A stretch of 64,000 nucleotides of DNA, taken from IMG/VR virus record IMGVR_UViG_3300024270_000037; one strand, written 5' to 3'. The translations under genes and the position numbers were made by a program. Numbering within the stretch: the stretch's first letter is position 1; each line of letters opens with the position of its first letter. Positions 1 to 64,000 of this stretch are shown here, piece by piece. Under the pieces are notes generated by a model that was given only the letters and a program-made list of their open reading frames with translations, searched no databases and was not told the DNA's origin. This DNA comes from an uncultured virus (IMG/VR IMGVR_UViG_3300024270_000037) (taxonomy: Duplodnaviria > Heunggongvirae > Uroviricota > Caudoviricetes).

Positions 1-1488
1 GACTCAGAAAGTTCATCACCTACAACATTAGTATTACCTACAGCTACTAAATCTGATGATGTAACATCAAATTATTCTATTATTACATATGATGGTAATG
101 GTGGTACTCCTAGTAGAGATTCTGATTCTGTGAATAAAACTATCAAATATAAATTCAAATCATGGAATTCTAATCCTAATGGAACAGGAATTGTATATAC
201 TGATAAAAGTACATTTAATGCTGGAAATAACACATTATATGCTATATATGATGTAGAATCAGAAATTATTTCTTCTGTCACATTACCTACATCAACTAGA
301 AATGGTTATATATTTAAAGGATGGTCAAAAGCACAATCTTCATCACAATTGGTATCAAATACATATACGCCATCTAGTTCATCACCCACAACATTATATT
401 CTCAGTGGACTCCTATTACATACACTATTAAATTTAATGGTAATAGTAGTGATTCTGGTTCAACAAGTGATATGTCTATGACATATGATGTATCTAAGAA
501 CTTAAATACTAATGGATATGAAAAAACTAATTATAATTTTATAGGCTGGAATACAAGACCTGATGGTAATGGTACATTATATATAGACGGTCAATCAGTA
601 TCTAATTTAACATATACTGATGGTGAAACAGTTACATTATATGCACAATGGGAACTTGCAACTGTAAAATATCAAGTAATATATCATACTAAAAAACTTG
701 ATGGTTTATCATATGATGTACACAGTACTGATACTGCATATGCTACACCAGATACCATAATAAATTTATCTAGCATAGCAAAACCAATAGATGGATTTAC
801 ATATGACCACGGTTCTGTTGATAATGAAACTGTAATATCAACTACAATATTATCTGATGGATCTAGAATAATAGATTTATGGTATAATAGAAATAGATAT
901 ATTGTAAATATTAATTTTGATAGTGGTGCTGTTTCAAGTGTGAGTGGTAGTGGTTCATATTATTATGAAGAATCTGTTACAGTTAGTGCAGAGATTAATA
1001 ATGGTTATACTTGGGATAAATGGACAGGGACTTATACAAGTATATATAATCCATATGTATTTAACATGGGTTCTGAAAATGTATCTCTTACAGTAAAATA
1101 TATACCAAATAACTATACTATTATTTTTGATGGTAATGGAAGTAAATCTGGTTATACCGAAAATATGTCTAGTTCGTATTCATCAGGTAAAGTTCTTAAT
1201 GCTAATGGATTTATATTAGATGGGTATGAATTTGTAGGCTGGAATACGAAACCTGATGGAACTGGTATACTTTATAAAAATGGTGAAGATATATGTAATA
1301 TTGTAACTCATAATAATATTGAAGTTACGTTATATGCAATATGGAAGCCTTTAAGTTTAGTATATATTTTCAATAAAGAAACTTCTGAATATGATGCATA
1401 TCAGATGTATATTTCTAATGGTGATAATACTTGGGATTTATATTCACCTTATATTAGTGACGGTAACAATACTTGGGATTTATATTAA
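1..1488 (+). CDS. 5'-truncated virion/surface protein with multiple Listeria-Bacteroides (InlB B-repeat / Flg_new) repeats
   Basis: Frame 1 is open from base 1. Repeated YTIxF(N/D)GN...GY.F.GWNT.PDG.G..Y....TLYA.W units; C-terminal 14-aa duplication YIS(N/D)G(D/N)NTWDLY. Confidence 0.8.
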   Translation, partial: DSESSSPTTLVLPTATKSDDVTSNYSIITYDGNGGTPSRDSDSVNKTIKYKFKSWNSNPNGTGIVYTDKSTFNAGNNTLYAIYDVESEIISSVTLPTSTRNGYIFKGWSKAQSSSQLVSNTYTPSSSSPTTLYSQWTPITYTIKFNGNSSDSGSTSDMSMTYDVSKNLNTNGYEKTNYNFIGWNTRPDGNGTLYIDGQSVSNLTYTDGETVTLYAQWELATVKYQVIYHTKKLDGLSYDVHSTDTAYATPDTIINLSSIAKPIDGFTYDHGSVDNETVISTTILSDGSRIIDLWYNRNRYIVNINFDSGAVSSVSGSGSYYYEESVTVSAEINNGYTWDKWTGTYTSIYNPYVFNMGSENVSLTVKYIPNNYTIIFDGNGSKSGYTENMSSSYSSGKVLNANGFILDGYEFVGWNTKPDGTGILYKNGEDICNIVTHNNIEVTLYAIWKPLSLVYIFNKETSEYDAYQMYISNGDNTWDLYSPYISDGNNTWDLY

Positions 1489-1500
1489 CATGAAATAGTT

Positions 1501-1540
1501 AATAATGGGTATATAGTTTTCTATATACCCATTATTTTTT
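1501..1540 (+). terminator. intrinsic terminator
   Basis: AATAATGGGTATATAG / CTATATACCCATTATT inverted repeat followed by a T-tract. Confidence 0.8.
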
Positions 1541-1546
1541 CATTTA

Positions 1547-1558
1547 AACATATTAATA
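1547..1558 (+). promoter_or_regulatory. putative late promoter AACA-N6-TA
   Basis: AACATATTAATA; same spacing at 14 intergenic sites; matches the AR9 late promoter consensus. Confidence 0.65.
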
Positions 1559-1577
1559 AATAGCTTACTTTAAAAAT

Positions 1578-2132
1578 ATGATTAATAATACAGAAAGGGG
1601 GTATTTATTAATTATGAGTCTTGAAGAAATATTTAAATATATATATGACTTAATTGGAACTAGGAATATTGTTATTAGTGGTGGTCTAATATTAATATAT
1701 TTTATTGAGATTACTCCGATCAAAATAAATCCTTGGACTTTTATCAAAAAAATTTTAACAAAAGGTTTAACGATAATTGGGGATATTATTAATCAAAACA
1801 TTAATACTAAAATTGATAAGATGAACAATGATTTTGACTATTTAAAAACTGAAATGAAAAAAATGAATGATAAAATAGAATTTGTTGAAAATAAAGATGA
1901 TGAAAGAGATGCTGTTAATACTAGAAATCGGATTCTTGCATTTGGTGATGATTTAATGCATGGTATTCTTCATAGTAAAGATAGTTATGACCAGGTTTTA
2001 TTTGATATTGTTCATTATAATAGTTACTGTGATGAACATCAAGATTTTAAAAATCATATTACTGAACATCATGCTAAATTAATTGAAGATAGATATATGG
2101 AGCATTTAGAAAATAATGACTTCTTACAATAA
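1578..2132 (+). CDS. membrane-anchored coiled-coil phage protein (possible holin/lysis-associated)
   Basis: One N-terminal hydrophobic helix, IEITPIKINPW motif, coiled coil; resembles proteins common in Firmicute phage lysis regions. Confidence 0.45.
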   Translation: MINNTERGYLLIMSLEEIFKYIYDLIGTRNIVISGGLILIYFIEITPIKINPWTFIKKILTKGLTIIGDIINQNINTKIDKMNNDFDYLKTEMKKMNDKIEFVENKDDERDAVNTRNRILAFGDDLMHGILHSKDSYDQVLFDIVHYNSYCDEHQDFKNHITEHHAKLIEDRYMEHLENNDFLQ

Positions 2133-2214
2133 TTTATAAATGGATTTAGACTAAGTTCTAAATCCATTTATTTTTTAACTCAAATCGCAGTTTTCTATAT
2201 CTTTTACGTTTTTT

Positions 2215-2226
2215 AACATTAATATA
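2215..2226 (+). promoter_or_regulatory. putative late promoter AACA-N6-TA
   Basis: AACATTAATATA upstream of the 2267 ORF. Confidence 0.65.
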
Positions 2227-2266
2227 AAAATAGATATTTAATATATACGTAAAGGAAGTGAAATAA

Positions 2267-4894
2267 ATGTCTGATAATAAGCACGTATATGAACTTATCG
2301 GTAAAGATCAATTCAATATTAAAATATTGAATGAGACTTTATGGGATATAAAAGAATCTATATTTAATAATTTATATGATGCACAAAAATCACTTTCAGG
2401 TATGATTAGATTTGATTTTGATATGGCTAATATGACAAAATTTACAGAAACAGAATGCTCATATAATTTAAATTTACAATTTATTACAAATAAAAATAGA
2501 ACTAAATTTAAGCAGTCAAAATTTTATAAAAAATTATTAACTCCAGATGAAATCAATTCTAATCCAAATATATTTAGTAATAATATATTTGTTTTTATAA
2601 ATGGTGAAATGTATACTAATTATCGTATTAACATGTTGGAAAATATTACTACTGTATCATTTAGAGTATTTGAACAATGTCCTGTTCATAAACCTGGTGA
2701 AAGATATATACATGATGGATTTACTAAATTAGAAATTAGGGATTTGATTGAATCTCATAGTAAAATGACAGTTTTAATTGTTAAAGCTCATAATATATCT
2801 ACACTTCATTCTAATCGAGGAACGATAAGAAACTATACAATAGTACCTAAGTATAATGGTATTCCTATTGTAAATTTTGAAAATTCTAATATGATATCTG
2901 AAACTAATAATTTTACTACATGGATAACATATGATGATACACAATTGTATAAATATAAATTTATTAAAGCTTTTAAAAATGAAGAAAATAAATTAAAACT
3001 TAATAGTGAGCAGGTATTAGCATTAACTAATATACATACAGATATTAGAAATATTTTTTTATTAAATCATTTCGATACTATAGATATTCCTGCAGGTACT
3101 AAGTATTTTGAATTACCTATAAAGGATATGCCTGTTCCTATTGAAAATATTATCATTTTTAGAAAATCCGGAATTGATGTATTCTTTGATCATACTACAA
3201 AGGTAATATTACATTATCCTAATATATATGAATTATATACTGGTCATGATGATGATATGATTATTTATATATATTATGCTGATGATACAAAATCTATAGG
3301 ATCTAAGTATGAAAATGAATTGTCATTATATTATAGATTTACTAAAAATGTATTAGAAAAATATGCTGATAATTCAATTCCTGATATTATTAAAAATTAT
3401 AAACCTATTTCAATGACATATGATCATGATGATTGGACTAATTCTAAATTAGATCATCTTAAATATAAGATGAATAAGTTGAATAATATGATATATAAAA
3501 ATGGTAATTATTATTCAATTTATTTACATAAATTAATTGGATATATTCCAACTTTTGATATTGATGTATCTGAAATAGATGATTTAACTGACAGATATAG
3601 GTCTAATAATTTTAAAGAAATTAAAGAAACTACTGAAAGAGTCACCTTTAATGAAACATGTTATTTATTTACTTTCAGATATAAAAAAGGTGATAAAATT
3701 AATATATTAATTGATTCTTATCAAACCAATGATTTATATACATTCCATGATAATCGTTATTACTATATATACATTCCTATTAGAATGATAAATTCTAATA
3801 GTCGTATTACTGTAGAAAAATTTGTAGATTATAGATATAAACAATCCATAGAAATAATTGATAATATATCTTATCATAAAGTTAATATACCTGAAGATCA
3901 ATATATTCAACCGTCTGATATTTATGTCACCACTAAATCTTTGGATGATCAGAATATCTATTTATCTAAAAATGATTATAGTTTATATGCATATCTTGAT
4001 GGTGGTTATTATCAAATAACATCTAATGATTTTTATAATTATAAAAAAATTTATATTAAATTTATTAATCCTTTAGATATTGGTAAAACTGTAGATATTA
4101 ATGTAAACAGGGTTAGTTTTAAACAAGTTGTAAAAGGTAGTAATGAAGTTATTATTGATAGAGAAATCAATAATGATAGAAAAAATATCTTATTATATCG
4201 TAATGGTAGATTAATTCCTCAGAAGTTGCGTAGATATTTATTCTCAGATAATGCATCAGGTCCTCATGCTATTAGAGGCATGATGAAACAGGATCCTAAT
4301 GATGAATATACACTTGTATATAATAGTAATAAATATTTTATGGTACATTATGAGAGAAGAATAAATAAAAAAGGTATTGTTAATTTAACTGGTAAAATTA
4401 ATAAACCGTTAGATTTTAAGTGGTATGATATATATTTAAATGGTTTACGACTCCATGAATCTAATATAGAAATTGTGGCACCTTATATATTTATACTTAA
4501 AGATGTACCTACCTTAACAAATCTTGAAATATATCAAAAGAATTTAGATTGTCTTGATTGGGGAGATGATTATCCTACTGATGACATCAGTTCTAAAATA
4601 TTTGATGAAATTATTGATGATATCGAGGACGGTTTACCTGATATTGAGGATACAATTCCAGATTTAATTGATGATATCATAGTAGAAATTGAAGAGTTTT
4701 TTAATGAATATCTCTGGAATTATATTAAATTAATTAATCCCGATACTTTACAGATTACACAATCTATGGTGGATAAATATCCAACATTATTTATTAATAC
4801 CGATAATGATCTATTTTTAAATCCTGATATATTACATATCACTGAAAATAATATTTTATTAAATCCTGATACGAACACCATACTTAAGACTTAA
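2267..4894 (+). CDS. large putative virion structural (baseplate/tail) protein
   Basis: 875 aa with good RBS, beta-rich with xFING/YRNG/YLNG repeats, late motif upstream, in the tail-gene cluster. Confidence 0.5.
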   Translation: MSDNKHVYELIGKDQFNIKILNETLWDIKESIFNNLYDAQKSLSGMIRFDFDMANMTKFTETECSYNLNLQFITNKNRTKFKQSKFYKKLLTPDEINSNPNIFSNNIFVFINGEMYTNYRINMLENITTVSFRVFEQCPVHKPGERYIHDGFTKLEIRDLIESHSKMTVLIVKAHNISTLHSNRGTIRNYTIVPKYNGIPIVNFENSNMISETNNFTTWITYDDTQLYKYKFIKAFKNEENKLKLNSEQVLALTNIHTDIRNIFLLNHFDTIDIPAGTKYFELPIKDMPVPIENIIIFRKSGIDVFFDHTTKVILHYPNIYELYTGHDDDMIIYIYYADDTKSIGSKYENELSLYYRFTKNVLEKYADNSIPDIIKNYKPISMTYDHDDWTNSKLDHLKYKMNKLNNMIYKNGNYYSIYLHKLIGYIPTFDIDVSEIDDLTDRYRSNNFKEIKETTERVTFNETCYLFTFRYKKGDKINILIDSYQTNDLYTFHDNRYYYIYIPIRMINSNSRITVEKFVDYRYKQSIEIIDNISYHKVNIPEDQYIQPSDIYVTTKSLDDQNIYLSKNDYSLYAYLDGGYYQITSNDFYNYKKIYIKFINPLDIGKTVDINVNRVSFKQVVKGSNEVIIDREINNDRKNILLYRNGRLIPQKLRRYLFSDNASGPHAIRGMMKQDPNDEYTLVYNSNKYFMVHYERRINKKGIVNLTGKINKPLDFKWYDIYLNGLRLHESNIEIVAPYIFILKDVPTLTNLEIYQKNLDCLDWGDDYPTDDISSKIFDEIIDDIEDGLPDIEDTIPDLIDDIIVEIEEFFNEYLWNYIKLINPDTLQITQSMVDKYPTLFINTDNDLFLNPDILHITENNILLNPDTNTILKT

Positions 4895-4895
4895 A

Positions 4896-4907
4896 AACAT
4901 TATATTA
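4896..4907 (+). promoter_or_regulatory. putative late promoter AACA-N6-TA
   Basis: AACATTATATTA upstream of the 4937 operon. Confidence 0.65.
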
Positions 4908-4936
4908 ATAAAAAAAGAAAGGCGGTGTAAACATAC

Positions 4937-5599
4937 ATGCCGGAATATAGATTTGGTGTTTCGCTATTATCTAAAGATAGATTTGATGATGCGTATAATG
5001 AAGAAGTAATGATTGATAAGTTTACTGGTGAAGTTCTTGTTAAAACTCAAACCGGTGATACTATATCATATAATTATAATTCACGACTTAAGTCACACAT
5101 CATAGAAACTAAATCAATTGCTAATAATATGTCTATTTATGGAGATATTATAAATGTTGAAATGGATAATGATGTATATGCACCTTTTATAATGGAATTT
5201 GATAAAAATTATATTACAAATACAATAACTATACCCTATTATAATTGTAAAAAGATATTATTTAATGTAGATATCGATGCAATTACTGTTAATAAATCAG
5301 GAATATCTAGTGAAAGAAATAATTTGTTACTAGATATGGAGTTATTAATATATTATAATGATGATACAACGTCTGATCCTATTGTTATTTCAGAATCAAT
5401 AGATCAGATTAATCATAAGGTATTTAATTTAACAGATGATGATTTTATTAAAGTTCCTAAAGGTAAGGTAATTGCAGGATTTGTATTGACATCTTTTAAA
5501 GTTAAAAATTATTTAGTTAGTTATTCAGGCGAAATTACTGAAAATACTAAAAATATAAGACCTATATTTAATAGTTTATTTGCAGTAGTTCAAGTATAA
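4937..5599 (+). CDS. hypothetical protein, probably structural
   Basis: 220-aa ORF with RBS, in operon with tail-fibre genes. Confidence 0.6.
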   Translation: MPEYRFGVSLLSKDRFDDAYNEEVMIDKFTGEVLVKTQTGDTISYNYNSRLKSHIIETKSIANNMSIYGDIINVEMDNDVYAPFIMEFDKNYITNTITIPYYNCKKILFNVDIDAITVNKSGISSERNNLLLDMELLIYYNDDTTSDPIVISESIDQINHKVFNLTDDDFIKVPKGKVIAGFVLTSFKVKNYLVSYSGEITENTKNIRPIFNSLFAVVQV

Positions 5600-5615
5600 A
5601 AGGAGGTGATATACA

Positions 5616-6317
5616 ATGGGTAGATTTTCTGTAATTGATAATAATATTCTAGATAGACAAGGTATATTAAATTTATTAAAGAATTTTATTTTTGGTAGTG
5701 GAGATATTTCGATCTACGATCAAAATAAAATATATAATACTGGTGATAAATCATTTATCATTGATACTGATAATAATGAAATCCGAGTTGTTACTGCTAC
5801 TGATGATTATGTAACAGGTCCATATGATGAATCTAAATGGAATAAAACTACGTTATCAGATACTGTTGGTGCTGGTGCTGATAAAGTTGTTGTTATTTCA
5901 GAATATAGACCTAGAGAACCTATTACTAAACTTTGGTTAACACCTGACGAGTTTTCATCCCATTATATCACAATTCCTGGATATAAACCTGGAACAGAAC
6001 CTGATATTCCCCCTGTTGATCCTGATGATCCTATCAATCCTGATACTACTACAGGTATTATACTGTTATTTGATCAATCCGAAATTCCTATTGTTGAAGA
6101 TACAGGTAGTGCTGATTTGTCAAACCTGGTAATGGGTGGACTTGTATTTGATATTGAAGATGAAGGAATTATGTCTATTGAAGGTCTTACTTCAATTGAT
6201 GGTGGTGAACAGATTGTTATCGATGAACAGAAAGATGTTTCTGTTAATAAATCTAATCCTACCAGCAATGAAGTTATTCTATGGATTGACACTGATCTGT
6301 CTGATGATATATGGTAA
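5616..6317 (+). CDS. hypothetical acidic virion/tail-associated protein
   Basis: AGGAGG RBS, Pro/Asp linker, 'P....LWID' motif typical of tail-fibre-associated proteins. Confidence 0.55.
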   Translation: MGRFSVIDNNILDRQGILNLLKNFIFGSGDISIYDQNKIYNTGDKSFIIDTDNNEIRVVTATDDYVTGPYDESKWNKTTLSDTVGAGADKVVVISEYRPREPITKLWLTPDEFSSHYITIPGYKPGTEPDIPPVDPDDPINPDTTTGIILLFDQSEIPIVEDTGSADLSNLVMGGLVFDIEDEGIMSIEGLTSIDGGEQIVIDEQKDVSVNKSNPTSNEVILWIDTDLSDDIW

Positions 6318-6380
6318 AAATAATATATTAACGGTATTTACATATTGATAAAATTATAGTAAAGGAGTGAAAATATAATT

Positions 6381-7298
6381 ATGTCTGAAGTTATTGATTT
6401 TTTAATGAAAACTAAAAAATCTGATGGTTCATTTACTGTTTTACATCCAATTACTAAAACGGCTAACGTTAAAACAGCTGAAGAAATTCCTGTTATGTTA
6501 GATACAGATGGTATTGGCTCCTTTGTTAACGGTGATACTATTGCAGCTGGAACATCTATTGATTCTATCGTTCGTAAATTGGTACAGGTACGTGTTCCTC
6601 CTAAATATACCGCTCCTTCTGTTTCTATTTCTGTATCAAGTGGTACAGTTGGTGGATATTATGAAGAAGGTACTAATGCAGCCATTATGATTAGTGGTGA
6701 GTTTATCAAAAACGATGCAGGTTCTTTAAATAATATTGTTATTAAGAAAAATAATGTACAAGTTGAAATGTCAACCGTATCTCCTATTTCTTATGTTGAA
6801 AATTTAACTATTACTGGAGTTACAAATTATACTGCAACTGCAACTTATGCTGCAGGTTTAATAAAAAAAGATAATTTTGGTGAAAATTATCCTACTGGTA
6901 GTATTCCTTCCGGTAGTAAAACTTCCACCCCTATAACTTATACTAGTTTCCGTAAATATTTCTGGGGTACTGATACTGTCACTACTCCTGCAAATTCATC
7001 TAATACAGTTCGTACTTTAACCAACTCTAGTAACCATGGTGCTACTGAAGGTACTACATTTACTATTAATATTCTTAAAGGTCAGACTCGTGCAACTTTT
7101 GCATATCCTGCAAACCTTAGAGATGTTACTAGTGTCGAATATATTGAGATGGGTAATGATGAGTCTAAAGCAGTATTTACTAAATCTATAGTTCCTGTTG
7201 AAGGTGCTAATAATTTTACTGCCATTGATTATAAGGTATACAGTTTTATTCCTGAACAGCCTTTCCCGTCTGATATGACATTTAAAGTTACAATTTAA
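6381..7298 (+). CDS. putative tail-fibre-associated protein with Ig-like beta domain
   Basis: N-terminal LHPITKTANV motif, Thr/Ser-rich beta content, strong RBS. Confidence 0.55.
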   Translation: MSEVIDFLMKTKKSDGSFTVLHPITKTANVKTAEEIPVMLDTDGIGSFVNGDTIAAGTSIDSIVRKLVQVRVPPKYTAPSVSISVSSGTVGGYYEEGTNAAIMISGEFIKNDAGSLNNIVIKKNNVQVEMSTVSPISYVENLTITGVTNYTATATYAAGLIKKDNFGENYPTGSIPSGSKTSTPITYTSFRKYFWGTDTVTTPANSSNTVRTLTNSSNHGATEGTTFTINILKGQTRATFAYPANLRDVTSVEYIEMGNDESKAVFTKSIVPVEGANNFTAIDYKVYSFIPEQPFPSDMTFKVTI

Positions 7299-7316
7299 AG
7301 AAAGGAGGAAGTAATT

Positions 7317-10193
7317 ATGGCTAATTTTCCTTATATAAATGAAAATGAAAATCTCGTTTTAGGATTATTGAAAATGTATTCTAGAATGGGTGCATTTCCT
7401 ATTGATCCTACGAGTGTTTTTAATAATAAAGATGAAGTATTAGCATATATTAATGAACCTGGTTCTTATGCATATCCTGGTCAGATTATTGCTGTTGCAA
7501 ATGGTGACATTTCTAATAATATTCAAGATACTGATTATAGTTTATGTATAATCAAATCGGATAAGTCTATTCAAGAAATTGGTAAAAATTTAACTTTCTC
7601 CTCTATTGAAGAAGCTACTAGATTCGTAAACAGTAATAAGTCTAGTGTTCATCCTGGTGAATTAATCACCGTTGGTAATAAGGATACTGGTTATACTTTA
7701 AATATAGTCCAGGGTGATTATACTTTACGTACTGTTGAACTCGAATCTGAAGAAATTCCTGAGATTTCTTGGGAAAATTTACAAAATAAACCCACTTCAT
7801 CAGTTCAAGATATTGATAATGCAGTTTCTGTTAAACATAATCATTTAAATAAAGAAGTTATCGATAAATTTGATACTGCTGATAATAGGGTTCGCTATGA
7901 GTCTAATCCTATCGCATATATGTCTGATATTAGTTGGGAAAATCTTCCCGACAAACCTACAGACCTTGGAAGTTTAGGTATTGAAGACGTATATACTAGC
8001 ACTCAGGTTGATAATTTATTTGTTAAAAATGATGATATTGTTTCAGTACCTGAAGCTGGTAAAATTTTAAAATTAGATGATAATGCTCAGATTCCTGCAT
8101 CTATTTTATCTGGTACAATTCCTCTTGCAAGTTTACCTCATGGTGCTTTAGAACGTTGTGTTGTTGTTACTGATGACACTGCAAGATATGAATTAACACC
8201 TGAAGATGTACAACTTGGTGATACTGTTAAAGTTAATGATACTGGAATGATGTATTTTGTAGTCGACGTTTCAAAATTACATGAAGATGGCGGCTATGAA
8301 GTATATTCTGCAGGCACAGCATCTAATGTTGCTTGGTCTGGTATTACAAATAAACCTACAACTATAGCAGGTTATGGTATCACTGATGCAGTTAACACTA
8401 ATATTATCACTGATTATGCTGAAGCTGGTAAACTTCTTAAGTTAGATGAACAAGGTAAATTACCTACTGATATTACTGGTGATGCAAAAACTCTTGATGG
8501 TAAACGTGCTACTGATTTCGTATCTACTGACAATGTATCTGATACTCCTGAAGCAGGTAAATTGTTAAAATTAAATGAAGAAGGTAAACTTCCTACAGAT
8601 ATTACTGGTGATGCAAAAACTCTTGATGGTAAACGTGCTACTGATTTCGTATCTACTGACAATGTATCTGATACTCCTGAAGCAGGTAAACTGCTTAAGT
8701 TAAACGGTGAAGGTAAATTGCCTGCTGATATTACTGGTAGTGCAGCTAATGTTGAATGGTCTGGCGTTCAGAACACTCCTAACACATTAAGTGGTTATGG
8801 TATTACTGATGCAATTTCTAATGTAGATATAGTAAGTGTACCTACACCGAATAAAGTATTAAAATTAAATGAAAATGGTGAACTTCCTGCAAATATTACT
8901 GGTAATGCTGCAACTGCTACTAATGTTGAATGGTCTGGCGTTCAGAGCAAACCTAATACATTAGAAGGTTATGGTATTACTGATGCTTATACCAGTGAGC
9001 ATATTGATAATACATTCATTAATAAATCTGAAGTTGTTTCTGCTCCTGAAGCTGGTAAATTATTAAAATTAAATGAAGAAGCTAAGTTACCTGCTGATAT
9101 CACTGGTAATGCTGCAACTGCTACTAATGTTGAATGGTCTGGCGTTCAGAACACTCCTAACACATTAAGTGGTTATGGTATTACTGATGCTTATAATAAA
9201 ACTGAATCTGATGAAAAATATATTCATGTAACAGATGTTGTTGATAGTGCAGAACCTAGTAAAATTCTTAAATTAGATACTGAGGGTAAATTACCTGCAA
9301 GTATTTTAAATGGTATTATCCCATTAGCAAATTTACCTCATGGTGCTTTAGAACGTTGTATTGTTGTAGCTTCTGATACTGCTCGTTTCTCTTTAACAAA
9401 TTTAAATGTACAAAATGGTGATACTGTTAAAGTTGAAAATACGGGTAAAATGTATTTTGTTGTAGATGAATCTAAGTTAGGTTCTGAAGCTGGTTATGAA
9501 GTATATACTGCTGCAGCTGCAACTGCAGTTCCGTGGTCTGGTGTTCAGAATACTCCTACTACATTAAGTGGTTATGGTATTACTGATGCTTATACCAGTG
9601 AGCATATTGATAATACATTTGTAAATGTTGAAGACGTTTCTTCTAATCCTGAAGCTGGTAAACTTCTTAAGTTAGATGAAGAAGGTAAATTACCTGCTGA
9701 TATTACTGGTAATGCTGCAACTGCTACTAATGTTGAATGGTCTGGCGTTCAGAGCAAACCTAATACATTAGAAGGTTATGGTATTACTGATGCAATTTCT
9801 GTAAATGATGCAAATAATAATTTTGTTTCTATTAATGAAGTTGTAAATAATGCAGTTCCTAATAAAATTTTAAAATTAAATGCAGATGGTAAACTGCCTG
9901 CTGATATTACTGGTAGTGCAGGATCAGTTGCATGGAGTAGTATCATTGGTGGCCCTACATCTGAAACTAGTGAAATTGATGATGCTGTTACCTTACGTCA
10001 CAATCATTTAAATAAAGATACTATTGATAAATTAGGTATTAATGAGTCTGGTAAACTTACATTTAATGAAATAAATACTTTAGCATATATGTCTGATGTT
10101 AGTTCTATTATATCAGTTGGTGCAGTTGAACCTGATAGCAGTATGCCTGTTGGTGGAATGTGGTTAGATACTAATATTGACGAAATTATGTAA
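7317..10193 (+). CDS. repeat-rich tail fibre protein
   Basis: 958 aa; many P(E)AGKLLKL(N/D)xxGKLPxDITG and WSGVQxxPxTLxGYGITDA repeats typical of phage tail fibres. Confidence 0.75.
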   Translation: MANFPYINENENLVLGLLKMYSRMGAFPIDPTSVFNNKDEVLAYINEPGSYAYPGQIIAVANGDISNNIQDTDYSLCIIKSDKSIQEIGKNLTFSSIEEATRFVNSNKSSVHPGELITVGNKDTGYTLNIVQGDYTLRTVELESEEIPEISWENLQNKPTSSVQDIDNAVSVKHNHLNKEVIDKFDTADNRVRYESNPIAYMSDISWENLPDKPTDLGSLGIEDVYTSTQVDNLFVKNDDIVSVPEAGKILKLDDNAQIPASILSGTIPLASLPHGALERCVVVTDDTARYELTPEDVQLGDTVKVNDTGMMYFVVDVSKLHEDGGYEVYSAGTASNVAWSGITNKPTTIAGYGITDAVNTNIITDYAEAGKLLKLDEQGKLPTDITGDAKTLDGKRATDFVSTDNVSDTPEAGKLLKLNEEGKLPTDITGDAKTLDGKRATDFVSTDNVSDTPEAGKLLKLNGEGKLPADITGSAANVEWSGVQNTPNTLSGYGITDAISNVDIVSVPTPNKVLKLNENGELPANITGNAATATNVEWSGVQSKPNTLEGYGITDAYTSEHIDNTFINKSEVVSAPEAGKLLKLNEEAKLPADITGNAATATNVEWSGVQNTPNTLSGYGITDAYNKTESDEKYIHVTDVVDSAEPSKILKLDTEGKLPASILNGIIPLANLPHGALERCIVVASDTARFSLTNLNVQNGDTVKVENTGKMYFVVDESKLGSEAGYEVYTAAAATAVPWSGVQNTPTTLSGYGITDAYTSEHIDNTFVNVEDVSSNPEAGKLLKLDEEGKLPADITGNAATATNVEWSGVQSKPNTLEGYGITDAISVNDANNNFVSINEVVNNAVPNKILKLNADGKLPADITGSAGSVAWSSIIGGPTSETSEIDDAVTLRHNHLNKDTIDKLGINESGKLTFNEINTLAYMSDVSSIISVGAVEPDSSMPVGGMWLDTNIDEIM
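8469..8690 (+). repeat. intragenic tandem duplication (93 bp identical, 129-bp period)
   Basis: 8469-8561 is identical to 8598-8690. Confidence 0.9.
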
Positions 10194-10215
10194 AAAGAAT
10201 AAAAAAATAATATAA

Positions 10216-10247
10216 TAGGGAATCCTGGTTAATTCCAGGATTCCCTA
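10216..10247. terminator. bidirectional terminator between convergent genes
   Basis: TAGGGAATCCTGG / CCAGGATTCCCTA inverted repeat. Confidence 0.8.
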
Positions 10248-10250
10248 ATT

Positions 10251-12353
10251 TCATTTCTTTGTATTTCTTTTTACCATCTTAGGAATACTCTTCAACTTAT
10301 AATTTTCAATAGCTTCATCCATAAATAACTGATGAATATTAGTTTTCCCATCAAGTTTATGATATCTTCCATGTTTATCCATTTGATATGTATTATAATC
10401 ATCTCTATAATACATACTAAGAATCTTCATTGCTTTTTCTTTAACATCTTCATCCTTTAAAGGAATCAATAATTCAAACCGTTTATCTAAATTTCTAGTT
10501 AACAAATCTGCACTAGAAATATAAATATTGGGTTCTTTATTATTAAAGAAATAGAAAATTCTACTATGCTCAAGATATCTACCTACAATGGAACGAATAA
10601 TAATATTCTCATTAATAGGCTTCATAGAACATATACCTCTACAGAAAATTACAACTTGTACTCCATGTTTAGAAGCTTCATATAGTTTATCGATCATAAT
10701 TTTATCAGAAATAGAATTTACTTTAATAGTAATAATTGCTCGCTTACCATTTTTAGCATTCTTAATTTCATTATCAATAGAACTGATGAGTTTCTTTCTA
10801 AGAGTATAAGGTGAGAAATATAACTTATCAATATTTACATTAGGATCAGCAAATCCAGATAACATATTGAAAATAGTACAAAGATCTCTACCTACTTTAA
10901 AATTAGATGTAAAGAAAGAAATATCTGTATAGATCTTAGCTGTATTGTCATTATAATTTCCAGTACCCATATGAGAATAAATTTTTAATTTATCACCAGA
11001 ACGTTTTACTACAGTAATAAATTTACAATGAGTTTTTAAAGTCTCATTACCATAAATTAATTTAACACCACTAGTTTTTAACTTATCAATCATAGAGAGA
11101 TTTCTATCTTCATCAAATCTTGCTTTAATTTCAAGAATTACTGCAACATTCTTTCCATTCTCTGCAGCTTTACAAAGAGCATTAACTATAGGAGAATCAA
11201 TACTAGATACTCTATAAAGTGTCTGCTTAATAGATAATACATCATTATCATTTGCAGAATGCTCTAAGAATTTAACTACAGGATCATAACTTTCATATGG
11301 ATGATGAAGTAAAATGTCTCCATTATCGATAGCTGCAAACATATCATGGACACCAAGAAGTTCTTCAGGATATTGAGGTTCAAATTTATCATATTTACCA
11401 TCAATAATACTAATATCAACTAATGCTTTATAATTAATACTATTGTCATTTACATAAATATGTCTCTTATTTAATTCAAAAATCTTCATTAATAATTTCT
11501 GAAGATCATTTGAAATATTTGATGTCATATCCATAAAGATTGGAGAGCTGTATCTTCTATTAAGAAGAGTTCTTTTCATACGATCTGTAATATATACATC
11601 TTCATTATGACTCAACTCAATATCTGCTTCTCTAATGAGCTTAATCATACCATAATTAAGAATTTTCTTTCCATAATAAATCTTATCAAGATAACCATAA
11701 ATAATTTCTTCCAAAGTAATATATCTATTTTTATCAGGAAGTTTATAAATAGTTTTTAGATTTTTATCCAAAGGAATAAAAGAGAGAACTTGAAAGTTTT
11801 TATCATGAATATCTTCTATAGCTACGATAATACTCAACTGTCCAGACATTAATTCTGGAAATTCTTTAGTTGTATCATAATTAATTGGTACTAGTAGGGG
11901 AAAGATATTATTATAGAAAATTTTTCCGATATAAGACTTCTCATCCTTAGATAGTTCTTTAAACTTAGTGAGTTTAATATGATATTTAATATCTAACTTA
12001 GTAACCAATTTTTCATAACACAAATTTTGAAGGTCTTTAAAATCACGAATACCTTCAATCAATAGTGAATATTCATCCATTGGATTCATTCCAGAAATTT
12101 CAGGTTCATTCTTATCTTTATACATTTTATTTTTTATTGCAGATAATCTGACAGAAATGAACTCATCCAAATTAGAGGATGTGATATTCAAAAAGTTACA
12201 ACGTTCAATAATAGGAATTTCTTTTCTAAGGGTTTGATGAAGACATCTTTGATTAAATAGAACCCAAGAGGCGTCTCTATTTATATATTTATTATTAGAA
12301 GAAATCTTATTATTGAACTTATTTAATCTTTTAATAATTTCTGAGGTTTTCAT
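10251..12353 (-). CDS. ppk1: polyphosphate kinase 1
   Basis: YINRDASW..FNQR, SNLDEF, HHPYES, IKQTLYR, ARFDE, KTHCK, GTGNYN, RYLEHSRI, SSADL..RNL motifs; ATG at 12353 follows GAAAGGTG RBS. Confidence 0.95.
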   Translation of the reverse strand: MKTSEIIKRLNKFNNKISSNNKYINRDASWVLFNQRCLHQTLRKEIPIIERCNFLNITSSNLDEFISVRLSAIKNKMYKDKNEPEISGMNPMDEYSLLIEGIRDFKDLQNLCYEKLVTKLDIKYHIKLTKFKELSKDEKSYIGKIFYNNIFPLLVPINYDTTKEFPELMSGQLSIIVAIEDIHDKNFQVLSFIPLDKNLKTIYKLPDKNRYITLEEIIYGYLDKIYYGKKILNYGMIKLIREADIELSHNEDVYITDRMKRTLLNRRYSSPIFMDMTSNISNDLQKLLMKIFELNKRHIYVNDNSINYKALVDISIIDGKYDKFEPQYPEELLGVHDMFAAIDNGDILLHHPYESYDPVVKFLEHSANDNDVLSIKQTLYRVSSIDSPIVNALCKAAENGKNVAVILEIKARFDEDRNLSMIDKLKTSGVKLIYGNETLKTHCKFITVVKRSGDKLKIYSHMGTGNYNDNTAKIYTDISFFTSNFKVGRDLCTIFNMLSGFADPNVNIDKLYFSPYTLRKKLISSIDNEIKNAKNGKRAIITIKVNSISDKIMIDKLYEASKHGVQVVIFCRGICSMKPINENIIIRSIVGRYLEHSRIFYFFNNKEPNIYISSADLLTRNLDKRFELLIPLKDEDVKEKAMKILSMYYRDDYNTYQMDKHGRYHKLDGKTNIHQLFMDEAIENYKLKSIPKMVKRNTKK

Positions 12354-12394
12354 AATTTTAACACCTTTCAAATATTTTTATTTTATATACTATA

Positions 12395-12407
12395 ATAATA
12401 TATATTT
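12395..12407 (-). promoter_or_regulatory. putative early promoter AAATATATATTAT
   Basis: Exact 13-mer recurring upstream of many operons. Confidence 0.65.
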
Positions 12408-12456
12408 ATAAATGAAATTAAAATATGAGGTATAGGATAATCCTATACCTCATTAA

Positions 12457-13698
12457 TTATTTCTCTTCAGATAATTCTAAGATGTCATTAATTAATTCAT
12501 TAATATATAGCGTATTCACATATAAAATAAATCTATATGTAGAACTATGGTTACAATTATATGTAGTTAGAGTATACTTATCAAAATCAATAGAATAATC
12601 CACTTTATCTCTTAAATCTACATTATCTTTAGTAACTCTATATCTCATAAATACACTTAAAGGAATATTATGATCTTTATGATACTTAATAACAGCAGTC
12701 ATACTATTATTCATCAATGTACCAAATTCAGTTATATCAGGTTTTTCTGTAGTTTTATAAATAGGAGCGGTGTAGACATTCCAACCATCTCCAGGTCTTT
12801 TTTCATCTAAATTATTAATAGTAAATAGAGGAATAATTCTATTATCACTAGTCTCATTCAAATTAACATCTAATTTTTCAATAAGATTAGGCGTATACGC
12901 AAAATAATAATATAAACCTGCGGAATTAAATTCAGTAGATACAGTGAACGAAGTAGTAAATGCATCGGATACAAATCCTTTTTTACTACCATCATCAATA
13001 CTTAATCCTTGAATTATAGTATCAATATTAACAGGATAATGTCTAAAGAATTCGTCATTACCACTACTATTTTTCATTTTATATGTAATTGGATATACAG
13101 ATACACCATTTACATAATTTAAAAAATTAGCAATAGAACCATTTTCATCATACATTGGAATACCGACATCTTCTGACATAACTCTCATTAATTCCCTAGG
13201 AATATAACTTTCTAATGAAGTCTGAATAAAGAAAGGAGCATCCTGTCTTACTCTATTTTTAAAGAAATGAGCAATATTTAATTGCTCTATTTGTGTTTCA
13301 TTTATTATAGTAACATCAAATAACATTTTTAATCTATTCAATAAAAATTTCATACAGTTTCCTCGTTCATTATCTTCAATAAATGGTTGTAAATTAGTGA
13401 ACGAAGTATCCATAAAATTATCAGTCATTCTAGTGGTCATATACGTATTGTATAAGAATGTATCTGAATCATTTATTTCTATTCTAGGTCTAATAATTAA
13501 CATAGGTTTACTTTTCTTTAAAAATTCTTTATTAGAATTTTGAAATACATTAAATTGTCTATATGCAATTGTAGAACTTACATGTACTGTTTTAAAATAT
13601 CCTTCAGGAAACATCTTTTTTAAATAGTCAACTATTTGACAAGTAACATTTCCATATGTATGAGCTAAAGATGTTTGAGATACAGTATATTCTCTCAT
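12457..13698 (-). CDS. hypothetical protein, probably virion-associated
   Basis: 413-aa ORF with RBS, AACA-N6-TA motif at 13731-13742 on the minus strand. Confidence 0.55.
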   Translation of the reverse strand: MREYTVSQTSLAHTYGNVTCQIVDYLKKMFPEGYFKTVHVSSTIAYRQFNVFQNSNKEFLKKSKPMLIIRPRIEINDSDTFLYNTYMTTRMTDNFMDTSFTNLQPFIEDNERGNCMKFLLNRLKMLFDVTIINETQIEQLNIAHFFKNRVRQDAPFFIQTSLESYIPRELMRVMSEDVGIPMYDENGSIANFLNYVNGVSVYPITYKMKNSSGNDEFFRHYPVNIDTIIQGLSIDDGSKKGFVSDAFTTSFTVSTEFNSAGLYYYFAYTPNLIEKLDVNLNETSDNRIIPLFTINNLDEKRPGDGWNVYTAPIYKTTEKPDITEFGTLMNNSMTAVIKYHKDHNIPLSVFMRYRVTKDNVDLRDKVDYSIDFDKYTLTTYNCNHSSTYRFILYVNTLYINELINDILELSEEK

Positions 13699-13855
13699 AA
13701 TTTCACCTCTTATAAATAATCTTTATTATTTATAAAAATGTTGTTATAATAAGAAAATCCTTATTATAAACTATTTCAAACTACTTTTAATTATAGTAAA
13801 AACAAATTTATAAATAGCAATTTTTTAATTAATTTTATATTTTTAAGGAGAAATA

Positions 13856-16036
13856 ATGTCTATGGAACTTCAAGAATGGTTGGGTAATGATAATCAACTT
13901 GGTATTGATATTTGGAAAAAGAAATATCAATATAATAATGAAACTTTTGAAGAATGGTTAGACCGTGTTAGCGGTGGAAATATAGAAGTTAGAGAATTAA
14001 TTAAAGAAAAGAAATTCTTATTTGGTGGTAGAATTCTTGCCAATAGAGGTATTAAAGGTAAGAAAACCTATTCCAATTGCTATGTTATTGAACCTCCTGA
14101 GGATAATATTGAAAGTATTTTTGAGGCAGCAAAGAAATTAGCACGAACTTTCTCGTATGGGGGAGGCTGTGGCGTGGACGTTGGAAAACTCGCTCCTAGA
14201 GGTGCTAAAGTTAATAATGCTGCTAAAGCATCTACTGGTGCAGTATCATTTATGGATCTATATGATATTACTACTGGTATAATTGGCCAGAACCAACGTA
14301 GAGGCGCATCTATGATTTCTATTCCGGTATGGCATCCTGATATATTTGAATTTGTAAAAGTTAAATCCGATTTACATAAAATTAATAATGCTAATATTTC
14401 AGTTAGAGTGACTGATAAATTTATGCAAGCTGTTAAAAATAATGAAGATTTCACATTATCATTCACTAGACCTGAAACTGGTGAAAAAATTGAAAAGGTA
14501 ATCAAAGCTAAAGAGTTATTTAATACTTTATGTAAAAATAATTGGGATTATGCTGAACCTGGTATGTTATTCTGGGATAATATTACTAATAATAATATGT
14601 TAGTGAATGATCCTAATTTTGAATATGCTGGAGTTAATCCCTGTGCGGAGGAGCCCCTTCCGGCTGGCGGGTCATGCCTCCTCTCTGCTATTAATCTGTC
14701 TGAATTTGTAACTAATCCTTTTACTGATAAGGCAAAATTTGATATGAATGAATTTAGAAGAGCTGTCAAAATTGTTGTTAGAGCTTCTAATGAAGTATTA
14801 GATGAAGGATTAGAATTACATCCTCTTGAAGAACAGAAACGTAGTGTTGGTAAGTGGAGACAAATTGGATGTGGTATTTTTGGTTTAGCAGATTGTCTGA
14901 TTAAATTAGGATATGTATATGGTTCTAAAACTGCCAATAAATTCTGTGAAAAAGTTGCAAAAGAAATGTTTAAAACTGCTGTTTTAGCTTCTGATGAACT
15001 TGGTGGAGAATTTGGTGCTTATGAAGCATATAATATGGAAGCTGTTAATAGTTCTCCTATGATTAAAGAGTTAGGTATTGAAACTAAACATTTAAGAAAT
15101 TCCCAGTTATTAACTATTGCACCTACTGGTACTATTTCCAACTTATTAGGTATAAGTGGTGGTATTGAGCCTATTTTTGCAAATTCTTATACTAGAAAAA
15201 CTATTAGCTTACATGGTGGAAAAGAAGTTTATTATAAAGTGTATACTCCTATTGTGGCAGAGTATATGAAAAGACATAATGTTACTGAAGAAGAATTACC
15301 TTCTAAGTTTGTTGTTGCTTCTGATATTAAACCTTTAGATAGAATTGGGTGTCAAGCTGCTTGGCAAAAATGGATTGATGCTTCCATTTCTTCTACAATT
15401 AATCTTCCTAATGAATGTACAGTTGAAGATGTTGAGAATATTTATATGGAAGCCTGGAAAGCAGGATTAAAAGGTATTACAATCTACAGAGCAGGTTGTG
15501 CTAGAGATGCTGTACTAGAAACAGACAAACCTAAGAATGAAACTAAAGTTGAAGAAACTAGAGGTCATGTAGTTGCTGCAACTAATGAAATGATTGGTAT
15601 GAAACGTAAGCTGATTACTGGTTGTGGTTCTTTACATTGTTTAGCATATTTTGATGCTAAAACTAAGGATCTTCGTGAAGTTTATCTGAGTAAAGGTTCC
15701 ACAGGTGGCTGTAATAATTTCATGATTGGATTAAGCCGTATGATTAGTTTAAGTGCTCGTGCTGGAGTTACTACAGATGATATTGTAGATCAATTAAATT
15801 CTTGTGGTGTATGTCCTTCTTATGCAGTTAGAAAAGCTACTAAGAATGATACTTCTCCTGGTGCATGTTGTCCTACTGCTGTTGGTAAAGCATTATTGGA
15901 AATGCAGAAGGAATTAATGGGAGAAAAAAAAGAAGAGAAGAGTAATGGTCCTAGATGTCCTAAATGTAATGAACCTATGATTCATAATAATGGTTGTATT
16001 GAATGTAAAAATTGTGGATATAGTAAATGTGATTAA
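13856..16036 (+). CDS. nrdJ: adenosylcobalamin-dependent (class II) ribonucleotide reductase with C-terminal TSCPD/zinc-ribbon domain
   Basis: FLFGGRILAN, SNCY, GGGCG, RRGA, EPG, NPCAEEPL, IAPTGTIS, SISSTIN, LKGITIYR motifs; C-terminal CPKC...C..CGYSKC. Confidence 0.92.
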   Translation: MSMELQEWLGNDNQLGIDIWKKKYQYNNETFEEWLDRVSGGNIEVRELIKEKKFLFGGRILANRGIKGKKTYSNCYVIEPPEDNIESIFEAAKKLARTFSYGGGCGVDVGKLAPRGAKVNNAAKASTGAVSFMDLYDITTGIIGQNQRRGASMISIPVWHPDIFEFVKVKSDLHKINNANISVRVTDKFMQAVKNNEDFTLSFTRPETGEKIEKVIKAKELFNTLCKNNWDYAEPGMLFWDNITNNNMLVNDPNFEYAGVNPCAEEPLPAGGSCLLSAINLSEFVTNPFTDKAKFDMNEFRRAVKIVVRASNEVLDEGLELHPLEEQKRSVGKWRQIGCGIFGLADCLIKLGYVYGSKTANKFCEKVAKEMFKTAVLASDELGGEFGAYEAYNMEAVNSSPMIKELGIETKHLRNSQLLTIAPTGTISNLLGISGGIEPIFANSYTRKTISLHGGKEVYYKVYTPIVAEYMKRHNVTEEELPSKFVVASDIKPLDRIGCQAAWQKWIDASISSTINLPNECTVEDVENIYMEAWKAGLKGITIYRAGCARDAVLETDKPKNETKVEETRGHVVAATNEMIGMKRKLITGCGSLHCLAYFDAKTKDLREVYLSKGSTGGCNNFMIGLSRMISLSARAGVTTDDIVDQLNSCGVCPSYAVRKATKNDTSPGACCPTAVGKALLEMQKELMGEKKEEKSNGPRCPKCNEPMIHNNGCIECKNCGYSKCD

Positions 16037-16045
16037 ATAAAAAAA

Positions 16046-16081
16046 TTGTCCCCATACAGGAATTTACCTGTATGGGGACAA
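16046..16081. terminator. bidirectional terminator
   Basis: TTGTCCCCATACAGG / CCTGTATGGGGACAA between convergent genes. Confidence 0.8.
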
Positions 16082-16502
16082 ATTATTTCACAAATCTACT
16101 ATATCCATGCTCAATTAATTTTTCTTTTATATAATCATAAAAATATCCATCAGCTTTAACTACTGCATAACAAATTTCTTCAATAGCAACTCTATTTTTC
16201 ATAGGATCTTGAAGCAATATATTCAATGCACAATTTAAATGATCACAAGATGGATATTGAGAAAATCTATAATTATGATCGTTGAAAAATCTAAAGATAT
16301 TCATAATATACCTCTTATAATTCAATTACAAAAATATTAAAATACCATCTGGTTTCTTTGATTTCAAGTTCTGCGAATTCAATAGGAATTTTATTTAAAA
16401 CTTCTCCGATAAAACCCTCATAATTTACACCATCTTTACGAATACAAAGACCGGTTGGACCTACAAGCTTAATATCATTAAAATTAAATTCTTTTAATTT
16501 CA

Positions 16503-17084
16503 TTATTTACATTCCTCATAAATACGAGAACCGACAGTGTCAGTTTGATTTTGATATTTTCCTTTATATTCTTCGATTTCACCCTTAATTTCATGATAAT
16601 AAATCTGACAGATTTCACTATTAGGATAAATTCTTACAGGTTGTACTACACTAATTTCGAGTACAAAATGTCCAGCAAATCCAACTTGACCGAGTCCTGC
16701 AGTAATATGAATATTAATACCAAGTCTACCAATAGAACTTCTGCCTTCAACACAAGGAATAAAATTATGTGTCTCTGTGAACTCTACTGTTTTACCAAGA
16801 TAAAGCATTCCAGGATATAATACATATCCTTCTTCAGGAATTCTAATTGTCCTAGTAGGATTATCTTTATGCATATCTAAAGGTTGAAGTGTTGTATAGT
16901 CAGTAGTTACAAACTCATTACCAAATCCTCTAGCGTTCTCAATCCTTGGAATATCATAAACTAATAATTCATTAGCTAACTTAAGATTATAACTATTAGG
17001 ATTTAACTGATTAATATTAAAAGGAGTAATTCCAATATTACCAGTTTCCATTTCTTTTAAAATTTGTTTACCACTTAAAATCAT
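16503..17084 (-). CDS. dcd: dCTP deaminase
   Basis: MILS...QLNPNSYNL, GRSSIGRLG, H.TAG, VLEI, ICQI, Y.GKYQNQ motifs. Confidence 0.9.
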   Translation of the reverse strand: MILSGKQILKEMETGNIGITPFNINQLNPNSYNLKLANELLVYDIPRIENARGFGNEFVTTDYTTLQPLDMHKDNPTRTIRIPEEGYVLYPGMLYLGKTVEFTETHNFIPCVEGRSSIGRLGINIHITAGLGQVGFAGHFVLEISVVQPVRIYPNSEICQIYYHEIKGEIEEYKGKYQNQTDTVGSRIYEECK

Positions 17085-17106
17085 TTTATTCTCCTCTAAA
17101 CATAAA

Positions 17107-17559
17107 TTAATCTGTAATAAAAGGACTACTTACAGATTCACCATTCATATGATGCTTACCTTTATCATTTAAAGTATGATAAAGTTTGTTATATTTAACA
17201 ATTAATTCATCTAAACTAGTGGAACTAAAATAATATGAATATCCATCATTATCGTAAATATGATACCATTTATTAAGTTCCAAACTACTTAAATGTGTTA
17301 AATCCATTCTAATAGAATTAGCAAGACACCAATTATTAAATAATTCTTTACCATATTCTGTAATAAAACAAATATGAGCATCATGATAATCATAACCTAA
17401 CATTACGTCTTTATGGTAAATAATTACATGATTACACATTTCTTTTTCGATACTATTAATAATTTCTTGTTCATAAGCTTTACATTCTTCTTTACGGTTA
17501 TTACCATAAAATTCTTTACCATCAAATGATACTGCTATATTTACTTTAATTTCCTTCAT
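17107..17559 (-). CDS. hypothetical protein (paralog of 17571-18041)
   Basis: Shared (S/A)xDG..F(Y) N-terminal motif and KWY motif. Confidence 0.6.
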   Translation of the reverse strand: MKEIKVNIAVSFDGKEFYGNNRKEECKAYEQEIINSIEKEMCNHVIIYHKDVMLGYDYHDAHICFITEYGKELFNNWCLANSIRMDLTHLSSLELNKWYHIYDNDGYSYYFSSTSLDELIVKYNKLYHTLNDKGKHHMNGESVSSPFITD

Positions 17560-17570
17560 AAGTATTACTC

Positions 17571-18041
17571 CTACACAAATACTTCATTTTTATTAGCATT
17601 ATCTAAGTTATACTTTAATTCATTAAATTTAGTCAAATATTCTTCAATATCAATTGTTTGCAATTGATACATATTACCGCTCATACTGACACCATACCAT
17701 TTTTCAAATTCTAATATATCAATGATATCATCTTTATTTTTTAGACTAATTTTATTATATTTACACCAAGTAATAAACTGAGTTTTTCCAATAGCATTGT
17801 GGAATTTAACATATGCATTCTTATATCCTGTAAAGAAATAATCTGCTCTATAAATTGACACATTGCCACCCATTTGATTTTCCAAATCCATAATAATTTT
17901 CTTATTATGCTCTTTAAATTTTTCTATTGCTCCATCTTGATCAGCATAGAAAATTGTTCCATCGAGAGCTTTATACGCAGTTATAAAGGTATAATCATTA
18001 AGATGTTTTTCAATACGTTCATCAATTTTAGGATAAGACAT
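17571..18041 (-). CDS. hypothetical protein (paralog of 17107-17559)
   Basis: YKALDGTIFY...F..WC..N...KWY. Confidence 0.6.
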   Translation of the reverse strand: MSYPKIDERIEKHLNDYTFITAYKALDGTIFYADQDGAIEKFKEHNKKIIMDLENQMGGNVSIYRADYFFTGYKNAYVKFHNAIGKTQFITWCKYNKISLKNKDDIIDILEFEKWYGVSMSGNMYQLQTIDIEEYLTKFNELKYNLDNANKNEVFV

Positions 18042-21000
18042 TTATTAAATCCCCTCTCAAACTATAACGATTCGTAAATAGAGTTGATTATTATCAATCT
18101 CTGGTGTAATATTATATACTGGACAGTCCATAAATTCAGTAGGAATTTCATCTATAAAATTATAATCTGATGATAATTTTTCTTTTAACTCTTTAGCTGT
18201 TAGAAATTCACCATCACCATCTACAAAATTAGATAAATCTCTAAAATCAACAATCCTATAGATATATCTATTTCTTTGAACATTTCGATTTTGGTATGTA
18301 TATAAAAATTTAGATAGTTTCATCATATATTAATCTTCCAATTTATAATAATCTTCGATATGGATATCTCCATTTCTTTCCTGAACTCTACTAGGAAAAT
18401 AAATTTTATCAACTGCTCTATGAGCTAACAAAGTACCGATAATATTTTCAGTAACTGGACCAATGATACTCATATCCCAAGGAAAGTCTTCTTTATTTAC
18501 CCCGACTCCAATAACACTCAAAATACAATCATATACTGCATGATGAACATCATCAATACGATCAATTTGTTTTTCATTAAATTCTACAGTTTTCATAATA
18601 ATATATCCTCCTCTTTCTTTATAAATATGTATCATAGTAGATAAAAACCTACTATGATACATTATATATTTCATTTAAGGAATTTTACAACGATTCTTGA
18701 TTTATCCTTATAATCTCTAACAGATAATAATTCATCAATTTCATAATCCATTATTTCAGGTCTAGTATTTTCAATATCTTCTTCTATACCATGAATGGTA
18801 TGCCCGACATAATATTTATTATCAATCTTAACTAACATTTGTACCTGATCATGATCAATCTTTTCACCAGGAATAATAACTATAAAAGGTCTTCTAATAT
18901 AATTTACAATATCTTTTAATTTCATATTTACCCCAATATATTTTTTATTGATTTCATAATTTCCATTGCTTTACAATATTCATTTAATTCATCATCAGAT
19001 AAAAATAGAATATTTGGTTTGTCTTCACATTGTTTACAAAATTGCTCATAAGTTAAACCATATGTTTCTAAACCATGTATTCTAATTGATTTCCAAACAG
19101 TTTCACTTCGTTTAAAAGCTTCAAATAAAACTCTATTTACTTCACTTTCAGGATTTTCATATTTTTTAAGTGCTTCTTGTAAACTATATGTTATAAGTCC
19201 TGTTAAAAAATCTTGATTATCCATTAAAATTCTCCTATTTTATATTAATATTAAAAAGCTTCTACAAATATTACTGCAGGTAAAGGCTGTAGAATACTAG
19301 GGTCACAAAAATCATATTTTGATTTTTCATTAGTATTTTGAACTGTTATCATAGAATCCTGAATGTGTGATGCTACTGATTCTGTTTCACTGACTATTAT
19401 AATAGGCATAAGCTCAATTTCTTCATCAGTATATTTTCCAGGATATTTTTTATTAATATAATATTTAATATCATTAAAACTCATATAAACCATTATTTTT
19501 TATCTCCTATATCATGTTTGAATAAATAGTCCATTAGTTGGAATTAGTTTATAACTCTCATCTGTCTCTTTATTTATAAATTTAATAGTTCTCAATATTA
19601 TTGGGTTTTCTGTGACTATAGTATCTCCACATTTTTCACACTTATATTCATACCAATATTTAGTGTTTCTTAATAAATGGAAACCATCATCACATTCCTT
19701 GACTAATCTTATATAGCCACCACATTTATCACAAGTTTTTTCAACTAATATGGGAGTTAATTCTGTTATTTTTGTAGCCATAATTAAACCTCTATTAATA
19801 ATCTATATTCAGAATATAAATAATATATAGTTAAAACTATACCGATTAAAGCAAATCCATATTCTTTTTTATTAATATATTTTATTGTCTCAGTAATAAA
19901 GAAATAACACATTATAATCACCAATAATGTACATAAGATTTTAATGATAATAAAATTCATAATTATACCTTCTTTAATTTACAACATTCATTATCATAGT
20001 TTAAAACACATTGTTTTAAATCAATAATACAATACGGAATATATTCAGTTATCAACTTACCAGTATTAATATCAATTAATCTACGTTCAATTTCTTCTCT
20101 AGAGAATATACATTCTTCAGGTTTTGATGGTAGTTCGTTAACTAAAATTTTCATTATACTTTACTCCATTTTAATAATACAGATTCACCAGTATCTAATT
20201 CATTTAATACTGATTTAGCAACATCAATCCACTGATGCTCACTTTTACCACACTTAGTACATTTAACAATAAATAATCTAAGAGGATACCCTAATTCATC
20301 CAACTGTAACACATTGCTCTTTTCAGTAATTTGCCACTTATGTTTACATTTAAAAAGTCCCATATATTTAAACCTTTCTCATATATGTATATCCACAATT
20401 TATACAATGAAATACCTCAGTATTATCAAGACCTTCCGATTCTTCTAAATCATTACCACATACTGGACATATGTATCTTAACATACTTTTACCTCTAATT
20501 CCAAAATATCATCAATAGCTTTATTATATCCATATTCATATTCCCAATCACAATCTCTATCATGTGGGATAGTATCGTCAATTTCATATTTTTCTGGAAT
20601 TGGTTTTAATGGACATGAATCAGGTTTTGTGAATTTTAACATAAATTCATGAACCTCTAATTGATTATCATTGATATTTACACCACAGAAATCTGAATGG
20701 TCATCTCTAAATCTTAATGAACATTCCATACAACTTCGTGGTATATTTAGTACTAGAATAGCTTTATTCATATAATATTCCTCTTTAAAATAAATCCTTA
20801 GTAATTATATCATTACAAATCATTTTAGTTGTATCATCTACAATACCAATAATATCATATTCTCCAACATCTCCATGATTTGAGTATGTATAAACCACAT
20901 CTTTAGATATTCTAATATTAAACCAGAAAATATCATTATCAATATAGTAACCTTCAATAATACCAACTTGTAATTTGTTGTCTTTTCTAAAGATTACTAC

Positions 21001-23180
21001 ATCTCCGGTATTATACCTTGTTTCATATTCTCTAACAATAGTACCCATATTTTTATCCTCGTTTTTATTAATATTCTCAAGTTGAGAAATACATCCATCT
21101 AATACTTCAATGTCAAATTCAATACACGGATATTCAGATTTTATAAATTTAAGTTTTTCTTGAACACATTTTAATTGATAAATAATTTCTTCCATAAAAA
21201 TTTCCTCTTTAATTTTTATCTATAAAACTCTCAAATTGTTCTAGATCATAGATGTAAAAATCCCAACCATCAAATTCTTTAGTTGATTCGATATTAATAA
21301 CTTCATAATAAAAATCAGAATCCTTATTCCCGTATTCACTATAAGATATATTATACGGTTCATACATCCAGGCTTCTTTAAGCCAAATATATGCTTCATA
21401 TAGTGTATTGATTTCTTTACCTTCTATAATAACTTTATCTTTTTTAGCCATATATTCCACCCATTCATTAATATCAACATCTTTACATCTTAAATTAATC
21501 TTTTCAATTCGTTTAATAAAGCAAAATGGTTTTGTAATATAATATCCGATATTATGTAACCACCATTCAATATACATAGACAGATATGTTCTATTCAAAT
21601 ATAATTTTGGAAGATCTGAATAATATGATGTTACACATTCCTCATCTATAATAGATTTCATTTTAGATATGCTCCAAATATTATAACTATTTTCTATATG
21701 TAAATTCCTCATAATTATCTCCGTTAATATAAAGCTTCACCAATAGCTCCAGCTAACTTTACTAAATTACTAACTTCTTCAGTTGACATTAAAGTTATCT
21801 CCTGTAGACTAAAGGTTTCCTTAATAGCATAATATGGATTATACCAATTTTCATTACAACCCATTCTATTACGACCAGAAACCAATACAGGATTTTTAAT
21901 AAACTCCATAACTTTTTCTTTTTCAGTATTATGTAAAACTTCTATCATGTTAATACATCTCTCCTATTGATTTTAAATATGTAGATGCGTTTATCATAGA
22001 ACCGTCATGTTTGTATTCCATTTCTAATAGAGTTTCGATTCCATATTCAGTCCAATGTTTCTTTGGAAACTCATTATGCCAAACTCCAGTATTACACTCT
22101 GAACACATTTTAGGTTCTTTTCTCAAAGCATTTTTCCAATATCCACCTAATGAAGTATTATCTATACATCCACATTTTTCGCAAATGTATACACTCATAG
22201 CTTCACCTCTTACTTATATTATTCCATCTTTAGCAGCTTGTACAATATGATATGTACGATCAAGATGATCCTTATCTATAAATACTAAAGGAAAAGAATC
22301 ACCTTTTAAAATTTCAATAATAGTATCTATTGAACCATAAGGTTTTAATTTACTCAGCACATGAGCATATTCACAAGTATTATCACAATCTTCTGTATAC
22401 TGTCTATCATATCTAATATAACATTCATGACAAGGATTATACATATTCAATCTCCACACATTGTTTTAGTTTCATATTTCTACAATGGAAATCTTTACAA
22501 TATCCACATGACTCAGCAATTTTATTATGTTCCTCATCATGATTTTTAAAACATCCAATAGGTCTACCGTTTATCATTTTTCCGTTATAAGGAATGCGTT
22601 CAGTCATAACATAAATGCAATAATCACAACATGGTAAACATTTTTCATTACATAAAACCATATTATTCACCACAAATATATGTCAATACTTCTATTACAT
22701 CTAAAAGAAAATTCTTTTTTGCTTCATTATCTTCAGAGAAATTATCAGAATAGCAATTTTTTGCTATCCAAGATAATTCTTCTTCAATCCTAGTCTTAAC
22801 ATTACCATCACCAAAACTACTCATATAATTAACTCCATATCTTTCTTAAGATTACTTGTATAAAACCAGGTAATCTGTGTTTATTACCATTTTTAAATCT
22901 GACATAATAGTTAGTATAACTACAATTTTTACAACTATTATCTACACACTGATTGCTATGTATACATGAATTATAAAAACCAAGTGTACCAAAAAATCTT
23001 ATAGTAACATGTTTACTATCTAAAAGTTTGTCAATATCTATCATAGTTATTTCCTTATATGACTTTCCACATTTTTTACATATAAAATGACTACAGTCAT
23101 TCATAACAACTTTTCTATCAGGTGAATACTCAAATAAAATACCACCATGTATTCCTAATTCATGATCACAAAATAATTGA

Positions 23181-23966
23181 TTAAGTTTCATATTTAGCCT
23201 TTAATCTTGCAAGTTCTGCCAATTCTTTCTGTCGTTCTTCTTCCTCTTTTGCTTCACGTTCGAGTCTTTCTTTTTCATTAATTTCGTTAAGCATAGAAGC
23301 GTAGTCAATTGTATTTGGATCAAATTCTATTATTTGCCATTTAAATCCTACATCCTGATAAGAACTAGGCTTAGCTTTATTAAAATAATCAGAACATTCT
23401 TCTGCTTTTTTATAATCTGTAAAATAACCCACAACAGTATCACTATCATAATCATGCAATTCAACTATGTAAATAGGTTCTTTTGTTTCCAAATTTGATT
23501 TTGTATCGAAATGAGCATTAACACAATTTACCATACATTCAGAACTAGCAAAGTCTGCTTTAGATTGTGTTTCAAAATATCTATTATTCAAAAATTCTGC
23601 AACAGATTCAATAGTATTAAATACTTTAACACCATTAGATTTTAATAAGTTTTCAACTGCTTTAAGACTATGACCCATTTTCTTTCTAGACTCATCACCA
23701 TATTCTTTAAACAAATTAAGGAATATTGTCTTTTCAGGTCTTTTATTAGAATCATCCACGACTTCTGCAATAGAATATACACCATTAATACCAGTAGTAA
23801 TTCCATATAATACATAATCAGAAGTTTCTCTTTCATGTACTTCTCTTAATCTATCTTCTTCACTCCAATTTTCAACAATTGGATTATAATAGTCACAGTT
23901 TAATAAAGTCTGTAAGTCATCTCTCCAAGGATAACCAGCACAAGTTCCACCTAAAAATACTTTCAT
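23181..23966 (-). CDS. nucleoside 2-deoxyribosyltransferase-like domain protein with C-terminal extension
   Basis: KVFLGGT..WR..L..YYNP.V.NW...E...DYVLY.IT..GVYSIAE. Confidence 0.65.
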   Translation of the reverse strand: MKVFLGGTCAGYPWRDDLQTLLNCDYYNPIVENWSEEDRLREVHERETSDYVLYGITTGINGVYSIAEVVDDSNKRPEKTIFLNLFKEYGDESRKKMGHSLKAVENLLKSNGVKVFNTIESVAEFLNNRYFETQSKADFASSECMVNCVNAHFDTKSNLETKEPIYIVELHDYDSDTVVGYFTDYKKAEECSDYFNKAKPSSYQDVGFKWQIIEFDPNTIDYASMLNEINEKERLEREAKEEEERQKELAELARLKAKYET

Positions 23967-25992
23967 ACAGTTTTCTCCCCTCTAATTTCTAACTCAGATC
24001 TAGTATATTCATAGTTATATACATTGAATAATGTATTAACCATCATAAATCTATATGATCTATATTGACCTTTATCTAATCGTGAAATAATTTGTTCTTT
24101 AGTAGCTAAACGGAAATCATCATCACCATGTCCCGCAAGACAAAAATCTCCACATGCACAAACACAACATTCTCCACTACAATCAGAAAACATTTTCATA
24201 TTCAATATTTCTCCTAATATATTATAATGCTATTGGGTTTTTCATTAATGCTCCACAAAATGTACACCATTTACCAGCATCATGTTTATATACACCTCTA
24301 TGACAATTTGTACAATGAGGTAAAAGTCTAGTACCAACACCATCATCAAAATCATCCATCACCATGTCCCATTCAGCAAGAATGATTTCTTTATATGATA
24401 TATGTGAATCTATAGTATCTTTTATAAATGAAGGGTTATTAATCTTAAGATCAAGGTTTCTTCCTTTTGTAGGATAATTATTGCTTGAAATACAACTCAT
24501 ATAGTTTCTCCCCAACTTATTTATTAGCAGATAATGCTAAATCATGTAAAAGTTCACATAATTCACCGAAAGCTTTTTGTAACTCATACAGATTAAGTGT
24601 TTCTTCACTTTTACCATGTTCTCGCATAATACTATTGTTATATCCTTTATTCATACTAATATTATGATTTAATTTGTCTCTTAACTCTAAAAATTTAGAA
24701 GTTACTACTACTGCATCTTTAAACATATTATTCTCCTCTTATATTAATCAATAATTACTATCTGTTTATCTGGTTTATTATATGGATAATTACTATGTGT
24801 CCATGTACTTTCATATACACGTTCTATTTCATCATAACCAACATAAACTTCCATATCTTTTGGAAATTCTTCCAATTTTTTAATTAATTCTTCAACAGTC
24901 ATATTATCCCATTAATGGTTCAGAACCATCTTCCCAATTTGTACATTTATGACCTTCACCATTGTGTTTATTACATTCCGCTCCATCACCACAGCAACAA
25001 CCAACACAATGCTCTTTAAATCTTTCTTCTTCTGTCATTTTACCATAATATAAATCAAAATATCCACAAAATGAATAATGAATACATCCTTCACATCCCA
25101 TTTATTTCAAAGGTCCTTTTGATTTAATGATATCATTTCCTCTTAATAATACACATATACCTTTACTAAAAAGTATATCTATTTTCTGTTTAAAGGTTAA
25201 TTTAATATCAGTACCAAGAATTCCATTTATATAAGGATTATCAGCTTTAATATATAAATAACCTCTATCAGTTTTCTTGTCCATTGTTTTCTCCTTATAT
25301 ATAATCATCTTCATCTAAATAAAATGGTTTAACATATTTCTCTCTTAATTCATTTAAAATATTATCATCAATCTCTTTAGATTTTTTAAAACCTAATATA
25401 TAACCAATATAGAAGCTGATTGAAATAGATAACAATACAAAGGCAATAATACCAATTATAATTAATTTATTCTCCATTTTTATACACCTCTATATAAAAA
25501 ATATGTAATATACTAATAATTCAACACTACCGACAAACACTAATGCTCCACCATATCCAAATATAAGATATTCAAATGACCATTCTGTTTTTATTTTATC
25601 AGTCATAAATCTTCCAATGGTTCTAAAACATACTAATCCACTAATGATCATTACATATATTAATATTTTAATTTCTTTCATAAGTATATCCTTATATAAA
25701 AAATTTATATAATATGGTAGTAGTAAATTAAATCTTTACTACTACCATATATTTATCTCTTATTCAATATATCCTTCAATATACTGACCAATCTCTGGAT
25801 CTACTGTACAATAAATTATATCTTTATCTAATTTATTTTCATTCATCCATTGATTAAATTTATCTTTACTTATAATTCTTATATTTTTATCTGCAATTAA
25901 TAATTTAGTATAAAAATATACTTCATTTCTTATATATAATAATCTATCAATTTCTTCATTAATATCTTTAGCCATAATAATATATCCTCTTA

Positions 25993-28900
25993 TTATTCAA
26001 TATTATTAAAGGACCACAATCCAATAATTTCATCTTTAAACAAAGATACATCACTATTGAACATGCCATCATTTCTACTAACAAAGAGATTTAATCTAGG
26101 ATTAAAAATCTTATTATATTCTTTTTCTAAAGCTTTTGTTTTCAGACTAATAATATTCAGAATATCTCCGTCGAAGTCAGCGTTCAGTACACTTAAAATC
26201 TGCAGTGGCATACTCATCGTGTAATCTTCAGAAAACTCGTTCTTAATAGATTTAATCTTAACACAAAGCAAGGACCCATAATTAATCGTGGGGTTACGAT
26301 TAATCAGGATCTTAGGCTTTCTTTTCTTAAGAATAAAATTCATTACTTCATAAATTTTAGGATTATAAACTATACGGGCTTTAAACCAAGCTTCATAGGC
26401 TTCATTTTCAGTAATACCTGCCATCTTAACGAGATATGCGATTATCTCGTACTTATAAAGTTCCAAAACATTTTATTCATATAAGATTGTTAATCTTACA
26501 CCGTTATTTTAATAACTGCTTTATATTACTATAAAGATTAGACTATATCATTATCCTATTTGATGAATAGGATACTTTCTATTACTATCTTACACAGATA
26601 TATTAGTCGTTGAACGTTACTCTTTATTATTTTTATATAATAATGCATATTCTTCTTTTTCTTTTTTATAACTACCGGGTCGATTCATCATATCTCTTAT
26701 AGCACCTGATGTTATCTTATTATCAATCTGATCAGCAATATATTTATAAGTATATCCATCATCTCGCAACTTAAATATTTTAAATAAATCTTCTTTGTCT
26801 AATCCTCTTCTACTAGAAGGTATTCTAGATCTATCAATATCATAATTTGATGATATATGTATCCAAGATCTTTTATCTAAAATATCTGTTATAGTATGCG
26901 ACGGAATATTTAATTTTTTACTAATCTCAATAATAGATAACTCATATTTTACAATTTCTTTGCAAATTGCATGTGCCATTAATTCATCCATTTTAGCAAG
27001 ATGATTTTTAGATCCTTTAACACCATGTCTAGCTCCAGACGAAATAGCATATTTAGCTTGTTCTTCTTGAGTAGCCCATCGTAAATTAAATACTGTATTA
27101 ATAGCTTTACCAATCTCACTTGGAGAAGTTACAATTATATGGTCTACAGTCTTTTTATTTCCAGGATTATGAATAAAAGCTTCTGCTACTAATCTATGAA
27201 CTTTACACTGATACTTTACATTATGTATAGATAAATCAACTTGTTTATATCCCCAATATGCATTTGTTTTAGGTTTAAGTATTTTATTCTTTTTTGAATT
27301 TTTGATTCTACCATAGTCACTGATCAAATAATGAGTTTTTTCACCATTTATAAAAATAGGTTTCCATATTTCAACAATGATAGTATTAGAAGGTGTAATA
27401 TAACCATTTTTACTAATTAAAAATTCAGTATCATTACCATCAATATCTTTTAATATAGTATAGGTTTCTCCTTCTATAGGTTTTATCGTAAATTCGTATT
27501 TCATACTGTATCTCCTTTTTATATTTTTTTATAAAGAGTATTCGCTGCTGATTGTCCGTATAGGATTTCCCAGCAATTAAGAAAGTTTTTACATCATATA
27601 TTACTATATGAGGACACTTTTAATTTAATGCCATATAGTTAAGTTTTACTTCATCTGCTTTCAATTCAGGATCAGGAATAATAACCAATAATATTCATAT
27701 AAGTTCATTACTCTTATATCGTTAATTTAATAACAGCTTTATATTACTATAAAGATTAGACTATATCTTCAACTTATTATAATAAGTTGCTCTCCATTAT
27801 GATTCACTTGAATCTAATAGTCGTTGAACCTTACTATCTTTTTTAGATAGTCTTGGATGCTGATTATCTATTTCTAGACTTTCCAGCAATTAAAAGAGTT
27901 ACGTTGCATTATTTTTACAACGGCTAGAGAAATTAATCCAATAATATTCATATAAGTTCATTACTCTTATATCGTTAATTTAATAACAGCTTTATATTAC
28001 TATAAAGATTAGACTATATCTTCATCCTTTTATTAAAAGGAGCTTTCCATTATGATTCACTTGAATCTAATAGTCGTTGAACCTTACTATCTTTTTAGAT
28101 AGTCTTGGCTGCTGATTGTCCATATATGATGTCCCAGCAATTAAGAAAGTTTTATATACATATTACTATGTATAGGAACAATTAGTTTTATTCCACCGAG
28201 TATCTCCGATTTTATGAATCCATCCTTCTGGTTTATAAGGTCGAATACTAATTCCCATAACTGCATTAATTTTTCCTGAATTGTTGAAAGAATAGTAGCA
28301 ATGTCCATTCTTTCTCTTTTTTCCTTTGTCCATTTCTTTCTTCTCTTTTCATACAAGTCTGTATCATTTAACAGACGTGCAGACGAGAATATACTATTGT
28401 ATTTCTTATCAATCGTCGAATAAAAGAAACTATCATTTCTGAACGACACTGGTCTTAATTGTTATATTCATATAAGATCGTTACTCTTATACAGTTCTCT
28501 ATATAGAACTTCTTTATATTTCTATAAAGACTAGACTATATCTTCATCTTATTATTAAAGATGCTCTCCATTTCCATCTACATTAGGATGTACTTAATAG
28601 TCGTTGAACCTTCCTATAAAATGCATAATTATTTTTTTTATTTTTTAATCTCAAATGCGGTATAGTTGATATTATATAGTGAAGAGATATGTTTCCAATT
28701 TTTACCGTTAAGAATGGCATTAACTACTTTATATTTTACACTAGTTATATCAGAAATCTCATGTAATGTTAATTTATTTTCTTCTAATAATTTACACACA
28801 TGATGAATTTGTTCTTCAGTGTTTTTTGTAACAGGTCTAATTTTATCATAATTAGATATATTATAATTATTAGAAATTCGTAACCATGAATCTTTCCTTA

Positions 28901-30347
28901 TAATATGTCTAATATTGAATTCATCAACACCTGTTTCTTTAGATATTTCTGAAACCAGTAATTTATTTTCTTCCAGAAATCTACATACATGATGAATTTG
29001 TTCATCAGTATATATTTCACAACCTAATTTAGTATAATTACTGAAATCATAGTCACATGTAATATGTCTCCATGTATTACCACAATATATATCACGTATT
29101 GTTTCATAATCTACTTTAAATAGAGTTGCTATTTCTGAAATAGTTAATTCATTCATTGTAAATATCATTGATATATTTTTAACATCTTCTTCAGTTAATT
29201 TTGCTGCAGGATTATCTTCACCTCGTAATGGTTCTCGTAATTTAGTTCTCAGAGCATGTTCAGCTTGTTCTGGATATGTTGCCCATTCGAGATTTTCAAT
29301 ACAATTATCTTGTTTATTTTCTGCAGCACTTAAATTATGAATATTAATATGATTTACTGTTGGTTTATTTTCAGGGTTAGGAATAAATACCATTGCCACT
29401 AAACGATGTACAGAAAAATCTTTATCTACACCATTAAGTGATAAACCAACACGTTCATAATCTTTCTCTATACGAGTTTTTAATATTCTACCACTTTTAC
29501 CATTCATAATTCTACCAGCATCACTGACAAGATATATTGTCTTTTTACCTTCGTAATAAAATGGTAAAAATATTTCAACTATACGTTCAAAAAGTATTTA
29601 AAACACCTTCTTTAAATTAATTATTATGCAATTTATAGGGTTGGCTGCTGATTGTCTATTTCTAGAGTTCCCAGCAATTAAAAGAGTTCACTATATAAAT
29701 CACTTTATATAGCCGCATTAAAGATTTACGGAACTGAACACAGGAATACATGAAGTAAATACTTTATCTTTATCTTCTTCAATCTCTCTGATTTCTTCCC
29801 ATTTATTCTTTTTCTTTACTTTATAATAATCCAATATCTCTTGGAATCTTTCTCTAAATTCAATCAATCCAATTCCTCTAAAAGGATTACTATCTGTTGT
29901 CTTTTCTTGTACATGTCCATCTCTATCGATAAACTTATCATATTTAATAATTTCATTAAAAGTTTTATTACCAATAATAGATGCTAATTTATTATAATAA
30001 ATAGGTTGAATAATCTTATGATTATTAATGACTATCCAGCCGGTATAGCTAAGATCGACATCCCTAAACTCAATCTTAGTTTTACATTCAGGACAAATTT
30101 CTCCTTCGAAAATTTTACCTTTCATAGCACCACATGCACATTTAAAACGGTCAGCGAATGCATCTTCTCCATCTGACCAATCAGATGCAAACAGAGGTGA
30201 TTGGATACCATACATAGACTTAGTGTCTTTACCAGTAATTGCAGGTTCAGAAACAATGAATCCTCGACCTAACATAAGATCTAATTCACATTCTTTATCC
30301 CAATTAAGTTTCTCTAATTGGACACCTGTATTATTATTTTTGCTCAT
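25993..30347 (-). CDS. phage multisubunit RNA polymerase beta' N-terminal subunit, spliced from 5 exons (30347-29728, 28459-28190, 27938-27917, 27685-27628, 26468-25993), about 481 aa; probably the non-virion RNAP
   Basis: Joined exons give Zn finger CACG..CPEC, IPVFSSV|LRP, EILGG|MINFSSRC|VIIPDP..YMA|FLELY, NRNPTI and catalytic NADFDGD, collinear with RpoC. Confidence 0.9.
26469..27627 (-). mobile_element. group I intron 4 (HNH-encoding)
   Basis: P AATTGCTGGGAA, Q AATCAGCAG, R GTTCAACGACTA, S ATATAGTCT; P1 GGCAU/GUGUC with U.G; terminal G at 26469. Confidence 0.9.
26617..27504 (-). CDS. intron-encoded HNH homing endonuclease (NUMOD4/HNH with HTH-like C-terminus)
   Basis: EIWKPI..YLISDYGRI, VHRLVAEAFI.NP..K.TVDHI...NLRWAT. 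Confidence 0.88.
   Translation of the reverse strand: MKYEFTIKPIEGETYTILKDIDGNDTEFLISKNGYITPSNTIIVEIWKPIFINGEKTHYLISDYGRIKNSKKNKILKPKTNAYWGYKQVDLSIHNVKYQCKVHRLVAEAFIHNPGNKKTVDHIIVTSPSEIGKAINTVFNLRWATQEEQAKYAISSGARHGVKGSKNHLAKMDELMAHAICKEIVKYELSIIEISKKLNIPSHTITDILDKRSWIHISSNYDIDRSRIPSSRRGLDKEDLFKIFKLRDDGYTYKYIADQIDNKITSGAIRDMMNRPGSYKKEKEEYALLYKNNKE
27686..27916 (-). mobile_element. group I intron 3 (ORF-less, 231 nt)
   Basis: P/Q/R/S core present; P1 CGUUGU/GCAACG; terminal G at 27686. Confidence 0.88.
27939..28189 (-). mobile_element. group I intron 2 (ORF-less, 251 nt)
   Basis: P/Q/R/S core present; P1 GGAAU/GUUCC; terminal G at 27939. Confidence 0.88.
28460..29727 (-). mobile_element. group I intron 1 (HNH-encoding; apparent terminal A)
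   Basis: P/Q/R/S core present; P1 CCGU/GCGG; P10 pairing and reading frame place the 3' splice site at 28460|28459. Confidence 0.85.
28638..29597 (-). CDS. intron-encoded HNH homing endonuclease with three C-terminal HTH-like repeats (probable ATA start at 29597; first ATG at 29507)
   Basis: SVHRLVAMVFIPNPENKPTVNHIN...NLEWAT; frame open 30 codons upstream of the ATG with NUMOD4-like YLVSDAGRI. Confidence 0.85.
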   Translation of the reverse strand: MLFERIVEIFLPFYYEGKKTIYLVSDAGRIMNGKSGRILKTRIEKDYERVGLSLNGVDKDFSVHRLVAMVFIPNPENKPTVNHINIHNLSAAENKQDNCIENLEWATYPEQAEHALRTKLREPLRGEDNPAAKLTEEDVKNISMIFTMNELTISEIATLFKVDYETIRDIYCGNTWRHITCDYDFSNYTKLGCEIYTDEQIHHVCRFLEENKLLVSEISKETGVDEFNIRHIIRKDSWLRISNNYNISNYDKIRPVTKNTEEQIHHVCKLLEENKLTLHEISDITSVKYKVVNAILNGKNWKHISSLYNINYTAFEIKK

Positions 30348-30636
30348 AATAAATCACCTCATATAATATTATAAATTTTCTTTTAATTCTTCAAAAGTTG
30401 TCGTACTATCAATATATAAAGTATGTGTACGACTCATTGGTAGTGTATAATGTAAATATACAATACAATTTTCGGATTTAGCGATATTAATGCATTCTAA
30501 CAATTCTTCATCTGTTGGAATACAATAATCATCGCATATAAATTCTTTAATACGTTTCACATTAATCCTCCTCTAGTTGTATCCATTATAATGCTGTTAA
30601 AACGAAAATTATATCTTAAATTCCGTTCATATAAAT

Positions 30637-30649
30637 ATAATATATACTT
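30637..30649 (-). promoter_or_regulatory. putative early promoter variant AAGTATATATTAT upstream of the RNAP operon
   Basis: One mismatch to the 13-mer consensus. Confidence 0.55.
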
Positions 30650-33528
30650 ATAAAAAAAGATAAAAAAATAAAGAGGGAAATAAATCCCTCTTTATTTTTA
30701 TAAAAGTATATTAAACTGCAATGGTAATTGCTCCATCGATAGTATTCACACGAATAATATCATTATTCATATATCTATCCATCTTCTCATCCCATTCAGT
30801 CTTAGATACTTCGCACATCTTTCCATTGAAAACTTCTGCACATCCATCATAAATGATAATGTGAGTACCTCCGCTAATAACAGAAAGAATATTATATAAC
30901 TTCATGATGCATATTCCTTTCTTTATTATACCTCATATTATCCTTTAAAACTTTGGTTCATACTTTACAACAACTAATTCTTTCGTATACTCGACCTTAC
31001 CACACTTCTTACAAGTTCTACTCCATCTTTTTTCTTCTACCCTACGATAATCTGTTGCTTCTCGCCATACATGAACACCCTGTGTAACCGTTTTATATCC
31101 ACATGGTTCCATTTTAATCTCCGGGTCATATTTAACTTCATCCCATTCATGTGTACAATTTCTTTGTTCTGTTCTTAAAGCATTTAGCTTATCTTCGTAT
31201 TCTTTTCTCAGCTGTTCTTCTCTAGTCATAATTTAATCCTCTTTATTTTTTTAGAAATCAAAATCTAACAAGGCATATTCATGTACACTATCAGAAATAA
31301 TATCTCTAATATCAGATCGATTTTTTACAATATGCATCTGAATATAGACAACTTCAAAGTGATCCAATAGAAATTGAATTTTATCCTCTACAGGTAAAAT
31401 ATTCATTTCATCAGACAAAGGTTTAAGAGATTTACCACCATCATACCAAGAAATACTTGGAGAAATATGAATCTTCTTATCATCTGGGTCAACATGGAAC
31501 CATATTCTATGACTGTAGTAACTACCGTCATGAATAAGTCTAAATCTATCCCTTTCAGGATGATTCAGTAATTCAGTAATAAACTTGATTTCATAATCAC
31601 TATATAGCAAATCATGATTTTCAAGATATACTACCAAAGATGATTCAATTTTATCTGTCTTTAGAGCACGGCTTTTCCAGTATTCAATAGCTTGGAATAC
31701 ATTCTTACCTTTGAATTCATGAGATAAACCGACTGCCATTGGACTATTCCAGAAATCAACAGAGTCTTTAATACTGGAATAATTAATGAGATCATAATAT
31801 TTTTTACTCATAAATAACACCCTTCTTAGGCTTATGTCTTTTCTTTTTCTCAGGAATCTCACGATCCACAAACTCATATTCCTTAGAATCATAGTTATTG
31901 AACCCTTTATGAATAAGAGGTCCAATGACATATATGATAAATGCAGCAAATGTGGAGATTACAAAATAGAAAATAATATCCATATAATTTCCTTTCTCTA
32001 CGGGTCTAATGTGTTAAGAACTGTTTCAAAAGATTCACTTATTACATAATTGATAATATCTTGTTTATGTCTTTCAATTCTTCTCTCTAACAGATCTCTT
32101 TCTTTACTGTGTTCAGGATATTTGCTAAGACGTTCCATATCGTCTTTATATCTTCTAACGAAGTGTTTCAATCTTGGTGGTGAAATTACATATTTCATTG
32201 TACAATGCCTCCAATTTTAACAAGCCATTACTTGTAAAAAGTTTCCAATAATAAAACGCATGGCTTTCTTTACAACATCAATACTTGCCTGACGATACCA
32301 AGTGAAATCAAATGTGATTCCGTCATGCTTGAATATTCCACCTTGATTCTTTTCGATTTCTTCGAGATGCTCATATACAGATTTAGCTTCATCATATGTA
32401 CCAAAACATATGATGAAATGTTCTCCAGTATATTCCCAATCTCCGATTTTTTCTCCATTAGAATCGAGAATTTGGGTTCCAGCACCGACAGGAGGTCTGA
32501 TTCCATAAAGTCCTAAACGATAAACGGAAACATCCACTTTAATGCCACCATAACCAAAAATAGCAGTTTTGGTTTCGATATTTACACAATTAATCATTTA
32601 ATTATCTCCTTATTAAAAAGATGAAGTAATATTTGTTGCTGAAATTGTAATTTCACTAACTTCAAGACAATCCATTATTTCTTCAATATTAAGATGTCGA
32701 GGCCAATATCCAGTTTCAGCAACAAATCGTTTTGCTCTGATAATAGCATCATCAGATGTATCAGAGGTTACAGTAATTTTATATGGTAACATTTTATCAC
32801 CATATGGTAGCAATGTTACAATATATGTATTCATCACATCACCTCAAGATGAGCAAAGATTCTATCTTCACCCATTTCAGTATGTATAATCTTTCTTTTA
32901 CCAAGATCAACAGTTACAGTACATTCACCATAAGGAATTGCTTGTGCCCGTAAATCGATATAGATATTATCAATGTCAGCTTTCAGCATACTGAGATACT
33001 GTACAGGCTTATGTGTATCCTTTAATCTGACTGTACCTGCAATGAGCCAGAAAACACCATCGATTTCACAACCCTTGTTTTCTCGATCTCTGATACCCAG
33101 AGAAGGAACATTTTTACCGTCAACCCAATCACATGCACTGGCGATAAAAATTTCAATATTTTTAGTTGCTTCATAAAGCTTCTTGATATGATTTTCCATA
33201 GTTTTTTCCTCTCTAAATTATCATTTAGTCAAATCTGTCAATTTTGTAAACTTCTTTTCATAATGATAAAGAATATCGCCGGAATGAGTATGTCGACCCT
33301 TTTCATTTACATACCACTTATGAACAGATACACAAATCACATTATCCTTTGACGAAAGGATAGTTGCCTCATCAACTGCTTTCTTCGGATCGAAATACGT
33401 ATTGATATAATCAAATGCAACTTCAGCACCATTTACATAAATAATGCTTTTAACATCTAACAGATAGTATTCCATATTTATTTTCCTTTCTTGGTTTACT
33501 GAGTTTTCCTTCTCATATTATTATATTA

Positions 33529-33541
33529 ATAATATATATTT
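33529..33541 (-). promoter_or_regulatory. putative early promoter AAATATATATTAT
   Basis: Exact match just downstream of a terminator. Confidence 0.65.
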
Positions 33542-36039
33542 ATAATATATAAATAAACGAAAAAAAATAAAAGAGAGATAATTATTATCTCTCTTTTATC
33601 CATAATAATTCCTTAATATTATATTACCTTTTCCATCTTTATATACATAATCTCTTAAATTTAAATCATGATCATCAAATGATGTATATACGTTATATTC
33701 TCTACCTTTACCATATTCTTTAACACACCATTGTATTCTTTCCTTATACAATTCATGATCCTTAGCTTTTATTTTTACATATTCTGATAAATTATGTTTA
33801 TGAAGATTATACTCTGATATATCTAATTTAACAGTTAAAATATATTTATATGAATCTCCACCTCGTATAAGTTCACTATCAACTTTTATAACACCATCAT
33901 CTGTTTTAGGAAATATAGGTTTAATAATCGTTGTATCTAAAAATGATACACATATTGTAACATAACAATTAACACCAATAAGTAGTAACATTATTATCTC
34001 CAATATAATCGATATCTATTTTCTTCCACATATTTATTTATAGTATCTTCATTACCTATTAACCAACCCATAGATTTTGCTAGATATCTTTGATTATTTT
34101 CTGGATTAATCATCATTAACCCATGACCACAAGATTTAATTTTAGAATATAAATTTACAGGTTTTTCAGGTAACCAATGACTCCAATTGCATAAATGAAA
34201 TATTTCTTCTAGATCAAATTTTTCAACTTCAATATATCCTATATAAGTTGGTTTTAATTCATGATCAGTATCAGGAAAAATCTGTTGTATATATTGAAAA
34301 TGAACATGTTGTTCATAATAATATAAATCTACTTTCATCATTATACCTCTTTTGATCTAAGAGTTGTAATTGTATCACCTAATATATATTGATCAATATT
34401 CTTAAAAATCTCAATATCTAATAAACTATGTCCTATAGCAGTTAATACTCCACAAGCATCATCCGGATCAATTCCATTATCCATAAGAATAATTAAAGAT
34501 TTTGCAATTTCTTCATATGTAAAATTAGTCTTTTTAGTATATGAACGTTTCTTATCTTTATTCATATACCTCATTAAAGCTTCTCTTGTATGTTTCTTAG
34601 GTTCAGATTCTACATCATTATTAATATCTCTATATGGTTGTGAGCTCATATTTTCATATATACTCATAATACGACATCCCTCTATATAAATTTTTATCTG
34701 GTTCTTCTAACATAACAGTTTTACCGAATTCTGAAAATTTACTATAATATACTGGCGTATTACCACCACTATGAAAGAATCCATCTAATCCATATCCTAA
34801 GATTCTTTCTCTAACCCATTCCATTCCTGTAATTCGTGGTGAATTCCAATACACTCGTTTACCTATTTTACACCATTCAGGAACTTTAATATTTATACTA
34901 TTATCTTCTTCTTTCTTTCTATCGATTCCTACAGTTTTCAATTTAAATATACATTTATTTCCTTCTACCCTTTTATCAATAATTTTATTTTTTATATAAG
35001 ATAATTTAACAGTACAATTTCTATTAACTTCTGCACTTTCTACACTTATAATTAAATAGATATTGTCATCATTAATAATATCATTTAATGATGCATGATT
35101 ACATGCAATAAATTTTTTATATGTATGTGAATATAGTCCGAATACTAAATTCCATATATAACCATCCCAAAATATTGCATTAGCAGTATTTAACATACTA
35201 ATATCTAATACGGTATGAGAATCATCACCTTCAATTTTTCCAGCATCATGTTCAGTTATACAATATTCTTTATTTATAAGAATTTCATAAATTTCTTCAA
35301 TAGTATTTTCCATATTAATATATTTCCTCTTATATAAAATCAAAATTCAATCTTTTTATCATTAATAATTAACATATCGACATAAATTTTACGATATTTA
35401 TATTCATAATAAGAATCGAATCTATCGGTTTCTCTCATAACTTCAACCATTCTTTTAGCTTTTTCTTCTGTTGTTGTATAACCGATAACAATAATATTTT
35501 CATCATAATCAGTACCTTCAATACAATACATTTCCATTTTAATATCCTCTTTAGTATAATTCTTTATCCCAACATTCTTCACAGGTTATTCCTCTACAAC
35601 CTGATTTAAATGCAGGAGGTTCATGTTTAAGTCTAAGTGTTTCTTTATCACAATTTTCTAATTCTTTATCAATATCATATGGACATAATGTTTCTATGAG
35701 ATGTGATTCACTAAAATAACTAAACTGTTCTTTTAATTTCTCAATTCTCTTCATATATTTTATTAACCTCTATACTTTAAGCTCTAAACCAATTACCTTG
35801 ACTATCTTGTATAATTTCACATTTACAATGTCTACATACACAATGAATATTACACCCATCATAATATTGTCTAGAATTATTAGGCATATGCCATTCTAAA
35901 ATATCATGAAAGAAAACTTTAAATAAACCAGTTTTCAAATAAATAATACCAGTAATAAGAAAAATTATACTAATTATAATAAATAACTCTAAAATATAAA
36001 CCATATTTTATTCTCCTTTATACAATATGAAAAATTTTA

Positions 36040-36320
36040 AATATAGACCCATAATAGGATATCCTATTATGGGGTTGTAAGGGTTGTTTGAATATAACAA
36101 TATGTAGGGTCTCTATATTCAAACGCTTGACTTGATGGGCGGGGATAAAATTTACCCCATATGTAAAAAATGAATAGAGTCTGGGAGAAGGATTAAGAAA
36201 GACCAGACTCTATTCTTCTGCATTGCTCTCACATAGGAGAGGCTCAGAGATAAGGAACCATCCTTGGTTGGTACTAAGGATTTTTTTGGTGATGCATGAA
36301 ATGCACCATGATATGTATTT
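36040..36320 (-). ncRNA. putative structured non-coding RNA downstream of the CAU tRNA
   Basis: No ORF; several hairpins including a 13-bp stem at 36172-36215 with a pyrimidine-rich loop on the minus strand. Confidence 0.4.
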
Positions 36321-36397
36321 TGGTAGGCCTGGCAAGCTTCGAACTCGCGACAACTCGGTTATGAGCCAAGGGTTCTAACCAACTGAACTACAGGCCC
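36321..36397 (-). tRNA. tRNA with CAT anticodon, probably Ile2 (lysidine) rather than Met
   Basis: Cloverleaf GGGCCTG...GGCTCATAACC...TTCGAA...CAGGCCTACCA; anticodon arm resembles Firmicute tRNA-Ile2. Confidence 0.88.
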
Positions 36398-36511
36398 GTA
36401 TATAATATTTAATACCTTCTCTAATATTATGTTATAGTATTAATTATTTTTAATTTGGGTTCTAAAAATTAGAACCCTATATTTATATGTTATATGTATA
36501 ATTATTTGTTA

Positions 36512-36925
36512 TTAACTATGACTACATGTAAATACTTTAGTAATAATTGATTCAATAATGTGTTCAAATTCATGATTACTATAAAATAATGTATTTTCAT
36601 TATTATCCATATCGACTTTTTTATAACAAATTTTGATTTTATTACAACGGTCATTATTTTTAACCATAAAAAGTCTATCTTTTACATTATCATATAAAAT
36701 AAAATAATCAATATGAGAACCTTCATTTTTAGGAATTTTAAATATCAGTGTATTATTTTTAGTATCACCGATAATTAATTGAAATTTAATTAAATATTTA
36801 ATAAAATCTCCAATAATAACATCATTATTAACCTTTCTATATGATGTATCATATGTACAAATACCATAACGAGCAAACATATTCAATGCTCTTAATCTAG
36901 CTAATACAATATTATGATTATCCAT
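36512..36925 (-). CDS. hypothetical protein
   Basis: 137-aa ORF with RBS. Confidence 0.55.
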   Translation of the reverse strand: MDNHNIVLARLRALNMFARYGICTYDTSYRKVNNDVIIGDFIKYLIKFQLIIGDTKNNTLIFKIPKNEGSHIDYFILYDNVKDRLFMVKNNDRCNKIKICYKKVDMDNNENTLFYSNHEFEHIIESIITKVFTCSHS

Positions 36926-36951
36926 TTTTTATTATTTCCCTTTCAATATTA

Positions 36952-37761
36952 TCAATTCACTTTAATATTAATATTATAATAACCATTCTCATCTACAGGA
37001 ACTTTATTATTCTTAATATAATCAGTAATTTTATCAAGAGTAGTTTCAGTTTCAATACTAGGATGATTTATATCAATATTATAATATTTATCTTTTTCAT
37101 TAAGAATAAAAGGATGTAATTGCATTAACATTCTTTCAGAAGATGATTTATGTTGTCTTATATATTTTCTAATCAAATGAATAGTAGCTTTTTCACCATG
37201 TTTTTTATTATATTTTGATATATAATGATTGGCATGTCCCATAACTTTAGACCAATCCCTCATACTTAATCCCATACCATTAACATATAATACTTTAGTG
37301 GATTTTTTATATTTAGAATTAGTTTCAGAGTCAATCCATCTGCAATTATCTGGTGAATATCCTTTTGATGAATCTATTCTGTCTATTGTTAAATCATCTT
37401 GATATCCATTTTGTAACGACCATTCTTCAAATTTATATGGAGTATATAACCATTCATCACAAATTGTTATTCCTTTAGCACCATACATTCTATAAGCTTT
37501 ATCGTGTTTATCATAGCATCTACGTTTCATTCCTTGAAATATTTTATTTATACGATAATCTCGTATAAATGTTTTAATATATTTATGTACACATACTGAA
37601 TTTTTACGATTAATATCTATTAAACGACTTTTTATTTCAGTTCCACATACCTTACATCTTGCATGATATAATTGATGATAGTATTTATCTCTTTCATCAA
37701 TAGCATATATATCAGTATATATACCTCTGTCTGTAGGTGTATTAATAACAATATTTAGCAT
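36952..37761 (-). CDS. free-standing HNH endonuclease within the tRNA cluster
   Basis: MKRRCY...YGAKGITICDEW...LTIDRIDSSKGYSPDNCRW. Confidence 0.85.
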   Translation of the reverse strand: MLNIVINTPTDRGIYTDIYAIDERDKYYHQLYHARCKVCGTEIKSRLIDINRKNSVCVHKYIKTFIRDYRINKIFQGMKRRCYDKHDKAYRMYGAKGITICDEWLYTPYKFEEWSLQNGYQDDLTIDRIDSSKGYSPDNCRWIDSETNSKYKKSTKVLYVNGMGLSMRDWSKVMGHANHYISKYNKKHGEKATIHLIRKYIRQHKSSSERMLMQLHPFILNEKDKYYNIDINHPSIETETTLDKITDYIKNNKVPVDENGYYNINIKVN

Positions 37762-37837
37762 TCTTTATTTTCCTTTCTTAAAATTTGACAAATAATAATC
37801 CCTATACTGGACATACCAGTATAGGGATATAATGGAG

Positions 37838-37913
37838 TGGTGAGTCCAAGCAGGCTCGAACTGCTGACCCACGCCTTAAAAGGGCGTTGCTCTACCAACT
37901 GAGCTATGGACCC
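37838..37913 (-). tRNA. tRNA-Lys(TTT)
   Basis: GGGTCCATAGCTCAGTTGGTAGAGC...CTTTTAA...GTTCGAG...ACCA cloverleaf, 76 nt. Confidence 0.95.
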
Positions 37914-37980
37914 ATATTATATAATTAATAAAAATATCCCGACTACAGATTTATATTTTCCTCTGTAGTCGGGATTTTCA

Positions 37981-38067
37981 TGGTCCCGGATACCAGCTTC
38001 GAACTGGTACGCTGTCGCCAGCGAGGGATTTTAAGTCCCTTGCGTCTACCTATTCCGCCAACCCGGG
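37981..38067 (-). tRNA. tRNA-Leu(TAA)
   Basis: CCCGGGTTGGCGGAATAGGTAGACGC...CTTAAAA, long variable arm, encoded CCA. Confidence 0.93.
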
Positions 38068-38143
38068 GTATTACAAAACATAAATTAATATTATATTTAC
38101 TTATATGTTATATCAATAATATATATTCAAAAAATAATTTGAA

Positions 38144-38505
38144 TTTTCCGGGAAGGGATTAAAAGAAACCCAAAAAATATTAAATACAGTATGGATTACT
38201 AAGAAACAGGGGATGGAGGTATCAACGTAATGGCGCGGGAATGCAGTCATTGACGGCAAACTGCAGACAGGCAGGCAAAATCATATGATAAAATGACATC
38301 TATGGCGGTGACATCATAAAATGTTTCTTAATTTAATATTTTTTACTATGAACGAATTCCTTTTTTCTCTCACCCTTCCCGGAAAACAGAAAGAGGGGGT
38401 CTTTGCTGAACTTAACCAGCGATGATTTCATATCCTATGAGTTGGAAGGATGCTGAACCAGACAAATCAAAGGAAGGCAAGCTATGTAAATCACTTATAA
38501 GACCC
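38144..38505 (-). ncRNA. putative structured ncRNA(s): a 243-nt rod (38144-38386) plus a 109-nt stem-closed domain (38397-38505)
   Basis: Nested inverted repeats TTTTCCGGGAAGGG/CCCTTCCCGGAAAA, AAAAAATATTAAAT/ATTTAATATTTTTT, TAAGAAACA/TGTTTCTTA; higher GC, no credible ORF, late motif at 38545-38556. Confidence 0.6.
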
Positions 38506-38577
38506 ATATGTATATAAAATAATCAAAAGATTATTTTACTTCTATAAATAAATGTTATATAAATAATTAAATTTAAT

Positions 38578-38795
38578 TTATAAGAGAGTTACTACTAGAT
38601 TATAGTGAACGGTTCCAGGCAAGCTGTATCATTAATGTACTTCACTCTCCATTAATGAATGGAATATATACCAGATAATTACTATTTCACTCTCTTATAA
38701 TGTATATATAAAGATCATGGAAAAGATTAATACAATATGTATATTCCGTCTCTTTACCCATCAACTATTTACTGATGGAACCAGATCTATATACC
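38578..38795 (-). ncRNA. putative structured ncRNA (two stem-closed domains)
   Basis: 12-bp closing stem TTATAAGAGAGT/ACTCTCTTATAA at 38578-38700; late motif at 38799-38810; no ORF. Confidence 0.5.
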
Positions 38796-38820
38796 TAATA
38801 AATATATGTTATATAAATAA

Positions 38821-38943
38821 TTAATTTTTAATATTACGTAAAGTTCTCTTCAATTTATTAATAATATTCTTATTAATAACAGGATCTCTCTGAGTAAGAG
38901 CATGAATACGGTTTTCAGTCTTAAGAACTTTAAGATTCTTCAT
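38821..38943 (-). CDS. small basic 40-aa protein (not in ORF track)
   Basis: MKNLKVLKTENRIHALTQRDPVINKNIINKLKRTLRNIKN; AAGGAGA RBS; late motif at 38984-38995. Confidence 0.7.
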   Translation of the reverse strand: MKNLKVLKTENRIHALTQRDPVINKNIINKLKRTLRNIKN

Positions 38944-38999
38944 AAATTAATATCTCCTTTATAATATGGTAAAATTTTCCTTCTAAATGAATGTTAATA

Positions 39000-39100
39000 A
39001 AAAAATTAAATTTAATATTAAGAGAGGTATAATTTTATTGGAATTATTATTTATACCTCTCTTACACAAAAGAAAGAAAGGAAAAAAGAAAAATCTACCT
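39000..39100 (-). ncRNA. putative ~100-nt small RNA with a U/C-rich 5' segment and 3' hairpin
   Basis: Late motif at 39100-39111; 14-bp stem at 39019-39064; no ORF. Confidence 0.45.
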
Positions 39101-39128
39101 AAATATATGTTAGTAGTATAATAAAAAG

Positions 39129-39521
39129 TTATTTATAATAACTTTCAATAAGATTTTCCATTTCATTTGTAATATGTGAAGCGATGTGTGCTATTTCACC
39201 TAAATTATAATCTATATCAGTTTTCTTAAATGATTCAAATAAATTCCAGGGATTAACATTAATAACAAAATACATATTATCATTTTCATCATAATATATA
39301 GTACCAAGATTTTCATAAGTACCAATAAGTTCAGCATCACCAACAAGTGAATTAAGATCGTTTTCTGTAGATGATGCTAATATTATAATAATTGATAATA
39401 AAATGACACCACATAATAAAATTAAATATTTCTTACATTTCTTAGATAAAATACGAATCATAATTATAATTGAAATAATATATAAAATAATTTTAGTAAT
39501 CATAATAACACATCCTTTCAT
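39129..39521 (-). CDS. membrane protein (paralog of 40936-41331)
   Basis: Two hydrophobic helices followed by GTIYYD..N.YF...I.Y.LG. Confidence 0.6.
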   Translation of the reverse strand: MKGCVIMITKIILYIISIIIMIRILSKKCKKYLILLCGVILLSIIIILASSTENDLNSLVGDAELIGTYENLGTIYYDENDNMYFVINVNPWNLFESFKKTDIDYNLGEIAHIASHITNEMENLIESYYK

Positions 39522-39566
39522 AAAAAAATAAAGAGGGAGTTTATCCCTCTTTATTAATAAGTTTCT

Positions 39567-39854
39567 TTATTCATCACCATAATTTCTAAAGAGATTTTCT
39601 CCTGAGAAACTAATAGATGTGATATGTGCTTTAGGAAAGATTGTACTAGATCTACCGAGATTAGTATTTGTTGTAAGATATATAGTTTGTTCATCAAAAC
39701 CATCAATATAACCGGTAAGAACACGATCATCAATTACTGTAATAGTTGCCATATAACGATTAATATAAATATGTTGAATGGTCTTATCCCATACAGATCC
39801 ATGATAACGATCAACAAATTTAAATTGGGGTCTGGTCATATGTCGATAATCCAT
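39567..39854 (-). CDS. Hfq/Sm-like RNA-binding protein
   Basis: ATITVIDDRVLTGYIDGFDEQTIYL (Sm1) and STIFPKAHITSI (Sm2) align by eye with Hfq LQGQIESFDQFVILL...MVYKHAISTV; ATG at 39854 follows a GAGGAG RBS. Confidence 0.6.
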   Translation of the reverse strand: MDYRHMTRPQFKFVDRYHGSVWDKTIQHIYINRYMATITVIDDRVLTGYIDGFDEQTIYLTTNTNLGRSSTIFPKAHITSISFSGENLFRNYGDE

Positions 39855-42301
39855 ATTAATAACGCTCCTCAATAGTCATAGTTTTAAAGTTTAAAACTAT
39901 ACCATTATTGAAATCAAATGATCTTTTACATGAATATGCTAATTTAATGAGATACATTGCTCTCTTATACTTAGATGCAAAGAACCACTGTAAATCATTC
40001 CATTGTTTAAAATTTAAATCATCCACAATGTCAATACTCATGGTTTCAAAATCTAAACATAATCCGATATTAAGATGCAATCTCTGTTTATTTTTATAGC
40101 ATACTGTAACAAGACATACCAATTTCTCAAATTTAGAAGTAAATAACCATTCTATACTATTATAATTTTCAATGTCTTTTGTCATATTTAAATCCCTCTA
40201 AAGTAATCAAAAGCTCCATTCAATAACATCTTTTCAATGTTATGAACTTTACGAATTTCTTTATCAGTTCCTTCACATTTACCGAGAGTAATTTCATGTT
40301 CTTCACCTTTTACTCTAACAAATAAACGTTTAGCATATTTAAACTGAAGAAAAGCAGGTTGTGTTGTATTTACTACTTCATAACCATTATTGATTTTATT
40401 GAGTGTTTCTCGGTATGTACAACATCCAATATATGGTGGTATATCTAAATAAAGAATAAGTTTTTCACACATACTTTTACCTCTTTAATTAGATTCGGCT
40501 GTTTGTTTTACATGCCACTCCAATTCAGATTTAAACTTGTCATATTGAGCTTTTGCTTCATCATACGTAGAATAATAAAAAGTATTAATAGGAATACCAT
40601 AATCCGAATCAATAACTTTAGTTACTCTCATAACAATAAAGTCATTATTGTGATTTTGAATCAAACTAATAGATTCATCACAAATATTAAAGGTACCAGG
40701 AAACGGTCCGAGACAATGCCAGATACCGCTCATCCATTCAACAATTTTCATAAAAATTCTCCTTTATTTTACCTTAATTCTGAAAATATCAAACTTTCTA
40801 TAGAACTTCCAGGGAAAACAACACCAATAATAAATTCGGTATTTACCTGTATCAGTGATTGAAGTATATTTCCAAAACCCAAAGAATGAATAAATCTTCT
40901 CCCATAAAGTTTTCTTTCCCATAAATAATCCCCCCTTATTCAATCATAGAATTGAATATATATTCAGAATTTTCGATTAGATGTGCGGCATTATGAATAT
41001 TTTTACCAAGTTCATATTCAATATTAACTCTATTGACCATATGTGGATATTCCCACTCACTAACTTCAGAATAAAAATATATATTTTCATCTGAATCATA
41101 ATATAATGTACCACTCTCGTCATATACATAAATGGATTTAGCATCACCGATAACAATATAGTGACTAATTAATATAGGTAGAAATGTTATAAGAATTGCT
41201 AAAACAATGATAAATATTACATATATAGTAGATATTATCCAACTATGAGCATAATATTTATTCTTTATTAATGTAAATACAGGAACAGATAGAAATGCAA
41301 GTATAAAGAATAAAATAATACCAGTCATCATAAAATAATACCTCCATTAGAAACTACAAATGAAAATCATTCCATCTTCCCAGGAATCAATAAACCTATT
41401 AGTTGCTTCTCTAGCACCATCCATAGAATAATCAATATATCTATTAAAGAAATCAATCATTCCACGCTTGGTATTACAGACGTTATACCAATACTTTCTC
41501 TTAAAATATCTATCATTAAAGAAATATCCCTGAGCATACTGGACTGTATCAACAGGAATGATAATATGTCCCTTACTATATCCATTAGGACAATAATTAG
41601 CGGAAAGTCCTTCAAACTTATTTGCAATTCTATTCCAGAATCTTTCCTTTCTATAAATTAGACGGAGATCTGAAAAATCAATATGATCATGATTTTTATT
41701 ATCAGACCAAATCATTTTGATTATACTGTTAGGACATTCTCCGAGACATTCAACCTCTACAGGTTTCAACAACTCCATTACAACAGACATATAACTTTTT
41801 TCCTTTCTTTTAAATAAAAAATTAAAGAGGGAGATTTTACTCTCCCTCCCTTTGTGACAAAATTAATACGGATATGCGATTCTTGCAGCATCGATCAAAA
41901 TCATCCGCTCTTCATGAGTCTTTGCAGAATAATTTACAGATTTCAGCCAACCGAGTGCAGTAAGAGAAAGCAGATTATCATCAACTTCATTATTAAAATA
42001 TTTAGTAACATCATTGATGAATACGGAAATATCAACAATATATGTACCAGGTCGATAATCTTTACCGAATAGTGTACAATTCTTACTGTTCATGAATCTC
42101 CAGTTGGTGCGATCCGTACAAATAACTTCAGCATATTCACCATTTTTAAGATTAATTTTGATGAATGCGCCACCATTCATTAATTTTGCATTATATCGAA
42201 CATCAATATTTTTATTTCTGAGAGTATCAACAAAATTAATGATTTCCAACTCATGCTTATTCATATAAGTTTACCCCCTTTCTATATATTATCTTATGTA
42301 A

Positions 42302-42314
42302 ATAATATATATTT
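42302..42314 (-). promoter_or_regulatory. putative early promoter AAATATATATTAT
   Basis: Exact match upstream of the gene starting at 42264. Confidence 0.65.
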
Positions 42315-43768
42315 AATCAGATAAACTTTACGATTTCTTATCTCTAATCAACTTTTCAATACCAATTTTCACAGCTTGTCTAGTTACCTCTCCCAAAAAT
42401 CCCAATTGTTTACCATTAGGAATTTTTAAACCTTTATATTTATCAAACTCCAATTTTTCATCTTCAAGATAAAACTCAATTTCATTAATAGGAATTTTTT
42501 CTTCAAGAACACGAAGACTAAATACTGAAAGACATAACTCACTGGAAGTTCTATATTCATAGTTATATATTGGTACAACAGTAGTTGTTGTACCAATATA
42601 TACACTTCTAGAATGTCTAGCTGTTAAATATGTATCTATCATACGATCAACAGTTTCATATACTTTAAAATCAGAAATAGGTATACCATCTTTACAATAT
42701 ACAATTTTTAACATAAGAATATACTTCCTTTTTAATAAGACTTATATTTCTTAGAATAGCCACACTTTTTACAACGATATGTTTTTACATGAAACATATT
42801 ATATATTTCTCTACTATAATGATCATGAATTTCAGTATCAAATATCATTTCCCATTCATGTTTACAAAAACATGAGCGAATATAATTAATTAGTTTTCTC
42901 ATATGTAATTCACTTTCTAGTGGTCATATGATTTTCAAATAATTCTCTACCACAAATAGGACATCTCAAAATAGAAAAATTACCGATTTTAAAATTCTTA
43001 CCATTCATATCACAATGAATATCTAATTCATCATGAGTATTTCTCAATCTTTTAGTTTTACCAAACTTATTTTCAATTTCAAATTCTTCATACTTAGTAT
43101 GATTGCATGTACTACACATAAAATATTCTCCTTAAATTATAAAATGGTAACGAATAATCTTATCCGTTACCATTAATTTAATCACTCATTATCTTTATAA
43201 AAACAACTTGCATCAGCATCTATATGAATAGTAAATTGTGTACCGCCATTAGCAGTACAGTCATCTACCATTAAACCAATTTCTTTCATGAAATCTTCTT
43301 TATTAGAATATTTCATTCCAGAACCATTATCATTAAGTGTATAAATATTAAATTTCATTTACTTTTTCCTTTTCTTCAACAAATGCACGTACATGTTCTG
43401 AATATATTGGATCTCTACCAAACGGCTGATAATCAATATGGGGATATTCTCCAAAAGTATAAATTTCATCTCCACATTTATCACATGTAGCAAGATACTT
43501 ATTTTCTACTTTAATATCCTTAGTAATATAATGACCTCCACATACACATTCTAATTCAACATATATAGGAGTACAAGCTCTAGCTGTTTTAAATACTGTC
43601 TTTTCAGTAAATTTCATTATTATACCTCATAAGTTTTATTACATTTAATACATCTACCAGGATTATTGCCAATGTAAAATATCATACCACCACAATCACA
43701 TGTATAAGGTTTATCAATATATACAGACTTAGTACCAATAATATGTCTATTAGACATAGATTCCATTT

Positions 43769-43955
43769 AAATAGATGTAATATTAGGATCAAGATATACT
43801 TCATTCTGCATCTATTACATCTATACATAAGACGTTTAGTTTTATTATCAACTTTTCCAGGAACCTTATTAAAGATACCACCACAAGTATATTCTAATTC
43901 AATTTTAGAAGTAGTTGTTACTACTAAAACTTTTATTAATAACTTTTCTATCCAT
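43769..43955 (-). pseudogene. frameshifted member of the CxCGG zinc-ribbon family
   Basis: RBS and ATG at 43955 stop after 16 codons; KIELEYTCGG...YRCNRC and EVYLDPNITSI lie in shifted frames. Confidence 0.5.
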
Positions 43956-45938
43956 ATATACTATCCTTCTATTACTTGAAAGTTTGATTACAATTTGGAC
44001 ATACTGCAATATGTAAGTTTTCATTATAATTTAATAATTCATCACACACTTTACACTTACTAGGAATTTTAATCTTATCAGGATTTTCATTATTAAGAGT
44101 TCTAATAATATTTTTTGCATCATTATATTTCTTAAGATAAAAATCATTCACATTACGAAGAACTTGATTATCTTCATTTACAATTTCCATTAATCTTTTA
44201 AGTTTTTCATTCTCTTTTATAAGCTCATTATTTTCAGTATTAACTCTAATATATTCACTTTCACAATATTTGAATTTTTTCTTACTAACAAATCCAAACA
44301 TAACGAATACCTCATTTATTAGTTATAGGTGTGCGCTTTATATTAATATCTCTACCACATTTAGTACATCTATAGAAAACATTATTAACATCAGCAATTT
44401 TATGTGTCAAAGGTACATATCTACCACCACAAAGACAGGTAATAGATAATGCATACTGTACACTAGAAGGTGTATTTGCAGGCTTGGGTTCAGTAATAGT
44501 AGTATTTACAATAGGGGTGTTGTTATTCATAGTCTTTGCCATAATTAATTTCTCCTCTTTATTTATATTTTTATTATAGTCCGATAGTATTTTTACATCC
44601 TTCAAGAACATTAAAAGTACCATATTCTTCTTCAGGTTCATCAGATAAATTCATAGAATATGGGAATTCATATTTAGAATTGATCACTCTACCACAATTC
44701 TCACAGGTATGTTTAATGGTATTAGTTTCATAATCATATGCTATAGGTATGGACTTACTAAAATTACCTCCACATTCACATTTTAAATTGACGATGTATG
44801 GAATAGCTTTACGTTTAGTAACTTTGAGTGTAACTTCTTGCATAATTATTTCTCCTCAGTATTATTCTTATATTTACATTTATTACAAGGAACTTCAGGT
44901 TTCTTGAGATTTAAAGTTTCCCACATCTTACTCATTTTATAATTCTTACCACATTTTATACACATTCCATAATGACCTATACAATTATAGAAAATGTTAC
45001 CTCCACAATCAGGACATTTATTAGGAATCTGATCATTCTCATCAGATATGGTATTATTGATCTCCCTCATAACATCACAAATATCAAGATACTTATCTCT
45101 ATAATGTCTATTAGAATCTTCTAATCCATTTATATCTACTTGCATACTAGAAATTTGTAATTTAAGTTTTTCATTCTCCTTTTTAAGTTCTTCGACTTCA
45201 GGATTTTTAGGTATACGTCTGGGATCATTTTTCAATGCATACATATGTTTTTCACATATAGGACATTTTGCAGGAATACTATCCAAAGTAAAAGTTAATT
45301 CAGAATTACAATTAGAGCATCTATATAAATTCTCATGATAATTTTGAATATACCAAAATCCAGATTCATGAATAATATGTTGATAATGGGAAATTTCACG
45401 ACTAAGCATGTTGTTCTGCTCTACAAGTATGTCATATTCTTTTTTACTAACTAAACCAAACATAATCATTACTCCTCATTAATTTTACCCTGTACAATAT
45501 TTATCATCCGACGACCACAACCCGAACAATGGGTCACATACTGATCGGTACCATTCCAAAAACTATATCCACATTTACTACACACTAAAGGTTTTCCTTC
45601 TTCAGTAACCCAATATGCATCAGTATCTAAACCTTTATATTCTGTACTGGTATATAGAGGTGTATTAGATAATCTACGCATTTTATCTATAACATTTTCA
45701 TATTCTTCTAATCTTTTAAGAAGCATTCTATTATCTTCTTCAAGTTTTTTCATATCCGCCATTAAAACATCCATATCAGACTTTCTTACCATTACACAAT
45801 TCTTTTTAATATCATCTAACTCTTTTTGAGTCGATGCATATTTTTTATCAAGTTGATTATATTTAATTTCACTAACTAATCCGAACATAAACATTTCTCC
45901 TCTTTTTAAAAATATTTTATTATATTTATGTCAAGGTA

Positions 45939-45951
45939 ATAATATATATTT
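45939..45951 (-). promoter_or_regulatory. putative early promoter AAATATATATTAT
   Basis: Exact match between a terminator and the gene starting at 45894. Confidence 0.65.
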
Positions 45952-46004
45952 AAAAAATATAATAAAAAATAGAGAGTATAGGGATTTCCTATACTCTCTT
46001 ATAA

Positions 46005-47213
46005 TTATAAGTCAATTTCATTAAGATCAATCTTTTTAATATTAGCTGTACTATTATGGAATTTTTTCATATTAAGATTCAATAATGTACCAGCCAATTT
46101 GGTAGCAGTTAAACCTATATTCTCAATACCTAATTTATAATAAAGAATACCTGCACACTTACTACATAATTTATCACCTTTACAGAACATAGGTGATCTA
46201 AATTTTACTTTTTTATTAATATACTTATCAATATTATTACTATCTAATAAAATTAAATTACTACCAGATACAATATATCTATGTAAGAATTGAGATTTAT
46301 TAGAATCAGTAAGTAATACTTCAAGAGTTAATTTAGTACCACAATCAGATCCTTGTTTATCTAAAACAACACCTTGAAATGCTGCGGAAATCTGTTTGTT
46401 GTAGTAGCCTCCGGTTTGTGTTCCGACTGCTTTCGGATATGCTCCAGCGGGAATACTATTAGCTACAATAGGAATTTCTTCCTTTTTAATTCCTTCCATA
46501 AAGTTAGAAGAAACAAAGTCATATTTATCTGTAACAGGATTATATACAGGTCCTTTAATAACAGCTATATTTTTATAGTTATTATCAAAAGAACCACGAG
46601 CCCCTGAGTTATATAAATCCATTCCAGGATCACCTTTTAACTCTTCTCGTGCCATATCTAATAACTCTTTTTCAATATTAACTGCTACAGCAATATCACC
46701 TTTATCTAATGCTTCTTTATTTTCTTTTACAAGTTTTTCTTTGTGTTTCATAACCTTAGGAACAGGTTTTAAAGTTTTCATTGTAAAAGAACCAGAAAAA
46801 ACAGCATTAAATTCTTTAGATAACCATTGTAATTTATTTAAATATTTAACCATTTCTTCTACAGTAATGATATCATCTAATAAAGCCTGGCTAATTTTAG
46901 CTTCAATATTTTTCTGTATTTTAGCATTAACAGGAGTATTAATATAACCAACTACTTTACTAAATGATTCTTCAATAAGAAATTTATTAAATATAAATAA
47001 TCCTACATTAGTAGTGATAGTTTCTGTATTAAAATATTCACCTTTTTTTAAAGTAAATGTATCATATGTTTTAATTTTACTAGGAACTTGAACTAATTTA
47101 CCATTTACTTTTTTAGATGTATCTGCCAAATATTCAAAAACAAAATCTGAAGTAATATCATCAGGTTTCATTTTTAATAACATCTGTTTATATTCTTCTT
47201 TTAAAACTACCAT
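46005..47213 (-). CDS. phage RNA polymerase beta' middle subunit (bridge helix, Zn site, start of trigger loop); probably virion RNAP
   Basis: SGARGS, GGYYNKQI..DCGT, RSPMFC...CSKCAG, IGL.A......LNMKKFH correspond to RpoC SGARGS, SGYLTRRL..DCGT, RS...C..C..CYG, QLTMRTFH. Confidence 0.85.
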   Translation of the reverse strand: MVVLKEEYKQMLLKMKPDDITSDFVFEYLADTSKKVNGKLVQVPSKIKTYDTFTLKKGEYFNTETITTNVGLFIFNKFLIEESFSKVVGYINTPVNAKIQKNIEAKISQALLDDIITVEEMVKYLNKLQWLSKEFNAVFSGSFTMKTLKPVPKVMKHKEKLVKENKEALDKGDIAVAVNIEKELLDMAREELKGDPGMDLYNSGARGSFDNNYKNIAVIKGPVYNPVTDKYDFVSSNFMEGIKKEEIPIVANSIPAGAYPKAVGTQTGGYYNKQISAAFQGVVLDKQGSDCGTKLTLEVLLTDSNKSQFLHRYIVSGSNLILLDSNNIDKYINKKVKFRSPMFCKGDKLCSKCAGILYYKLGIENIGLTATKLAGTLLNLNMKKFHNSTANIKKIDLNEIDL

Positions 47214-47290
47214 ATAAAATCACTTCCTTATAAATGAAATAAGAGATACGAATTATATATCGTATCTCTTATTATAATTTTTATTATATA

Positions 47291-48163
47291 TTAAGAAGTA
47301 TAAATTCTATAAGAAATAGTAAGGTCTTTGGCTAAAACTAAGATCTCATTATTAATATTTAATTTAGAGAATAACTTGATTTGTTGGTAATCATCATCAC
47401 CTTCATTACGAACACCAGTAAATAAACCAATACTATTAATACGAGTAGCTTCAATGTTACCATTATCATCAAAGAATTCTCTAGCATCCTTCTTAGTAAT
47501 TTTTAAAGTCAACTCAATGAAAGTTTCAATAGGAGTGGTATTAGTAGAAGGGGTTTCATGAACATTATCACCGACTTCAGAACCATCCTCATCACCTTCA
47601 GCATCTCTCCAAAGAACATGAATTTCAGGAACAGTTTCAAATCTCTTTAAATAGTATGCAGTTTTATGAATCTGACCACCATCAATATTAATAGTGACAG
47701 GCTTCTTAAACCAGTACTTAGCAGTTTCCTCAGGAGTAAGTTCATTTTCGGTCTGACGGAAAGGAATCATGTCATAAATAGTATCTTCATAGTATTCTAC
47801 ATCCTTAACATCAGTAATACTTTCACCTGCACCACCAGTTCCTACACCAAATAAACACACATAAGTATCTTTATTATTAGTAACAGGAGTATCTTTAGAA
47901 GGTAAAGTCATCACATCTCTCAAATCTCTAATAGCAATAGGAGAATTAAGACCGAATACTTTTTCAAGAGTAAATAAAGAACCACCAAGAACAATCATAT
48001 TCTCAGTTTCAAAAACAGTTTCACCAAACTGAGTTACACCATTTTTATCTTTATAAGGATCATAACCTGCAACAATCTTAGTTCTAACAAACGGACTACG
48101 TTTATTAGAAAATGACACAGAATCTTTATTATTTAAATTATCTCTAAGATTTAATGTATTCAT
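47291..48163 (-). CDS. putative virion structural (baseplate-region) protein
   Basis: 290 aa; late motif at 48193-48204; NMIV..G and INSIGLF...LFSK...L.ISYRI pattern. Confidence 0.5.
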   Translation of the reverse strand: MNTLNLRDNLNNKDSVSFSNKRSPFVRTKIVAGYDPYKDKNGVTQFGETVFETENMIVLGGSLFTLEKVFGLNSPIAIRDLRDVMTLPSKDTPVTNNKDTYVCLFGVGTGGAGESITDVKDVEYYEDTIYDMIPFRQTENELTPEETAKYWFKKPVTINIDGGQIHKTAYYLKRFETVPEIHVLWRDAEGDEDGSEVGDNVHETPSTNTTPIETFIELTLKITKKDAREFFDDNGNIEATRINSIGLFTGVRNEGDDDYQQIKLFSKLNINNEILVLAKDLTISYRIYTS

Positions 48164-48221
48164 ATCATATTAATCCTTTCTAAGTAATTTCTTACATTAA
48201 TGTTTTCATAGATATAGATTA

Positions 48222-50726
48222 TTAACTTTCCCAAGTTAATACTATATCATCTCTCATTTTATATTTATCTTTATGCTTCAAACTAGTATGATTAATTAAT
48301 AGATCAGTATTATATTGATGATCTAAACTACCTCTATATTCAATATGTTTAGACATGTCATTAATTTTATCTTTCATAAATATATCTTTAGATTTATCAC
48401 GTAATAGCATACTCATATACGATTCATATATATCTTTTAATTTATATTTATCTTTATAATCACCTAAATGAACACCAATACTACAAATATCATCAGTATA
48501 TAGTTGGTCAAGTGATCCATCAATATCAATATTTGCTTTTATTAAATGAATATCTTCAACAAATTTTAATAAATTATAGTATTTGCTATCAAATAAATAT
48601 ATAACATTTAAACTATGAATATCAACAGTATAGGATTTAAAAAAGTTTATTAAAGATACTAATGCTGTAAATACAGGATTGTTATTATCATTAATAATGA
48701 ATAAATACTTCATAGATTCTATGACATCATTAATAACAGAAATTAAATGATTCATCATAGCAGGTATATTTTCTACTGTAGTATCTTTTAAAATCTGAGC
48801 TAATATCGGTGATTTATATTCTAGATATTCTGAATATGTTTTTGCAGGTGTTTCTTCAATAATACCAGTATTTTTATCATGATATGATATTTTGAACATA
48901 TCAGTTTGAGTTTCAGATACCATTGATATCGTAAATATTTTTTTATATAATCTATATTGATCAATATTATTAGTAGATCTCATTTTATCTATAATTAAAT
49001 TATTATATTCTCTAATTTTAATAAATAAATTATTAACATCATCAGCTTCATTGATTGTTAAATTATTAAAATAATTTAACAAATCTTGATCAATTATCTT
49101 TTTATTATCTAATATAATTGATTTTATTTCATCAATAGTATTTTGATCAAAATTAAATCCATAAATATGGGAAATTTTAGATGGAGTAGTAATTAATCCA
49201 TCTTTAAAACCATGTAGTTTACACATCAATGCGATCATAAAAATAACCACATCAAATAATTTAAAATCTGTATCTAAGTATATTTTAGGTAACGTGACCA
49301 TTATATTTTCTATTTCATCTTTTTTATCTATTATCATTCTAAATCCATATGTTAATTCAAATAACATTTCACTCATTTTATACATTAAATTTAAACTCAT
49401 ATATTTCGTTTCGACATAGTTATATATTTCATTATATTTCATTTCTGTTAAATTAGCATCTTCATACCAATATGGATCATCTATTATAGTTTCATTATAC
49501 GGTAAACTGTTTGATGTATCCTGGAGAGCTGCAGGTAAATTATCTGTATTAATATCAACTTTTTGAAAATATATGTCATACATGCGTTCTATATCTTCAA
49601 CCATAACTGGTTTACCATTATCATCAAATACAAAAAAACCATCTTCATCTTTTTTATATTTATAAAAAAAGATAGGTTCTTCATTCTCATTCAATTTATG
49701 TTTTTTAACTAAATAATATTTAAATATTTTAATTCGTTCATATCCTAATAATGATGCAATATCAAATAAAACTTTGTCTGTGGATTTATAACGTAATAAA
49801 TGATTAAGATTTTTAATAATTATAATATGATATTCAATGGGTAGAGTATTGATGAAAGGTACATTATAAGTCTTATATAAATTTTGTATGAATGACCAAT
49901 CATAAAATTCTCTTTCAATACCAAATTTAAATATACTAGAAACTATTCTTTGAATAGTCATAAACATGATACATAAACCAATAAAATTATCATATAATTT
50001 ATAACTATTACTATAACTTTGAATATAAATAACTGTCATAAAATATTGACGAGATTCTTCATATATCTGTAAAAATTTATTATAAAAATAATCAGGAATA
50101 GATTCATTATTAATTTTTAATATACCAAAATTATTAGTAATTCTAGCAGTTACAATATCAATTTTATTCTTACCTAAATAATTTAAATATTTATATTGAG
50201 GATATTGAGATATTATTTCATTTAATACTCCAGATTCTTCAACTTTATAAATTTCATCATTAGAGAATGTATGGATATAATCATAATTTATAATACCTGA
50301 GCGAGATAATTGATCATCAGTTAATCTGATGAATTCACTCTCATCAGTTTTAATATTTGGTAAACCATGTAACATTCTGTAATAGTCATTTATTTCTACA
50401 TAATCCCTAATAATATATTCTCGTTGTTTATTTAATACTTTATCTTTGTATTGCTCTGGGATAAGATGAGGATTATTTGCATATTGAAATTGTAATTCTT
50501 CATCAATTAACAATTGTCCAGTTTCACTAGTAAAAGCTTCTCCAACAGCATCAATATCAAATGTACTATATAAATCAAATCTATCAGTTTTCTGCACTGC
50601 TGAAATATATCTATCAGAATCACTAATAGATTCTAATGTCTCATACTGTTTTGCAACACTATCTATCTTAATAGTGCTATTATTCACAAGAGTTTTTATA
50701 TCTTTTACAATAGTATTCATTATCAT
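48222..50726 (-). CDS. large hypothetical protein, probably virion structural
   Basis: 834-aa ORF adjacent to putative structural and vRNAP genes. Confidence 0.55.
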   Translation of the reverse strand: MIMNTIVKDIKTLVNNSTIKIDSVAKQYETLESISDSDRYISAVQKTDRFDLYSTFDIDAVGEAFTSETGQLLIDEELQFQYANNPHLIPEQYKDKVLNKQREYIIRDYVEINDYYRMLHGLPNIKTDESEFIRLTDDQLSRSGIINYDYIHTFSNDEIYKVEESGVLNEIISQYPQYKYLNYLGKNKIDIVTARITNNFGILKINNESIPDYFYNKFLQIYEESRQYFMTVIYIQSYSNSYKLYDNFIGLCIMFMTIQRIVSSIFKFGIEREFYDWSFIQNLYKTYNVPFINTLPIEYHIIIIKNLNHLLRYKSTDKVLFDIASLLGYERIKIFKYYLVKKHKLNENEEPIFFYKYKKDEDGFFVFDDNGKPVMVEDIERMYDIYFQKVDINTDNLPAALQDTSNSLPYNETIIDDPYWYEDANLTEMKYNEIYNYVETKYMSLNLMYKMSEMLFELTYGFRMIIDKKDEIENIMVTLPKIYLDTDFKLFDVVIFMIALMCKLHGFKDGLITTPSKISHIYGFNFDQNTIDEIKSIILDNKKIIDQDLLNYFNNLTINEADDVNNLFIKIREYNNLIIDKMRSTNNIDQYRLYKKIFTISMVSETQTDMFKISYHDKNTGIIEETPAKTYSEYLEYKSPILAQILKDTTVENIPAMMNHLISVINDVIESMKYLFIINDNNNPVFTALVSLINFFKSYTVDIHSLNVIYLFDSKYYNLLKFVEDIHLIKANIDIDGSLDQLYTDDICSIGVHLGDYKDKYKLKDIYESYMSMLLRDKSKDIFMKDKINDMSKHIEYRGSLDHQYNTDLLINHTSLKHKDKYKMRDDIVLTWES

Positions 50727-50835
50727 AATTCTCTAGCACCTACCTCTTATGAGTGATTTTTCTACTGTAAAACAATAATTTAATATATTAATAATATGTA
50801 TTTTACAAAAAAAGTTAAAATACTACGGATGAGGT

Positions 50836-51489
50836 GTGATACATATGATGAATTTACCTAATATTGACTACAAAAAGGTCAATACATATCCTACAATAGA
50901 TAGTGATACTAGCCTCTATACTTTACCTTTTTATAAAGATACAGATTATTTTGCAAATTTAGATAATTTTGTAGGTTATGTAAAAGCAGTAGAGAGTTTA
51001 GTTCGTACATCTAAATATTACTCTAGATATATAGCATATATTAAAAATGATATTGGATTAAATTTCTGCCAAGTATTATCTAATATTAAACAAGACGATG
51101 AAGAATCTAAAGTTGAAATTGAAATGCATCATGGACCTATATTAACTTTATTTGATTATATTACAATATTAATTGACTGGTCATTATATAATAATAAAAA
51201 AATTACAACTTTTAGTTTAGCTAACAGAATGTTAGAAGAGCATTTTAATAATAATGTACAAATTGTCATGTTATCTAAAACTGTACATGAAGAAGTACAT
51301 GATAATAATATCTTTTTAAATACCAAACACGCGTTTGGTGATTTAAATAGATTCTTATCTAAATATAGAGATGGTATCTCTAATGAACAAATTGAAAAAA
51401 TTAATAATTATATTAAAACATGTGAGAAATACGATAGTTTCGATAAAGGAACTCTTACATTAAGAGAAAATATTAAAAAATGGAGTTGA
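50836..51489 (+). CDS. HNH-like fold protein (paralog of 58210-58869)
   Basis: VRTSKYY..YI...C...IEMHHGP..LF...HF.N.V..V.LSKTVHEEVH; late motif at 50771-50782. Confidence 0.5.
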   Translation: MIHMMNLPNIDYKKVNTYPTIDSDTSLYTLPFYKDTDYFANLDNFVGYVKAVESLVRTSKYYSRYIAYIKNDIGLNFCQVLSNIKQDDEESKVEIEMHHGPILTLFDYITILIDWSLYNNKKITTFSLANRMLEEHFNNNVQIVMLSKTVHEEVHDNNIFLNTKHAFGDLNRFLSKYRDGISNEQIEKINNYIKTCEKYDSFDKGTLTLRENIKKWS

Positions 51490-51493
51490 CATA

Positions 51494-51946
51494 ATGGATA
51501 GTTTAATTTTAATTTGTGTAATGGTATCGTGTGTTTTATTTATTTTAGGATTTTTTTTATATGTATATAATTATACTAAAAATACATATAAAAATAAAAT
51601 TTCTAGTTTAGAAAATGATCTAAGTATGACTAGAACAAAATTACATAATGTTAATACTATTTCTTTATCATTTAAAGAATGTAATGAAATAGTCGATTAT
51701 ATTACTAATGATATATGGAAAAATAAATATTTCATTAATTATAGATTACGTGATTTAACCATGATCCCTAATATGGATGATGAAATAACTTTATTCGTAA
51801 AGGAAGTCATTAATTCTATATCTAATAATGTAATGACAGAATGTTTAAAATACTATTCACATGACTATTTAATAAAAAAAATAACAAGAACTGGTCAATC
51901 ATTATTTATTGACTATACTAATAGTTATAAACCCAATACGAAGTAA
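51494..51946 (+). CDS. membrane-anchored hypothetical protein
   Basis: N-terminal transmembrane helix followed by a coiled coil. Confidence 0.6.
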   Translation: MDSLILICVMVSCVLFILGFFLYVYNYTKNTYKNKISSLENDLSMTRTKLHNVNTISLSFKECNEIVDYITNDIWKNKYFINYRLRDLTMIPNMDDEITLFVKEVINSISNNVMTECLKYYSHDYLIKKITRTGQSLFIDYTNSYKPNTK

Positions 51947-52157
51947 TTCGTATTGGGTTATATTTTTTATACTTCTTTAACATCTCTAATATTGATCATA
52001 TCACCAATATCAGGATATTTCTTTTTAATTTTTTCTTTTGCAAACTGAACTGCTTTTCTCTGAGTATTTGCTTTCACAATTACAGTTTCTTCACGGTTAG
52101 CACTCCAATAAATTTCGGCTGTTACTTTCCATCTTTTAATCATTTTTAAATTCCTCA

Positions 52158-52913
52158 TTATAATAAAATATTAATTATAGGAATAATGTATTTCATATAA
52201 TTATAAGAAATATCAATATTCTCTAATGAATTTACATGTTGCAATCCTATATAATCGTGTATAAATGATCTATTTAATTTATATAAAGAATCTTTATTTA
52301 ATTCTCTATAATATCCTATATGTAATCGTTTATCTTTATAATAAGAAATAAATTCTCGTATATTATCAATAATATATTTCTTATTCGGATTAGTTTCAAA
52401 TAACCTAAATATTTTATGTAGAAAATCTAACATATAGTCTTTATGTAATTCTAATTTATCATCAGATATACCCTTAACATGTATAATTGTGGGATTAATA
52501 TAAAATTCAAATTTATTTATATAAAAATAAGATGAATAATTATTTTTATCAGAAAATATTATATTATCAAATTCTGTATTATAACATTTTCTAAGGGTTA
52601 TTATAGCGTCTTTCTTTATTGATAATACATCTTCATCTTTCAAATCATTTGCTTCAAAAAATTCTTTTCTTACTTCCACAAATTTGGAATTTAAAATTTC
52701 TTTAAATTCTTGATCATGTTGTTGATATAAGCCCAATGTGATTTGTCTACGTTTCTTATCTAAAGATTCTAAATGATTTATTTTCTTATCATCTAGCAAA
52801 TGGTATTTTTTACAAATATTAAAACCAGCACTTTTAATATCATACTCTGTAATTTCCTGATTGATTAAATATTCAATATCTTTATTAAGATAATTATGCT
52901 TTTCATATAACAT
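52158..52913 (-). CDS. possible divergent family B DNA polymerase palm-like protein
   Basis: EYDIKSAG (motif A-like), SIKKDAI (motif C-like), VKGI; GGAGG RBS; early motif at 52937-52949. Confidence 0.4.
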   Translation of the reverse strand: MLYEKHNYLNKDIEYLINQEITEYDIKSAGFNICKKYHLLDDKKINHLESLDKKRRQITLGLYQQHDQEFKEILNSKFVEVRKEFFEANDLKDEDVLSIKKDAIITLRKCYNTEFDNIIFSDKNNYSSYFYINKFEFYINPTIIHVKGISDDKLELHKDYMLDFLHKIFRLFETNPNKKYIIDNIREFISYYKDKRLHIGYYRELNKDSLYKLNRSFIHDYIGLQHVNSLENIDISYNYMKYIIPIINILL

Positions 52914-52953
52914 ATTATCACCTCCTAATTAAAGTAATAATATATATTTAAAA

Positions 52954-52987
52954 AAATACAGATTATCTATATAGATAATCTGTATTT
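52954..52987 (-). terminator. terminator closing the repeat-array transcript
   Basis: Perfect 34-bp palindrome AAATACAGATTATCTAT/ATAGATAATCTGTATTT with a U-tract on the minus strand. Confidence 0.7.
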
Positions 52988-52999
52988 CATTTTAATATC

Positions 53000-53738
53000 T
53001 GATTCAATAACAATACCTGATTCATTTCTCAAGTATGATGATATTTATTGCATCCTGATTTATTCATAACAACTGATACTATGATAATAACTGATTCATT
53101 AGCATTTATTGATACTATTTGTTATGGTATGATTCATTGATCATATCAAGATACTTTTACCCACACGATTCACTAGACTTGAATGATACATATTGTCAGT
53201 CACTCTGGCTCATTGATACCTATATGATACTTTTTTATAACATGATTCATTAATCTATTCTGATACTTTTTTATTGTCATATGATTCATGTTCAGATCAT
53301 TGATACTATTATATGTAATGATTCATTAGAACCTGATGATACTATTATGTGTTCATGTTTCATTCACATGTTCCTTGATACTTTATTCATAGTCGATTCA
53401 TTCCCATTCAATGTTTCTATAAATTCAAGATGATTCATTAGGCTCAAATGTTACAAATTTCAGTCACCCTGATTCATTGTATTCATCGGATACTATCTGC
53501 TAATTACGATTCATTTAACTATCCTGATACCTTTATAATGACAAATGATTCATTAGACTCAAATGATACTATAATCCACCCTGATTCATTTCAATAAAAT
53601 GACACAATGATCTTCAATGATTCATTTAAATATAATGATGCGATCCTTGTCAATGATTCATTATCCCCGTATGATACTATTTATCTGCATCCTTGATTCA
53701 TGTGATTCCATTGATATTATTATACTTTTTGATTAATA
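53000..53738 (-). repeat. TIGR-like dual-repeat guide array, about 19-20 units of 36-40 nt
   Basis: Alternating 9-nt repeats TGATTCATT and TGATACTAT (plus strand) separated by unique, mostly 9-nt spacers; no ORF; hairpins on both flanks; strand inferred from terminator polarity. Confidence 0.88.
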
Positions 53739-53779
53739 AATATAAGGTACTAGGCAAATAAGTCTAGTACCTTATATAT

Positions 53780-54454
53780 TTAAACTCTAATACGTCCTTC
53801 AGCAATCATTAAACTAACAAGTTTCTTAAGATCTTTCTTAGAATCTTTAGGATTGTGCTTAATGCCGTGTTCTCTAAGCATCTTAGTCATTTGTTTTTTA
53901 CCAAGAGGCTTAACAAATGCACGAATTTCTTTTTTATGAGGAATTTTATAAGGATCAATATCTTGGATTTCACCAATTTTCTTTTCAAGAACCTTAGCTA
54001 CTTTCTTTTTTACCTTATCATTAATAGTTTCACATGCTTCAGGATCTTTTCTATATTTCTTATAACTATAAGTTTTAACCCCATAGATATTTTCAATATA
54101 CTGACAAATAATATCAATATATTTAAATTCATCTTCAGCTTTAGAGCAGATCAAGACGACATTGGCGTTATCTATAATTGCAAGTTTAACGGCAACTGTA
54201 ATCATTGCTTCGACTCTAGGAGTCTGGATATAATCTAAATAATTTTTAATATATTTCTCGGAATATCCCACCTGAATAAAATCAGAAATAATATTAGGTG
54301 GGGGAATTAAAGATGGAATAGCATATACATTTTTATACTGATTCGTAGTCTTAATATCTTCAGAAATTAATAGAAAATTAAATTTCTTATAATCATGCTT
54401 CTTAATAAATTTATCGAGAAATTCATCAGATCTCATTCTAATAATACAAGCCAT
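53780..54454 (-). CDS. hypothetical protein with C-terminal HeH/LEM-like basic motif
   Basis: 224 aa; ends LGKKQMTKMLREHGI...SKKDLKKLV. Confidence 0.55.
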   Translation of the reverse strand: MACIIRMRSDEFLDKFIKKHDYKKFNFLLISEDIKTTNQYKNVYAIPSLIPPPNIISDFIQVGYSEKYIKNYLDYIQTPRVEAMITVAVKLAIIDNANVVLICSKAEDEFKYIDIICQYIENIYGVKTYSYKKYRKDPEACETINDKVKKKVAKVLEKKIGEIQDIDPYKIPHKKEIRAFVKPLGKKQMTKMLREHGIKHNPKDSKKDLKKLVSLMIAEGRIRV

Positions 54455-54490
54455 TAATAAAACACTTCCTTTAATAAGTTTAATATTATA

Positions 54491-56011
54491 TTAATTAAAA
54501 TCTCTCTTCTTCTTAGGAATCTTATGGAAACCATTATGCTGACCAAACATATCATCATATTCTTCATACTTCTCATTAAGATCAGCAACAAGCATTTCAC
54601 GCATCTTATCTACATTATCAGGAGTAGTAAGAATTACAGTATCATTAGATTCAATGGTTACAGTATCATTAGAAGCAGTTTCAATCTTAGTTACAGTAGT
54701 CATTGACGTAACGTCGAGACCTTCAAGAATATTAGCAGTAGTCATATTACCATTTTCAGGTTCAACTACATCCATTATAGAATTTGAATGATATTCAGAA
54801 GATAACTCTTCAATAGCATCTTCGTATGCTTCTTCTACTTCAACTGTTTCAGAAATAGTTTCATTATCAGCATCAATTAGCTCTTCATTTTCAAATTCAT
54901 TAATTGCTTCTTCAAATACATCATTAATGATATTAATAATATTCTCATCCGATTCTTCTTCAGATTCAACTTCATTAATAACAATTTCATCAGAAGCATT
55001 TACAATAGCATCAGCTGCTTCATCAACAGCTTCATTATCATCAACGATAACATCATGAGATTCAGTATCTTTCTCCTCAACTACAGGAGTACCTTTTCTC
55101 ATAAATTCAATAGCATCCTCATAGAGGGCTTCTTCATTAATATTATTTTCTTCTAAATATTCATATTTATGTTTACTCATAATATTGTCTCCTTCATTAT
55201 TTTCTTTCACAATAGTTGTGTCAATATTCTTATTAATTTTTTGTGAAGGTTGTGTAACCTTATATGCAATATTTTTAATCATTTCTCTTTCTTTTTCTTC
55301 ATACTCTTGACTGATTCGTCTTCTAATTTCATGGAAAGTATATTCTTTTCGACATTTAGGGCAAATTAACTTATGGAAATTGATATCATAATCAAGAGGA
55401 TACTGACAAAATGTATCATCTGGATTAATACCACCACAAAGTAATTCATCACCAATCACTCTATAAATATAAGCATAATCAAGAATAACAAGAGATCCAT
55501 CTTCTCGATATCCCCAATTCATAAAGTTTTTAGTTACACTTCCAACATCACCAAGAAGATAACTTTCAGCAAGATGAGAAAGAATTTGACGCACTTCCTC
55601 TTTACTATTGTTAAATTCTTCTTTGGATATTACCGTCACATATTCTTGTACAGCAATCAATCCATTACCACTACATTCATAACATTTAGTTACAAATGGT
55701 TGTAACTGTTGAGATAATGATAATTCAGAAAAATTATCATTCATACCAGCTTTATCAAATGCAATCTTAAATACATAACCATCAATAAGAAAGGCTCCAC
55801 GGTTTGTGCCTGGACCTAATTCCTGATATGGGATATTATGTTCTTCAAGAGCTGCAATATACAAATTCATTTTTGTATTATTATCTGGAATCAATACATC
55901 TAATGCAATAGAGTTTAATCTAACTAATAGATCTTCATTCATAAATTGTAAGATTCTACTTCTAACTTCACTCATGTTAATATCACACTTTCTAATTTTA
56001 TTTAAAAACAT
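54491..56011 (-). CDS. protein kinase-like domain, zinc ribbon and long acidic tail
   Basis: LGPGTNR (Gly loop), VFKIA (Lys), E, GDV...NWG, VILDY; CPKC; Glu/Asp-rich C-terminal half. Confidence 0.55.
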   Translation of the reverse strand: MFLNKIRKCDINMSEVRSRILQFMNEDLLVRLNSIALDVLIPDNNTKMNLYIAALEEHNIPYQELGPGTNRGAFLIDGYVFKIAFDKAGMNDNFSELSLSQQLQPFVTKCYECSGNGLIAVQEYVTVISKEEFNNSKEEVRQILSHLAESYLLGDVGSVTKNFMNWGYREDGSLVILDYAYIYRVIGDELLCGGINPDDTFCQYPLDYDINFHKLICPKCRKEYTFHEIRRRISQEYEEKEREMIKNIAYKVTQPSQKINKNIDTTIVKENNEGDNIMSKHKYEYLEENNINEEALYEDAIEFMRKGTPVVEEKDTESHDVIVDDNEAVDEAADAIVNASDEIVINEVESEEESDENIINIINDVFEEAINEFENEELIDADNETISETVEVEEAYEDAIEELSSEYHSNSIMDVVEPENGNMTTANILEGLDVTSMTTVTKIETASNDTVTIESNDTVILTTPDNVDKMREMLVADLNEKYEEYDDMFGQHNGFHKIPKKKRDFN

Positions 56012-57050
56012 TTGCAGATGTCATATTTAACATCTCTTTCTGAAATTCTGCGAATGAATCCATATCGTCTGTATCGAATCCACTATCAGTCATAATATCA
56101 ATTAACAATCCATCATAATCTTTATTATATGCGGATTTTTTCTTATTTTTCTTTTTCTTCTTAGGAGGTTTAAATACACTGGCAACACGTTTACTATAAG
56201 AGTTCTTCTTCATAAGTTTATAAGAATTCCAACCAAGATCATTCAACTTATGATAAATATCAAGTTCTTTCATAGTGCCTGTAGATAGCATCATATTATT
56301 ATATACAGCATATCCAGTATCACTATCCTCCATATATTCATCCTTACCATAATAATATTGGTCATAATCAGCTCTCATAAGTTCACTAATTAGAACCTTA
56401 TTATTATCTTTATTTTTCTTCTTCTTTTTCTTTTTATCTTTCTTAGAATTAAAGTTTTTATTTCTAAAATAGTTATCAAGATAATCAAAGTCGTCTTTAA
56501 AACTTTGAGACTTAATATTTTTCATCTTAGTATTAGAAGAACTATCATAGTAGATATCTTCAACAATTTTATCTTTAGATTGTTTTACTATAGTATCTTC
56601 TCCTTTAGAATTAGGACTATAATAATTCTCTTCAAGATATTCATCAAATTTATCATCATCAATTAAATATCTACCGGTATTACTTACAATAATATTATGC
56701 TTCTTTAAGAACTTTAATTCTTTAGTATTTTTAATTCTAGGCTTCGGAGGAACATAGTCTTCGATAAGACCTCTCTTTTTCTTAAGCTTAAAAAGATCCA
56801 TACCTCCATGTTTTTCAGCAAGATATTCCATATATTCTTTATATAATGACATAGCATAATAATATTTATTAATATCTCTATATCTTGCTTTAATGTTACG
56901 AACTTCCCTTTCAAACTCCGTACTTGGTTCATTATCACCTCGATGATAATTATCACCATAGTCTAAAACATATACTTCCATCAAACGAGAATCTCGTTTA
57001 ACAAAATTATTTCTAGCCGGAGTCACGTTAATATTAATCAATGATGTCAC
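55998..57050 (-). CDS. hypothetical protein with poly-Lys tracts
   Basis: 350-aa ORF, GTG start; early-motif variant at 57092-57104. Confidence 0.6.
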   Translation of the reverse strand: MTSLININVTPARNNFVKRDSRLMEVYVLDYGDNYHRGDNEPSTEFEREVRNIKARYRDINKYYYAMSLYKEYMEYLAEKHGGMDLFKLKKKRGLIEDYVPPKPRIKNTKELKFLKKHNIIVSNTGRYLIDDDKFDEYLEENYYSPNSKGEDTIVKQSKDKIVEDIYYDSSSNTKMKNIKSQSFKDDFDYLDNYFRNKNFNSKKDKKKKKKKNKDNNKVLISELMRADYDQYYYGKDEYMEDSDTGYAVYNNMMLSTGTMKELDIYHKLNDLGWNSYKLMKKNSYSKRVASVFKPPKKKKKNKKKSAYNKDYDGLLIDIMTDSGFDTDDMDSFAEFQKEMLNMTSANVFK

Positions 57051-57102
57051 CTACTTAAATTTTAATATTATAGTTTCTTGACTATACTGATATAATATAT
57101 AA

Positions 57103-57696
57103 TTATAAAAGTATTTGATTTTCATAATCGATATTTTTCGATTTAATCAATGATTCTTTTATTTTTAATTGTTTATTATACTTTTTATATTCTTTAGAAA
57201 CTATATTATCACACTTTTTATTTTGTTGATAAATGAATAAAAAGTCATCGAATGAGATTTCTACATTATTTCTTTTACAGAATTCATTATGAGCTTCTCT
57301 TAATTTATGACCTGATACATGAGATTTAATATGATAAAAAGATACTTTATTATTAAATTTACTAATAGTATCTTTAATCTCATTAATAATTGTATTACTG
57401 AATGTATCATCTACACAGTTCTTATCTGATAATATAATACTTATAGATGTTAATGAATCTGTATAGATACTGATATGAAAATCATCATCTAATATATTTT
57501 TCTGCACACAATAACCATATGCTCGTGAAAGTATTTTATTAATAGCAAATAGTTCAGCAAATGTACTCGATTTCCATAATATTACTTTTTCATAAGTTAA
57601 TACCTTCTTTCTATCCACATACATCCGTCCTGTAGAGACTGCCACTTTTCCTTTCTTAAAACTTCCACCATCTGTAAATAAGTTTATATTTATCAT
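57103..57696 (-). CDS. rnhA: ribonuclease HI
   Basis: LFTDGG, AELFAI, IYTDS, HIKSH, N..CD catalytic pattern. Confidence 0.8.
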   Translation of the reverse strand: MININLFTDGGSFKKGKVAVSTGRMYVDRKKVLTYEKVILWKSSTFAELFAINKILSRAYGYCVQKNILDDDFHISIYTDSLTSISIILSDKNCVDDTFSNTIINEIKDTISKFNNKVSFYHIKSHVSGHKLREAHNEFCKRNNVEISFDDFLFIYQQNKKCDNIVSKEYKKYNKQLKIKESLIKSKNIDYENQILL

Positions 57697-58139
57697 TTAG
57701 TTTTCCATCCTTTAAACTTATACACATACTCACCATGTAATCCTGTTTTTATTGGTTGTGTTATATGTGTGTCATCGAATGATATAATATTATTGGAAAG
57801 TATTGATTTCAAATTAATAACATTATTACAAAATTCATCAGCTAATCGAGTAGAATAATGAATCATACAGAATTTAATATTATTCAACTTTATACCATTC
57901 TCATAAGTAAAGATGATAATATCCTCAATATTTTTTGTAGTTCTATCATTAGAAGTTTTTATACTAACAAATGAAATATTAAAAATATTATTAATATCAT
58001 AATTATTATGAGTTATATACTTAATAGGATCAAAATTATCATTTAATATATTTTCTCGTATATATTGAGCTGTATAACCTCCTGTAGAATGGTCTTTTTT
58101 ACCATTTACACATATTCTATAATATCTATGATTTCCCAC
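57693..58139 (-). CDS. hypothetical protein
   Basis: 148-aa ORF, GTG start with AGGAG RBS. Confidence 0.55.
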   Translation of the reverse strand: MGNHRYYRICVNGKKDHSTGGYTAQYIRENILNDNFDPIKYITHNNYDINNIFNISFVSIKTSNDRTTKNIEDIIIFTYENGIKLNNIKFCMIHYSTRLADEFCNNVINLKSILSNNIISFDDTHITQPIKTGLHGEYVYKFKGWKTK

Positions 58140-58209
58140 ATTAATTCTCCTTTTTTACATTAAAAATACAAGATATAAGTTTTAAAACTTATATCTTGTA
58201 TTTATTTTT

Positions 58210-58869
58210 TTATTGCTCAATCACTTGAGGTAAATTGAATCCATCCACATTCAAATATACATATTTCTTTTCAAGTATAGATGTGTCAGGATTAATAATT
58301 TCTTTAGACATTCTTAATTTAGTCTGAAGAATATTCTGTGTACTATCACTTATATAAGTACCATATTCTTCGATGAAAGATAAATAATTACCATACACAT
58401 TCTGTAATGGAATAAATATTTTTCCATCATGATATAACTGATGTACTGTAGCAGATAAAGGTACTAAACCAACTTGATTTTTATAGTGTAATTCCATCAC
58501 TTCTTCAGCAATAAGTAAAGGATTAACATCCATATCCAAATCAATCCATTTGTCAACTACAGTTTGTACAATAGTGAATAAATCCATAGGTTCATGATGA
58601 ATCTCAATGGAAATTCCAGAATTAGGATTCTTATTAGTTACTTTTTCAAAGAATGTACATTCTGTCATGTCGATGTGTTCTTTTAAGAATTTAATATAAT
58701 CCTTATACTCAATAGATTTTCTAACAATAGACTCAATATGTTTTATCAATCTAATCTTATCTTTATCTGACATGACAATATATTCCATTTGTACTTTAGG
58801 TACATTTGAAATATTTAATACTTCAAATAACTTCTCATTACTATAATTCTCAACCTTTGGTACTCTCAA
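58210..58869 (-). CDS. HNH-like fold protein (paralog of 50836-51489)
   Basis: VRKSIEY..YI...C...IEIHHEP..LF...HY.N.VGLVPLSATVHQLYH; late motif at 58895-58906. Confidence 0.5.
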   Translation of the reverse strand: MRVPKVENYSNEKLFEVLNISNVPKVQMEYIVMSDKDKIRLIKHIESIVRKSIEYKDYIKFLKEHIDMTECTFFEKVTNKNPNSGISIEIHHEPMDLFTIVQTVVDKWIDLDMDVNPLLIAEEVMELHYKNQVGLVPLSATVHQLYHDGKIFIPLQNVYGNYLSFIEEYGTYISDSTQNILQTKLRMSKEIINPDTSILEKKYVYLNVDGFNLPQVIEQ

Positions 58870-58904
58870 CGATTACCACCTCACAATTCTTTATTACATT
58901 TATG

Positions 58905-60125
58905 TTACCAATCTTGTAAAGTGGAATTTTCGATTATATCCTTAGTATCTTTTCTATTTGGTAAATATCTATCATACAGATATTTATTAATATTAATTAT
59001 CTCATCATATATAACCTCATTACTATCTGTTATAGCATTCAGATCATCATATAATTTATAAAAACTGTATTGAATAATTTTTCTATCTTCATCATTAAAA
59101 TTCATAAGATTTAAATTTTGTAATACAAACTTTAGTAGATGTTGTAATGCTAAACAATCTCTACTCATATATTCTTCCATATCAATATATTCATAGTTAA
59201 ATATTACAGCATCATTAGTAGTATAATAATCACAATATTCTACTAATTCATAATTACTAAATTCAAATGAATTTCTTATTTCATCAGGTATTTCATCCTC
59301 ATTAAGTTTCTTTACCTTATATTTTCCTTTACGATTATTAAGAAAATTATCTAATAGATTTTTATCTGTGGTGTATCCTATGAAGTGGTTATCTTTAAAT
59401 ATAATATAATATTTCATTATGGATCTAATACATTAGCAACGAACCATCTCATTGCTTCACTATTATTAAATAAAGATTCATAAGCTTCTCCCCCATCTTC
59501 ATATTGACCACGCAACATATAATCTTGATAATCAAGTAAATAATCTATAAGATATTTCATAAGGTATTTTTCTTCTTCTGTTAATTTAAAGAATTTAATA
59601 TTATCTATTAATGTATCAATTTGCTTTAATACATCTTGTTGAAATTGTTGAAAAGATTCTAAAAAATATTCTTCTTCATCACAAGTCACATAAGTTCCTT
59701 CATAATAATTTATAAATTCAGTATTAACTGATAAAACAGCTTTACAATACTTATCATTTTTAATTTTCTTTACTTTAAGACCTTTTCTAGCTTTTAAAAT
59801 TTTCTTAGCTTCATCTTTATAATAAGTATGGCCATGAAATCCTAATGATTTGTTACCAAAAATATATACATGTTTAGGTTCCTTATTCTCCATATTTTTT
59901 AATCACCTTTTTAACTTTTATATACTTTTTAGTTTCTTCAATACTATCACATTTTTCAACTTTATTAAGTTTTTTATCAATCATTTTAATTGATTCTTCT
60001 AATAGTTTCTTATGCTTAGTATCTTCAATATTTAAGAATGATATTAATTTTTCAATATCATTTAAAGATCCTCTCATAGTTTTAGTGAATTTTTCTATAG
60101 CTAACTCTTTATCAAGTTTATCCAT
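58905..60125 (-). other. three-gene hypothetical operon (58905-59417, 59417-59893, 59883-60125)
   Basis: Overlapping ORFs behind the early motif at 60146-60158. Confidence 0.65.
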
Positions 60126-60282
60126 TACATAATCACCTCATATTAATAATATATATTTATAAAGAAGTTTAACCATTTGTAGGAACATAGAAAATTCGTA
60201 AAATTAATATACTCAAATATATATTATTAAGATAAGAGAGAAAGAATAACTCTCAATATACAAACTAGAAAGGAATACGCAT

Positions 60283-60978
60283 ATGTTAACACTCAAAATC
60301 CAAAAAGAATTCATGGAATGGATTGTTGCATTATTAAACGCAATAATCAAAGAACTCAAGACAGTTGGTATTTTATCTGAAGATTATAAATATTTTAAAC
60401 ACAGGTTCAAAAACCGGAAACGGAAATCCCATAGTATTAAAGTTATCAGAGATGTAGAGACAGATTTTATTATTATCCAACTTGAAATGAAATTAGTTAA
60501 AGATAGTCTTTTACTAATGAGAAAAATCATACATAGAGTGATTCCGGTATTAGTTGGTATTAAAAGCTTTTTTGATATCTTTAACAATAAAGATAATGAG
60601 ATTGTTAAAGACATGGAAGTTCTCAAAGAACTTTGGAAAGATAGATATGTATATTATATCTTTAATCTTCCTGAAGATAAAGACAAATTCTTTAAAGGTA
60701 CTCAGTTTATTGCTAAAACAATTGATCGTGATGAATGGGAAGTTGTATATATTAAATATGGAGTACCTAAAGATAATAAAAAGAGAGCAAAAATTGAAAA
60801 TGATATGAAACGTACTACAGCAAGTATTGTTCAACAGTGGATTGTTGACCATATGACTCCTGCTGGAGAAAGTTTTGAAAGCTTTGAGCAGGCAAAATAT
60901 CGTTTGATGAATGGTGATGATGATTCTGAAATCACTATTCCTCAGGATGAATTTAAGGAGGAGAAGAAACATGATTGA
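60283..60978 (+). CDS. hypothetical protein
   Basis: 231 aa, AGAAAGGA RBS, early motif at 60215-60227. Confidence 0.65.
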   Translation: MLTLKIQKEFMEWIVALLNAIIKELKTVGILSEDYKYFKHRFKNRKRKSHSIKVIRDVETDFIIIQLEMKLVKDSLLLMRKIIHRVIPVLVGIKSFFDIFNNKDNEIVKDMEVLKELWKDRYVYYIFNLPEDKDKFFKGTQFIAKTIDRDEWEVVYIKYGVPKDNKKRAKIENDMKRTTASIVQQWIVDHMTPAGESFESFEQAKYRLMNGDDDSEITIPQDEFKEEKKHD

Positions 60979-61201
60979 ACTTAAAACTGATGGTATTTCA
61001 TTAGTCTATGAAGATAATGAACTCAAATTACAAAGAAATCTTCGTATCGATAAACTCTCAGGACAAATTCGAATTATGGAGTATGATATGAATACAGGAG
61101 AACTAGTTAATAAAATTAGCTGTAATGTATTTCAATTAGACTCTTTTGAGAATATTGATAAGTACGCACATAAGCTTACTGAAGAAATTCTTAATGGATA
61201 A
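60971..61201 (+). CDS. hypothetical protein
   Basis: ATG at 60971 after AGGAGGAG, overlapping the upstream stop. Confidence 0.6.
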   Translation: MIELKTDGISLVYEDNELKLQRNLRIDKLSGQIRIMEYDMNTGELVNKISCNVFQLDSFENIDKYAHKLTEEILNG

Positions 61202-61262
61202 ATAATTATGGGTATGAGGAGAAAATCCTCATACCCATTTATTTTTTTATTATAATGAAAAT

Positions 61263-62606
61263 TTAAATATAATCTTTATATTGCTCCTTAACTTCAGCCA
61301 TATGTCCACAAGTTAACTTACCTTCCTTACATTTACCAGTTGTAACACAAGGAGGAATAGCATATTTTTTAACTAAATGAGGATATGTATTATGTAGAAT
61401 CTTAAATTTCTTTAAGTACAGTTCACGAATTTCTTCCTGTGCAGTATAACAAAGTCTATCCTTAAAAATATTATTATCATTTCTAATATTAGAGGATACA
61501 ACAAATCTAATAGCTGCGGCATTTAACATAAATTGCATTAAGAACTGAATATCATATTTTTTATTATACTTAGCATAAAAATCTTCATACTCATCAATTA
61601 AAGCATGGAATTCAGTTAAGAATTGATCATTATAAATAATGGACTTAGGGATAACATATTCTCTATCCTTACCACAGACTAAATCTTTTAAAGCTTCTCT
61701 TCTAATATTCTGAAGTCTATGTCTAATAACTTGATGATATGCTGCTAAAGAACAAGTCATCGCAAATTTAGTTCTGGAATGTTCATTGATACCATGATGA
61801 CCATATCCTAACACATTTCTACAGATCTTTAAATCATTAGCTTCAGTATCAGGACCCCAAGAATTATAAACTTCATCAGGAGAAGCTTCATTCTGACTTG
61901 CTAATGCAGCTACTGCTACATTATTCATAGAATTAAGCATATAAATAGGATTAATCAGAGAAAGATCCTTAATATTTTCTTTAAAATAATTGTCATTAAT
62001 ACGATTATCAGTCTGAGTATTATAATATGCAGCTACAGTTAAATTATGATACAGTTTAAAAGGAATCAATTTTTCCATATCTTCCTGAAGAGATTTAAAA
62101 ATTAAAGGATATTTAGTAAATAAAATAAATAGATCAATTAACTTATCTGCACTCATGCTAACTACAAGATGAGTAGACATGGCTAAAGGCAGTACAGATC
62201 GTCCATCTTCATACATAATACCATGAACAAAATCTTCTTTAGCAGGACGACCCTTTTTATTAGGATTAACTAATTCAGTCATTTTATTATATAAATTAAT
62301 GGATTTATTTACCAATGTAGAACCTTCAATAATTAATTCTTCAGGAGTATTATCTAAGAATTTAATAAATTTATTATTAACAGGGACATATCTCTGAGAT
62401 TGCTGTACATAAGAGAATCCTGCTTCACAAATTAATGTACTCTGGAGTCTATTAATACCAGATAACACAAATGAAACATTTTCAGCCATTAATAAATTCT
62501 GTAACTCATTAAAATTAAAATATTTGTCAGAATAACGTCTAAGATAATCATTAATCTTTTCCATATTATCAAATTGAAAATTTTTAATATAATAAGTAGT
62601 ATTCAT
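61263..62606 (-). CDS. thyX: FAD-dependent thymidylate synthase with two tandem ThyX domains
   Basis: Domain 1: SYVQQSQRY..EDGRSVLP; domain 2: GHHGINEH..HQVIRHR..RLC..AQEEIR..P.C...C.EG..TCG. Confidence 0.8.
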   Translation of the reverse strand: MNTTYYIKNFQFDNMEKINDYLRRYSDKYFNFNELQNLLMAENVSFVLSGINRLQSTLICEAGFSYVQQSQRYVPVNNKFIKFLDNTPEELIIEGSTLVNKSINLYNKMTELVNPNKKGRPAKEDFVHGIMYEDGRSVLPLAMSTHLVVSMSADKLIDLFILFTKYPLIFKSLQEDMEKLIPFKLYHNLTVAAYYNTQTDNRINDNYFKENIKDLSLINPIYMLNSMNNVAVAALASQNEASPDEVYNSWGPDTEANDLKICRNVLGYGHHGINEHSRTKFAMTCSLAAYHQVIRHRLQNIRREALKDLVCGKDREYVIPKSIIYNDQFLTEFHALIDEYEDFYAKYNKKYDIQFLMQFMLNAAAIRFVVSSNIRNDNNIFKDRLCYTAQEEIRELYLKKFKILHNTYPHLVKKYAIPPCVTTGKCKEGKLTCGHMAEVKEQYKDYI

Positions 62607-62625
62607 GATTGTTTGTCTCCTTTTT

Positions 62626-63153
62626 TTATTTTCTAAGTATAGATTTAGTATATAGTATAGTTATATTAACTAAGTCATTATAACTAATATTATATTCTTT
62701 TTTTAATTCTTTTAATTTATTTTTAAATATTTTATATCTCGTATTATATATATTCTTAGTATTAGTTTCAGATAATGATATAATATGAGTTATTTCATTT
62801 GAATCATCATCAATTTCTATAATTAGATAGGAGTACCATTTAAAGATATGATTTAAGAACATAACAAATTTAGATAATAAGATACGAATAATAATAACCT
62901 CGTATAATTCTATAAAATCTGTAGTAATTGGTAAAATTTCTTCTTTTATTAAAGTATCAATTTCATTAATTTTATTTTTATTATCATTTACAGTAGGTTT
63001 GATTTGGTCATTAAATGTCCAATTTATTTCATTGACAGTGCCTGAAATTTTTTCTATTTTAGGAATAACTTCATCATTAAATTTATCAGTTATGCTACTA
63101 ACTGAGTCCTTTAAAGTTGGTGTAATATCTAATAAAGATGTAATTGCCATCAA
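62626..63153 (-). CDS. hypothetical coiled-coil/membrane protein
   Basis: 175-aa ORF with AAGGAG RBS. Confidence 0.5.
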   Translation of the reverse strand: MMAITSLLDITPTLKDSVSSITDKFNDEVIPKIEKISGTVNEINWTFNDQIKPTVNDNKNKINEIDTLIKEEILPITTDFIELYEVIIIRILLSKFVMFLNHIFKWYSYLIIEIDDDSNEITHIISLSETNTKNIYNTRYKIFKNKLKELKKEYNISYNDLVNITILYTKSILRK

Positions 63154-63220
63154 ATTATTCTCCTTTCATAAATTCATATTATTATAAAGTTTACTTAGTA
63201 ATAAAATCAAAATAAATAAT

Positions 63221-63233
63221 AAATATATATTAT
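63221..63233 (+). promoter_or_regulatory. putative early promoter AAATATATATTAT
   Basis: Exact match 64 nt upstream of the ATG at 63297. Confidence 0.65.
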
Positions 63234-63296
63234 TTAAATGAATCCAAGCAAATATATAAAATTGTAACAACCAAAAAAGAAAGGAAATTTTTGTTT

Positions 63297-64000
63297 ATGT
63301 GTGCAGCTAAGAAGACCCCCAACAAGAATGATATGGATAAGACCATTGAGAATAAGGTTGAGCCTTTATTTGATGTGGCTAATATGACTATTAAGGATAT
63401 TAAAAAGCATCCTATTAAAGATGATGAAATTCGTAATGCAATTGAAGTATATTACGATATGCAAGATATTCGTATTAGAACTGGTAATCGTAAAAGTGCA
63501 GTTGCTAGAGAAGAATTGAAGAAGATGAAAGAGGAAGCTATTCAGAATGGAAAATCTGTTGATACTATCGATTGTGAACAGCCTGTTTATCTTCAATATA
63601 TTGAAAACCAGTTTAAAGAAACTGAAACAACAATTTCTAAGTTCCTTGGTTATTATGCAAAATCTCATCCTATCGGAAAATGGATGCTTAGTATCAAGGG
63701 TGTTGGTCCTGTCATTGCTGCAGGTATGCTTGCATATATTGATATTAAAAAATGTAATACTGCAGGTTCCATTTGGAATTATGCTGGCTGGGATGGTTCT
63801 CGTAAAGTTAGAACTGCTGGACAAAAAATTACATGGAATCCTAAATTTAGAGTTTTGTGTTGGAAACTTGGTGAATCCTTTGTAAAAACTTCTAATAATA
63901 AAGATGATATTTATGGTCATCTTTATAGAGAAAAGAAGTCTTGGTATGAAGCTAAAAATGAAGCAGGTGGATTTGCAGAAAAAGCTGCAGAAGAATTGAA
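63297..64000 (+). CDS. 3'-truncated Nop-domain (IS110-related) protein lacking N-terminal RuvC: Tas (TasA-like) candidate
   Basis: Own translation: MCAAKK...YYDMQDIRIRTGNR...HPIGKWMLSIKGVGPVIAAGMLAYIDIKKCNTAGSIWNYAGW...WNPKFRVLCWKLGESFVK...YGHLYREKK; AGAAAGGA RBS; frame open to the window end. Confidence 0.8.
   Translation, partial: MCAAKKTPNKNDMDKTIENKVEPLFDVANMTIKDIKKHPIKDDEIRNAIEVYYDMQDIRIRTGNRKSAVAREELKKMKEEAIQNGKSVDTIDCEQPVYLQYIENQFKETETTISKFLGYYAKSHPIGKWMLSIKGVGPVIAAGMLAYIDIKKCNTAGSIWNYAGWDGSRKVRTAGQKITWNPKFRVLCWKLGESFVKTSNNKDDIYGHLYREKKSWYEAKNEAGGFAEKAAEEL

Follow-up and report, generated by a model that had tools for sequence, protein, structure and literature searches.

Introduction

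The closest described relatives of the locus reported here are the TIGR-Tas systems of Faure et al. (2025; PMC12045711). In the format which those authors describe, dual-repeat arrays consist of alternating repeats of 8–12 nt and spacers of 9 nt and are closed by a terminator, and the Tas proteins which go with the arrays are related to Nop proteins. Faure et al. also define a solo form of the protein, TasA, and report that TasA binds 36-nt RNAs. Their example from Flavonifractor plautii, FpTasA, is by its description a nuclease-free protein with a coiled coil and a Nop-like domain, whose gene is followed directly on its 3' side by an array with two alternating 9-nt repeats, 9-nt spacers, a 36-nt unit and a terminator. 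For a different TasA, a preprint (10.64898/2026.09.09.750476) reports guide-dependent repression of transcription.

Structures are available for two relatives that carry nuclease domains: SpTasH of Salicola phage CGphi29 (PDB 9w03, 9w04 and 21kl), which has an N-terminal HNH domain and for which Y289 and H296 are described as the catalytic pair in RNA processing (NAR 2026, PMC13421893), and TaTasR (PDB 9mty), which has a RuvC domain. More distantly, the bridge-RNA recombinases of the IS110/IS621 group share a homologous RNA-binding C-terminal domain.

We describe here a tasA gene of a jumbo phage and 2 TIGR arrays of the same repeat type, of which one, array B, adjoins the gene and the other, array A, lies 9.6 kb away in inverted orientation. 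Very probably, the nuclease-free product of this gene binds and blocks DNA, using the adjoining array B and probably serving array A in trans. With a family that is already in print (2025) and represented by a curated NCBI model, tasA and its adjoining array make an ordinary member of that family. The dispersed layout of the arrays, including the second, inverted array, is a modest and mildly new variation that is apparently undescribed.

Results

The tasA gene and its surroundings

The window, by which we mean the whole stretch of 64,000 nucleotides that was analysed, corresponds to the minus strand of G000:C1:50775-114774 in a virus record of 263,786 bp that is rated 100% complete. A previous examination of the window, made from its letters alone and called here the sequence-only reading, had drawn attention to a plus-strand ORF at 63297 that has no stop in the window. 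This ORF is real: our ORF map of the window contains a 3'-open frame at 63291..63998 (+), with an ATG at 63297 and no stop inside, and when the downstream DNA (L002) is included the frame closes at 315 codons, with its stop 244 bases past the window edge. The gene and the features around it are the following.

63297..64000, plus strand: tasA, window part; 704 nt from the ATG onward, the complete gene being 948 nt (315 aa) and ending at extended coordinate 64244
L002 12532-13479, minus strand of L002: tasA, full gene, from translation of the downstream DNA
63280..63287, plus strand: RBS-like AAAGGAAA, 9 nt 5' of the tasA ATG, by consensus resemblance only
63154..63296: intergenic region from which tasA (+) and the leftward operon with array A at its end (-) diverge
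61263-62606: ThyX gene, a neighbour of tasA
57103-57696, minus strand: RNase H gene, in the operon that ends with array A
Convergent with array B: thymidylate kinase gene, transcribed toward the array B terminator
Further downstream of tasA: split RNA polymerase beta subunit genes

The neighbourhood of tasA is thus made up of phage nucleotide-metabolism and transcription genes, plus the TIGR arrays. As to the signals for expression that the sequence-only reading had assigned to the gene, the RBS has its counterpart in the RBS-like element listed above, but the early-promoter motif does not stand: a scan for sigma-70-type sites found 19 in the tasA region against 15.8 +/- 3.8 in shuffled sequences, which is chance level, and the best site on the tasA strand agreed at only 9/12 positions. 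Around the arrays and tasA, such sites were likewise not commoner than in shuffles. Since genes for RNA polymerase subunits are present in the phage itself, a sigma-70-type scan says little about transcription here. An Rfam search of the 12.6-kb stretch that holds the locus returned no family at its gathering score.

The locus was found in DNA samples from animal faecal and bovine gut metagenomes; no RNA run was listed among the 18 runs checked for it. Contigs of run X5 spanned all 12.6 kb of this stretch and had 0 differences from it; the pieces listed for runs X6-X8, which do not all cover the arrays, also showed 0 differences. No gain or loss of array units was seen between samples X5-X8, which may come from one campaign and represent the same strain.

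Family membership and predicted fold of TasA

The curated model NF052498.1 (TIGR_Tas_endo; NCBIfam release 20, 'TIGR-Tas system RNA-guided endonuclease') matched the 315-aa protein over aa 46-279 at 189.5 bits, where the cut-off is 100 (E 7.3e-56), and both this model and the family profile found 1 Tas gene in the genome. The IS110 model NF033542 failed, with 20.3 bits where its cut-off asks for 140, in keeping with the view of the sequence-only reading that the protein is TasA-like and not a transposase. Searches with Pfam gave a sub-threshold match to PF02371 (18.6 bits vs 21.3, aa 131-166) and nothing else toward the N-terminus; there was no match to PF01548 (DEDD), nor to PF01798 (Nop) at E <= 10. 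Nop5 was also absent from the rows listed by both of the fold searches described below, and the Nop relation of Tas proteins is taken from Faure et al. (PMC12045711). PHROGs places the protein in phrog_4285, which is labelled 'transposase'. Against the sequences of PDB chains, the protein matched TasR (9mty_A, 2.9e-16) and TasH (21kl_A, 3.3e-11). The peptides which the sequence-only reading had quoted as coiled-coil and IS110/Nop-like motifs, YYDMQDIRIRTGNR, SIKGVGPVIAAGMLAYID, SIWNYAGW and WNPKFRVLCWKLGESFVK, are all present in the translation.

An AlphaFold (AF2) model, made with an alignment of 50 sequences (pLDDT 89.9, pTM 0.82), has 2 long helices at residues 42-83 and 97-122, in agreement with the coiled coil that had been noticed earlier, followed by a helical C-terminal domain. 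In a Foldseek search with this model, chains of TasH or TasR filled the top 10 places (8e-9 to 2e-6), and IS621 and ISCro4 came lower (6e-3 to 1e-2). A separate fold search of 48,161 chains gave TasH at Z 19.6 (224 residues aligned, 3.7 A), TasR at Z 18.1 (195 aligned, 2.6 A) and ISCro4 at Z 11.9, the next row, at 8.6, being generic coiled coils. The structural alignments with TasH and TasR begin at residue 40-42 of the TasA model and at chain residues 66 (TasH) and 111 (TasR), which is past the nuclease domains of those proteins. Only ~40 residues lie ahead of the coiled coil in TasA, and they contain no Pfam domain. These results agree with the earlier remark that an N-terminal DEDD/RuvC domain is missing. 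The serine loop of IS110 enzymes (PxxxxSG) is missing as well, as had also been remarked, since the dipeptide 'SG' does not occur in the sequence.

In the full 315-aa protein we found no HNH or RuvC nuclease domain, and for this reason we class it as TasA, the solo form of Faure et al.: a nuclease-free member of the TIGR-Tas family with a coiled coil and a Nop-like domain. The sequence-only reading had allowed for both a nuclease domain and a second array beyond base 64000; the second array exists, as described below, and the nuclease domain does not.

SpTasH is the best structural match. The C-terminal LGH motif is conserved between the 2 proteins, and H299 of TasA aligns with the catalytic H296 of SpTasH. 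TasA differs from SpTasH in having no N-terminal HNH domain and in having F292 in place of Y289, and the 2 proteins are 23% identical (tblastn). With TaTasR, TasA has in common the motif YxxxQxxRIRTGNR at the start of the coiled coil, but it has no RuvC domain, and cleavage is therefore not expected. Similarly, TasA resembles the IS110/IS621 recombinases in its C-terminal domain and differs from them in lacking both the DEDD/RuvC domain and the serine loop and in scoring far under the family cut-off; moreover, guides at this locus come from arrays, in contrast to the single bridge RNA of the recombinases.

A homodimer of TasA was predicted with an interface at residues 27-116 and a score of 0.54, a mark that was reached by 20/30 one-chain-pair structures and by 1/23 single-chain structures, the best control for TasA being 0.00. 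Contact agreement between runs was 34% or more, and the pLDDT of the partner was at least 78. The predicted dimer may be an echo of the TasR and TasH dimers whose structures are already solved.

Array B adjoins tasA and array A shares its repeats

The sequence-only reading had known of a single array, at 53 kb in the window (array A), and had placed it ~9.6 kb from the effector gene, with about ten genes between. That distance is correct: from the end of array A at 53737 to the tasA ATG there are 9,560 bp, with 11-12 ORFs between. It had gone on to describe array and effector as physically separated, and this picture is corrected by a canonical array (array B) that begins 24 nt past the tasA stop codon, on the same strand. 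The features of the 2 arrays are as follows.

L002 12521-12549, tasA strand: hairpin overlapping the tasA stop (-20.6 kcal/mol, z -7.1)
L002 11757-12507, minus strand of L002 (the tasA strand): TIGR array B, ~20 units, outside the window
L002 11677-11722, tasA strand: strong terminator closing array B (z -12.2)
53740..53777, minus strand: stable hairpin 5' of array A (-18.5 kcal/mol, z -5.1)
52983..53737, minus strand: TIGR array A, ~20-21 units, spacers nominally 9 nt
52954..52987, minus strand: terminator-like hairpin plus T-run closing array A (-18.4 kcal/mol, z -5.8)

Array B is opened by a degenerate edge repeat, 13 nt beyond the hairpin that overlaps the tasA stop, and its units are of the form ATGAATCA / TAGTATCA with half-periods of 18 nt. 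Array A has the edge repeat (A)ATGAATCA and the loop repeat (A)TAGTATCA, and it forms the tail of the divergent leftward operon, the last gene of which is at 53780-54454 (-); the hairpin at 53740..53777 sits between the stop of this gene and the first repeat of array A. A terminator scan of the array A region found 1 terminator-like site, where 0.1 were expected. Both arrays open and close with degenerate repeats of the ATGAATCA type, and the two mirror each other around the divergent region 63154-63296. Each is separated from its upstream gene by a terminator-like hairpin, after which there is no room for a promoter. The sequence-only reading had not mentioned that array A lies on the strand opposite to tasA.

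The clade consensus, from 137 canonical units in six genomes, is AATGAATCA-N9-ATAGTATCA-N9, a 36-nt unit of two 9-nt repeats and two 9-nt spacers. Both arrays fit the published dual-repeat TIGR format, and the locus resembles the FpTasA type, as Faure et al. describe it, in its nuclease-free solo protein, its unit structure and the array directly 3' of the gene. It differs from that type in its repeats, AATGAATCA / ATAGTATCA, in which we read box C as UCA and box D as UG / AG, in the second inverted array 9.6 kb away and in its jumbo-phage setting. On average, repeats matched the consensus at 7.14 of 8 positions in array A and 7.24 of 8 in array B. That array A shares its repeats with the array belonging to tasA makes it plausible, from the repeat sequences, that array A would be used in trans by TasA. 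A motif scan and a periodicity detector agreed that the genome contains only these 2 arrays; a chain parser gave one extra candidate (C1 91021-91105, 5 elements, mean 5.6/8), which is weak and was treated as chance.

The physical separation of array A from tasA had also been expected to defeat detection by neighbourhood. We do not find this to be so, since array B directly adjoins the gene. The 9.56 kb fall outside the 5-kb flanks which are given for the survey of Faure et al. 2025 but within the flanks of up to 10 kb given for the TIGRFinder preprint of Xu et al. 2026, and the NCBIfam model already names the protein.

Related phages carry one tas gene and dispersed arrays

The family is a large one: 775 of 1,460 candidate proteins scored at E <= 1e-3, and 410 stretches of viral contigs encode a relative. 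Among the best 80 of these 410, which we examined for arrays, 66 carried an array no more than 400 bp from the tasA match, 4 had only a more distant array and 10 had none. About 15 of these 80 loci had at least 2 array-like regions in their flanks, some of them doubtful. The k-mer detector used in this survey is crude, in that it missed the short array of one locus (L003) which pattern and chain searches caught, and some of its second 'arrays' rest on unrelated k-mers and may be spurious.

Among isolated phages, 82 records gave a match, but no match extended over 80% of the protein; the best were Microcystis phage Mvi-JY20 (27.7%) and Salicola phage CGphi29 (23.2%). The closest large relatives, G001-G005, carry the very same repeat pair as the present phage; counts of the repeat pattern were 4, 8, 42, 18 and 23, respectively, and those of the reversed control were 0, 0, 0, 1 and 4. 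These five related phage records have 1 tas gene each and 1-5 arrays, which lie up to ~110 kb away from it.

G001, 65-kb fragment: tasA at 3.2-4.0k; a single short array just upstream of tasA
G002, 210 kb: tasA at 121.2k; the only array, of 37 units, at 9.1-10.4k
G003, 247 kb: tasA at 209.1k; arrays at 57.8k, 85.4-87.1k (47 units), 153.1k, 207.7-208.4k (adjoins tasA) and 226.2k
G004, 320 kb: tasA at 196.8k; arrays at 197.7k (adjoins tasA), 203.9k and 267.0k
G005, 299 kb: tasA at 263.1k; arrays at 262.5k (adjoins tasA), 245.4k and 252.2k

The sole detected array of G002 is 111 kb from tasA along the record or, should the genome be circular, at least 97 kb in the opposite direction, and the 5 arrays of G003 hold ~95 guides over 170 kb. 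Homologous flanks pair some of the distal arrays with each other, namely G003-57.8k with G002-9.1k and G005-252.2k with G004-203.9k. An exact pattern of three repeats occurred in 19 stretches on 12 viral contigs, 5 of which had sites more than 5 kb apart.

It is a real possibility, which we put forward tentatively, that this clade of gut jumbo phages runs a distributed TIGR system, with one tasA and several scattered arrays. In the literature that we searched, we found no account of TIGR-Tas in jumbo phages, and such arrays may be listed in the supplementary tables of the surveys or in TIGRSafari. Several arrays in this clade lie far beyond the 5-10-kb flanks of the surveys, so that for large genomes the numbers given for guides per system, and for tas genes that are 'array-less', may be off.

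Most of the arrays lie directly behind unrelated genes, several of these arrays between hairpins, and guides could therefore be produced in step with different transcription units. Distal arrays hold their position between diverged phages, and their spacers turn over.

Proposed activity of TasA and alternative explanations

By homology with the characterised systems, we suppose that both arrays would be transcribed, that TasA would dimerise via its coiled coil, and that the dimer would take up 36-nt tigRNAs, each running from half an edge repeat through the 9-nt spacer A, the loop repeat and the 9-nt spacer B to another half edge repeat. Within an 18-bp DNA site, spacer A would then pair with one strand and spacer B with the other, and there the complex would block transcription or replication without cutting; it is the lack of a RuvC or HNH domain that leads us to expect binding and blocking. 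A likely functional analogy is with the nuclease-free CRISPR systems (type IV, V-M and dCas-like), in which RNA-guided binding without cutting also occurs on mobile elements, a comparison that is drawn by Faure et al. (PMC12045711). The TIGR-Tas systems differ from these in their unrelated fold, in their split 9+9-nt guides which read both strands, and in having neither a PAM nor adaptation genes.

With regard to processing of the tigRNAs, a pairwise HMMER alignment, which places the pair in a loop region, aligned Y289 of SpTasH to F292 of TasA and H296 to H299. With F292 in place of the catalytic tyrosine, autonomous processing by TasA is not assured. Among 120 homologues, the Y289 column contains 58 F and 62 Y, and H299 is invariant. 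In the covariation of F292 and H296, a compensating H/H pair was considered and rejected, the counts among the 120 homologues being F/H 41, Y/I 33, Y/H 22 and F/I 13.

The part assigned to array A in this proposal can be disputed. Array A lies on the opposite strand, 9.6 kb off and behind a terminator-like hairpin, and its flanks have no homologue beside the arrays of the five relatives; one could suppose from this that array B alone feeds TasA and that array A is an orphan relic, duplicated and inverted, which is unused or has some other role. We consider such a relic unlikely, as the repeats of array A are kept as well as those of array B, the number of its units is similar and it has a terminator of its own. 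Furthermore, relatives keep distal arrays at conserved positions, G002 having its sole detected array 111 kb from tasA, and at window 53438 array A has a guide that agrees with one of G004 at 17/18 positions.

Binding by TasA might also serve something other than blockage. Faure et al. (PMC12045711) discuss whether TasA might assist integrases and point to tasParB operons, and an RNase H gene (57103-57696, -) belongs to the operon of which array A is the tail, so that TasA could be imagined as a targeting module that recruits a nuclease, a recombinase, a ParB-like protein or the nearby RNase H, with cleavage, recombination or partition as the outcome. This appears improbable to us, in that the 17 neighbour proteins included no ParB, integrase or nuclease family at E <= 1e-3, RNase H excepted, and a TasA alone is reported to be enough for repression (preprint 10.64898/2026.09.09.750476). 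Finally, PHROG 4285 and some database names label the family 'transposase', and there is the weak PF02371 match, from which one might take the protein for the C-terminal domain of a decayed or domesticated IS110 transposase with no role in guide RNA, and the arrays for unrelated satellite repeats. We give this hardly any credence: the protein falls far below the IS110 cut-off (20.3 bits vs 140) and well over that of the Tas model, its fold is closer to TasH and TasR than to IS110, the DEDD domain is absent, gene and array are linked in 66/80 of the related loci (best 80 of 410), and the array format is exactly the published TIGR format. The reading that we prefer is accordingly that of a guide-directed, nuclease-free TasA which would bind and block DNA, with array B as its own array and array A as a probable second source of guides.

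Guide sequences and their possible targets

In the published geometry of cleavage by TIGR-Tas nucleases, the cut is described at the 5th spacer base and leaves 8-nt 3' overhangs, and on this basis we expect a target to read 5'-[spacer A][reverse complement of spacer B]-3'. We used 38 of 39 parsed units, in which both spacers were at least 9 nt, to scan the phage's own genome. These 38 guides gave 0 matches at 0-1 mismatch and 7 at 2 mismatches, where control guides that were mispaired or of wrong geometry gave 8-24. Similarly, 233 guides, taken from all six related genomes and scanned against the same six, gave 2, 23 and 659 matches at 0, 1 and 2 mismatches, respectively, as compared with 0-2, 17-26 and 543-624 in the controls, which is no excess. 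Neither scan therefore points to self-regulation or to phages of this clade targeting one another. In public collections of hundreds of gigabases, chance alone would yield exact 18-mer matches, as is also remarked in the preprint of Xu et al.

The guide that array A has nearly in common with G004 had a 16/18 site at G005:272485, inside a gene; this was not above chance, which we put at ~130 two-mismatch matches per gap setting, and is treated as a lead only. Apart from this conserved guide, guide pairs between genomes agreed at 12/18 positions or fewer, save one at 15/18, the peak in swapped controls being 15.

Within genomes, 12 pairs of guides had at least 13/18 spacer positions in common, and in G005 one identical guide was present in two arrays. 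In the big array of G003, 4 similar pairs of guides were at a constant offset of ~670 nt, a spacing which indicates that an 18-unit block was duplicated in tandem. Multi-unit blocks that duplicate in tandem and then diverge may be the way in which arrays grow, and this would be one answer to the question of how spacers are gained in TIGR arrays. The block duplications and the guide kept between distant phages are concrete leads on the origin of spacers and on their targets, both of which the authors of the published work call open.

Arrays, guides and array units in related phages

We examined the whole records of four related jumbo phages (G002-G005) and observed that each carries one tas gene together with one to five TIGR arrays, whose repeat type is the same as that of the window phage. 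These arrays are dispersed, lying as much as ~110-150 kb from the tas gene, and two pairs of distal arrays occupy homologous genome positions. In G002, the array inventory of the whole record revealed no array adjoining tasA.

Identical or nearly identical guides occur in some cases in different arrays or different phages. The spacer pair of one unit of the window's second array (array A), at 53403-53438, is identical at 17 of 18 positions to a pair in G004 (G004:C1:~204300), and the TasA proteins of these two phages are only ~47% identical. The target implied by this nearly identical pair is partly palindromic; a candidate site matching the guide at 16 of 18 positions, which does not exceed chance expectation, is located within a gene of G005 (272485). 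Within G005 itself, an identical guide (18/18) was found at G005:C1:245697 and in the array at 262497-262977, the two arrays being 17 kb apart and on opposite strands.

Guide-versus-guide comparison also showed that similar units recur at constant offsets inside single arrays, namely ~670 nt in a G003 array (G003:C1:85403-87082) and 363 nt in a G002 array (G002:C1:9064-10400). Array A contains three related units (window 53213-53589, with starts at 53589, 53477 and 53213). This pattern looks like one in which blocks of several units were duplicated in tandem and the copies then diverged.

Hairpins preceding the arrays

Strong terminator-like hairpins were located ahead of array A and of array B, the array directly downstream of tasA (L002 is the DNA stretch covering tasA and array B):

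L002 12521-12549: hairpin overlapping the tasA stop codon, before the first repeat of array B
window 53740-53777: hairpin separating the gene ahead of array A from the array's initial repeat

In both cases the gap from hairpin to array is no longer than 13 nt. Such an upstream hairpin, with z of -4.7 or below, precedes 5 of the 17 arrays of the clade.

TasA residues, length and naming

Residue 292 of the window phage TasA (P0001), encoded past the window edge (L002 ~12604-12606), is Phe and aligns with Y289 of SpTasH, described as catalytic in PMC13421893. Among 120 homologues this column holds F in 58 and Y in 62; H299 does not vary at all, and H301 varies very little.

Lengths of 411-485 aa were recorded for eight of the 120 listed homologues (P0019, P0027, P0029-P0031, P0037, P0053 and P0071), one of which, P0019, contains PF13306, and the open frames spanning tasA are 495 aa in G003 and 437 aa in G004. 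Some TasA relatives may carry an extra domain. The curated NCBIfam model NF052498 has the product name 'RNA-guided endonuclease', and automatic annotation through this name would mis-describe nuclease-free TasA, the window protein included.

Other features of the region

Phage-encoded neighbours of the TIGR locus include split multi-subunit RNA polymerase beta-like proteins, ThyX, thymidylate kinase and RNase H. The window also contains two long tandem repeats. The positions are:

L002 5387-9783, minus strand: phage genes around the TIGR locus
window 61263-62606 and 57103-57696: phage genes around the TIGR locus
window 8419-8738 and 8852-9304: two long tandem repeats

The periods of these repeats are 129 and 204 nt. 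Each is present in 2.2-2.5 copies, and both probably lie within a coding region.
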